A stretch of DNA of 34,747 nucleotides from an uncultured Clostridia bacterium (GTDB lineage: Bacteria; Bacillota; Clostridia; Peptostreptococcales; Anaerovoracaceae). Position 1 is the first letter of the stretch. The number at the start of each line of letters is the position of its first letter. The translations under genes and the position numbers were made by a program. Shown piece by piece: positions 1 to 34,747 of the stretch. Location: the NCBI GenBank assembly GCA_946541285.1, contig CAMNJG010000001.1, positions 1 through 34,747 of the forward strand, given 5' to 3'. Under the pieces are notes generated by a model. That model saw only the letters and a list, made by a program, of their open reading frames with translations. It was not told the origin of the DNA and ran no database searches.

Positions 1-97
1 GATCGGGAGTATCACGGAGCTGCCGGCACTGATGCGGCAGCTGGCAGGCTGACGGTGCCTGCCACCTCACATTTCCTAAGGAAACACTGATTTAAAG

Positions 98-125
98 ATC
101 CTTCGCTTTCGCTGCGCTCAAGATG
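98..125 (-). repeat. Hairpin with purine-rich GCGAAAGCGA-type loop (copy of the loop family seen at 13105-13184 and 34704-34747)
   Basis: Minus-strand reading ATCTT-GAGCGCAGCGAAAGCGA-AGGAT. The 5-bp stem includes one G-U that only pairs on the minus strand. The loop resembles the other copies by eye. Confidence 0.3.
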
Positions 126-235
126 ACAAATAAGCAGCGGAATCAATCAGCGTTTCCCTGACGCGATCCGAGGGAGTCCCTGCGCTCCCAACCGATACCG
201 GCGGAACGCCGGGCATCATCCGCACACGAATTACG

Positions 236-281
236 CAAAAAGAACCTGCCGGCCACACGGATGTGATGGCTGACAGGTTCG
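236..281 (-). terminator. Rho-independent terminator after the ABC exporter pair
   Basis: Minus strand GAACCTGTCAGCC-N13-GGCCGGCAGGTTC imperfect stem followed by TTTTTGCG, about 25 nt past the stop at 306. Confidence 0.6.
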
Positions 282-305
282 TTTGCATTTCCGTTCTTTT
301 CCGAT

Positions 306-2144
306 TTATTCCTCAAACTGTGAATTGTACAGGTCGGCGTAGAAACCGCCCCTGGCCAGGAGTTCCTCGTGAGTCCCCTGCTCGACGATGTCTCCCTGGT
401 TCATGACCAGGATCCGGTCCGCGTTGCGGATGGTCGACAGCCGGTGGGCGATGATGAAGCTGGTCCGGCCTTCCATCAGGTTGTCCATGGCCTTCTGGAT
501 CAGTTCCTCTGTACGGGTATCGACGGAGGAAGTCGCTTCATCGAGGATCAGCACCCGATTATCTGCCAGGATCGCCCTGGCGATGGTCAGCAGCTGTTTC
601 TGGCCCTGCGAAATATTCGAGGCTTCCTCATTGAGTTCCATATCATAACCGCCCGGAAGGGTCTTGACAAAATGGTGGACATGGGCAGCTTTCGCCGCTT
701 CGATGACTTCTTCGTCCGTCGCGTCCAGCCTGCCGTAGCGGATATTTTCCATGATGGATCCTTTATACAGCCAGGTATCCTGCAGTACCATGCCGAAGTT
801 TTCCCGCAGTTCCGCGCGATTGAAGGAACGGATATCGTGTCCGTCCAGCAGGATGCTCCCGCTGTCCACGTCGTAGAAACGCATCAGCAGCTTGACGATC
901 GTGGTTTTGCCGGCACCGGTCGGCCCGACGATGGCGATTTTCTGCCCGCTGCGGATCTCCGCGCTGAAGTCGCGGATGACCGGCTGATCCGGATCATATC
1001 CGAACCGGATGTGGTCAAAAGTCACATCCCCCCGGACTGCATCCAGATGTACCGGGTTCTCCAGCGTCTGGATTTCCTCATCTTCTCCGAGGAACTCAAA
1101 GATCCGCTCGGATGCCGCCGTCATGGACTGCAGCATATTGATGATATTGGCCATCTGCTGGATCGGCGCGGTCAGGCTCTTGACGTACTGGATGAACGCC
1201 TGGATATCGCCGATGCCGATCACGCCCCGGATCGCCAGGGCTCCGCCCGCGATGGCCACGCCCGCGTAACCGAGATTGCTGACAAAGATCATCAGCGGCT
1301 GCATCAGGCCGGACAGGAACTGGGATTTCCACGCGGATTTGAAGAGTACTTCGTTGACTTCATCGAACTGCTCCATCATGGCTTCTTCCTTACTGAACGC
1401 CTTGATGACCAGCTGTCCGCTGTAGCTTTCTTCCACCTCTCCGTTGATATGTCCCAGGTAATCCTGCTGCATGCGGAAATATTTCTGGGAGAATTTTACC
1501 AGCACCGCGATCAGCACAACGGACAGAGGGATCATGATCAGGGCGATCAGTGTCATCAGCGGGGAAATCGTCAGCATCATAATGATGACGCCCACAATCG
1601 TGCAGATATTCGTGATGACCTGGGCGATGCTCTGGTTCATCCCCATGGCCAGCGTATCGACATCGTTGGTAATGCGGGACAGCACTTCCCCGTAGGTGTG
1701 ACTTTCAAAGTACTTCATCGGCATCCGGTGGATTTTCTCTGAAATATCCCGCCGGAGGCGGATGCTCAGCTTGTTCGTCACACCGGTCATCAGCCATCCC
1801 TGCACGAAATGCATCAGGGAAGCGGTCATATACAGCGCCAGGGTGATCAGGAGAATTTTACCGATATATGGGAAATCAATCCCGCCGGTCCCGGCGATTT
1901 TGGCCATGAGGCCGTCCGCCAGGGCATTGGTCGCTTCCGCCATGACCTTCGGCCCGACCACCGTAAACACCGTGCCGCCGGCGGCAAAGATCATGACGAT
2001 AAAGATCGTAATTTTATAGCTTCCGATATACTTCAGCAGCTTTTTCATCGAACCCCGGAAATCCTTCGGCTTCTCCGCCGGCATGGTCGCTCTGCCGGGG
2101 CCGCGTCTTCCGGCCGGGCGGGCTGGTGTCTGGTTTTCTGCCAT
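306..2144 (-). CDS. ABC exporter half-transporter (fused permease + ATPase), MdlB/LmrA-like
   Basis: 612 aa. ATG at 2144 with AAGGAGG 9 nt upstream. N-terminal multi-TM domain. Walker A GPTGAGKTT, signature ISQGQKQLL, Walker B LILDEATSSVD, H-loop IIAHRLST. Start lies 1 nt after the stop of the partner gene. Confidence 0.9.
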   Translation of the reverse strand: MAENQTPARPAGRRGPGRATMPAEKPKDFRGSMKKLLKYIGSYKITIFIVMIFAAGGTVFTVVGPKVMAEATNALADGLMAKIAGTGGIDFPYIGKILLITLALYMTASLMHFVQGWLMTGVTNKLSIRLRRDISEKIHRMPMKYFESHTYGEVLSRITNDVDTLAMGMNQSIAQVITNICTIVGVIIMMLTISPLMTLIALIMIPLSVVLIAVLVKFSQKYFRMQQDYLGHINGEVEESYSGQLVIKAFSKEEAMMEQFDEVNEVLFKSAWKSQFLSGLMQPLMIFVSNLGYAGVAIAGGALAIRGVIGIGDIQAFIQYVKSLTAPIQQMANIINMLQSMTAASERIFEFLGEDEEIQTLENPVHLDAVRGDVTFDHIRFGYDPDQPVIRDFSAEIRSGQKIAIVGPTGAGKTTIVKLLMRFYDVDSGSILLDGHDIRSFNRAELRENFGMVLQDTWLYKGSIMENIRYGRLDATDEEVIEAAKAAHVHHFVKTLPGGYDMELNEEASNISQGQKQLLTIARAILADNRVLILDEATSSVDTRTEELIQKAMDNLMEGRTSFIIAHRLSTIRNADRILVMNQGDIVEQGTHEELLARGGFYADLYNSQFEE

Positions 2145-2145
2145 C

Positions 2146-4458
2146 TCACTCCGCCTCCTTTCCTTTTCCCAGTTCTTTTTCTGAGAGCTGGGATGACGCG
2201 ATCTCGTGATAGACTTCGCAGGTGCTCAGCAGTTCTTCATGGGTCCCTTTACCGACAATCCTGCCTTCATTCAGGACGATGATCTGGTCCGCGTGCATGA
2301 TCGTGCTGACACGCTGGGCGACGATCACGACGGCGCTGCTGGCGGTACTCTGCGCCAGTTCATGACGCAGTTTCGCGTCGGTTTTCATATCCAGCGCGGA
2401 GAAACTGTCGTCAAACACAAAGATTTCCGGTTTTTTGACGATGGCCCGCGCGATGGCCAGTCTCTGCTTCTGTCCGCCGGATACATTGGTACCGCCCTGG
2501 GCAATCGGAGAATCCAGCTTTTCGGCTTTTTCTTCAATAAATTCACTGGCCTGGGCGATGGCTGCCGCCGTCTCCAGTTCTGCCTGAGACGCGTTTTCAT
2601 CTCCGAAGCGCAGGTTGGAGGCGATGGTTCCGGAGAACAGGACGCCTTTCTGCGGGACATATCCGATCATTTCCCGGAGTTCCCGGATCGGCAGATCCCG
2701 GACATCCACGCCATCCACCGTCACCGATCCCGAAGTAACATCATAGAAACGGGGGATCAGGCTGATCAGTGTGGATTTTCCGGAACCGGTGCTGCCGATC
2801 AGCGCGGTGGTCTTTCCCGGCTCCACCGTAAAGCTGATATCCGACAGGACTTCTTCATCGGCTCCCGGATAGGCAAAGCCTACATGCGAAAACTCAATCC
2901 GGCCTGTTTTCCGCGCGATATGCTTCGGATGCTCCGGTTCCCTGATGCTGGAGCGGGTATTGATGACTTCATCGATCCGCTCTGCCGCGACACCGGCACG
3001 GGGCAGGAAAATGGAGATCATCGTCATCATCAGGAAGGACATGACGATCATCATCGAGTAAGTGATAAACGCCGTCATCGTTCCGATCTGAAGATTCCCC
3101 TGATCGATCCGGTGAGCGGCAACCCATACAATCAGCAATGTCGTCCCGTACATGATCAGGTTCATCCCCGGCATCATGAGGGTCATGGCCCTGCTGGTGA
3201 AGAGCTGCGCGCCGGCCAGTTCTTTATTGGCCTTTTCAAAACGCTGCGATTCCTCTTCTTCACGGCCAAAGGCCCTGATCACCGGCAGTCCGGTGAGGAT
3301 CTCGCGGGAGATCAGGTTCAGCGCGTCGATCAGTTTCTGCATCAGGCGGAATTTGCGGATCGTCGCGCCCATCAGGATGGCGACCAGGACGACAATACAA
3401 ACCACCGCGAGGACGATGATCCATTCCATGCTGGCCCGGGTCTGGACGACCTTCACGATACCGCCGATCCCGAGGATCGGCGCGTACATCAGCATTCTCA
3501 GCAGCATCACGATGACAAGCTGAATCTGCTGGATATCGTTGGTACTCCTGGTGATCAGGGACGCGGTGGAGAAGCGGTTCATTTCCGTGCTGGAAAAGCT
3601 CATGACATTATGGAAGATATCCCTTCTGAGGTTTCTTCCCACCGCAGCGCCTACACCGGAAGCGACATAGGAAACCAGGCAGGGGATCACCAGCATAATC
3701 AGGCAGATCAGTGCCATTTTCCAGAACACAGACCACATGTAGTCCATCTGCAGCCGGTTCATATCCATCCCCGCGTTTTTGTCACAGGAAGCCGCGAAGG
3801 AAGCTCCCATGGAAGTGATCAGCATGCTGCCCATCGTATCAACCATTTTTTCCGTGGTATCCCGCAGCTGTGTCATTGCTTCCGCGCCGGCGCCGGCCTG
3901 TGCCATATTCCGGATCAGTGGTTTCATGTCCACATAGGTGATCCGCTCGTTATCCTCATTTTCCTCCTGAAACGAGGAAATTTCGATATTCAGCAGACTG
4001 CCCAGCTCATCCAGGGACATGCTTTCCACCTGCTCCGCCATGGCGCTCATTTCCGGTGTCTGGCGCAGCATCCCGGCGACCATCTCCCGGAACTGCTGTT
4101 CTGTAGTATGGGAGGTTTCATAATCCATCAGCAGCGGGATCAGCAGTTCTTTATCCAGCTGATCCAGTGCCGCCTCGTCATCGGTGTTTCTCACATAGAT
4201 ACTGCCTTCTGCGGTGAAACTTTCCTCCCAGGCGGCTTTTTCACGGTCGGTCATAAACATTTCGGCTGCCTCAAAATCATCGGATGTGATTTTTGCCGGG
4301 ACGATGTGGGAGACCCCTTTGTTGGTAATCCCGACGTCGATGATATCCGATGTATACTGAGGAAGCGCCAGGTCACAGAATGCCATGACCACCATCAGCA
4401 CGGTAAGCAGCAGCACCTGTAACCAGTATGGTTTCAGTGTTTTCAGTATTTTCCTCAT
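2146..4458 (-). CDS. ABC exporter half-transporter with ~200-aa insertion between TM1 and TM2 (partner of 306-2144)
   Basis: Walker A GSTGSGKST, signature VSGGQKQRLAIARA, Walker B FVFDDSFSALD, H-loop VAQRVST. The ORF opens at 4488, but that ATG has AGGA directly abutting it. The ATG at 4458 (MRKILKTL) has AGAGG 5-6 nt upstream, so 4458 is preferred. Confidence 0.85.
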   Translation of the reverse strand: MRKILKTLKPYWLQVLLLTVLMVVMAFCDLALPQYTSDIIDVGITNKGVSHIVPAKITSDDFEAAEMFMTDREKAAWEESFTAEGSIYVRNTDDEAALDQLDKELLIPLLMDYETSHTTEQQFREMVAGMLRQTPEMSAMAEQVESMSLDELGSLLNIEISSFQEENEDNERITYVDMKPLIRNMAQAGAGAEAMTQLRDTTEKMVDTMGSMLITSMGASFAASCDKNAGMDMNRLQMDYMWSVFWKMALICLIMLVIPCLVSYVASGVGAAVGRNLRRDIFHNVMSFSSTEMNRFSTASLITRSTNDIQQIQLVIVMLLRMLMYAPILGIGGIVKVVQTRASMEWIIVLAVVCIVVLVAILMGATIRKFRLMQKLIDALNLISREILTGLPVIRAFGREEEESQRFEKANKELAGAQLFTSRAMTLMMPGMNLIMYGTTLLIVWVAAHRIDQGNLQIGTMTAFITYSMMIVMSFLMMTMISIFLPRAGVAAERIDEVINTRSSIREPEHPKHIARKTGRIEFSHVGFAYPGADEEVLSDISFTVEPGKTTALIGSTGSGKSTLISLIPRFYDVTSGSVTVDGVDVRDLPIRELREMIGYVPQKGVLFSGTIASNLRFGDENASQAELETAAAIAQASEFIEEKAEKLDSPIAQGGTNVSGGQKQRLAIARAIVKKPEIFVFDDSFSALDMKTDAKLRHELAQSTASSAVVIVAQRVSTIMHADQIIVLNEGRIVGKGTHEELLSTCEVYHEIASSQLSEKELGKGKEAE

Positions 4459-4502
4459 GAATACCTCTGAAAGCGCGACCGCTTTCATTCCTTCAACTTA
4501 AT

Positions 4503-4543
4503 ACAAAAGAAACGCTGATAGTTCTTCGGAAATTATCAGCGTC
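4503..4543 (-). terminator. Rho-independent terminator after yjbQ
   Basis: Minus strand ACGCTGATA-N13-TATCAGCGT 9-bp perfect stem followed by TTCTTTTGT. Confidence 0.75.
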
Positions 4544-4574
4544 CCTCTTAAAATCATCCGTTATCAGGAGTCCC

Positions 4575-5015
4575 TTAACGGGTACCGTCCTGAAGCAGCT
4601 TTACATAAACAGTTCTGGTCCGGTGTCCGTCAAATTCCATGAAATACACGCCCTGCCACTGTCCCAGCAACAGTTTTTTATTACGGACAATCATGACCTC
4701 GGAAGTCCCGATCATGGAAGATTTTACATGCGCGGCGGTATTGCCCTCCACGTGCAGGTAACCGTTTTCCCACGGAACGATTTCGTTGAATTCCTTTTTC
4801 ATGTCGATCTGGACAGCCGGGTCCGCGTTTTCATTGATCGTCACAGCCGCAGTCGTATGCGGGATAAAGACTGTACATAGTCCTGAGGATACGCCGCTGA
4901 AGGCCACGATCTCCTGGAGTCTTTCGGTGATATTGATCATCTGTGTATGCTCATAGGTCTCCAGCTCAAATCGATACAGATTTCCTCCGATATACTCGAA
5001 ATTTTTCTCTGACAT
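4575..5015 (-). CDS. yjbQ: YjbQ/UPF0047 family protein (secondary thiamine-phosphate synthase family)
   Basis: 146 aa. AAAGGAG RBS 9 nt upstream. Family-typical motifs HTTAAVTINENADP and HVKSSMIGTS. Confidence 0.8.
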   Translation of the reverse strand: MSEKNFEYIGGNLYRFELETYEHTQMINITERLQEIVAFSGVSSGLCTVFIPHTTAAVTINENADPAVQIDMKKEFNEIVPWENGYLHVEGNTAAHVKSSMIGTSEVMIVRNKKLLLGQWQGVYFMEFDGHRTRTVYVKLLQDGTR

Positions 5016-5229
5016 GATAATATCTCCTTTTCCCTGACAGGGATTGCTTTAGTTTTTGCCGATACGGCGGAAGCCGGACCGGAAAGGAACCGCTGCCGCG
5101 TTCCTGATTTTCAATTAAGTAATATACCCGGTTGGACAGTTGTCAAACATCTGTGGCAGGACAGAATGTACGACCCGCTGTTCACTGCCAGTGCATGGGA
5201 TGGAGCCTGAAAACAGCTCCAACGCGCGA

Positions 5230-6030
5230 TCAGATCTTCAGGAACACAGGGGTGCGCTCCACAAAATAGCAGGTTTCCGTAAATCCTGCCGCTTTCAGGA
5301 TCTGTTCCAGCAACGGGAAATCCCTGCCGACATCCTCACTGACATGCGCGTCAGAACCGACAGTGATCAGCTTTCCGCCCAGCTCCCGGTAACGGCGGAT
5401 GACATCCGGATGCGGATTGGGAAAGCCCAGTCCCTTGCGGATACCGGCGGAGTTGACCTCCAGCGCGATATCATGGCGGATCAGCAGCTTCAGGATTTCG
5501 TCGATGATCTCCCCGTACCGGCGGAAGCTGTATTCCCCGGCCCCGTTCTGTCCGTAACGGACGACATAATCCAGGTGTCCCAGGGTATCCGCGTCATGGA
5601 AAGCCTGAAGGTTCTCATACGTCTCTTCAAAGTATTTCCGGAATACACCGGCATCTCCGTATTCCTCAAAGATTTCCGGATAATACGGATCCTTTTTTTC
5701 TACGAGATGCTGGGAACTGATCGCGTAGTCAAAGGGATACTTCTGCAGGAGTTCACGGTACCGGTCCCCCAGCTGCGGCTGCATTCCCAGTTCCACTCCC
5801 TTCAGGATCCGGATCCGGCTGCTGTAGCGCTCCTGGAGGGATGCGATTTCTTCCATATACTGATCCACATCATAGTCAAAAATCATCTCCGGGATCGGGA
5901 AATCCCAGTCGATATGATCCGTAAAGCACATCACCGGAAGACCGGTTTCCACCGCGCGCTTCACCTGGTTTTCCATCAGTTCCTGTGAATCAAAGGAGTA
6001 CTGACTGTGTAAATGGATATCCGCGAACAT
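5230..6030 (-). CDS. PHP-domain phosphoesterase (histidinol-phosphatase family)
   Basis: 266 aa. PHP metal-ligand motifs DIHLHSQYSFDS, FTDHID, GHLDY, EVNSAG, GSDAH. AAAGGAA RBS. Confidence 0.8.
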   Translation of the reverse strand: MFADIHLHSQYSFDSQELMENQVKRAVETGLPVMCFTDHIDWDFPIPEMIFDYDVDQYMEEIASLQERYSSRIRILKGVELGMQPQLGDRYRELLQKYPFDYAISSQHLVEKKDPYYPEIFEEYGDAGVFRKYFEETYENLQAFHDADTLGHLDYVVRYGQNGAGEYSFRRYGEIIDEILKLLIRHDIALEVNSAGIRKGLGFPNPHPDVIRRYRELGGKLITVGSDAHVSEDVGRDFPLLEQILKAAGFTETCYFVERTPVFLKI

Positions 6031-6114
6031 AGTTTTCCTTTCTTTTCTTCTGTGCTGTCACTCAGACTATCCCGGGCCGGACATCCCCGGCCGGTATCAT
6101 CATCCGCGATTCCC

Positions 6115-6159
6115 CAAAAAACAGCCCCGGAAGCAGGAACATGCCGCCGGGGAACTGTT
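6115..6159 (-). terminator. Rho-independent terminator ending the suf operon
   Basis: Minus strand CAGTTCCCCGG-N18-CCGGGGCTG stem followed by TTTTTT, starting ~17 nt after the sufU stop. Confidence 0.75.
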
Positions 6160-6175
6160 TTACCGTTTTGACTGA

Positions 6176-6646
6176 TCAGTCCTGATCGTCGTCTTTTTCA
6201 AAATTATGCTCATGTTCATGAGCTTCATCTTTAATGATTTCGTTGAACGTTCTCCAGCCAAGCTGCACACATTTGACACGCGCCGGCATGTGGGAAACAT
6301 TCTGGAGCGCGGCGGCTTCATCCAGGGACTCGATTTCTTCATCTGTCGCCTCGCCTTTGATCATGCGCATGAAAATATCCGCCAGCGCTTTTGCTTCGTC
6401 CTCTTTTTTACCGATGATCAGATCCAGCATCATGTCCGCTGAAGCCTGGGATACCGCGCATCCGCTTCCGTTAAACGACCCGTCCTCAATGATTCCGTCA
6501 TTCACCTTCAGCTGGAGCGTGATATCGTCTCCGCAGCTGGGATTGACTCCCCGGAGCTTCAGGTTCGCGTCCTCCAGGTCATGCTTGTGTGTCGGATGCA
6601 GATTGTGTTCGTTGACAATCTCCCGATACAGCTGCTTAAGATCCAT
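6176..6646 (-). CDS. sufU: SUF-system Fe-S cluster scaffold/sulfur acceptor SufU
   Basis: 156 aa. Motifs NPSCGDDITL, GSGCAVSQASADMM, RVKCVQL. Overlaps the sufS stop by 11 nt. Confidence 0.9.
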   Translation of the reverse strand: MDLKQLYREIVNEHNLHPTHKHDLEDANLKLRGVNPSCGDDITLQLKVNDGIIEDGSFNGSGCAVSQASADMMLDLIIGKKEDEAKALADIFMRMIKGEATDEEIESLDEAAALQNVSHMPARVKCVQLGWRTFNEIIKDEAHEHEHNFEKDDDQD

Positions 6647-7850
6647 AACCGAGTTCCTCTCTGACTTTTTTCAGGCTTTCCGCGAAACGGTGTACCTCTT
6701 CCAAAGTGTTATAAAAATACAGGCTGGCCCTGCAGGTGGCATTGACGCCCATGTACTGCATCAGTGGCTGCGCGCAGTGATGGCCCGCGCGGATGCAGAT
6801 ATGGTCCGCGTCCAGGATGGAGGACACATCATGCGGATGGCAGTCCTTGATATTGAACGTTACGATGCCACAGTGCGCCGCCGGATCCTCTGATCCGTAA
6901 ACCTCCACTTCCGGGATGGCTTTCATTTCTTCCAGAAGAGCGGCCGTCAGTTCTTTTTCCCGCGCTTCGATATAATCAAAGCCTACCTGCTGCAGATAAT
7001 CAATCGCCGCCGCCAGGCCGACTGCTCCCGCGGCATTGACGGTACCGGCCTCAAACTTATGTGGCACTTCCGCGTAGGTGGCATCTTCGCGGGTCACGTA
7101 TTCGATCATTTCACCACCGGTCAGGAACGGAGGCATGGCTTCCAGCAGTTCCTGCTTCGCGTACAGAACGCCGATTCCCATCGGTCCCAGCATCTTGTGG
7201 CCTGAGAATACGAAAAAGTCCGCATCCATATCCTGGACATCTACTTTCATATGAGGGGCGCTCTGCGCGCCGTCCACAACGATGACGGCCCCGACTTTGT
7301 GTGCCATCTCCGCGATCTTCTTCACCGGTTTCGGCTGCCCCAGCACATTGGATACCTGGGCGATGGCCACAACCTTTGTCTTTTCACCGATTTTGGCAGA
7401 CAGCTCCTCATCGGAGTATACGCCTGCCTGGTCACACTCAAGCCACACCAGCTTCGCGCCGGTTTCCCGGGCGATCATCTGCCACGGCAGGATGTTGCTG
7501 TGGTGTTCGGATACCGCGACAACAATTTCGTCATCTTTGCGGATATTTGTCCGGCCCCAGCTGTAAGCGATCAGATTAAGGGATTCCGTGGTATTTCTGG
7601 TAAACACGATCTCGGACGCGCGTTTCGCGTTGATGAACGAAGCAACCTTCGCTCTCGCGTTCTCGTAATCCTCTGTCGCCGCGATACTCCATTCGTAGAG
7701 TCCGCGCAGCGGATTGGCATTATCCTTTTTGTAGAACTCCGTGATGGCGTCCATCACCTGGACCGGACGCTGGGATGTCGCCGCCGTGTCGAAATAGATA
7801 TACTCCCGGTTCTGCAGAATCGGGAAATCCTTTATATAATCATTACTCAT
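6636..7850 (-). CDS. sufS: Cysteine desulfurase SufS
   Basis: PLP-lysine motif FSGHKMLGP and catalytic RAGHHCAQP. The track ORF starts at a TTG (7859). The ATG at 7850 (MSNDYIKDF) with GAGGAGG upstream is preferred. Overlaps the sufD stop. Confidence 0.9.
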   Translation of the reverse strand: MSNDYIKDFPILQNREYIYFDTAATSQRPVQVMDAITEFYKKDNANPLRGLYEWSIAATEDYENARAKVASFINAKRASEIVFTRNTTESLNLIAYSWGRTNIRKDDEIVVAVSEHHSNILPWQMIARETGAKLVWLECDQAGVYSDEELSAKIGEKTKVVAIAQVSNVLGQPKPVKKIAEMAHKVGAVIVVDGAQSAPHMKVDVQDMDADFFVFSGHKMLGPMGIGVLYAKQELLEAMPPFLTGGEMIEYVTREDATYAEVPHKFEAGTVNAAGAVGLAAAIDYLQQVGFDYIEAREKELTAALLEEMKAIPEVEVYGSEDPAAHCGIVTFNIKDCHPHDVSSILDADHICIRAGHHCAQPLMQYMGVNATCRASLYFYNTLEEVHRFAESLKKVREELGYGS

Positions 7851-9009
7851 GATCGCCAAAAGCCTCCTCGATAAAATCAGAAATCTTATCTACTGTCTCT
7901 GTATCAGGAATCATATGAGCAACACTCAGCAGTCTGCCGCGTGTCATGAGCATCTCCGCGTCTTCCTTGGCGATCCCTCTTGTCCCCAGATAGAACATGA
8001 TATCCTCGGAAAGATTGCCGATGGTCGCGCCGTGTCTGCCGTCCACTTCTTCTTCTTCCGTCAGGATGACCGGAACGGTTTTGTTGACGACACCCGGATC
8101 GAAAATGAGCACATCCTCCTGCTCATCTCCGACGGAGCCTTTCGATCCTTTGCGGAAATCAATCGTCCCGCGGAATACCTTGAAGGCCTCATCTCTCAGG
8201 GAACCCTTGACATAGATTTTGCTGTCGGTATTTTTTCCGCGCTGGGCTGCCACATAGTTGATGTCCATCAGGTGATCCCTGTTGACCATATAGCCTGTGT
8301 TGACCGTAAAGATGGAATGATCCCCACACTGATCCGCGTAGCATCCGGTATAGGTCTTCGCTCCGCCCAGTTCCATCTGGACAAAATCAAAGACCGCGTT
8401 TTCTCCGAGTACTGCCGCGGAGTCATCGAGTACGACAAATCCACTGCCAAGCAGATTCACCTTCATCAGGCGGACATGCGCGCCCTCCTCCAGGATGACC
8501 TTGGTCTCAAAAGCACAGTGGCCTGCCGCGTCCCTGTCAGACAGATAATTCAGCAGGAACGTCGCCTCGGATCCTTTCTTCGCGTAGATAATCTGCTGGG
8601 CGGCTGCTCTGGCGCCTTTCCCGAAGTCCCAGGAAAGGATCACCGGCTTTTCCGGTTTCTGATTTTCTTCCAGCGTAAAGACGGTCGTCTCCGGCACCAG
8701 CTTTCCGATCAGTTCGGTATAATCCCCGCCCAGACCGGTCGCGAACGCCTGTGCCTGATAAATCGCTGATTTCGCGGCAATGTATGCTTCTCTTCTGATC
8801 CCCTGTGTAAAACCATCTGCCCAGGCAGTGGCTTCCGGGGTCGCTTTGGTTTCTGTGCTGACCTGCTCTGTATTCGCTGACGTGAAAACCGCTTCATCGC
8901 TGACGGCCGGGAGGCTGTCCAGATCGACATACGCGCGGTTTACGCCCAGTCTGTTCCATGTAAGAGACGGCAGACGATTTACGATCACACTGTTCCTGTT
9001 TTCCGTCAT
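7843..9009 (-). CDS. sufD: Fe-S cluster assembly protein SufD
   Basis: 388 aa. C-terminal SufB/D beta-helix signature GATIGNLSEDIMFYLGTRGI. TAATG overlap with the sufB stop. Confidence 0.85.
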   Translation of the reverse strand: MTENRNSVIVNRLPSLTWNRLGVNRAYVDLDSLPAVSDEAVFTSANTEQVSTETKATPEATAWADGFTQGIRREAYIAAKSAIYQAQAFATGLGGDYTELIGKLVPETTVFTLEENQKPEKPVILSWDFGKGARAAAQQIIYAKKGSEATFLLNYLSDRDAAGHCAFETKVILEEGAHVRLMKVNLLGSGFVVLDDSAAVLGENAVFDFVQMELGGAKTYTGCYADQCGDHSIFTVNTGYMVNRDHLMDINYVAAQRGKNTDSKIYVKGSLRDEAFKVFRGTIDFRKGSKGSVGDEQEDVLIFDPGVVNKTVPVILTEEEEVDGRHGATIGNLSEDIMFYLGTRGIAKEDAEMLMTRGRLLSVAHMIPDTETVDKISDFIEEAFGDHE

Positions 9010-10475
9010 TACGCCAGACTCCCTTCCATTTCAAGTTTGATCAGATTATTCATCTCCGCGGCGTACTCCAGCGGCAGCTCCTTGCTGATCGGATTCGCGA
9101 ATCCGGACACAATCATGGCACGGGCTTCGTCTTCTGAAATCCCGCGGCTCATGAGATAGAATACCGCTTCATCTGAAATACTGCCGATTTTTGCTTCATG
9201 TCCGATATCACAGTCTTCTGTGCAGACATCCATCTCCGGAATAGTATCAGAGCGGGAGATGTCATCCAGCATCAGACTCTGGCAGTCTACCGAGGACTTG
9301 GATCTCCTGGCGCTCGGCCGGATCTCCACCGCGCTGCGGAAGGTCCCGATGCCACCGTCCTTGGAAAGGGATTTGGTCGTCACGAGGGAAGAAGTTTCCT
9401 CTCCGATATGGACCATACGGCAGCCGGTATCCAGGTCCTGGCCTTTTCCTGAGAAGGTGATCCCGGTGTATTCGCAGTCCGCTCCTTTTCCCTTGAGGAT
9501 CGTCGTCGGGTACAGATAGGATACATGGGATCCGAAGGAACCGGAAACCCATTCCATTCTGCCGCCCTCCTCTACGATGGCCCTCTTGGTATTGAGGTTG
9601 TACATATTTTTGGACCAGTTCTCGATGGTTGAGTAACGGAGCCGCGCGTTTTTCTTGACATACAGCTCTACACAGCCCGCGTGGAGGTTCGCGACATTCC
9701 ACTTCGGGGCGGAACAGCCCTCGATAAAATGAAGATCCGCGTCTTCCTCAACGATAATGAGTGTGTGCTCGAACTGGCCCGCGCCCTTCGCGTTGAGACG
9801 GAAATAGGACTGCAGCGGGATGTCCACCTTGACACCCTTCGGTACATACACGAAGGATCCCCCGGACCATACCGCGCCGTGCAGCGCCGCGAACTTATGG
9901 TCTGTCGGCGGCACCAGCTTCATGAAATAGTCCTGGATCATCTGGGCGTACTCGCCTCTCATGGCAGATTCGAGATCCGAATAAATGACTCCGTGCTCCG
10001 CCACAAAATCCTGCAGATGATGATAAACCAGTTCGGAATCATACTGTGCTCCCACACCGGCCAGGTACTTGTGCTCCGCCTGCGGGATGCCCAGTTTATC
10101 AAATGTGGATTTGATCTCTTCCGGTACATCTTCCCAGCTGGCTTTCATATCGGTCTTCGGGCGGACATAAGTGACAATATTGTCCATATTCAGGCCGTCG
10201 ATCGGTGGTCCCCAGTCCGGCACCCGCATCTGGTTGTAAATCTCCAGTGATTTTAAACGGAACTCATGCATCCATTCCGGATCGTTTTTTTCCTTTGAAA
10301 TCTGGTCGACGATCTCTCTGGTCAGACCTTCGTCCACTTTATAGTAATCCGTACCTTCATCCCTGAAATTGTAGAGGGAACGGTTGGTTCCTTCGAGATA
10401 GGCATTGATATCGTCAGTGCTGGTATCTATCGGAGGATCGTAATGTACCGCACTGTCTTTTACAGCGTCATTCAT
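9009..10475 (-). CDS. sufB: Fe-S cluster assembly protein SufB
   Basis: 488 aa. HEAKIGSISDEAVFYLMSRGISEDEA signature. Start abuts the sufC stop. Confidence 0.92.
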   Translation of the reverse strand: MNDAVKDSAVHYDPPIDTSTDDINAYLEGTNRSLYNFRDEGTDYYKVDEGLTREIVDQISKEKNDPEWMHEFRLKSLEIYNQMRVPDWGPPIDGLNMDNIVTYVRPKTDMKASWEDVPEEIKSTFDKLGIPQAEHKYLAGVGAQYDSELVYHHLQDFVAEHGVIYSDLESAMRGEYAQMIQDYFMKLVPPTDHKFAALHGAVWSGGSFVYVPKGVKVDIPLQSYFRLNAKGAGQFEHTLIIVEEDADLHFIEGCSAPKWNVANLHAGCVELYVKKNARLRYSTIENWSKNMYNLNTKRAIVEEGGRMEWVSGSFGSHVSYLYPTTILKGKGADCEYTGITFSGKGQDLDTGCRMVHIGEETSSLVTTKSLSKDGGIGTFRSAVEIRPSARRSKSSVDCQSLMLDDISRSDTIPEMDVCTEDCDIGHEAKIGSISDEAVFYLMSRGISEDEARAMIVSGFANPISKELPLEYAAEMNNLIKLEMEGSLA

Positions 10476-11231
10476 TTACTTCGCAGCCTCCTCAATAAAT
10501 TTTTCAAATCCGTTTCTGCTGATCTCTTCTATCAGTTCCGGGCCTCCGGTCTGTACCAGGGATCCTCTGACCAGGATATGGGTGTAGTCTACCTTGAGGG
10601 CTTCCAGAATCTTCGCGTTGTGGGTAATGATCAGGAGGGCGCCGTCTGTCTGTTTCTGGTATTCTTCAATCCCCTTGGACACGGTACGTACCGCGTCTAC
10701 GTCCAGGCCGGAATCTGTCTCGTCAAGGATGGCGAATTTCGGGGAAAGCATCAGCATCTGCAGGATCTCCGCTTTCTTTTTTTCACCACCGGAAAATCCG
10801 ACATTGAGATCTCTCTCCGCGTATACCGGATCCATCTCCAGGAGCTTCATCGTCTCCTCCAGTTTTTTCTTGAACTGCAGGAGCTTCATCTGCTTTTCCG
10901 ACACCTGGCGCATGCCGTTCCTGATAAAACTCTCCAGGGATATGCCAGGAACTTCGAGTGGATTCTGGAAGGACATGAACATTCCGGCTCTGGCTCTTTT
11001 ATCAGTAGTGAGCTTTGTGATATCCTCACCATTGAAAAGAATCTGGCCATCCAGCACCTGATACACCGGATTTCCCATGATCGCGTTGCCGAGGGTTGAT
11101 TTTCCTGCCCCGTTCGGCCCCATGAGGACGTGGGTTTCACCTGCGTTGATCGTTAAATCCACATCGTGAAGGATCTGCCCGTCTTCAATCCCGACGGACA
11201 AACCCTTTACCTGAAGTAAAGAATCCGACAT
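10476..11231 (-). CDS. sufC: Fe-S cluster assembly ATPase SufC
   Basis: 251 aa. Walker A GPNGAGKST, signature FSGGEKKK, Walker B AILDETDSGLDVD. Confidence 0.92.
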   Translation of the reverse strand: MSDSLLQVKGLSVGIEDGQILHDVDLTINAGETHVLMGPNGAGKSTLGNAIMGNPVYQVLDGQILFNGEDITKLTTDKRARAGMFMSFQNPLEVPGISLESFIRNGMRQVSEKQMKLLQFKKKLEETMKLLEMDPVYAERDLNVGFSGGEKKKAEILQMLMLSPKFAILDETDSGLDVDAVRTVSKGIEEYQKQTDGALLIITHNAKILEALKVDYTHILVRGSLVQTGGPELIEEISRNGFEKFIEEAAK

Positions 11232-11367
11232 CTATTTTACCTGCCTTTCACTTAGCAATAATGATTTGTCTTAGCGTTTTCGATTATCCTTATATAAATT
11301 ACCGTAAAATCTGCAAATGTCAATAACTAATGCAAATCCTGACGGAGATATACGGATTTTCCCATAA

Positions 11368-11523
11368 TAAAAACAGGAAATTAAGAGTCCTGCCGCTCCG
11401 GATCATCTGCGTATCCGGCCCACGCCCGCCAGACGCGTGGATTCCCGTCGTCTGCCACCGGAAATACGGCTCCTGAACGCTGCTTCGCAGACTTTTCCTT
11501 ACCTATGTATTTACCCACAGGGA
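11368..11523 (-). ncRNA. Candidate small structured RNA (~155 nt) or long suf leader; identity unknown, 6S-like at best
   Basis: Begins ~7 nt after an extended -10 (TGGTATAAT). The 5' AGUCC pairs with the 3' GGACU. Internal stems include CAGACG/CGUCUG and GUAU-CCGG/CCGGAUAC. It ends in GCAGGA-N9-UCCUGU plus UUUUAUU. The only ORF here (73 aa) has no RBS. Confidence 0.35.
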
Positions 11524-11528
11524 CTTTG

Positions 11529-11537
11529 ATTATACCA
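11529..11537 (-). promoter_or_regulatory. Extended -10 promoter element TGGTATAAT
   Basis: The reverse complement of 11529-11537 is TGGTATAAT. The -35 is poor, which is usual for extended -10 promoters. Confidence 0.5.
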
Positions 11538-11582
11538 TACAAATTGGCGTTCGTTTCCCATAGAATAAAGATATATTCCCGT

Positions 11583-12956
11583 TTATTCTGTTTCCGGGTC
11601 AAAAGATCCCCGGAGATAGCGGTACCTGCGGTTCATCCGGAAAATAAAGAACCAGGAAAAGACACAGGAGGCCGTTTCCGCGACGGTCACCGATCCCCAG
11701 ATTCCGTTGATCCCGAGAAATGCCGGCAGCAGGATCACCGCGCCCATCTCAAACACCATCGTCCGCATAAAGGAAATGACTGCTGAAATCCGCCCGTCAT
11801 TGAGTGATGTGAAAAAGGAGGAAGCGAACATATTCCCTCCCGCCAGCAGAAAGCTGAAAAGATAAATCCGGAAAGCCAGGACCGTCATTTCCACCAGCCG
11901 GGCATCATAGCCGACAAACAGCAGCGCGATGGGACGTGTCAGCAGCTGTGCCAGCAGGAACATCAGCAATCCACCAATGTACTCCAGCGTAAACCCTTTC
12001 CTCAGCAGACTGTTTAATTCGCTGTGGTGACCCGCTCCATAGTGAAAGCCTGCGATGGGCGCTGCGCCAAAGGTATAGCCATATAATACGCCGGTAAAGA
12101 TAAACTGGACATACATCAGGACCCCGTAAACGGCAACGCCATCCGCGCCTGTATATCGCATCAGCTGAAGGTTGTAGACCATACTGACCAGGGACATGGA
12201 CACCATGGTCATCAGCTCCGAAACACCGTTGAAACAGGCTTTCCGGACAGGCGCGAACTCCAGGCGGCACGGGCGGAAACGCAGCAGGCTGTCGTTGGGA
12301 CGGCAGAAATACACAAACGGAAGGATGCCGCCCACCACCTGGGAAAGATCGGTCGCGACAGCCGCTCCGGCAATCCCCAGATCCAGAAGTCCCACGAAGA
12401 CAGCATCCAGCACCATATTGGTCACACCGGCCGCGACCATGATCCGCAGTCCCAGGCGCGGTTTCTCCGCCGCGGTCAGGAACGACTGGAACAGATACTG
12501 CATCTGCAGTGCCGGCAGGAACAGGATACAGATTCTCCCATAAAGGATACAGTCCTCCAGGATCGTCTCATCCGCCCCCAGCAGCAGTGAAATTTCTTTC
12601 ATCCACAGAAAACCGGGCACTGCGAAAACGACAGAGGACAGAAGCGCGATCTCCACCATCATGGAAAAATAGCGGTTCGCTTCCTCCTGCCTGTTTTCTC
12701 CCAGCGTTTTGGCGACCAGGGCGGTACCGCCGGTGCCGAACATCGTGCCGACGCCTCCCAGGATCATCAGAGCCGGAACGACCAGATTGACTGCCGCGAA
12801 GGCGTTTTTACCGACAAAGTTGGAAACGAACAGCCCGTCCACGATGTCATACATGGAAGAAAAAACCATCATCACGATGGTCGGGAAACAAAACCGAAGC
12901 AGTTTTCTGTAAGTGAAATGTTCCGACAGCTGGATTCTGTTGCTTTTTTCTGACAT
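11583..12956 (-). CDS. MATE family efflux transporter
   Basis: 457 aa and about 12 hydrophobic segments. N-terminal FTYRKLLRFCFPTI..FSSMYDIVDGLFVSNFVG is typical of MATE/DinF-NorM proteins. Strong GGAAGGAGG RBS. Confidence 0.8.
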   Translation of the reverse strand: MSEKSNRIQLSEHFTYRKLLRFCFPTIVMMVFSSMYDIVDGLFVSNFVGKNAFAAVNLVVPALMILGGVGTMFGTGGTALVAKTLGENRQEEANRYFSMMVEIALLSSVVFAVPGFLWMKEISLLLGADETILEDCILYGRICILFLPALQMQYLFQSFLTAAEKPRLGLRIMVAAGVTNMVLDAVFVGLLDLGIAGAAVATDLSQVVGGILPFVYFCRPNDSLLRFRPCRLEFAPVRKACFNGVSELMTMVSMSLVSMVYNLQLMRYTGADGVAVYGVLMYVQFIFTGVLYGYTFGAAPIAGFHYGAGHHSELNSLLRKGFTLEYIGGLLMFLLAQLLTRPIALLFVGYDARLVEMTVLAFRIYLFSFLLAGGNMFASSFFTSLNDGRISAVISFMRTMVFEMGAVILLPAFLGINGIWGSVTVAETASCVFSWFFIFRMNRRYRYLRGSFDPETE

Positions 12957-13000
12957 GCTTCCTCCTTCCGTCTTCCTGTGTTATTTCTTCCGGGATGTTA

Positions 13001-13026
13001 GGAACTGTAGTTTAATAAATCATACA
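13001..13026 (+). repeat. 26-bp repeat copy 1 (GGAACTGTAGTTTAATAAATCATACA), inverted partner at 16971-16996
   Basis: Perfect 26/26 reverse-complement match to 16971-16996. Similarity extends to about 34 bp with 2 mismatches. Lies 44 nt upstream of the MATE start codon. Confidence 0.9.
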
Positions 13027-13028
13027 TT

Positions 13029-13200
13029 TCACTTGCCTCTTTTCCCGATTGCTGCGTCAAAAAGCCTCGCCGATGCCCGCATCGCCTGCGTTTTTTTCCT
13101 TTGAACACCTAACCCGACGAACACAGTGAGTCGCTGGTAGGTGTCATGCAACCGATTCCCCGAAGCGAAGCGAGGTTGGAATCGTCTGCTGCACTCGGAA
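13029..13200. repeat. Cluster of GC-rich hairpins in the MATE/thrH spacer
   Basis: A-run/CGATG-CCCG-CATCG/T7 (13062-13100). ACACCTA-N26-TAGGTGT (13105-13144). CGATTCC-CCGAAGCGAAGCGAGGTT-GGAATCG (13153-13184). Confidence 0.6.
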
Positions 13201-13224
13201 AAACATTCGGCGCAAAATGCACAA

Positions 13225-13243
13225 TTTATTTTCATACAGTTCC
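13225..13243 (-). repeat. Degenerate third copy of the 26-bp repeat terminus
   Basis: The reverse complement GGAACTGTATGAAAATAAA matches GGAACTGTAGTTTAATAAA (13001-13019) at 15/19. TTA is present on both outer flanks. Confidence 0.5.
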
Positions 13244-13380
13244 TTAACCGGCATTGTTTCCATAAGAATTCATCGAGTTTTCCGGTAAAACCATGTATAA
13301 TGTATATACTAAATTTTTATGCAGCATGGAGGAATGCAGGCTCTGCCCGTGTTTCCTCCGGAAATTCAGGAGGACTATTG

Positions 13381-13986
13381 ATGTTCATTACATGCTTTGA
13401 TCTGGAAGGTGTACTCGTACCGGAAATCTGGATCGCGTTCGCGGAAGCAACAGGAATCCCGGAACTCAAACGCACCACCAGGGATGAGCCGGATTATGAC
13501 AAACTCATGAACTACCGGCTTGATATATTAAAAGAGCACGGCCTGGGACTGAAGGAAATCCAGGAAACCATCGCCGGGATCGATCCGTTCCCGGGAGCAA
13601 AGGCATTCCTCGATGAACTCAGGGAGATCACGCAGGTGCTCATACTGAGCGACACGTTCATTCAGTTCGCGGGGCCGCTCATGAAAAAACTCGGCTGGCC
13701 GACAATCTTCTGCAACAGTCTGGAGGTCGCGGAAGACGGTACGATCACCGGTTATAAAATGCGGGTGGAAAAATCAAAATACACCACTGTGAAAGCGCTG
13801 CAGTCCATCGGCTATGACACGATCGCTTCCGGGGACAGCTACAATGACCTGGGCATGATCAAAGCCAGTAAGGCCGGTTTCCTGTTCCGCAGTCCGGATT
13901 CCATCAGAGCGGAAAATCCTGACATTCCGGCATACGAGGATTACGCTGACCTGCTGGCAGCCATCAAAGGGGTGCTTTCCGAATGA
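13381..13986 (+). CDS. thrH: ThrH-type HAD phosphoserine phosphatase / phosphotransferase
   Basis: Alignable by eye along its full length to Pseudomonas ThrH (CFDLEGVLVPEIWIAFAE, ILSDTF, GDSYNDLGM). AGGAGG RBS 7 nt before the ATG at 13381. The track ORF start at 13141 is a spurious extension through repeats. Confidence 0.85.
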   Translation: MFITCFDLEGVLVPEIWIAFAEATGIPELKRTTRDEPDYDKLMNYRLDILKEHGLGLKEIQETIAGIDPFPGAKAFLDELREITQVLILSDTFIQFAGPLMKKLGWPTIFCNSLEVAEDGTITGYKMRVEKSKYTTVKALQSIGYDTIASGDSYNDLGMIKASKAGFLFRSPDSIRAENPDIPAYEDYADLLAAIKGVLSE

Positions 13987-14672
13987 CCGGAAAAGGTATC
14001 CTGTACGGCGTCGGAACCGGTCCGGGAGATCCGGAGCTTCTGACACTCAAGGCGATCCGGATCATTAAAGAAGCCGATGTCATCGCGGTTCCCAATGAGA
14101 TCCCGGAAAACAGCATTCCTTACCGCACAGTGGCAGCCGTTTATCCGGAGTTGGCTTCAAAGGAAATCCTTCCGGTGCCTTTTCTCATGGAACCGGACCA
14201 GGAGGCCCGCCAGGCCGTCAGAGAAGAAAACGCGGACAGAATCGCGGCGATACTGGACCAGGGCCGGAGTGTCGCGTTCCTGACCATCGGGGATCCTTCG
14301 ATCTATACCACTTATTCCTATGTCTTTGCCATCCTGGCTCCGAGGGGATATACCTGTGAAATGATCAGCGGAGTGCCTTCTTTCTGCGGAGCCTCTGCCC
14401 GGCTCAATACCACCCTCTGCGGAGGCAATGAGCGCCTGGAGATCATCCCCGGCGGTATGGGAGGAGACGCGGGTTCCACACAGATCTACATGAAGTATGA
14501 ATCCCGCTTCCCGGAACTGATCAGGGAACTGAAAGCCCGCGGAGAAAAACCGATGGTAATCGAGAACTGCTGTCTGGAGGGAGAACGGGCTTTTCCTGAC
14601 GCAGACCATCTCCCGGAGGATATCGGATATTTCAATATCGTCATCTCCCGCAGCAGGGATACAGAGCGATAA
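13983..14672 (+). CDS. cbiL: Precorrin-2 / cobalt-factor II C20-methyltransferase
   Basis: 229 aa. GVGTGPGDPELLTLKA tetrapyrrole-methylase motif and LTIGDPSIYTTY. ATGA overlap with the thrH stop. Confidence 0.8.
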   Translation: MTGKGILYGVGTGPGDPELLTLKAIRIIKEADVIAVPNEIPENSIPYRTVAAVYPELASKEILPVPFLMEPDQEARQAVREENADRIAAILDQGRSVAFLTIGDPSIYTTYSYVFAILAPRGYTCEMISGVPSFCGASARLNTTLCGGNERLEIIPGGMGGDAGSTQIYMKYESRFPELIRELKARGEKPMVIENCCLEGERAFPDADHLPEDIGYFNIVISRSRDTER

Positions 14673-14715
14673 CGCCAGCGTCATCCGGTTTCTGGCGCGA
14701 CCAGCACCCTGAACG

Positions 14716-14771
14716 AAAAACGGACAGCCTGAGCCATGGGAGCATCTCCTGACTCAGGCTGTTTTGTTTTT
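14716..14771. terminator. Bidirectional terminator between convergent cbiL and the deacetylase gene
   Basis: AAAAA-ACAGCCTGAG-N19-CTCAGGCTGT-TTTGTTTTT. 10-bp perfect stem with an A-run on one side and a T-run on the other. Confidence 0.8.
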
Positions 14772-14845
14772 GAGTACTCTGGATTCATCGGATTCCGGAT
14801 CCCCGGCTCACACCAGGCAGCCATCAGCGATGATTCCGCGTTTCC

Positions 14846-16189
14846 CTAATTGTTGATCTTCTGATGCGCCGCGAAGAATCCGTTCTGGAGACAGTCGAAA
14901 CTGTATCCGCGGGAAAGCGCCCACTGCAGGAACGGCTCTACCGCGTTCATCGTGTATTCGTGGGTATCATGGCACAGGATGATGGACCGGCCGTTTTTCT
15001 CCACACCGGCTTTCATGCGTTCCACCATGACCGAGCTGTCTTTGGTTTCCCCGGCATCCCCGCTCATGACATTCCAGTCAAAATACCAGTAGCCCTGGAC
15101 CGTCGCTTCGTTGGCCAGCCGGGTCATGATCCCCGGGCAGTATTTTTTACTGACCGTATTGGAGCCGCCTCCCGGGAAACGCATGATCGTAGTCCGTTTC
15201 CCCGTCTGCTGCTCGATGATATCGTTCATGGCGTTGAAATCATCCCAGAACGCCTGATCATTGCTGTAAATCTGATCATATTTGTGGGTATAGGAATGCA
15301 CGCCTACTGCATGACCATGTTCGGCCTCTTTTTTGATCAGGTTCAGGTAATTTTTATCGTAGGCTGTCGCCGTCACGAAAAAGGTCGCTTTGACCTGATA
15401 TTTGTCCAGGATGGACAGAATCTGATCGGTATACTGACCCGGGCCGTCATCAAAAGTCAGATAAATGATTTTTTCGTCCGGATTGAGCTCCCTGAGTTTC
15501 GGCACCGGGAATTTTTTCACGGTCACCAGACGTTCCGCCATGGTAATGTGGCCGTCTTTATCCGCGACAGAATAGCCCAGCATATACGTACCCGGCTTAT
15601 CTTTATCCACCGATCCCGTAACCTTTACCCGGTCTGTAATATAGCCCTCTTTTTCATCTGTCGCGACATATCCATCATAAAAACCAAAGGCGTCAAAAAC
15701 GGTCGTGTTTTTCCCTCCGTAGAGTCCGATGACCGGCGCGTTTTTTTCGCTGCTGAACGTATCGTACATACTGGCTTTTCTGGCATCCACCAGATTATCC
15801 ATTACTTTGACCGTTCTTTTCTTACTGATGGAATTCCCAAAATATTTTGCCCGGTAGGTAATCGTGTATGTTCCGGGCTTTTTGGTGTCCACCTCCCCTT
15901 CCTGACTGACAGAAAGGGTTCTGACGACACCGGTCCGGTCGTTTCTGCACTTCGCGGTGCAGCCTTTCTCTACGTATTTATCTCCCTGATACAGTGTCAG
16001 CTCCTGCGATCCTTTCACTTTCATGCTGAGTGTCCACCGGGAGGGAGACATCAGATGGAGGTACATCAGGCCAAGTACAGCCAGGATGACCAGGATGATG
16101 ACAATCGCCCGCAGATTGCGGACTTTTTTCACCTCGCTCATGACCGGAGCTTCTGTTTCCTGTATGGTTTCTTTTTCTGTTTCACTCAT
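14846..16189 (-). CDS. Membrane-anchored polysaccharide deacetylase (NodB domain) with Ig-like repeats
   Basis: 447 aa. N-terminal TM. Two PGTYxxxY Ig-like segments. NodB motifs LTFDDGPG and GVHSYTH. The RBS is weak, so the start is less certain. Confidence 0.8.
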   Translation of the reverse strand: MSETEKETIQETEAPVMSEVKKVRNLRAIVIILVILAVLGLMYLHLMSPSRWTLSMKVKGSQELTLYQGDKYVEKGCTAKCRNDRTGVVRTLSVSQEGEVDTKKPGTYTITYRAKYFGNSISKKRTVKVMDNLVDARKASMYDTFSSEKNAPVIGLYGGKNTTVFDAFGFYDGYVATDEKEGYITDRVKVTGSVDKDKPGTYMLGYSVADKDGHITMAERLVTVKKFPVPKLRELNPDEKIIYLTFDDGPGQYTDQILSILDKYQVKATFFVTATAYDKNYLNLIKKEAEHGHAVGVHSYTHKYDQIYSNDQAFWDDFNAMNDIIEQQTGKRTTIMRFPGGGSNTVSKKYCPGIMTRLANEATVQGYWYFDWNVMSGDAGETKDSSVMVERMKAGVEKNGRSIILCHDTHEYTMNAVEPFLQWALSRGYSFDCLQNGFFAAHQKINN

Positions 16190-16233
16190 TATTCTTCAGA
16201 TCCCTGCGGATCTTCCTCTTTCTGTGCCTTTTT

Positions 16234-16842
16234 TCACACCTGCTCCGGATGTTCATCCAGGAAGCGGATCATGTTCAGAATCATTTCTACCGATCCGTCA
16301 ATGCCGAAGACACTGCTGTCCAGGGAGACGGTATAATTATCAACAGCGCCCCATTCCCTGTCTGTATAATAACGGTAATTTTTCCTTCTGTTCTTGTCTT
16401 CTTCCGCGATCGCTTTTGCCGGATCCGAAGTTTTGACACCGTACTGGTTGATAATCCGGTCAGCTCTGTCTGCCGGGTCAGCGTGGACAAACACATGGAT
16501 CGCGTCTTTTCTGTCCTTCAGGATGTAATCGGAGCAGCGTCCGACAATGATGCATGGACCTTCTTCCGCGAGTTCCAGGATGATTTTCCTCTGCATGGAC
16601 CAGAGATAATCCTCTGTGGTCATCCCATTGAAGGTCATCGAAGGATAGGTAATCGAAAAGAAACTGCTGTGCTTCTCTCCATGCTCCTGTACAAAGGATT
16701 CCGCGAAGCCGGTCCGTTCTGCCGCTTTCGCGATCAGTTCCTTATCATAAAACGCGTATCCCAGTTTCTCCGCGAGCATCTGGGCGATGGTCCTGCCGCC
16801 GCTGCCGAATTCTCTGCTGATTGTAATAATATTAATACTCAT
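16234..16842 (-). CDS. Cytidylate kinase-like family P-loop protein
   Basis: 202 aa. ITISREFGSGGRTIAQMLAEKLGYAFYDKELI is characteristic of this family. AGGAGG RBS. Confidence 0.75.
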   Translation of the reverse strand: MSINIITISREFGSGGRTIAQMLAEKLGYAFYDKELIAKAAERTGFAESFVQEHGEKHSSFFSITYPSMTFNGMTTEDYLWSMQRKIILELAEEGPCIIVGRCSDYILKDRKDAIHVFVHADPADRADRIINQYGVKTSDPAKAIAEEDKNRRKNYRYYTDREWGAVDNYTVSLDSSVFGIDGSVEMILNMIRFLDEHPEQV

Positions 16843-16906
16843 AAAACTGCGCCTCCTGACATCTGTGCTGTTTTATACTCTGATTCTTATCTATATTATA
16901 CAGACA

Positions 16907-16934
16907 ACCGGGGAAAGTGTCCACTTTCCCCGGT
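16907..16934 (-). terminator. Strong hairpin after the L,D-transpeptidase gene
   Basis: ACCGGGGAAAGTG/CACTTTCCCCGGT 12-13 bp stem. The minus-strand tail is TTGTCTGT and the plus-strand tail is CTTTTC. Confidence 0.6.
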
Positions 16935-16970
16935 CTTTTCACCAGTCCTGATGTTCTGTCAGTAAGGAAT

Positions 16971-16996
16971 TGTATGATTTATTAAACTACAGTTCC
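16971..16996 (-). repeat. 26-bp repeat copy 2 (inverted partner of 13001-13026)
   Basis: Perfect reverse complement of 13001-13026. Begins 4 nt after the stop codon (17000-17002) of the 752-aa gene. Confidence 0.9.
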
Positions 16997-16999
16997 AAA

Positions 17000-19258
17000 C
17001 TATACTGTCAGTTTCTGCAGGCTGTCCAGCATCCGCATGATCAGGACCGTTCCTTCTGCTCTGTTCAGGATATTCAGCGGTCTTACGGTATTGTCCTCAT
17101 ACCCTTTCAGCAGTCCGTGTTCCTGCGCGTATACAAACCAGGTGACGGCATAATCCGCGATATCCGCAGTATCCGCGTAAGTCAGGGTGATCGGAGCAGT
17201 CTGAGGATCCTGCGGCAGCGGTCCTGCCGGAGGCTGTGCCGGCTGCTCTGATCCCGGAGCCGGCTCTGCCGGAGTCCCTGTCGGTGCTTCGACTGGCTGT
17301 CCGGACTCTGCCGGAGCGCCTGCCGGTGTTTCTGCCGGCTGTCCGGACTCCGCAGGAGTCTGTGGGTCAGACGGCTGTGCCGGTTCCGACGGTTCCGCAG
17401 TACCAGATGGCTCCTGTGACGCCGGATCCGACGATGCCGGAGCCGGCGCAGTGACCGGATCTGTTTCATCATCGACAACTGCTGTCAGATCATCGTCACT
17501 GGCTTTGGAAACAGTCTGCTGTGTGCCCGTATTTCCGTTTTCACCGGCCTGCTGTGGAGTTTCTCCGGAGGAAGTATCACTGCCGGATGCCGGTTCCTCT
17601 GCAGAAACCTGATCCTGTCCGGAGGAAGTGCTTCCGTTTCCGGCTCCTTCATTTCCGGCCGGATTTTCAGGCTGTGCCGGGTTGTCTTCTGTTGACGAAC
17701 CCGACGGACTGTCCGGATTTGCCGGGGATGTCTCACTGTCTTTCGGACCGGCTTTTTCCCCGGAAGGAGGTTCCTGCTGTTTCTGCTTCGCTTTTTCTTC
17801 CACAGAAGCCATATACCGTCCCATCATGACCAGCATGTCCTGACGGGTAATCTGCTGATCCGGAGCAAACTCTGTTTCACTGACACCTTTGACAATCCCG
17901 TTTTCCGCGGCCCATCTGACAGCACCCGCGAACCACGCATCCACCGGAACATCCACAAACGAACTCTCCTGTGGCGCGGATGTATCCGCACCGGCTGCCC
18001 TGGCAATCATCTGCACGGTCATCGCTCTTGTAAACGGCTGATCCGCTCCGAAAAGTACCGGCGTAAGGCCGTTCGTAATCCCTGCTTTTTTCGCGGCGGC
18101 TGCTTCTGCCAGGTACCAGGCGTCAGCGGGAATGTCTCCGTAGCTGTCCCCTTCGTACATCGCGTAAAGTTCAACCGGTTCACTGACCGTAAAAGTATAC
18201 ACGGAATCTTTGGAGAACAGATTGCCGTCGCTGTCATACCAGCCAAGGAAATCTGCCTTTTTTCCACCTTCCTGTGTAACCGGGGCGGTGATGACAGTTA
18301 CCTGCGAATCCGGATCAGCAGTCAGAGAATCTGAAGCAGTCCCGGAAGCCGAGGCATGCACTCCCACACTGACCTGTTTCCGGAAGGAGGCCGTCAGCCT
18401 CTGCTCTCTGTCAGCAGTCAGTGTATAAACAGGATCCGATGAGAGATAGTTCCAGTTTTCGTCATACCAGCATTCAAACGCGGAACCCGGATCCGGTACC
18501 GCCGTCAGCGTAACATTTTCGCCATAACGATATGCTCCGACACCGGTGACTTCCCCGTGTCCGGTTCCGGATACGGCCCAGGAGATTTCCAGGCGCCACG
18601 GATTCTTCGGGTCCGGATCGGTCGGATCCCAGTTTTTATTCGGAGAGGAAGAGACACTCTGCACTGCCCGCTGTGGTTTTCCCAGCGCTCCGGCCTCCGG
18701 GCTGTCATAGACGGTTACCAGTGTGCCGGTCGGACAGTTATCGTAAATCCACTTGGCATCAGCCGTCTGCAGACGGACACAGCCCAGAGACGCGTGATTT
18801 CCCAGCGCGTCGTACTCACTGCTGATCATTTTGTTTTTGCCTGCGGAGGTATAGCAGATGGAATGGAAGAGGATGCTCCCCTTGATCCGGGAGGCATACT
18901 GTCCATAGGTTCCGTCGACCATCAGACGCCAGGTATAACGGGAATCCGGCGTGGAAAAGGTTCCTGCCGGCGTCGCGTGACCACTTCTTCCACAGGAAGC
19001 GACCATGGCTTTTACCGGAACGGAATAATTGCCATCGTCCCCGACACCGTAGACGGTCACCGTATTCATCTGACGGTTGACCATGACATAATAGGGGCTT
19101 TTGCCGTTATAGGCGGTACTGACGGCCGCGATGCTGTCCGCCGCAAAGACTTCTGACGGTGAAAAAATCATTCCTGTACCGGTAAATACCGGGACCGCCA
19201 GCAGCATTGCCATGGACAGAACCAGCGTCAGGCTTTTTTTCGCAATATTTCTGATCAT
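17000..19258 (-). CDS. Secreted L,D-transpeptidase (YkuD) with InlB-B-like repeats, three SLH domains and a long P/E/S/G-rich linker
   Basis: 752 aa. Signal/TM N-terminus. YkuD catalytic motif HSICYTS...NHASLGCVRL. Two GxVTG..Y..G..V.L.A.P..G..F..W repeats. SLH-like segments DIPADAWY.., FVDVPVDAWF.. and ADIADYAVTW... Confidence 0.8.
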   Translation of the reverse strand: MIRNIAKKSLTLVLSMAMLLAVPVFTGTGMIFSPSEVFAADSIAAVSTAYNGKSPYYVMVNRQMNTVTVYGVGDDGNYSVPVKAMVASCGRSGHATPAGTFSTPDSRYTWRLMVDGTYGQYASRIKGSILFHSICYTSAGKNKMISSEYDALGNHASLGCVRLQTADAKWIYDNCPTGTLVTVYDSPEAGALGKPQRAVQSVSSSPNKNWDPTDPDPKNPWRLEISWAVSGTGHGEVTGVGAYRYGENVTLTAVPDPGSAFECWYDENWNYLSSDPVYTLTADREQRLTASFRKQVSVGVHASASGTASDSLTADPDSQVTVITAPVTQEGGKKADFLGWYDSDGNLFSKDSVYTFTVSEPVELYAMYEGDSYGDIPADAWYLAEAAAAKKAGITNGLTPVLFGADQPFTRAMTVQMIARAAGADTSAPQESSFVDVPVDAWFAGAVRWAAENGIVKGVSETEFAPDQQITRQDMLVMMGRYMASVEEKAKQKQQEPPSGEKAGPKDSETSPANPDSPSGSSTEDNPAQPENPAGNEGAGNGSTSSGQDQVSAEEPASGSDTSSGETPQQAGENGNTGTQQTVSKASDDDLTAVVDDETDPVTAPAPASSDPASQEPSGTAEPSEPAQPSDPQTPAESGQPAETPAGAPAESGQPVEAPTGTPAEPAPGSEQPAQPPAGPLPQDPQTAPITLTYADTADIADYAVTWFVYAQEHGLLKGYEDNTVRPLNILNRAEGTVLIMRMLDSLQKLTV
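17261..17356 (-). repeat. In-frame 42-nt tandem repeat (2.3 copies) inside the wall-protein linker
   Basis: GGCTGTCCGGACTC recurs at 17295 and 17337. Encodes PAESGQPAETPAGA / PAESGQPVEAPTGT / PAEP. Confidence 0.8.
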
Positions 19259-19336
19259 TGGTTTCTCCTTTTTAAACTACTATAAATAATGGATGTTTTG
19301 AGATCGCTATGCTGCCTGCCATAAAACAATCCCTTC

Positions 19337-20131
19337 CTAACGATATGCGTCCATGCCATTCTCAACGATATCCAGGATCTCGAGCGGGGAACGGACAAGG
19401 CACACAGCGCCCTTTTGCTTCAGGAAAGCTTCCTCCCGGAACCCCCAGAGGCAGGAAATGCAGTCTACTCCTGAATTGGCCGCTGTCGCGATATCCACTT
19501 CCGAGTCCCCGACATAGACCGGACGGGTACAGCGGCTGCCCAGCAGCGCAAATGCCTTCATCACCATATCCGGTGCCGGTTTTTTATGAAGTCCCTGCTG
19601 CATGCCAATGGTAATCGTAATCTCCGGGAAAAAATGCCGGCAGAGATCACGGACTGCTTCATCAAACTTATTGGATACGACAGCCACCGCGCAGTTTCTT
19701 TCCTTCAGTTCCCGCAGAAGCTCGCGGACTCCGTCGTAAGCGCGTGTCTTCACCATGGAATGCGCGCTGTAATACGCGCGGAATTCTTTCAGGATCGCCT
19801 CGAATTTTTCCTCACTGACCGGAAGGATGAAATGAGTCCCGTCCGGAGCAGTGATATATCTCGTCCCGAATTTCGAATAAATGATGTCTTCTTCCGGCAG
19901 TCTCGCCACATCCGTATAACGGCGGGTAAACTCCGGTCCGTAAACACTTTTCATCATCAGGTTCCGGACACCGTTCCCGACATACTCCCGGATCTGCTCC
20001 AGGGGCAGGACCGGCAGTCCGGCTTTTTCCAGGACGTAATTATCCGCATCCGCCAGATCTTCCAGCGTATCCAGAAGCGTTCCGTCCAGGTCAAAAATCA
20101 CCGTATCATATATCAGATCACTCACATTCAT
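19337..20131 (-). CDS. HAD-IA family hydrolase (phosphoglycolate-phosphatase-like) with enlarged cap
   Basis: 264 aa. Motif I VIFDLDGTLLDT, motif II VVSNK, motif III/IV YVGDSEVDIATA. Confidence 0.75.
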   Translation of the reverse strand: MNVSDLIYDTVIFDLDGTLLDTLEDLADADNYVLEKAGLPVLPLEQIREYVGNGVRNLMMKSVYGPEFTRRYTDVARLPEEDIIYSKFGTRYITAPDGTHFILPVSEEKFEAILKEFRAYYSAHSMVKTRAYDGVRELLRELKERNCAVAVVSNKFDEAVRDLCRHFFPEITITIGMQQGLHKKPAPDMVMKAFALLGSRCTRPVYVGDSEVDIATAANSGVDCISCLWGFREEAFLKQKGAVCLVRSPLEILDIVENGMDAYR

Positions 20132-20179
20132 ACACTCCTTCGGATCCTGTTTTCATCTGCGGACACGCGGGCAGGCCCG

Positions 20180-21007
20180 TCAGCCCAGCGCGGCGACGGC
20201 GTCTTCCACTACGCGGGAAATAATGTCTTCAAGATGATCTTCTTCCGGATCGCTCACACCCTCTGCCTGTGCCGCTGCCGCGGTTTCAATCATCATCAGG
20301 TACTCGATATTTCCCTTGGCGCCCGTCATCGGGGAATACGTCAGTCCATAGAACACAAATCCATTCTCCTGCGCGTAACCGATCGCTTTCCGGATGACTT
20401 CCCGGTGTACTGCAGGATCGCGGACAATCCCGCCTTTCCCCACCTGCTCTCTGCCTGCTTCAAACTGAGGTTTGATCAGACAGACCAGACAGGCGTTTTC
20501 CTTCATAAGCGCTGCCGCCCGCGGAAGGATCATACTGAGGGAAATAAACGAAACATCCACACTGGCGAAATCCAGCTTTTCGTCAATCATATCCGGTGTA
20601 AAATAGCGGAAATTGACTTTTTCCATATTGACGACGCGTTCATCGCACCGCAGCCTGTAATCCAGCTGCCCGTACCCGACATCAACCGAGTAGACCCTGC
20701 GCGCTCCCCGCTGCAGCATACAGTCCGTAAAGCCGCCTGTGGAGGCACCGATATCCATGGCGACACAACCGTCGAGGTTGATCACAAAGGTGTTCAGCGC
20801 CTTCTCCAGTTTCAGCCCTCCTCTGCCGACATAAGGACAGGTGTCGCCCCGGAGCTCGATCTCCGCGTCCTCACGGACCATCGTCCCTGCCTTATCACAG
20901 ATGGCGCCGCCGATATACACACGGCCCTCCATGATCGCGGCTTTCGCTCGTGTACGGTTATCAAAAAATCCTTTCTGTACCAGCAGTACATCCAGTCGTT
21001 CTTTCAA
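20180..21007 (-). CDS. tlyA: TlyA family rRNA (cytidine-2'-O)-methyltransferase
   Basis: 275 aa. N-terminal S4 domain RLDVLLVQKGFFDNRTRAKAAI. FtsJ-type SAM motif AMDIGASTGGFTDC. TTG start with AGGAG 10 nt upstream. Confidence 0.88.
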   Translation of the reverse strand: MKERLDVLLVQKGFFDNRTRAKAAIMEGRVYIGGAICDKAGTMVREDAEIELRGDTCPYVGRGGLKLEKALNTFVINLDGCVAMDIGASTGGFTDCMLQRGARRVYSVDVGYGQLDYRLRCDERVVNMEKVNFRYFTPDMIDEKLDFASVDVSFISLSMILPRAAALMKENACLVCLIKPQFEAGREQVGKGGIVRDPAVHREVIRKAIGYAQENGFVFYGLTYSPMTGAKGNIEYLMMIETAAAAQAEGVSDPEEDHLEDIISRVVEDAVAALG

Positions 21008-21030
21008 TGTCTTCTTCTCCTGTTACAGGA

Positions 21031-22926
21031 TCACTGATCCTTTTTCTGAATCACTTCGATCTTACCGGCAATACTCTCCGCATCGAGGCCGTAAGCCTTC
21101 ATGAGCTCTTCTCTGCTCCCATGAGGAACAAACGCGTCCGGCCAGCCCATTTTACTGAAACTGACTTTTTCTGACCTGAGCAGATCTTCAATCAGACTGC
21201 CGTAACCGCCTGTCACCACATTATCTTCTACCGTCACAATCAGTCCTGTCTCCTGCGCGGCCCTGCGGTAAACCTGACGGTCCCGTCCGGACAGAGGTCT
21301 GACGATCTCCGCGTCGATCACGGTACATTCGATGCCCTTCTGTGCCAGCAGTTCCGACACCTCCAGGCAGACTTTCGTCATACTTCCGCAGCCGGCCAGT
21401 GTTACGTCACTGCCGGTCCGGAGGATTCTCGCGTGAGGACGCTCTTTTTTCTCCGCGTACTCCGTCAGTTCCGGGTACATGGACAGGTCCGCCGCCTCTC
21501 CTCTCGGATAACGGATCGCGACCGGTCCATCCATCTCCAGCGCATACTCCATCATCATCCGCAGACGTGATTCGTCAGACGGCGCCAGTATGGTCAGGTT
21601 TGGCATATGGCTCATATAGGAAATGTCAAAAATTCCCTGATGCGTCTCTCCGTCCGCGCCGACAACCCCGGCACGATCCAGGCAGAATACCACCGGAAGC
21701 TTCTGCATACAGACATCGATCAGCATCTGGTCGTAGGCCCTCTGCATAAAAGTCGAATAAATCGCCACAAAAGGTCTTTTGCCGCTGGTCGCCATGCCTG
21801 CCGCGAAGGTCACCGCGTGTTCCTCCGCGATCCCCACATCAAAGGTACGCTCCGGAAATTCTCCGGCAAAGCCGGCCAGGCCGGTTCCTTCAATCATGGC
21901 GGCACTGACTGCGACAATCCGTTCATCCCTGCGTGCCATTTCCCGGAGTTTCTTTCCGAAAACAGCGGAATAATCCGGTTTTTCGGATTTTTTCAGTGCG
22001 ACTCCCAGTTCCCTGTCAAACGGTCCGATCCCATGGAAACGATCCGGATGACGCTCCGCCGGACGGTAGCCTTTTCCTTTTTTTGTCACACAGTGAATAA
22101 TGACCGGACCATTCATCTCCCGGGCATCTTCAAAGACACTGATCAGATCTTCAAGATTATGGCCATCGACCGGCCCCAGATAGGTCAGCCCCAGTTCTTC
22201 AAAGACAACTCCCGGTACCAGTGTATACTTCACTGCGTCCTTAATCGCGCCGATACCATGTACCAGGGAATTCCCCACCAGAGGGATATCCCCCAGTTTA
22301 TCCTTGACACGGTCCTTCGCCCCGATATACCGGTCAGAAGACCGCAGTCCACTCAGATGCTGGGACAGACTTCCCCGGTTCGGTGAAATGGACATACCAT
22401 TGTCATTCAGGATAATCAGCAGACGCCCCTTCCGGAAACCGGCATTGTTCAGTGCTTCATAAACCATACCGCCCGTCATGGCACCGTCCCCGATCACCGC
22501 GATGACATGATAATTGTCTCCATTCAGATCCCTGGCTGCCGCCATCCCGAGCGCGGCGGAAATGGAATTACTGCTGTGTCCGGTATCAAAGGTATCATAG
22601 ATGCTCTCTGACCGTTTCGGAAAACCGGACAGTCCTCCATACTGCCGGAGGGTTCCCATACGGCTGCCGCGTCCGGTCAGCATTTTATGGACATAGGACT
22701 GATGTCCGACATCCCAGACAATCCTGTCCCGCGGCGCGTCGAACACTCTGTGCAGAGCCACCGTCAGCTCCACAACTCCCAGATTGGACGCCAGGTGGCC
22801 TCCGCAGGCCGACACACTTTCAATCAGCTCCGCCCGGATCCCGTCACAAAGCAGATCCAGTTCCCGGACTGACAGATCTTTCAGATCTGATGGATAAAAA
22901 CCCTCTTCTACACGTACATCTTTCAT
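21031..22926 (-). CDS. dxs: 1-deoxy-D-xylulose-5-phosphate synthase
   Basis: 631 aa. GHQSYVHKMLTGR and TPP motif GDGAMTGGMVYEALNNAG. ATGA overlap with the upstream gene. Confidence 0.95.
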   Translation of the reverse strand: MKDVRVEEGFYPSDLKDLSVRELDLLCDGIRAELIESVSACGGHLASNLGVVELTVALHRVFDAPRDRIVWDVGHQSYVHKMLTGRGSRMGTLRQYGGLSGFPKRSESIYDTFDTGHSSNSISAALGMAAARDLNGDNYHVIAVIGDGAMTGGMVYEALNNAGFRKGRLLIILNDNGMSISPNRGSLSQHLSGLRSSDRYIGAKDRVKDKLGDIPLVGNSLVHGIGAIKDAVKYTLVPGVVFEELGLTYLGPVDGHNLEDLISVFEDAREMNGPVIIHCVTKKGKGYRPAERHPDRFHGIGPFDRELGVALKKSEKPDYSAVFGKKLREMARRDERIVAVSAAMIEGTGLAGFAGEFPERTFDVGIAEEHAVTFAAGMATSGKRPFVAIYSTFMQRAYDQMLIDVCMQKLPVVFCLDRAGVVGADGETHQGIFDISYMSHMPNLTILAPSDESRLRMMMEYALEMDGPVAIRYPRGEAADLSMYPELTEYAEKKERPHARILRTGSDVTLAGCGSMTKVCLEVSELLAQKGIECTVIDAEIVRPLSGRDRQVYRRAAQETGLIVTVEDNVVTGGYGSLIEDLLRSEKVSFSKMGWPDAFVPHGSREELMKAYGLDAESIAGKIEVIQKKDQ

Positions 22927-23504
22927 TTTCTGCGCTCCGTAAAGACTGCCAGCAGTCTTCCGATAAAAGTAATGATCATTTTTGACCGGGACATGGCGAA
23001 CTCCTTGCCGATGGCTTTTCCTCCGATCGTCAGCGACGCGATCAGTCCACTGAGCAGGAGGGAAAGAAGCGCGTAATCCAGAATTCCGGCATTCGAAAGC
23101 TGTGTCACGATATATGCCGCCGAGGTTCCGCTGATGATTCCACAGGTATCCCCGACTACATCATTGCAGAGACTGGATACTTTCGGCGCGTTCCGGATCA
23201 GGGTCAGAGAGCTTCTGGCTCCCCGCACTCTGTGAGACGCCATGGAATGGAAAGATGCCGGATCCACGACTGCCACCGCGACACCAACAATGTCAAAAAT
23301 GATACCGATCACAACAATAGCGATTAATATGATAAAAGCCGCCAGTATATCTGATCTGCGCATGAGAAGATCTGATAACAGATTCATGGACACAGATAAG
23401 AAAAAAGCGCACACTGTTATACTGATAATCCATGCGCGCTGTGACTTCGATTTCTCTTTATTTTTTTCTCTTTCCTTTTCTTTCTCGCCTTTTTTCTTTT
23501 TCAT
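22923..23504 (-). CDS. oapA: Four-TM membrane protein in the position of OLE-associated protein A
   Basis: 193 aa (~21 kDa). K/E-rich N-terminus followed by about four hydrophobic helices. Sits directly downstream of the 639-nt non-coding gap and is translationally coupled to dxs, as described for oapA. Confidence 0.65.
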   Translation of the reverse strand: MKKKKGEKEKEREKNKEKSKSQRAWIISITVCAFFLSVSMNLLSDLLMRRSDILAAFIILIAIVVIGIIFDIVGVAVAVVDPASFHSMASHRVRGARSSLTLIRNAPKVSSLCNDVVGDTCGIISGTSAAYIVTQLSNAGILDYALLSLLLSGLIASLTIGGKAIGKEFAMSRSKMIITFIGRLLAVFTERRK

Positions 23505-23509
23505 TTAAA

Positions 23510-24140
23510 AATTACACAGCCGTTTTGATAATACAATAAAACAAGTGGCGGGCACCCGTGTTAATCTTCCGGCTTAGGTCCGGTCAGATTTCCTGGAAGG
23601 GCTTCTGAGACGTTGCCGTTTCAGATGTTTCCGTTTAAAGCCTTAACATCACGCGCTGTTGCCATGACGCGCTACCGGATTGCCACTCAGTCCGGACTGC
23701 AATCCACAGGTACCATACAGCCTAGGGGATTTCCCCGGCAGTACTGACTACTCTTATCCTTTTTTGCAACCAGTGTTTCGAGCAGCAATGGCTGACAGGA
23801 ACACGGCCGCTGCTCCTGCGCCTGGACCTGCTGTCCCCACCAGTCACTTCAAGGCAGGCTACGCTCGAACGGGATCCTCTGCTTCACAGCAGCTGTCACC
23901 CCGCTCCAGGTTCATTACTCACAGTCATATGGACATATGAAAGTGAGCCTCCACAGTATCCAGGGTTTACGTCCATATGCCATTATGAATCGCCCCGAAT
24001 ACCTTTTTCTCCCGGTAAATGCCCCCAACTGGGCGTCGGCAGCAAATACGAGGAGCTTCATCGATGTGCCCTTTGACGGATTTTTAGCCCCGTCTTCAGA
24101 ATAATCAGATTCTGACTAGGATACTGCGCCACACAGGTCT
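23510..24140 (-). ncRNA. OLE (ornate, large, extremophilic) RNA candidate; boundaries approximate
   Basis: 639-nt gap with no RBS-preceded ORF and GC-balanced composition. Many stems: 24097-24102/24109-24114, 24075-24079/24090-24094, 23926-23934/23971-23979, 23780-23786/23809-23815, GGGGAAAUCCCC at 23725-23736. Exact xseA-xseB-ispA-[gap]-oapA-dxs-tlyA synteny. Confidence 0.7.
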
Positions 24141-24143
24141 ATC

Positions 24144-25085
24144 TTATGATATTCTGTTCAGCAGGTCAAGCGCCATCTGCTCAAGAAATTCCAGATAACC
24201 GGCGGAATCCTCTGCCGCGTCCGGATTGTTCCTGTTTCCTTTCCGCACCGTTTCCAGGGCGAGACGGGCATTCGCGGTCGCCTGTTCCGCTTTCTCCCTG
24301 GACAGCTCCAGTCCGTACACTGACGGGTAGGTCAGTTTTCCCAGCTGTTCATCCATCCCGGTATTCTTCCCGAGGCTGGCGGCGTCACCTGTCACATCCA
24401 GGATATCATCGACAATCTGAAACGCGATCCCGATCTGTTCCCCGTAAACCGTAAAAGCCTCCAGCATCGCCGGTTCGGCCGCCCCCAGGATCGCTCCGGC
24501 TCTCACGGACGCGCGGAGCAGCGCCCCCGTCTTGTATCTGTGGATATACAGGAGTTTCCGCGCGTCATCTGCCTGGATATGCTCCGGACGGATATCGGCA
24601 GCCTGTCCCGCCGCCATCCCTCTGACACCGGACGCCTCAGAAATCTCACGGGCCGCGCGGATGCAGCGCAGCTGATACGCCGAACCCGGTTCACAGGATT
24701 CCGTCGTCTCCAGCATGACATCCATCGCGGAACTGAACAGCGCGTCACCTGCCAGGATCGCCATATCGTCGCCGAATACTTTATGGTTGGTTGGCCGTCC
24801 CCGGCGGAGGTCATCATTATCCATCGACGGATGATCATCATGGATCAGCGAAAAGGTATGAATGTATTCCATCGCGCAGGCAAACGGCATCGCCTCCCGC
24901 AGTCCGCCTCCGGCGGCCAGGCAGGAAGCCAGTAACAGAACCGGGCGGATCCGTTTGCCTCCCGCTTCAAGACTGTACTTCATGGAATCGTACAGCAGCG
25001 CGCTTTCCGGAGCTGTCACGGGAAGAAACGGGATCAGATGATCTTCGACTTCCTGTTTCAGCTGCTGATATTTTTCACTGAACAT
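24144..25085 (-). CDS. ispA: Farnesyl/geranyl diphosphate synthase
   Basis: FARM LIHDDHPSMDNDDLRRG and SARM QIVDDILD. The ATG at 25085 (MFSEKYQQL) has GGGAGG upstream and overlaps the xseB stop. The track start at 25124 is rejected. Confidence 0.9.
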   Translation of the reverse strand: MFSEKYQQLKQEVEDHLIPFLPVTAPESALLYDSMKYSLEAGGKRIRPVLLLASCLAAGGGLREAMPFACAMEYIHTFSLIHDDHPSMDNDDLRRGRPTNHKVFGDDMAILAGDALFSSAMDVMLETTESCEPGSAYQLRCIRAAREISEASGVRGMAAGQAADIRPEHIQADDARKLLYIHRYKTGALLRASVRAGAILGAAEPAMLEAFTVYGEQIGIAFQIVDDILDVTGDAASLGKNTGMDEQLGKLTYPSVYGLELSREKAEQATANARLALETVRKGNRNNPDAAEDSAGYLEFLEQMALDLLNRIS

Positions 25086-25323
25086 CTCCGTTTTCCTCCC
25101 TGATACTGTCACTCTGCCGATCATAGACCTGGATCAGCTGCCGGGCTTCCTCAAGGATGCCGGAGCAGATCCTGTAATATTCCAGTCCGGATTTGTACCG
25201 GTCAATCGCGTCGCTGAGACTGACATTCGGGTCATTCAGTTCCTCCGCGCACTGGCTGAGTTTTCTGTAAGCGCTTTCAAAATCCAGATCTTTTGTTTCT
25301 TTCTTTACCGTTTTATTTGCCAT
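25075..25323 (-). CDS. xseB: Exodeoxyribonuclease VII small subunit
   Basis: 82 aa helical protein. FESAYRKLSQCAEEL...LSDAIDRYKSG is typical of XseB. Overlaps the xseA stop. Confidence 0.88.
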   Translation of the reverse strand: MANKTVKKETKDLDFESAYRKLSQCAEELNDPNVSLSDAIDRYKSGLEYYRICSGILEEARQLIQVYDRQSDSIREENGDVQ

Positions 25324-26596
25324 CTGCCTCCTCCATGATTTCCGTAACCCGGGTCCATACGGAACCGTCCCGCAGACGAATCTTCAGTCCGCTTCCTTCC
25401 TGAAGTCCGGTTGTACCGGTCACCGCCCGTCCTGACGGATCCGTGACAATTGCGTAGCCCCGCTCGACGATCCTGTCCGGATTCCCTGCTTCCAGCAGGA
25501 GCTTCTGTTTCTCGAGATTTTCAGAACAGATCCATATTTTTTCCTGTATGGTCCGTTCCATATCATCCGACAGGCGTTCCAGTCCGGCTGCATATTTTTC
25601 CGTTCTGGAAGCCATGAAGCTTCCAAGAAACGAAGGCGTATATCGCTTCAGGGCTTCCGATTTCAGGGAATACTGATGCTGCAGGGAACGTATCAGCGAC
25701 TGCGGCGAATAGCGTTCTGCCGCGTTTTTTCTGGTCTGGTAGATTTTATCGAGTTTTTCACGAATCCCGTGCTCGAAAAGTTCTGTCACCTGCTGACGGA
25801 GCACCTGGACATCCGGGACCGCCATCACTGCCGCGGCTGTCGGCGTCTCTGCCCGGATATCCGCGGCAAAATCCGCGATGGTAAAATCCGTTTCGTGGCC
25901 GACTGCCGAAATCACCGGAATCTCTGAATCGTAAATCGCCCGGGCGACCGGTTCTTCATTGAAAGCCCACAGGTCTTCCAGGGATCCTCCGCCTCTTCCT
26001 GTAATGATCACATCCGTCTCCGGAAATTTCCGGTTGACCTCCCGGATCGCTGTGGAAATTTCCCCGGCCGCCTCCGGTCCCTGTACCAGCACCGGATAGA
26101 TAAGAATATCTGTAATCTGATTCCTGCTCCGGATGATTTTCAGCATATCCCGGAGTGCCGCGCCAGTATCGCTGGTGATGATACAGATTTTCCGCGGAAA
26201 TTCCGGGAGTTTTTTCTTTCGCTCCCTGCTGAAAATCCCTTCCGCGCTGAGCTTCGCGTACAGTGCCCGGTAAGCTGCCATCAGCGCGCCCTCACCAAAC
26301 GCTTCGACAGACTCCGCTGTCAGGGAGTACGTTCCGCCTTTTTCATAAACCGTCACTCGCCCTGTCGCCTTTACTTCCATCCCATCCTGCAGACGATAGC
26401 GCAGCCGCGACGCGTTCCTTTCCCACATCTGGCAGCGGATGCTCGCTTTGTCATCCTTCAGTGTGAAAAATACGGATCCGGAGCCGTGATACTTCAGGTT
26501 GGAAATTTCTCCGATCACGCCGACATTCATCATAATCGGATCGGTCTTAAAAATATTCGCGATATAACTGGTTAATCTGGATACTTTTACATCCAT
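25313..26596 (-). CDS. xseA: Exodeoxyribonuclease VII large subunit
   Basis: 427 aa from the ATG at 26596 (MDVKVSRLTSYI), which has a GGAGGA RBS. OB-fold N-terminus. ITGRGGGSLEDLWAFNEE motif. The track ORF extends 102 aa further into the aldolase gene. Confidence 0.9.
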   Translation of the reverse strand: MDVKVSRLTSYIANIFKTDPIMMNVGVIGEISNLKYHGSGSVFFTLKDDKASIRCQMWERNASRLRYRLQDGMEVKATGRVTVYEKGGTYSLTAESVEAFGEGALMAAYRALYAKLSAEGIFSRERKKKLPEFPRKICIITSDTGAALRDMLKIIRSRNQITDILIYPVLVQGPEAAGEISTAIREVNRKFPETDVIITGRGGGSLEDLWAFNEEPVARAIYDSEIPVISAVGHETDFTIADFAADIRAETPTAAAVMAVPDVQVLRQQVTELFEHGIREKLDKIYQTRKNAAERYSPQSLIRSLQHQYSLKSEALKRYTPSFLGSFMASRTEKYAAGLERLSDDMERTIQEKIWICSENLEKQKLLLEAGNPDRIVERGYAIVTDPSGRAVTGTTGLQEGSGLKIRLRDGSVWTRVTEIMEEADGK

Positions 26597-26634
26597 GCTT
26601 CCATCCTCCGGAAATTCACACCATTCCCTAGGGA

Positions 26635-27303
26635 TTACAGAACGATGCCGTAACGTTCCCTCCGGCTTTCCACCCCTGCTTTTTCTTCTTCGCTGAGCAG
26701 ATGTGCCTTTGGTCCAAGTCCGGTCAGGATCAGCATCTTCGCGTAATACTCCAGCGTTTCCAGCCGGAAGTACGCCCGTTCCATGGAATCCCCCCAGGTC
26801 ACCGCTCCGTGGTTTGCCAGCAGGACTGCCGCGTGTCCCTGCAGATAAGGAACAATGCTGTCCGCGAGTTCGGTTGTTCCCGGCAGGGCAAACGGCGCGC
26901 ACGGGACGGTTCCCAGGTTCAGCACGGCCTCATTGACCACTGCCTTATCCAGATCCATTCTGGCACAGGCAAACGCCGTGGAAAGAGGAGGATGCGCATG
27001 AACCACCGCGTTGACATCCGGCCGGTTCCGGTATACTGCCAGGTGGAGGTTGATTTCGGAGGAAATCCCCAGTTCTGTCTGCTTTTCCAGAATCCGGCCT
27101 TCCGCATCCACCTTCACCAGCATATCCGCCGTCATAAATCCCTTGGATACACCGGAAGGCGTCACCCAGAATCCGCCGTCGGCTGTCCGGCAGCTGATAT
27201 TGCCGTCATTGGCCGCGCAGTAATCCTTGTCATACATTCTTCTGCCGGCTTCCAGTATGTTCTCTTTCGCCTGTGTGTCATCCGGTAATTTTGTATTAAA
27301 CAT
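26635..27303 (-). CDS. Class II aldolase/adducin-family protein (FucA/Ald2/DrdA-like)
   Basis: 222 aa. NDGNISCR, VVHAHPP, LLANHGAVTWG. 8-nt overlap with the mtnA stop. Confidence 0.8.
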   Translation of the reverse strand: MFNTKLPDDTQAKENILEAGRRMYDKDYCAANDGNISCRTADGGFWVTPSGVSKGFMTADMLVKVDAEGRILEKQTELGISSEINLHLAVYRNRPDVNAVVHAHPPLSTAFACARMDLDKAVVNEAVLNLGTVPCAPFALPGTTELADSIVPYLQGHAAVLLANHGAVTWGDSMERAYFRLETLEYYAKMLILTGLGPKAHLLSEEEKAGVESRRERYGIVL

Positions 27304-28426
27304 TTTTTCCCCTCGCTTTCTTTGACTGCTCTTCCTCCGCTTTTATCGTCTTCCGGAGATCCCGCATCGTCTTATTATATGGCGGGCGGATCACACCGTA
27401 TTCTGTAATAATCCCGGAAATCAGGCTGTTATCTGTCACATCGAAGGAAGGGTTGTACGTCTGTACGCCTTCCGGCGCCATCGGCTGTTCGTACCACATT
27501 TCCCGGATCTCGCTGCCGGGACGCTCCTCGATTTTAATCCCGCTTCCTTTCGGAATCGAAAAATCGATGGAAGACGTCGGCGCCGCGATATAGAACGGGA
27601 TGTCAAAATGCTTCGCGAGGATGGCGACTCCCAGTGTCCCGATTTTATTGGCCGCGTCACCGTTTAACGCGACCCGGTCGCAGCCGGTAATCACTGCCTG
27701 GACTTTTCCCTCTTTCATCACGGTCGCTGCCATGTTGTCGCAGATCAGTGTCACATCCACTCCCGCGTTCTGCAGCTCAAAGGCGGTCAGCCTGGCTCCC
27801 TGCAGCAGCGGACGGGTCTCGTCCGCGTATACTTTAAACCCGTAGCCTTTTTCCTGCCCGAGATAGATCGGCGCCGTGGCGGTACCGTAACGGACGGTAG
27901 CCAGCCTGCCGGCGTTGCAGTGTGTCAGGATGCCCTGTCCCGGTTCCAGCAGTTCCAGACCATTCTCGCCGAGCCGGCGGCAGACCTCGATATCCTGATC
28001 CCGGATCAGCAGAGCTTCACGCTTCAGTTCCATCACGATGCCATCCACGCCAAGTCCTTCACAGAGCTCAGCCCGTTTCAGCATCCGGTCTACGGCCCAC
28101 TGGAGATTGACCGCTGTCGGGCGCGCGCTGCGGATCACCCCGGCATGCATCTTCAGTGCCTGCATGAAAGGCTCTTCCTGTTCCAGCCCATTCTCCATCA
28201 GTTTATTTGCCAGAACATAGACTGCTATAGCCGCTGCCACGCCGATCGCCGGAGCGCCGCGGACCTTCAGCAGATAGATCGCCTGACGGATCTCCATCAG
28301 CTCATCCAGTTCGAGAAACTCCACTTTCCCCGGAAGCTGCGTCTGATCGAGGATCACCAGCTTTTTTCCGTCATCCGAAAGGCCAACGGTATCAAAATCA
28401 CCATTTGCCACGTCTCTTTTCATCAT
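27296..28426 (-). CDS. mtnA: S-methyl-5-thioribose-1-phosphate (or 5-deoxyribose-1-phosphate) isomerase
   Basis: 376 aa. eIF-2B-like motifs VRGAPAIGVAAA, TRPLLQGARLTAFEL, GCDRVALNGDAANKIGT. Confidence 0.88.
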   Translation of the reverse strand: MMKRDVANGDFDTVGLSDDGKKLVILDQTQLPGKVEFLELDELMEIRQAIYLLKVRGAPAIGVAAAIAVYVLANKLMENGLEQEEPFMQALKMHAGVIRSARPTAVNLQWAVDRMLKRAELCEGLGVDGIVMELKREALLIRDQDIEVCRRLGENGLELLEPGQGILTHCNAGRLATVRYGTATAPIYLGQEKGYGFKVYADETRPLLQGARLTAFELQNAGVDVTLICDNMAATVMKEGKVQAVITGCDRVALNGDAANKIGTLGVAILAKHFDIPFYIAAPTSSIDFSIPKGSGIKIEERPGSEIREMWYEQPMAPEGVQTYNPSFDVTDNSLISGIITEYGVIRPPYNKTMRDLRKTIKAEEEQSKKARGKNV

Positions 28427-28495
28427 TTTTCTGCTCCTGTTTTTCGTGATTTTTCCGTATGGTAAAGAACGAGTCGTACCTCCGGTCCCGTCATG

Positions 28496-29674
28496 TTATA
28501 AAGACTCACGCATCGCTGCGGCCGCTTTTTCCGCAAAAGTTTTCATTGCCTCCGCTTCCTGGAAGACAGCCTGCGCCTGGGTCGGACTGCCGCCACCCCG
28601 GCCGCCTTCCGCCAGGGTTTTCACCAGTTTTCCGCACTGGACCGGCGAGCCTTCCGGCGCGGTCAGCAGCACGCACAGCGCGGCATCCGAATAGAGTACA
28701 GCCGGCATTTCCGCCAGTTCCGACATTTTTTTCGTGATCGTCCGCAGATAATCCATATCGGCTCCTTCGATACCGGCGCATGCCACCTGCGTGCCACCGG
28801 AAACCAGCTCCCGGGCTTTCGCCAGGGCGGACGCGGTTTTAAAGTCATTGTACTCCCTGCGGATACGTTCATTCTTGTTTTCCACTTTTTCGATTTTATC
28901 CAGCAGCGTGAATTCATCCGCGGAATAACGCTCTGACAGAACCGTCACGTCCACATGCTTCTGCTGGTAATCCCGCAGGGCCCTCCAGCCGCATTTGAAA
29001 TGCACCCGTGTCAGCTGTTTGTATTTTTCGGTACCGGTAATTTTGATGATCCCGATCTGTGAGGTATCGGACAGATGCGGACAACAGCACGCCACACAGT
29101 CCACGCCCGGAACACTGACTACGATGATGTCTTCTTCGACCTTGAGTTCTTTCCTCAGTGGATACTTCCTGGCATCTTCCGCGCTGCGGAGCAGATCCAC
29201 CTGCACAGGGATGGCATCGTATACAGCCTGATTCGCCCGGTTCTCCACATCCCGGATCATCTCGTCTGTCAGTTCCAGTGTATCCAGGTCAAAGGTTCCG
29301 TCGGTATCCCCGAGATGGAAGCCTTTATTATCCAGATTGTATACACTTTTAAAAATCCCTGACAGGATATGTTCTCCGAGGTGGTTCTGCATGTGGTCGA
29401 AGCGCCGCTGCCAGTCCAGTACGAGTTTTACGGAATCGCCCGGTTTCAGCGCGGACGCCTCTGCTTCGGAATCCAGTGTATGGATGATCTCATCTCCTTT
29501 TTCCGTAACGCTTTTCAGCGGGTATCCGCCCAGGGTTCCCAGATCCCATGGCTGCCCTCCGGAATCCGGCGCGAAAATCGTCCGGTCCAGGATCACATCC
29601 GCTCCCTCGGTCCGCACCACCTTCGCCTCCAGCTCTTTCCGATATCGTTCTTTCTGATATGTTTTTTCTGTCAT
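28496..29674 (-). CDS. alaX: Alanyl-tRNA editing protein AlaX-L (editing domain + DHHA1)
   Basis: 392 aa. Zn motifs HLGEHILSG (HxxxH) and CCCPH (CxxxH). C-terminal GGRGGGSPTQAQA DHHA1 motif. Confidence 0.8.
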   Translation of the reverse strand: MTEKTYQKERYRKELEAKVVRTEGADVILDRTIFAPDSGGQPWDLGTLGGYPLKSVTEKGDEIIHTLDSEAEASALKPGDSVKLVLDWQRRFDHMQNHLGEHILSGIFKSVYNLDNKGFHLGDTDGTFDLDTLELTDEMIRDVENRANQAVYDAIPVQVDLLRSAEDARKYPLRKELKVEEDIIVVSVPGVDCVACCCPHLSDTSQIGIIKITGTEKYKQLTRVHFKCGWRALRDYQQKHVDVTVLSERYSADEFTLLDKIEKVENKNERIRREYNDFKTASALAKARELVSGGTQVACAGIEGADMDYLRTITKKMSELAEMPAVLYSDAALCVLLTAPEGSPVQCGKLVKTLAEGGRGGGSPTQAQAVFQEAEAMKTFAEKAAAAMRESL

Positions 29675-29839
29675 GTTGTTATCCTTTTCGTCTGTTTCCT
29701 CTGAGAAAGTACTGTAATCACCGATCTCTTCTTCTCCGTATCCCCTTCTTCTGATAGCGGTATCCCAGCGTTTCCTGCAGAACAGGAATATGATGGTCCA
29801 GACTATATCCCCAGATTAAATTCGAAGCATTTTTCCTCT

Positions 29840-30547
29840 TTACCCCCCAAACTCATACAGTGGCTTCAGATGCCCTTTCGCGTCAGCGAAGTACATCTCC
29901 TTCCGGGTGTACAGCCAGTCACTTTCTTCGTAATCCAGGCCACAGAACGCGCAGAATTCCTTCATCAGAATCTGCGGGTTCAGGCTGCCGGTATTTCCCG
30001 CGCCCAGCATCATCGTCAGGATCAGCTTTTTTTCATGAATCAGGCTCATCGAATGAATATTGGGACGGATATCGGTCTCCACATCCTTCCGTTTCTTTTT
30101 GGAATACCTGACGCTCAGGATCGAATCCTGCGCCAGGAAGGCTTCCAGTCTTTCCTGCAAAAGCCGCACAGGATCCTGTTCCCCCCGGTACTCCGCAGTA
30201 TACTCCGCGTAACGGAGCACAGCGGCCGCCGCCGTCTTGCCGGTCTCCTTCAGTTTCCGGCACATCAGTGCTTTCAGGCCAGGCGGCATATGGGCATTGA
30301 GCTGCTCCGCCGCTTCCTGCGGGGTATAATCCACCTCTGTTTCAAACTCCAGATAATCGCCCCGGCTTTCAAAGCCAAGGGACAGGGGCATCGCGAAGCC
30401 GATCTTCGCGTGAGGATTAAACCCGTTGGAATAACTGAGTTTCAGACCGGAACGGCGGAAGGTTCTCTGAAAAACCCTCAGAAGATCCAGATGGGAGATA
30501 AAGCGGATGCCACCCTGTTTTGAAAATTTCAGTAAATATCTGCTCAT
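29840..30547 (-). CDS. Radical-SAM-associated protein of the TIGR03936/DUF2344 type
   Basis: 235 aa. RFISHLDLLRVFQRTFRRSGLKLSYSNGFNPHAKI is characteristic. ATGA overlap with the upstream radical SAM gene. Confidence 0.75.
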   Translation of the reverse strand: MSRYLLKFSKQGGIRFISHLDLLRVFQRTFRRSGLKLSYSNGFNPHAKIGFAMPLSLGFESRGDYLEFETEVDYTPQEAAEQLNAHMPPGLKALMCRKLKETGKTAAAAVLRYAEYTAEYRGEQDPVRLLQERLEAFLAQDSILSVRYSKKKRKDVETDIRPNIHSMSLIHEKKLILTMMLGAGNTGSLNPQILMKEFCAFCGLDYEESDWLYTRKEMYFADAKGHLKPLYEFGG

Positions 30548-32415
30548 GCTTCCACCTGCCTGTAATTCGCGCTCAGTTCATACACCGGACATTCCACAAA
30601 ACGCTTCACACCGCAGCCGGTGCAGCCTTTGCGGCAGTCCTGCGTCTGGATTCCCTGCATGGCCTTTTTCATTTCTTTCAGCATATACTGCTTGCTGACA
30701 CCACAGTCGATGATTTCCCACGGCAGATACTCATCCTCGCCTCTGGCGCGCCGGGAATAGAAATCCGGATCCACTCCGGTATCCTCAAAAGCCTGCAGCC
30801 ATCTGGAATAATCAAAAAACTCCGTCCAGCCATCAAATTTACATCCCAGCTCCCAGGCACGGATCAGTGAAGCGCAGACCTTCCGGTCCCCTCTGGCAAA
30901 AACAGCTTCCAGATAACTGGTTTCCGTACCGTGATACTGATAGGAAACATTTTTCAGCTTTTTCAGCCGGTCCTTGAGATAATAGTGCTTCCGGTTAAAC
31001 TCTTCCGGGGAATCCTGGGCGGCCCACTGGAACGGCGTATCCGCTTTCGGTACAAAATTGGAAACGCTGACAGTGACGTTGAACTTGCCTTTGCGTTCAC
31101 TGACCCGCCGGTAAATGGAGACGATATTCCGGGCGATCTCCGCGATACCGTCCAGATCCTCATCGGTTTCTCCGGGAAGTCCGATCATAAAGTAAAGCTT
31201 GATATTGGTATAGCCCATCCGGATGACCTTTTCAGCAGCCGTATAGATATGCTCATCGGTGATCGATTTGTTGATGATATCCCGCAGGCGCTGGGTCCCG
31301 GCCTCCGGAGCGAAAGTCAGACCGGTTTTCCGGAATTCCTGAATCTCGTGCAGAACCTCTTCCGAAAAAGAATCCAGCCGCAGTGATGGCAGGGACAATC
31401 CTGCTTTCACAGCTTTGCAGTCCGCCATCAGATCCCGCACCAGCGGCTCGATCTGCGAATAATCGCTCGTCGAGAGTGACAGGAGGCTCATCTCATCATA
31501 TCCGGTATTCTGCAGGCTTTCTGAGGCATACTGCCGCACCTGCTCCGGGGAACGCTCCCGGACAGGACGGCAGATCATCCCGGCCTGGCAGAAACGGCAG
31601 CCTCTGGTACAGCCGCGGAACAGTTCGACCACGGTCCGGTTATGTACGGTATCCGTAAACGGAACAACCGGATGCAGCGGGAACGGCACATGGTCCATGT
31701 CCATGACAAAACGCTTCACAATCTGATCCGGCGCAGCTCCGTACAGTTTCTGATGCCCCGTCATCCTGCCCGACTCATCATACTGTGCCTCATAAAAAGA
31801 AGGAACATAAACACCTTCGATACGGGCCAGTTCCTGCAGGAGCTGTGGCCTGCTCCAATTCTCTTTTTTGGACCGGCGGATGAGATCCGTGACCTGTACC
31901 AGCACTTCCTCTCCGTCTCCGGGCATAAAGAAATCAAAAATATCCGCCAGCGGTTCCGGATTAAAGGAACAGTTTCCTCCTCCCGCAATAATCGGATGCT
32001 CCTCTGAGCGATCCCTGCTGTAAAAAGGGATACCGGCCAGATCCAGCATATTGACGATATTCGTAAACGAAAGCTCGTACTGGAGGGTAAATCCCAGGAT
32101 GTCCATCTCCGCCGCAGGCTGCTTGTCCTCCAGAGTAAACAGTGGAACGCCTTCTTCTCTCATCAGCGTTTCCATATCGGCTCCGGGAGCAAACAGTCTC
32201 TGGCAATAGACTCCTTTCTGGCTGTTCAGAACATGATAAATGATCTGGAGTCCAAGATAGGACATCCCGATTTCGTACAGATCCGGGAAACAGAATCCCC
32301 AGAAAACCTCTGTTTCATCCGGAGCCTTATGGACTTCATAAAGCTCGCCCCCCATATAGGAGGCAGGTTTATTCACTTTGGTCAGCAGTTTTTCAATCCT
32401 GTCAAAAAGATTCAT
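30544..32415 (-). CDS. B12-binding-domain radical SAM protein of the TIGR03960 type
   Basis: 623 aa. CxxxCxxC cluster motif RGCTRGCRFCQAG. N-terminal Rossmann-like B12-binding-type domain. Confidence 0.8.
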   Translation of the reverse strand: MNLFDRIEKLLTKVNKPASYMGGELYEVHKAPDETEVFWGFCFPDLYEIGMSYLGLQIIYHVLNSQKGVYCQRLFAPGADMETLMREEGVPLFTLEDKQPAAEMDILGFTLQYELSFTNIVNMLDLAGIPFYSRDRSEEHPIIAGGGNCSFNPEPLADIFDFFMPGDGEEVLVQVTDLIRRSKKENWSRPQLLQELARIEGVYVPSFYEAQYDESGRMTGHQKLYGAAPDQIVKRFVMDMDHVPFPLHPVVPFTDTVHNRTVVELFRGCTRGCRFCQAGMICRPVRERSPEQVRQYASESLQNTGYDEMSLLSLSTSDYSQIEPLVRDLMADCKAVKAGLSLPSLRLDSFSEEVLHEIQEFRKTGLTFAPEAGTQRLRDIINKSITDEHIYTAAEKVIRMGYTNIKLYFMIGLPGETDEDLDGIAEIARNIVSIYRRVSERKGKFNVTVSVSNFVPKADTPFQWAAQDSPEEFNRKHYYLKDRLKKLKNVSYQYHGTETSYLEAVFARGDRKVCASLIRAWELGCKFDGWTEFFDYSRWLQAFEDTGVDPDFYSRRARGEDEYLPWEIIDCGVSKQYMLKEMKKAMQGIQTQDCRKGCTGCGVKRFVECPVYELSANYRQVEA

Positions 32416-32511
32416 AGTCTTCCATTATTTCCTTCCCTTACAGCAATCTTCTGAAAATTCCCTCTCCGTAAACCTGGCCCGGTTACTGTTTGGTGTTCAA
32501 ACATAATTAGT

Positions 32512-32551
32512 GTCTGCTCATTAAGTCCCCGTCGGACTTAATGATGCAGGC
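32512..32551. repeat. 40-bp palindromic element, copy A
   Basis: GTCTGC-T-CATTAAGTCC-CCGTC-GGACTTAATG-AT-GCAGGC. Equals the reverse complement of 34538-34577 at 39/40; the only mismatch is at 32533 in the central loop. Confidence 0.9.
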
Positions 32552-32578
32552 AGCTAAACTGATATTTTAATGTTTTTC

Positions 32579-32604
32579 GGTTAATGAGCACGCATTAATT
32601 ATAT
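32579..32604 (-). promoter_or_regulatory. Half-copy of the palindromic element fused to a TATAAT box, upstream of the radical SAM operon
   Basis: Minus strand TATAAT-TAATGCGTGCTCATTAACC parallels TATAAT-AAATAATGTCTGCTCATTAAGTCC at 34590-34552. TTAATGAG (32581-32588) is complementary to CTCATTAA (32517-32524) within copy A. Confidence 0.45.
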
Positions 32605-32610
32605 AAAAAA

Positions 32611-34395
32611 TCACGATAATCCCGGTTCCGGGATCTCCAGGTCGTATCGGTCCGCGTATTCTTTTGTGAGATCAAACAGCTCATAGCCTCCCCGGTTGAT
32701 CTTCAGCTTCAGCACATCCGGCAGCTGACGGCCGGTCAGTTCGCATTTCAGTACCCGCAGTACTCCGGAATGCGCGACAATCACTATATCTCCCGGTTCC
32801 TGCTGCACGATTTCGTTAAATTTCGCGACGACCCGTTCTCTCAGATCATAAAAATTCTCAGACTCCGCATCGATCCGGTAACTGAGAAGATGTTCGCCCC
32901 GTGCTTCATACTGCTCCGGATATTTCTCCCGTATCTCCCGGATCGGCCTGCCGTCCCAGCCTCCCAGGTTCATTTCCCGGAATTCCGGTACTTTCTGAAT
33001 CGTCAGATCCAGCCCGGTTCCCGGAATCATCATTTCCGCGCTCTGGACAGCCCGCTTCAGATCACTGCAGTAAAGTGTGGAAGTATGGATGTCAAAATGG
33101 GTCAGCTCAATCCCCGCAATCCGGCACTGTTCACGCCCTTCATCATTGAGAGGTACATCGGTCTGCCCGAGAAAAATCTTTTCCCGGTGTTTTTCCGTTT
33201 CCCCATGCCGGATGAGGAAAACCCGTCTGAGGGGTACTTCCGCGGCCTGACGCGCTTTTTCATCATGCTCCAGAAGGAACTTGTACAGGCTTTTTTCGAT
33301 TTTCAGATTGATATAGTTCAGTACCGCATAGGTGCATCCGATTTTTGATTCAATCGCCTGTACCGCTTCCAGGTCATCCTTGAAACGCAGGAGTACAGGA
33401 GCCAGTCTCTGCTCCAGGGTCACCAGCTTGTCTTCCTGACGGAATTTGTCCGCCAGGCAGATAATATCCTTTTCCGTAATATCATATACCGGCAGTGGAT
33501 GCTGATAATCCATATGATCCTTAATGATATCCGCGACTTCCGGATACCCGTAGTCCAGCATCAGCCTGGCGCCTTCTTCTGCGTGGTCCGGTTTCATGCG
33601 CAATACATCATGCAGGGATCCAGAGGCCCGGATCAGCGGAATCGACAGAAACATCCCGTGCCGGTTCAGTTCTTCCGCAATCAGCAGCGCTGTCTCTGTC
33701 ACAGCCATACAATGCTTAATGATATGGGAAGGGGTGCCCTCCCGGTCAAGGATCCTGCGGCACTGTTCCTCATTCGGATATTTGTGGGTTCTGTAAAACT
33801 CAAGCAGTGCTTTATAGGCTTCCTGTGTATCCATATCGTACAGGATGCTCTCACAGTGCGTATCGACACGGATCATGCTGTGTTCATGCGGGGCCGTGAC
33901 GGATTTCATGCCGTTTTCCCCGTCGGAACGCAGAACTTCCTCTACCAGCCCGCCCGGTACCAGAAGCGGATGCGCTTTTTTGCCACCGCAACAGGCCACC
34001 ACAAATTCGCTGCGGTCGGAATCATAATACCGGTTCATCAGGGCTTTGAAAATATATGGCGGGATCAGTGGAACGTCCACCGGTGTCATGAGAATACAGT
34101 CATGACCATCCTGTTTCGCGGCCTCCAGCCCCTTTTTCACAGAGGTAAACATCCCGTCCGCGAAGTGCTCATTATAAACGATCCGGACAGTTTCATCCTT
34201 CAGGTACTCTTCGATCTGCCCGGACTGGTATCCGGTCACAACATAGATATCCCGGATCCCGGCGATTCTGAAGTTTTCAACAAGAATTCCCAGTGGACAA
34301 CTGTTGCCGATCCTCATAAGTGGCTTAAAGTCATGCATTCTCGACGAATATCCCGCCGAGAGAATCAGACCTGCCGGATTTCTGTCTTTCATCAT
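32611..34395 (-). CDS. Three-domain fusion: MobA/CobY-like NTP transferase + HD phosphohydrolase + histidine phosphatase (CobC/PGM family)
   Basis: GLILSAGYSSRM nucleotidyltransferase G-loop. HD region HCMAV...SLHDVLR. FLIRHGETE and VIVAHSGVLR histidine-phosphatase motifs. The ATG at 34395 has AAGGAG 9 nt upstream; 34416 is an alternative. The track start at 34557 lies inside the palindromic leader. Confidence 0.75.
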   Translation of the reverse strand: MMKDRNPAGLILSAGYSSRMHDFKPLMRIGNSCPLGILVENFRIAGIRDIYVVTGYQSGQIEEYLKDETVRIVYNEHFADGMFTSVKKGLEAAKQDGHDCILMTPVDVPLIPPYIFKALMNRYYDSDRSEFVVACCGGKKAHPLLVPGGLVEEVLRSDGENGMKSVTAPHEHSMIRVDTHCESILYDMDTQEAYKALLEFYRTHKYPNEEQCRRILDREGTPSHIIKHCMAVTETALLIAEELNRHGMFLSIPLIRASGSLHDVLRMKPDHAEEGARLMLDYGYPEVADIIKDHMDYQHPLPVYDITEKDIICLADKFRQEDKLVTLEQRLAPVLLRFKDDLEAVQAIESKIGCTYAVLNYINLKIEKSLYKFLLEHDEKARQAAEVPLRRVFLIRHGETEKHREKIFLGQTDVPLNDEGREQCRIAGIELTHFDIHTSTLYCSDLKRAVQSAEMMIPGTGLDLTIQKVPEFREMNLGGWDGRPIREIREKYPEQYEARGEHLLSYRIDAESENFYDLRERVVAKFNEIVQQEPGDIVIVAHSGVLRVLKCELTGRQLPDVLKLKINRGGYELFDLTKEYADRYDLEIPEPGLS

Positions 34396-34468
34396 CGTGG
34401 ACATCTCCTTAGTCATTCCAGGTTCCTTACAGGATTCACTTTTATATGGAAAATCCCTGCCGGGCATC

Positions 34469-34584
34469 AAATAATGTCTGCCCGCATGGTTTCTTTTCAT
34501 TGAAAAACCATGCGGAATGCAGGCATATACTTCGACAGCCTGCATCATTAAGTCCAACGGGGACTTAATGAGCAGACATTATTT
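34469..34584. repeat. 116-bp nested palindrome containing element copy B (34538-34577)
   Basis: 13-bp outer stem AAATAATGTCTGC/GCAGACATTATTT (34469-34481/34572-34584). It encloses hairpin CCGCATGGTTT/AAACCATGCGG (34482-34492/34505-34515), ATGCAGGC/GCCTGCAT (34517-34524/34538-34545) and CATTAAGTCC/GGACTTAATG (34546-34555/34561-34570). Confidence 0.85.
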
Positions 34585-34593
34585 ATTATAGCA
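34585..34593 (-). promoter_or_regulatory. Extended -10 promoter element TGCTATAAT for the three-domain gene
   Basis: The reverse complement of 34585-34593 is TGCTATAAT, immediately abutting the nested palindrome. Predicted TSS is near 34578. Confidence 0.5.
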
Positions 34594-34703
34594 TATTTCA
34601 TGAAGCAGAATGAATCATCCGTGAGGATTCCGGAGAAACAGAAAGCATACGGATAACTGTTCACAGCCTGCAGGAGTATGACTCAGCGCCGCCGGCTACG
34701 TTT

Positions 34704-34747
34704 GGGAGATCTTACCCCACGAGCAAAGCGAGTGGATGGTAAGTCCC
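34704..34747 (+). repeat. Hairpin with purine-rich AAAGCGAG loop (family copy, truncated by window end)
   Basis: GGGA-gat-CTTACC-CCACGAGCAAAGCGAGTGGAT-GGTAAG-TCCC. Confidence 0.35.

What the first reader, a model, noticed from the sequence alone, without database searches (positions are those of the whole stretch)
23505..24143. 639-nt stem-rich non-coding gap in the exact OLE RNA position (ispA-[gap]-oapA-dxs-tlyA)
Seen in the sequence: the largest non-coding stretch in the window. It is GC-balanced rather than AT-rich, and its only ORF is an opposite-strand 86-aa TTG ORF without an RBS. It is packed with local and long-range complementarity, for example a 9-bp stem at 23926-23934/23971-23979, a 7-bp stem at 23780-23786/23809-23815 and GGGGAAAUCCCC at 23725-23736. 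Established knowledge: OLE RNA (~600 nt, Breaker laboratory, anaerobic and extremophilic Firmicutes) lies between ispA and the gene for a ~21-kDa four-TM OLE-associated protein (OapA). That gene sits inside an xseA-xseB-ispA-OLE-oapA-dxs-tlyA operon, which is the gene order found here. Inference: this is an OLE/OapA ribonucleoprotein locus. OLE is one of the largest bacterial non-coding RNAs and its biochemical function is still unresolved. A copy in what looks like a non-extremophile Clostridia genome is worth characterising.
Basis: partly seen in the sequence, partly recalled or inferred. Interest (0 to 1): 0.85.

Follow-up and report, generated by a model that had tools for sequence, protein, structure and literature searches.

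The report
OLE RNA gene beside oapA
The 639-base gap holds a complete copy of OLE RNA, a well-described large structured bacterial RNA that works at the cell membrane with the protein OapA encoded just downstream, so it is a textbook example rather than a discovery.

Summary
The Rfam OLE model (RF01071) matches window 24148-23529 on the minus strand end to end, at 394 bits against a threshold of 50 (E 1.5e-112). The gene order is xseA-xseB-ispA-OLE-oapA-dxs-tlyA.

The 193-aa downstream protein fits the published description of OapA. It is 20.9 kDa, has an invariant DxxxD motif and a CNNM/CorB-like membrane fold, and its homologues sit directly downstream of an OLE gene in 75 of 80 genomes sampled.

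An alignment of 68 OLE genes shows strong covariation for the Rfam helices. It also supports the long-range helices P1, P2 and P3/P3.1, which Rfam does not annotate. The loop and motif sequences reported to mediate dimerisation, OapA binding and OapB binding are all present. A proximal promoter-like site lies just upstream.

This copy has a short P7, no P11 hairpin and an A-rich J5/6. All three fall within, or close to, the variation seen among relatives.

The host is an uncultured member of the Clostridia. OLE is already reported in about 2,800 Bacillota genomes, including gut anaerobes, so a non-extremophile host is not surprising.

Verdict: real, correctly identified, already known, low interest.

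The parts
23529..24148 (-). Full-length match to Rfam RF01071 (OLE RNA), model positions 1-616 of 616.
   Evidence: 394.2 bits (gathering score 50), E 1.5e-112, G+C 0.52. The same-species contig L081 scores 394.5 bits.
23545..24132 (-). Core RNA from the 5' arm of P1 to the 3' arm of P1 (588 nt). This is OLE positions 17-604, where OLE position p equals window coordinate 24149 - p.
   Evidence: The median for 68 OLE genes is 614 nt, range 538-687.
24141..24169 (-). Promoter-like site TTGACC-17 nt-TAAGAT. The -10 element overlaps the ispA stop codon and ends 8 nt before P1.
   Evidence: One search found the site, but the number of sites in the region is no more than chance. One search shows a -35/(TG)-10 pair at the same place, 7-15 nt upstream of P1, in most of the 67 related loci. 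An active proximal promoter is known in B. halodurans (PMC3413148). Activity here is inferred.
24127..24132 (-). P1, 5' arm (GUGGCG). It pairs with 23545-23550 (CGCCAC).
   Evidence: helix 1: 96% of cells paired, and 4 of 6 pairs have changes on both sides. Not in the Rfam structure line.
23545..23550 (-). P1, 3' arm, followed by a U-rich tail (UUGUUUUAUUGUAUUA).
   Evidence: One search lists a weak terminator-like hairpin plus T run at 23559-23541.
24116..24126 (-). P2, 5' arm (CAG-uau-CCUAG). It contains the CUAG palindrome, one of the two mapped OapA contact regions. It pairs with 23718-23725.
   Evidence: helices 2-3: 100% paired. Pair 29/428 covaries (C-G 35, U-A 17, U-G 16). The OapA site is taken from PMC12265935.
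24098..24114 (-). P3 (3 bp) plus P3.1 (11 bp), 5' arm. It pairs with 23739-23754. This is the helix proposed in the literature to cross the membrane.
   Evidence: helices 4-5: 12 of 14 pairs have changes on both sides. The 14 bp here compares with a typical total of about 12 bp (PMC12265935).
24075..24094 (-). P4 hairpin with the A-rich loop CUAAAAAU, a dimer contact in the cryo-EM models.
   Evidence: (loop invariant in 68 sequences), helix 6.
24056..24074 (-). P4a/J4a-5 segment AAAGGGCACAUCGAUGAAG. It holds the CAUCGAUG palindrome (second OapA contact region) and the bulged strand of the OapC k-turn (C86, bulge GAU, then GA).
   Evidence: nearly invariant. Roles are taken from PMC12265935 and PMC9723947.
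24009..24055 (-). P5/P5.1 with the loop GCCCA.
   Evidence: helix 7 (92% paired, 12 of 20 pairs compensatory). The loop is invariant.
23955..24003 (-). P6/P6.1 with the loop AAUGGCAU. Its GGC is complementary to the GCC of the P5.1 loop, which is the intermolecular kissing contact.
   Evidence: helices 8-9. The loop is invariant.
23918..23947 (-). P7, short form (about 30 nt; 15 model positions deleted).
   Evidence: (32 nt in the measured slot against a median of 61, range 16-104). One search shows the outer stem CUCAC/GUGAG changed to CUUGU/ACAAG in L092, a compensatory change.
23864..23909 (-). P8, with a 16-nt insertion that forms an extra terminal hairpin (CUGCUGUGAAGCAG).
   Evidence: (46 nt against a median of 37). 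One search shows GGGG/CCC changed to GGAA/UUCC in L089, a compensatory change.
23757..23855 (-). P9 long arm with the palindromic loop CGGCCG, a self-kissing dimer contact.
   Evidence: (100 nt against a median of 99). The GGCC core is present in 65 of 68; CGGCCG occurs in 9, UGGCCA in 27.
23726..23736 (-).
   Evidence: helix 19 (99% paired).
23551..23715 (-). The 3' domain, P12-P15. It includes P13 (23652-23672) with a GCAA tetraloop and bulged nucleotides (the OapB site), and P14.1 with a second GCAA tetraloop. The P11 hairpin that usually precedes it is absent (GUAUG only).
   Evidence: helices 20-26 (P12 has 10 of 10 pairs compensatory and 98% paired); the P13 loop is GNRA in 67 of 68, and P11 is absent in 8 of 68. 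G555-C563 becomes A-U in this clade.
22923..23504 (-). oapA: a 193-aa, 20.9-kDa basic membrane protein with DxxxD at D115-D119. Its stop codon overlaps the dxs start (ATGA).
24144..25124 (-). ispA (farnesyl diphosphate synthase). Gene callers start it at 25085 (313 aa).
20180..22926 (-). dxs (22926-21031) and tlyA (21007-20180), the downstream operon partners.
   Evidence: The same order is seen in 60 or more related loci.
25075..26902 (-). xseB (25323-25075) and xseA (from about 26596 to 25313), the upstream operon partners.

Best explanation
Window 24132-23545 (minus strand) is a functional gene for a full-length OLE (ornate, large, extremophilic) RNA. The gene just downstream encodes its membrane partner OapA. 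Both lie inside the usual xseA-xseB-ispA-ole-oapA-dxs-tlyA cluster of an uncultured member of the Clostridia.

Shown here: family membership, a conserved fold with covariation, the presence of every mapped interaction motif, and an OapA-type partner gene.

Inferred from work on H. halodurans and two Clostridium species:
- The RNA is made from the proximal promoter that overlaps the end of ispA, and also by read-through of the operon.
- It is a stable RNA of roughly 590 nt.
- It forms a homodimer through the P4 A-rich loops, the P5.1/P6.1 kissing loops and the palindromic P9 loop.
- It is held at the membrane by OapA, a protein related to CNNM/MpfA divalent-cation transporters, which contacts the palindromes at P2 and P4a on either side of P3/P3.1.
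- It recruits OapB at the P13 GNRA loop.

The most likely job of the particle is to sense stress (excess Mg2+, cold, short-chain alcohols, poor carbon sources) and adjust OapA-dependent ion handling and linked processes. The exact chemistry is unknown for the whole class.
For: - Rfam: RF01071 at 394.2 bits, model 1-616 of 616, and the only Rfam family found in the window.
- Conserved nucleotides: the window agrees with 177 of the 188 columns that are at least 97% conserved in 67 other OLE genes.
- Covariation on 68 sequences: 77.6% of cells paired against 68.0% in shuffles (0 of 500 shuffles as high) and 40-55% when partners are slid. 128 of 176 pairs have changes on both sides. P1, P2 and P3/P3.1 are supported although Rfam does not annotate them.
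- Clade-specific compensatory changes: in P7, in P8, and at the 555/563 pair.
- Stability: MFE z-score -4.8.
- Motifs: P4 CUAAAAAU, P5.1 GCCCA, P6.1 AAUGGCAU, P9 CGGCCG, P13 GCAA with a bulge, and the CUAG and CAUCGAUG palindromes are all present.
- Partner protein: homologues of the 193-aa protein lie directly downstream of an OLE sequence in 75 of 80 genomes, and 3 of the 5 exceptions have too little upstream DNA to hold one. Rfam confirms OLE in 9 of 11 tested loci, including cultured Clostridium oceanicum, Ruminiclostridium and Acetobacterium.
- OapA features: DxxxD invariant; AlphaFold model at pLDDT 78.8 whose six best PDB matches are all CNNM/CorB/CorC membrane domains; 20.9 kDa, pI 10.1.
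- Synteny is conserved.
- A promoter is conserved in position across loci and is experimentally active in B. halodurans (PMC3413148).
- Eight metagenome contigs of the same species carry the RNA at 99.7-100% identity. The only differences are one substitution in an unpaired base and one indel in the 3' tail.
Against: - No expression, processing, localisation or binding data exist for this organism.
- The score of 394 bits is lower than in cultured Clostridia (471-540 bits). The reasons are a short P7, a missing P11, an inserted hairpin in P8 and 6-11 departures at highly conserved positions.
- J5/6 is AAAAA instead of the usual UUAA. This removes two pairs of the non-canonical helix of the OapC k-turn, so OapC binding is uncertain.
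- oapB, oapC and the bS21 gene are not in the window, and the rest of the genome is not available.
- oapA has no obvious Shine-Dalgarno sequence.
- The transmembrane model and the ion-handling role are hypotheses in the literature, not established facts.
Confidence: 0.96

Rival explanations
1. The region is mainly a cis-acting leader (a long structured 5' UTR) that controls translation or stability of oapA-dxs-tlyA, rather than a free-standing RNA.
For: OLE and oapA are 40 nt apart on the same strand, with only a weak terminator-like hairpin and U-tail between them. oapA lacks a Shine-Dalgarno sequence. Co-transcription with neighbouring genes is documented in B. halodurans (PMC3413148).
Against: In B. 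halodurans, OLE accumulates as a single, very stable and highly abundant species from its own promoter (PMC3413148). It binds OapA, OapB and OapC in trans (PMC12265935). A 590-nt element with about 25 helices, conserved across the phylum, is far beyond any known leader. The two roles are not mutually exclusive.
Confidence: 0.03
2. The region is a decaying OLE pseudogene that no longer functions.
For: The bit score is lower than in cultured Clostridia. P7 is truncated, P11 is lost, and several highly conserved positions are altered.
Against: The match is full length. 94% of the highly conserved positions are kept. The changes in P7, P8 and at 555/563 are compensatory and shared by relatives whose OapA is 71-85% identical. 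Short P7 and absent P11 recur in other lineages. oapA is intact with all invariant residues. The sequence is nearly identical across eight metagenome contigs.
Confidence: 0.01
3. The gap encodes a protein, namely the 86-aa TTG ORF on the plus strand.
For: An 86-aa open frame lies at 23680-23940.
Against: The frame has stop codons in L089, L090, L092 and L001 and in more distant OLE genes. Its apparent conservation simply follows the conserved RNA. It has a TTG start and no ribosome-binding site. Stop-free stretches of about 120 aa are typical of G+C-balanced OLE genes (median 120.5).
Confidence: 0.003

Closest known systems
Full-length OLE RNA (Rfam RF01071), as studied in Halalkalibacterium halodurans, Clostridium acetobutylicum and C. 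botulinum
   Same: The Rfam match covers all 616 model positions (394 bits). P1-P10 and P12-P15 are present with covariation. The dimer-contact loops (P4, P5.1/P6.1, P9), the OapA palindromes and the P13 GNRA OapB site are all present. The RNA lies between ispA and oapA in the xseA...tlyA cluster and has a proximal promoter.
   Different: P7 is about half the usual length. There is no P11 hairpin. P8 carries an extra terminal hairpin. J5/6 is AAAAA instead of UUAA. A few lineage-specific substitutions occur at positions conserved at 97% or more, and one pair of them (G555-C563 to A-U) is compensatory. No experimental data exist for this host.
OLE variant 1 (TANB77-type) and variant 2 (RF39-type), from Fernando and Breaker 2024 (PMC11332333)
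   Same: Like variant 1, this copy has a shortened P7 and comes from an uncultured, probably gut- or rumen-associated member of the Bacillota.
   Different: Variant 1 also shortens P8 and P9 and often lacks the P13 OapB site. Variant 2 lacks P7 and P8 altogether. Here P8 (46 nt) and P9 (100 nt) are at or above the median, and P13 has a GCAA loop. It therefore belongs to the full-length class.
OapA (OLE-associated protein A) and its distant relatives, the CNNM-domain Mg2+ transporters MpfA, CorB and CorC
   Same: A membrane protein of about 21 kDa encoded immediately after ole, with an invariant DxxxD motif. The best structural matches are 7M1T and 7M1U (MtCorB) and 7CFF and 7CFG (CorC membrane domain). 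Fernando and Breaker reported the same top match for H. halodurans OapA (PMC11332333).
   Different: Unlike MpfA and CorB it has no CBS or CorC_HlyC domains. It barely touches the Pfam CNNM model (E 0.78). Only three segments pass a simple hydropathy cut-off; the DxxxD helix is amphipathic. It was not compared directly with the H. halodurans sequence.
Other large ornate bacterial RNAs (ROOL, GOLLD, raiA/ModT)
   Same: Large, highly structured non-coding RNAs of unknown chemistry. ROOL, GOLLD and OLE all form homo-oligomers in cryo-EM (PMC12286853).
   Different: No Rfam match to any of them in the window. None of them is linked to a dedicated membrane protein.

Membership tests
OLE RNA (RF01071) | Covariance-model score above the curated gathering threshold over the full model. 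| tested here: met
   394.2 bits against 50, model 1-616 of 616, E 1.5e-112.
OLE RNA (RF01071) | About 600 nt long, with roughly a quarter of positions almost invariant. | tested here: met
   588 nt from P1 to P1. The window agrees at 177 of 188 columns that are at least 97% conserved in 67 other OLE genes.
OLE RNA (RF01071) | Conserved multi-helix secondary structure supported by covariation. | tested here: met
   135 of 151 projected Rfam pairs are canonical in the window. On 68 sequences, 77.6% of cells are paired against 68.0% in shuffles (0 of 500) and 40-55% when slid, and 128 of 176 pairs have double changes. The variable helices P7, P8, distal P9 and P14 are poorly aligned by MAFFT and score low.
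OLE RNA (RF01071) | Long-range helices P1, P2 and P3/P3.1 that close domain 1. P3 plus P3.1 is typically about 12 bp. | tested here: met
   P1 6 bp, P2 3+5 bp, P3 3 bp plus P3.1 11 bp, all canonical in the window and covarying (helices 1-5).
OLE RNA (RF01071) | Gene lies immediately upstream of oapA on the same strand, usually within a cluster containing ispA, dxs, tlyA and xseAB. | tested here: met
   The same arrangement is seen in related loci.
OLE RNA (RF01071) | Dimer-contact motifs: A-rich P4 loop, complementary P5.1 and P6.1 loops, palindromic P9 loop. | tested here: met
   CUAAAAAU, GCCCA with AAUGGCAU, and CGGCCG are present. Dimerisation itself is not testable with these tools.
OLE RNA (RF01071) | OapB site: GNRA tetraloop and bulged nucleotide in P13. 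| tested here: met
   GCAA loop. The stem has bulged U/C or A/U depending on register. Binding is not testable.
OLE RNA (RF01071) | Alternative k-turn around P5 for OapC: C-G pair, 3-nt bulge, sheared G.A pairs. | tested here: inconclusive
   C86, the GAU bulge, the GA and a partner G146 are present. J5/6 is AAAAA (AAA in the nearest relatives) instead of UUAA, so two pairs of the non-canonical helix are lost.
OLE RNA (RF01071) | Host is an anaerobic or extremophilic member of the Bacillota. | tested here: inconclusive
   The nearest relatives of OapA and Dxs are Clostridia, Clostridiales or Firmicutes genomes assembled from metagenomes, at 55-64% identity. The gene content fits a Gram-positive anaerobe: SLH domain, SUF system.
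OLE RNA (RF01071) | Abundant, stable transcript of about 600 nt that localises to the membrane. | not testable with these tools
   Only a promoter-like site conserved in position is available.
OapA | Encoded directly downstream of ole. | tested here: met
   The ATG lies 40 nt after the 3' arm of P1. 75 of 80 homologue loci have OLE directly upstream.
OapA | Protein of about 21 kDa with four predicted transmembrane helices. | tested here: met
   20.9 kDa. The AlphaFold model has long helices at 5-50, 53-79, 106-139 and 144-172. Only three pass a Kyte-Doolittle cut-off of 1.6.
OapA | DxxxD motif, which is absent from CNNM domains. | tested here: met
   D115-V-V-G-D119. Both aspartates are invariant in 56 homologues. 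The criterion comes from PMC11332333.
OapA | CNNM-like fold without CBS or CorC domains. | tested here: met
   The six best Foldseek PDB hits are 7M1T, 7M1U, 7CFF and 7CFG chains (probability 0.99-1.00, TM-score 0.43-0.62). Pfam CNNM gives only E 0.78, and no other domain is found.
OapA | Sequence homology to the experimentally studied H. halodurans OapA; RNA binding and membrane recruitment. | not tested
Homology is inferred through the family that is linked to OLE in cultured Clostridium, Ruminiclostridium and Acetobacterium species.

The most novel reading that the evidence does not exclude
The window and its nearest relatives (L089, L090, L092, L001) may represent a distinct, naturally trimmed lineage of full-length OLE. 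It combines a short P7, no P11, an A-rich J5/6 that may no longer form the OapC k-turn, and compensated changes at otherwise near-invariant positions. If so, it would help define which parts and partners of the particle are dispensable.
Probability: 0.15. Interest if true: 0.3.

Novelty: already known. Interest (0 to 1): 0.15.

Why it matters
As a class, OLE RNA is one of the most intriguing bacterial non-coding RNAs. It is large, ancient-looking, possibly spans the membrane, and its biochemical function is still unknown. This particular copy adds little. It is found at once by the curated Rfam model, sits in the canonical locus, and carries the canonical motifs.

Its modest value is comparative. 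It is one more divergent sequence from an uncultured lineage of the Clostridia. It shows that P11 and most of P7 can be lost while the P1-P3 scaffold, the dimer contacts and the OapA and OapB sites stay fixed. For annotation, the gap should be labelled ole and the 193-aa "hypothetical protein" should be labelled oapA.

Tried and rejected
- Pfam and NCBIfam give no family for the 193-aa protein at default thresholds. At E up to 10, Pfam CNNM appears only at E 0.78.
- A profile search of PDB sequences found nothing useful. The relationship to CNNM showed up only by fold comparison.
- Cluster look-up returned no names or organisms.
- A literature search for the sample labels found nothing.
- The Dxs homologue search gave no close named relative, so the host could not be placed below class level.
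- Population variation among eight same-species contigs amounted to two differences, too few to say anything about structure.
- A covariance model of my own was not built because the 400-column limit is below the length of OLE. The covariation count therefore rests on a MAFFT alignment, which misaligns the length-variable helices P7, P8, distal P9 and P14 and understates their pairing.
- The antisense-ORF reading was considered and rejected.
- The sigma-70 scan alone is not significant (9 sites against 6.3 +/- 2.6 expected). Only the positional conservation across loci gives the promoter any weight.

Full report
OBSERVATION. The gap is real and at the stated coordinates. The ispA stop codon is at 24144-24146 and the oapA start at 23504, which leaves 639 nt (23505-24143) without a gene. 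Gene callers left the same stretch empty on eight independent metagenome contigs of the same species. From the ORF list it is the largest intergenic gap in the window. G+C is 0.52, similar to the flanks. The 86-aa TTG ORF on the plus strand exists, and so does a 55-aa ORF. The 86-aa frame is interrupted by stop codons in the nearest relatives, so it is not coding. Only GGGGAAAUCCCC (hairpin P10) belongs to the conserved fold. The 9-bp and 7-bp matches are alternative pairings between or within other helices. On its own the RNA strand folds much better than shuffled controls: -241.4 against -207.3 +/- 7.1 kcal/mol, z = -4.8.

IDENTITY OF THE RNA. A scan of the whole window against Rfam 15 gives a single hit: RF01071, OLE, at 24148-23529 on the minus strand. 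It scores 394.2 bits against a gathering score of 50 (E 1.5e-112) and covers model positions 1-616 of 616. I projected the Rfam consensus structure onto the window sequence. Of 151 pairs, 135 are canonical.

RELATED LOCI. I used an alignment of homologues of the downstream protein to fetch 80 loci from species-representative genomes. A search with the window RNA found an OLE-like sequence directly upstream of the protein gene, on the same strand, in 75 of them. Three of the five exceptions have too little upstream DNA to hold one. Rfam confirmed OLE in 9 of 11 loci tested, including cultured Clostridium oceanicum (540 bits), Ruminiclostridium cellobioparum (532) and Acetobacterium paludosum (471). 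The order (xseA-xseB-)ispA-OLE-oapA-dxs-tlyA recurs in these loci.

COVARIATION. Sixty-eight OLE genes were aligned. I counted the Rfam pairs together with three long-range helices that I read from the alignment and that the literature calls P1, P2 and P3/P3.1. In total 77.6% of cells form standard pairs, against 68.0% in shuffles (0 of 500 as high) and 40-55% when partners are slid by 1-3 columns. 128 of 176 pairs have changes on both sides. Individual helices:
- P1 (OLE 17-22 with 599-604): 96% paired.
- P2: 100% paired, with a clean C-G / U-A / U-G switch at 29/428.
- P3 plus P3.1: 14 bp in the window, and 12 of 14 pairs covary.
- P12: compensatory changes at 10 of 10 pairs.
- The length-variable helices P7, P8, distal P9 and P14 score poorly. 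MAFFT does not align them by structure, so this is a limit of the method, not evidence against them.

HOW THIS COPY COMPARES. The window agrees with 177 of the 188 columns that are at least 97% conserved in the other 67 genes. All four published dimer-contact motifs are present: the P4 loop CUAAAAAU, the P5.1 loop GCCCA facing the P6.1 loop AAUGGCAU, and the palindromic P9 loop CGGCCG. So are the two palindromes mapped as OapA contacts (CUAG in P2, CAUCGAUG in P4a). P13 ends in a GCAA tetraloop with bulged nucleotides, which is the OapB site, and P14.1 ends in a second GCAA (roles from PMC12265935 and PMC7936274).

The differences are these:
- P7 occupies 32 nt in the measured slot, against a median of 61 (range 16-104).
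- The P11 hairpin is absent, as in 8 of 68 sequences.
- P8 carries a 16-nt extra hairpin.
- J5/6 reads AAAAA rather than UUAA. This keeps the C-G pair, the GAU bulge and the first G.A of the OapC k-turn, but loses two pairs of its non-canonical helix (PMC9723947).

P8 and P9 are at or above the median length and the P13 site is intact. The copy therefore belongs to the full-length class, not to variant 1 or 2 of Fernando and Breaker (PMC11332333).

Relatives whose OapA is 85, 81 and 71% identical (L089, L090, L092) and L001 share the short P7. They show compensatory changes: in the P7 outer stem (CUCAC/GUGAG to CUUGU/ACAAG), in P8 (GGGG/CCC to GGAA/UUCC), and at two otherwise near-invariant positions (G555-C563 to A-U). 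This argues against a decaying pseudogene. Eight same-species contigs differ only at one unpaired base and in the 3' U-tail.

THE PARTNER PROTEIN. The 193-aa product has no Pfam family. It has 1,893 homologues, almost all unnamed, and a few are tagged CNNM or CorB. It is 20.9 kDa with pI 10.1, has a lysine-rich N-terminus, and carries a DVVGD motif whose two aspartates are invariant in 56 homologues. DxxxD is the published hallmark that separates OapA from CNNM domains (PMC11332333). An AlphaFold model (pLDDT 78.8) consists of four long helices plus short ones. Its six best PDB matches are all CNNM-type membrane domains: MtCorB 7M1T and 7M1U, and CorC 7CFF and 7CFG. This is the same top match reported for H. 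halodurans OapA. I could not align it directly with that protein.

EXPRESSION SIGNALS. A TTGACC-17-TAAGAT site lies at 24169-24141, overlaps the ispA stop codon and ends 8 nt before P1. The scan on its own is not above chance. However, a -35/(TG)-10 pair sits at the same position, 7-15 nt before P1, in most of the related loci. A proximal promoter is experimentally active in B. halodurans (PMC3413148). The 3' arm of P1 is followed by a U-rich tail. oapA starts 40 nt later, and its stop codon overlaps the dxs start.

MECHANISM. Nothing in this locus departs from the model built on H. halodurans and the two Clostridium cryo-EM structures. In that model a stable RNA of about 590 nt dimerises. OapA, a relative of Mg2+ transporters, anchors it at the membrane, with P3/P3.1 proposed to cross the bilayer. 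OapB, OapC and bS21 decorate it. It is needed for tolerance to excess Mg2+, cold, short-chain alcohols and poor carbon sources (PMC12265935, PMC10898510). For this organism every one of these steps is inferred by homology. The underlying chemistry is unknown for the whole class.

HOST AND NOVELTY. The window otherwise carries housekeeping genes of a Gram-positive anaerobe: a SUF system, ABC and MATE transporters, an L,D-transpeptidase with SLH domains, and methionine-salvage genes. The nearest named relatives of Dxs and OapA are Firmicutes and Clostridiales genomes assembled from metagenomes, at 55-64% identity. Sample labels hint at ruminant gut metagenomes, but that is a guess. OLE has been reported in 2,822 Bacillota genomes, including uncultured gut clades (PMC11332333). 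A non-extremophile host is therefore expected, not surprising.

VERDICT. It is an ordinary instance of a known system.

Noticed in passing
Alignment A2, columns 142-164 (for example L036, L005, L006, L011, L016, L037, L077); corresponds to window 24004-24008: About 25 of 68 OLE genes, mostly from Oscillibacter, Oscillospiraceae and Faecousia genomes assembled from metagenomes, carry an extra G+C-rich hairpin of about 20-25 nt in J5/6. This is the strand that forms the OapC k-turn in H. halodurans. I did not find this variation described in the papers I read.
   Followed up: no
L057 (Bacilli genome assembled from a metagenome), OapA-like gene at 6001-6558: An OapA-like gene (38% identity) has 6 kb of upstream DNA but no OLE by nhmmer or by Rfam at the gathering threshold. 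Either it is an oapA relative that is not next to ole, or the OLE there is too divergent to detect.
   Followed up: partly
Window 24141-24169 (-), and 45 nt upstream of P1 in 67 loci: A sigma-70-type promoter (TTG..., often TGnTAnAAT) is conserved in position 7-15 nt upstream of P1 across OLE genes. In the window its -10 element overlaps the ispA stop codon. This agrees with the proximal promoter shown in B. halodurans.
   Followed up: yes
Window 23505-23520 and 22923-22926: oapA has no Shine-Dalgarno-like purine run before its ATG (UGUGUAAUUUUUAAAUG). Its stop codon overlaps the dxs start (ATGA), which suggests translational coupling.
   Followed up: no
Window OLE positions 555 and 563 (window 23594 and 23586): Two positions that are G and C in 66 of 67 other OLE genes are A and U in the window, L001, L089, L090 and L092. 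This is a compensatory change. It implies a base pair (probably closing P15) that the Rfam structure line does not annotate.
   Followed up: partly
L068, L078, L061, L042 (Agathobaculum-type loci), alignment A2 columns 360-435: P8 is expanded by roughly 60-100 nt of G+C-rich sequence in these genomes, which shows how tolerant this arm is to insertions.
   Followed up: no
Window 25313-26902 (-): The longest ORF for xseA (529 aa, GTG start) runs about 100 codons upstream into the class II aldolase gene. Gene callers on sister contigs use a 427-aa product, so the long ORF is an artefact of ORF listing.
   Followed up: partly
Window 17000-19258 (-): A 752-aa surface protein combines a YkuD L,D-transpeptidase domain, an InlB-type repeat and SLH domains, joined by a long low-complexity linker rich in Pro, Glu, Ser and Ala.
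   Followed up: no

Follow-up and report, generated by a model that had tools for sequence, protein, structure and literature searches.

In the 34,747-nt stretch of clostridial DNA analysed here (the window), a minus-strand gene encoding a 594-AA protein with NTP_transf_3, HD and His_Phos_1 domains lies within the block DUF1266/Imm33 – three-domain gene – radical SAM – DUF2344 – AlaX-like, and this gene order is kept in relatives with 58–86% protein identity. The first-pass annotation had described a 40-bp palindrome in two near-identical, inverted copies that bracket the three-domain gene and no other, and this observation was correct. Both the repeat finder and reading of the sequence gave a 39/40 match of positions 32512-32551 to the reverse complement of 34538-34577, the sole mismatch of the 40-nt core falling within the 5-nt loop, which in element orientation reads CCGTC vs. 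CCGTT. With 3 mismatches allowed, the pattern CATTAAGTCC-N5-GGACTTAATG occurs exactly twice in the window and not once in 100 shuffles. The ATAAT-containing flank reported on the same side of both copies is real, as is the presence of TGCTATAAT on the minus strand just outside the copy upstream of the gene (copy B).

The match is longer than 40 nt. The repeat finder delimited two arms of 49 nt (32503-32551 and 34538-34586) that are 94% complementary. Copy B runs on for ~80 nt past the palindrome and forms a 121-nt four-way junction with stems P1–P4, in which the palindrome is hairpin P2 (Table 1). For the other copy (copy A), the repeat finder revealed a second arm (32581-32602) that matches the start of copy A itself and represents the other terminus of the element. 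The GYCTGC/GCAGRC arms described around the palindrome are present as motifs, but they do not pair with each other around P2: GTCTGC pairs with GCAGAC ~90 nt downstream, forming stem P1, and TGCAGGC pairs with GCCTGCA, forming stem P3.

Table 1. Coordinates of the two repeat copies and adjoining host features in the window.
Feature	Position	Strand	Basis or remark
Copy B, complete module 1, 121-nt four-way junction	34466..34586	-	covariance model R1, 127.9 bits, E 2e-37, full length
Copy B P1, 5′ strand	34584-34572	-	
Copy B P2 (the noted palindrome)	34570-34546, loop 34560-34556	-	
Copy B P3	34545-34517	-	
Copy B P4	34515-34482	-	
Copy B P1, 3′ strand	34481-34469	-	
Copy B conserved linker TTGAT	34470-34466	-	
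Putative host -10 box with TG extension, TGCTATAAT, directly upstream of copy B, outside the element	34585..34593	-	consensus and conservation in relatives
TAAATA between putative -10 box and element	34585-34580	-	corresponds to the flanking repeat at the other element end in allele L031
Copy A, internally deleted element with both termini kept	32510..32595	+	R1 51.4 bits, E 1e-13; termini match full-length elements
Copy A 5′ terminus GTGTCTGCT	32510-32518	+	
Copy A P2	32519-32543	+	
Copy A remnant of P3 5′ strand, ATGCAGGCAG	32544-32553	+	
Copy A remnant of module-2 hairpin P4′, loop and 3′ strand	32554-32585	+	
Copy A 3′ terminus GAGCACGCAT	32586-32595	+	
Copy A left 6-bp flanking direct repeat TAATTA	32504..32509	+	identical to 32596-32601
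Copy A right 6-bp flanking direct repeat TAATTA	32596..32601	+	identical to 32504-32509
Host gene, NTP_transf_3 + HD + His_Phos_1, 594 AA, outside the element	32611..34395	-	gene block conserved in relatives without the repeats

Alleles and surroundings of copies B and A

The predicted fold of copy B has a dG of -62.3 kcal/mol (z -10.4) and the same architecture as 30 other copies. One strain contig (L029) lacks copy B; its flanks are 98–99% identical to those in the window, and the neighbouring radical SAM proteins are 100% identical. Site B was found in three allelic forms: empty (L029), with module 1 only (the window) and with a module-2-containing element (L031/L058). After removal of the element and one 6-nt repeat from site B, whose empty form was the one empty site compared for target-site duplication, 26 nt are colinear with the empty allele and 23 of them are identical. 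An origin of copy B as a module-1-only insertion was considered and dropped. Judging from the L031/L058 allele and a microhomology (TTGATGC/TTGATAC), a longer insertion more likely lost its module 2, and this is the origin we favour for copy B, short of proof.

The TGCTATAAT motif is a putative promoter -10 box, judged by its consensus and by conservation of the TG-extended box in relatives. The same position in orthologous genes that carry no element is occupied by TGATATAAT (L080, L029) or by TGCTATAAT (L081). As the box is present in these element-free relatives, at copy B it did not arise through the insertion. A simple promoter scan did not list TGCTATAAT, presumably because of a weak -35 region.

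Copy A is antisense to both flanking genes. Its right TAATTA repeat and the next bases read TATAAT on the minus strand, oriented into the element and in the direction of the radical SAM gene, for which this motif might conceivably serve as a promoter element. The same insertion occurs in a second, less deleted allele (L026/L027/L033/L076), and site A thus has two deletion alleles among strains. In relatives at 58–86% protein identity the element is absent from the orthologous loci, and the spacers orthologous to the copy-A site are 3–119 nt long and element-free. Since these relatives keep the gene order without the element, we regard the bracketing of a single gene as coincidental.

The first-pass annotation had also considered that the inverted copies are recombination sites, by which the 2-kb gene segment would be flipped relative to the TGCTATAAT promoter. 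The gene does lie between two 49-nt inverted repeats with 94% identity, one of which has the promoter immediately beyond its outer end. Yet all contigs that span a junction have the window orientation, namely four from different samples across the copy-A junction (L029–L032) and, as the sole contig across site B, the empty allele of L029, a strain with one of the two copies. No recombinase was found in the orthologous upstream gene or over ~8 kb on the downstream side, the gene order is shared by relatives that have no repeats, and the repeats belong to a family found at dozens of unrelated single sites (see below). We consider an invertible switch very improbable.

Architecture and covariation of the element

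Structures were derived from per-sequence folds, from a hand-given structure on a register-consistent subset of copies and from a covariance-model alignment. The full-length element measures 258–262 nt in every subfamily, while copies overall range from 52 to 358 nt, including short forms of 52, 91–110 and 165 nt, long forms of ~355 nt, and tandem arrays. The full element begins with the 5′ terminus (G/A)TGTCTGCTCA, continues with module 1, a four-way junction of stems P1–P4, and the linker TAATTGATGC, and ends, after module 2, with the 3′ terminus TGAGCACGCAT. Module 2 forms another four-way junction, with TGTGCTCWG/CWGAGCACG as closing stem. The two junctions are consecutive and almost fully paired, and the copies have ~80% of their bases in pairs. 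Terminal inverted repeats are imperfect: the 5′ (G)TGTCTGCTCATTAA agrees with the reverse complement of the 3′ end ATGCGTGCTCATTAA at 12/15 positions, and at 13/15 in L059. Module 1 alone has a perfect 13-nt pair (P1) and module 2 a pair of ~20 nt. No coding capacity is apparent, as the stems covary and codon-like conservation is missing.

All 31 non-redundant module-1 copies fold into one four-way junction. In alignment A2 the structure pairs 96.4% of cells vs. 33–39% in slid controls, both members are changed in 10 pairs, and covariation scores 0.173 vs. 0.069. Among 37 distinct copies, compensatory pairs were found at 5/13 positions of P1, 7/8 of P3 and 6/12 of P4. These three stems thus covary between subfamilies, while P2 is 100% conserved even between subfamilies whose P3 and P4 share no sequence. 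RNAalifold run on a plain MAFFT alignment recovered P2 only, since P3 and P4 are out of register between subfamilies.

The strand on which the structure would act was addressed through wobble pairs and folding energies. Module 1 has similar numbers of G.U (30) and A.C (36) cells and both strands of copy B fold equally well, so neither measure gives a strand bias. In full-length elements the sense strand has a weak excess of G.U (105 vs. 58) and is on average 3.6 kcal/mol more stable.

Distribution of the repeat among genomes and gene contexts

A search of other genomes for the P2 pattern, a check proposed in the first-pass annotation, revealed a generic dispersed repeat: the palindrome is not specific to this locus. 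In Hornefia butyriciproducens, to whose genome and not the window's own the count refers, the exact P2 was found in 16 copies, spread over 9 contigs and 14 unrelated loci; another Bacillota MAG has it once. H. butyriciproducens has in addition at least one decayed copy, and copies with a mutated P2 exist. In rumen and gut metagenomes, the P2 repeat was present at 45 loci. Covariance model R1 recovers the Hornefia, MAG and metagenome copies and none of the look-alike hairpins. The latter, exact palindrome matches in Gilliamella, Leptospira, Bacteroidales and others, were rejected as unrelated hairpins, as the element flanks are missing and R1 is unmatched.

Genes beside the copies share no common function; in the Hornefia reference genome and the Bacillota MAG they are housekeeping or transport genes. 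Reading the translations of neighbouring ORFs in the same two genomes by eye, we recognised neither a transposase nor a recombinase, and no autonomous element with matching ends was found. A scan for orphan termini returned only the expected termini and one false positive inside a coding region. No hits were obtained in viral contigs, no element-length match in plasmids and none in phages, and a literature search on the sequence and on Hornefia repeats found nothing relevant. Scanning the whole window against Rfam at the gathering score gave nothing at the element, only an OLE RNA elsewhere, and permissive Rfam scans (E up to 1–10) of this locus and four related loci gave no match.

The copies show no strong orientation bias: in co-directional gene contexts 7 are sense and 3 antisense, counts that rest on crude ORF picks, some of them wrong (e.g., L003). 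Several copies occupy 3′ or convergent regions. Many sense copies have a -10 box on one side and a start codon on the other (L002, L003, L006, L007, L014, L019, L035 and copy B).

These placements bear on two readings of the palindrome as a regulatory site. In the first, proposed by the first-pass annotation, it is an operator for a dimeric DNA-binding regulator common to two transcription units. A perfect 10–11-bp inverted repeat with a 5-nt spacer, which in copy B comes right after the -10 box, is in line with such a role. However, every fetched copy has the palindrome 5′-terminally within the larger conserved element or what truncation has left of it, copies in both orientations are found also after stop codons and in convergent intergenic regions, the neighbouring genes are unrelated, and no promoter is evident upstream of copy A when read in its own orientation. 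Taken as an operator, the palindrome is hardly credible. The second, a riboswitch or other cis-regulatory leader, found no support, given both orientations, 3′ and convergent positions, unrelated neighbour genes and the lack of an Rfam match.

A functional cis-acting RNA domain deserves more weight, and we still consider it unlikely. At the start of an mRNA or within an operon transcript, the junction would be selected because it stabilises the message, binds a host protein that reads P2 or is cut by a double-strand RNase as in Correia elements, and dispersal would be secondary. The very stable fold (z -10), stem covariation between subfamilies, the P2 sequence kept across genera while P3 and P4 diverge, the many sense copies between -10 box and start codon and the weak sense-strand G.U excess of full-length copies are all consistent with it. 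Several observations argue against it. Copies are found in both orientations, with copy A antisense and several in 3′ or convergent regions, and downstream genes are functionally unrelated. The junction has almost no unpaired conserved nucleotides, module 1 has G.U about equal to A.C, and both strands fold equally well. Moreover, the element-free strain keeps promoter and gene intact, orthologous genes never carry the element, and no Rfam family matches. The suggestion of 5′/3′ RNA stem-loops made in the first-pass annotation holds only as a consequence of where the element sits, as copy B would form the 5′ end of the mRNA and copy A lies antisense, between two cistrons.

Mobility and relation to known repeats

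The 5′ and 3′ 6-nt flanks of the element agree at 119 of 126 positions, against 99.8 ± 2.7 after permutation (0/20000). These 6-bp direct repeats are copy-specific, yet they read TAATTA in most copies (the consensus). The flank is also complementary to an internal segment of the element (155/186 vs. 150.1 ± 2.3 permuted, p = 0.03), with matched flank and internal-segment variants in copy B, L047, L046 and L077. Plain target duplication predicts neither a near-constant flank nor its complementarity to the internal segment. Copy number varies between strains at one locus, where L003 has two full units and one truncated unit in tandem and strain L037 the truncated unit only. Most Hornefia insertions are identical between the reference genome and metagenome strains, and movement is accordingly infrequent.

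Most probably, a non-coding, MITE-like mobile repeat of rumen/gut Anaerovoracaceae-type Clostridia inserted here twice, independently, and decayed, and the palindromes represent the P2 hairpins of these two copies. Our best reading of the family is that it is previously undescribed and MITE-like, with BOX/Correia-like features. Under this reading, a trans-acting transposase would insert the element by cut-and-paste or copy-in, with a 6-bp staggered cut at TAAT-rich sites; since such sites resemble -10 boxes, copies would often end up in promoter and 5′-UTR regions. One element would have landed directly behind the -10 box of the three-domain gene, and loss of its module 2 would then have given copy B. 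Another, in the opposite orientation, would have entered the spacer between the three-domain and radical SAM genes and undergone two internal deletions, giving copy A, and the inverted arrangement around one gene would be a coincidence. Downstream of host -10 boxes, transcription would begin with the G of GTGTCTGC and continue across the element. As side effects, the three-domain mRNA would begin with a very stable 5′ four-way junction and the downstream intercistronic spacer would bear a strong hairpin. The two 49-bp inverted repeats would be a substrate for rare homologous inversion, and, as far as short-read assemblies tell, rare RecA-mediated events of this kind may take place. The invariant P2 and the strong covariation speak against the MITE-like reading to the extent that a host function might account for them instead.

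Bacterial MITEs (miniature inverted-repeat transposable elements) are defined elsewhere (PMC3049150, PMC3184786). Like them, our repeat is small (under ~500 bp), non-coding and predicted to form a tightly base-paired structure, with terminal inverted repeats and short flanking direct repeats consistent with target-site duplication; it is dispersed in many intergenic copies, differs in presence between strains and has internally deleted derivatives. Unlike MITEs, its body consists of two consecutive, nearly perfect four-way junctions instead of one long hairpin, its flank is nearly constant (TAATTA) and complementary to an internal segment, and its subfamilies all have the same P2 sequence, their other stems being related by covariation only. 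Most members of the IS481 family make 6-bp duplications, and related elements start with TGT (PMC10045372). The 6-bp flanking direct repeats and termini reading (G)TGT... of our repeat resemble these, whereas its inverted repeats are short and imperfect (12/15). IS481-family insertion sequences are, as a lead only, candidate mobilisers.

Of the options raised in the first-pass annotation, a REP-like extragenic palindrome came closest. Our repeat is, like REP/BIME elements, dispersed and extragenic, with a conserved palindromic hairpin and mosaic organisation. The idea of a 40-bp REP unit did not stand: the unit is a modular element of 110–260 nt, as opposed to 20–40 nt, with terminal inverted repeats and 6-bp flanking direct repeats. 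We also weighed a REP/BIME element moved by a RAYT or another single-strand HUH enzyme that reads P2, or a nucleic-acid-guided integration in which the internal segment after module 1 selects a complementary target. The conserved hairpin and the conserved TAG that precedes it by a few nt, the dispersed, extragenic, mosaic family and the lack of strand specificity of the structure agree with the former, and the matched flank and internal-segment variants with the latter. HUH/Y1 transposition (IS200/IS605, RAYTs), on the other hand, is not known to give terminal inverted repeats or flanking direct repeats, and both are present here. In addition, the unit is far larger than REP, the palindrome never stands alone in the fetched copies, no second P2-like hairpin exists at the right end, and no RAYT was encountered among the sequences examined. 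For guided integration, the complementarity is marginal and confounded by the palindromic consensus TAATTA. We find this pair of mechanisms improbable. Similarly doubtful is a bolder version, in which the integration site would be picked by pairing of an internal "guide" (6 nt after module 1) with TAAT-rich, -10-like DNA, an enzyme would read P2 on folded single-stranded DNA or RNA, and host mRNAs would acquire a four-way-junction leader from the non-autonomous, promoter-seeking element.

BOX elements of Streptococcus pneumoniae have the organisation boxA-boxB(n)-boxC (PMC3049150). As in BOX, our repeat is a modular composite in which modules are absent or repeated and length differs between strains at one locus; stable stem-loops are predicted if it is transcribed, and it lies near gene starts, where it can be co-transcribed as untranslated RNA. 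In contrast to BOX, its modules are self-contained four-way junctions, whole units and not an internal module occur in tandem, and its host is Anaerovoracaceae-type Clostridia. Correia repeat enclosed elements (CREE) of Neisseria are associated with a TA duplication. They measure 100–155 bp and have 26-bp inverted repeats, an IHF site and RNase III processing (PMC2649163). Our repeat resembles CREE as a short inverted-repeat element, often located between promoter and gene and polymorphic between strains, in which the junction of terminus and flank, on one side or on both, can form a -10 box sequence. At copy B, unlike in CREE, the -10 box pre-exists in element-free relatives. The resemblance to BOX and Correia elements is functional and architectural only, and the distinction from them is one of description rather than of sequence comparison.

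The family illustrates well a small, structured repeat with TAAT-rich, promoter-like insertion sites and differences between co-existing strains; landing at such sites, it can rewire 5′ UTRs and operon spacers. Its copies should not be mistaken for operators, riboswitches or inversion sites. Should target choice underlie the invariant hairpin and the complementarity between flank and internal segment, the family could point to an uncharacterised mobilising enzyme, an idea that the cultured host H. butyriciproducens makes testable. The repeat also causes short-read assemblies of these rumen/gut Clostridia to break at many promoters. In approximately 18 of the 45 metagenome loci the element is at a contig end, and the 2.0-kb contigs L034 and L058 run from copy A at one end to copy B at the other.

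The palindrome pair and its dispersal

The inverted 40-nt match reported by the first-pass annotation was recovered with its core identical at 39/40 positions and the sole mismatch in the loop, and sequence reading together with the repeat finder gave 94% complementarity over 49-nt arms (32503–32551 vs. 34538–34586). The motif CATTAAGTCC-N5-GGACTTAATG occurs at two sites only in the window, even at three mismatches, and at none in shuffled sequence. As also claimed there, exactly one gene, at 32611–34395 on the minus strand, lies between the copies. It encodes a fusion of a MobA-like nucleotidyltransferase, an HD domain and a histidine phosphatase (the three-domain gene), and NCBI names relatives of its product 'DVU_1551 family NTP transferase'.

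The search of other genomes that the annotation had proposed showed the palindrome to be dispersed. Among representative genomes, that of Hornefia butyriciproducens has 16 exact copies, spread over 14 loci and nine contigs, and another Bacillota MAG has one. A metagenome scan yielded a further 45 loci, apparently in rumen and gut assemblies, including some from the sheep-rumen project that also produced contigs identical to the window. Matches in Gilliamella, Leptospira and others shared nothing with the family except the hairpin. Coding regions of the window and Hornefia are ~70% identical in nucleotide sequence, so the window belongs to another relative, one that is uncultured. Contigs that end in an element are the usual sign of a repeat breaking short-read assemblies. 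The element lies within ~150 nt of a contig end in ~18/45 metagenome loci (L035–L079), the short-read contigs often terminating within it, and two 2.0-kb contigs (L034, L058) hold no gene but the three-domain one, their ends falling within copies A and B, so the element is multicopy in the window's own species too. No Rfam family matched it, plasmids gave no element-length match (one chance 39-nt hit), phages and viral contigs gave none, and no paper mentioning its sequence was found in the literature.

Structure of the element

Folding of the minus strand showed that copy B extends beyond the palindrome, from 34586 to 34466, as a closed four-way junction with at most one unpaired base between stems (−62.3 kcal/mol, z −10.4). 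Both strands of copy B fold equally well. Copy A, on the plus strand, has the same start and palindromic hairpin P2, followed by a mere stub of P3; its 3′ end, TTAATGAGCACGCAT, repeats its start in inverted orientation (repeat finder). Full-length elements measure 258–262 nt in every subfamily and shorter derivatives 52, 91–110 and 165 nt. Their two ends form an imperfect inverted repeat (12/15 for the window-type subfamily). In a ~355-nt subfamily, the first hairpin of module 2 holds a ~97-nt insert, which may itself be a small element nested in the larger one. Head-to-tail arrays also occur.

Features of the window and of the repeat element
Feature	Source and position	Strand	Sequence or description
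OLE RNA	window 23529–24148	−	Rfam RF01071, 394 bits, E 1.5e-112, model positions 1–616 of 616
B12-type radical SAM gene	window 29840–32415	−	
Copy B, stem P1	window	−	AAAUAAUGUCUGC / GCAGACAUUAUUU
Copy B, hairpin P2	window	−	the palindrome
Copy B, hairpin P3	window	−	AUGCAGGC / GCCUGCAU
Copy B, hairpin P4	window	−	CCGCAUGGUUUUU / AGAAACCAUGCGG
Copy B, flank/internal complementary pair	window 34580–34585 with 34469–34474		
Site B, allele 1	L029		empty: TATAAT-ATATATTATTTTGTTTTGATA-CCCGG
Site B, allele 2	window, L034		module 1 only
Site B, allele 3	L031, L058		ends with module 2: ...GAGCACACAT-TAAATA-TTAATTTG
Element, 5′ terminus			(G/A)TGTCTGCT
Element, module 1			four-way junction, after 5′ terminus
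Element, linker			TAATTGATGC, between modules 1 and 2
Element, module 2			second four-way junction, closed by TGTGCTCWG / CWGAGCACG
Element, 3′ terminus			GAGCACGCAT
~355-nt copies with insert	L046 978–1340; L067 1509–1863; L063		

All 31 non-redundant module-1 copies (31/31) folded into the same junction, and P3 and P4 have no sequence in common between subfamilies. In a register-consistent alignment of 15 module-1 copies, 96.4% of cells are paired under the stated structure vs. 33–39% with slid partners, both sides have changed in ten pairs, and the covariation score is 0.173 vs. 0.069 for shuffles. Within the window, a covariance model built from this alignment had just two hits, copy B (127.9 bits) and copy A (51.4 bits); across all loci its hits were confined to family members. 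Among 37 distinct complete copies, 93.9% of cells are paired, with compensatory changes in 5/13 pairs of P1, 7/8 of P3 and 6/12 of P4. The structure of the family is conserved, not merely inherited. The invariance of P2 is partly ascertainment, because loci were fetched by its exact sequence; a real sequence constraint nevertheless acts on it, since P2 is identical in subfamilies whose other stems have completely diverged. The family includes a decayed copy in which P2 is mutated. There is no clear sign that the structure is specific to one strand: in module 1, G.U (30 cells) and A.C (36 cells) occur about equally often, and a modest sense-strand G.U excess was seen in full-length copies only.

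Mobility and classification

Three alleles of site B, upstream of the three-domain gene, were found in contigs whose radical SAM protein is identical to that of the window. Joining the left junction of the window to the right junction of L031, minus the element and one TAAATA, gave a 26-nt stretch that is colinear, without gaps, with the empty allele and identical to it at 23/26 positions. Across the family, the 6-nt flank preceding the 5′ terminus agrees with the one following the 3′ terminus at 119/126 positions; with 3′ flanks permuted among sites the count was 99.8 ± 2.7, and 0/20000 permutations reached 119. Rare flank variants (TAATAA, TAATATA, TAATTC, TAAGCA, TAAATA) are matched within copies. 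At one locus (L008), the host gene's stop codon overlaps the left repeat, which is therefore target DNA. In the Hornefia reference, an aspartate-racemase-like gene is preceded by two full units (period 263 nt) and a tandem unit truncated to 99 nt (L003, 6131–6761), and a metagenome strain has the truncated unit only at the same site (L037, 5846–5950). Most Hornefia insertions are common to the reference genome and metagenome strains, so movement is not frequent. Site A has two alleles distinguished by internal deletions. Both deletion states (window 32554–32585 vs. L026/L076) occur within one sheep-rumen project, with endpoints at short repeated motifs (TGCAG), which suggests decay via slippage or microhomology.

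Genes beside the copies are mutually unrelated (they include transporters, peptidases, regulators and glutamate dehydrogenase), and reading of the translations revealed no evident transposase among them. Copies occupy three kinds of site: some separate a −10-like box from the start codon, in sense orientation; some have their 5′ end 24–120 nt from a divergent gene start; and some lie directly after stop codons or in convergent regions. Co-directional contexts hold 7 sense vs. 3 antisense copies. About one third of 5′ junctions read TATAAT, which fits insertion at TAAT-rich sites resembling −10 boxes. The flanking 6-mer is largely uniform across the family. On the 5′ side it complements the 6 nt next to the end of module 1 more often than in permuted pairings (155/186 vs. 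150.1 ± 2.3, p = 0.03), and rare variants are matched in copy B, L047, L046 and L077. This uniformity and complementarity, together with the invariance of P2, leave some room, at low probability, for a mechanism that is guided or acts on single strands.

We consider it likely that these sequences form a previously undescribed family of small, structured repeats that are mobile, of which the window holds two independent, degraded insertions. The palindrome first noted is real, and the object is of an ordinary kind. Bacterial MITEs are, by working definition (PMC3049150, PMC3184786), small, non-coding, tightly folded, multicopy and polymorphic, with terminal inverted repeats and short flanking duplications, and the family matches these features. 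Its modular and array behaviour is reminiscent of BOX elements (PMC3049150) and its junction-with-promoter geometry of Correia elements (PMC2649163). IS481-family elements typically have 6-bp duplications and TGT-type ends (PMC10045372), and the likeness of the 6-bp flanking repeats and TGT-type ends of the family to these is a lead only. The initial readings of the pair as a shared operator or an inversion switch each fail a defining test, as does a riboswitch reading.

The host locus

The gene order DUF1266/Imm33, three-domain gene, radical SAM, DUF2344, AlaX-like is kept in relatives (three-domain protein 58–86% identical); in all those examined, the three-domain gene lies directly upstream of the B12-type radical SAM and DUF2344 genes. 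The covariance model found no element anywhere in the relatives' three-domain-gene loci, and the bracketing of this gene by two copies is a coincidence. Promoters at the corresponding place in relatives read TGATATAAT or TGCTATAAT, with the same −10 box, so the predicted −10 box beside copy B is the host's own and the element inserted just downstream of it. The spacer downstream of the three-domain gene is 195 nt in the window vs. 3–119 nt in relatives, and the latter spacing suggests that the three-domain, radical SAM and DUF2344 genes form an operon. The window also contains a full-length OLE (ornate large extremophilic) RNA, unrelated to the repeat.
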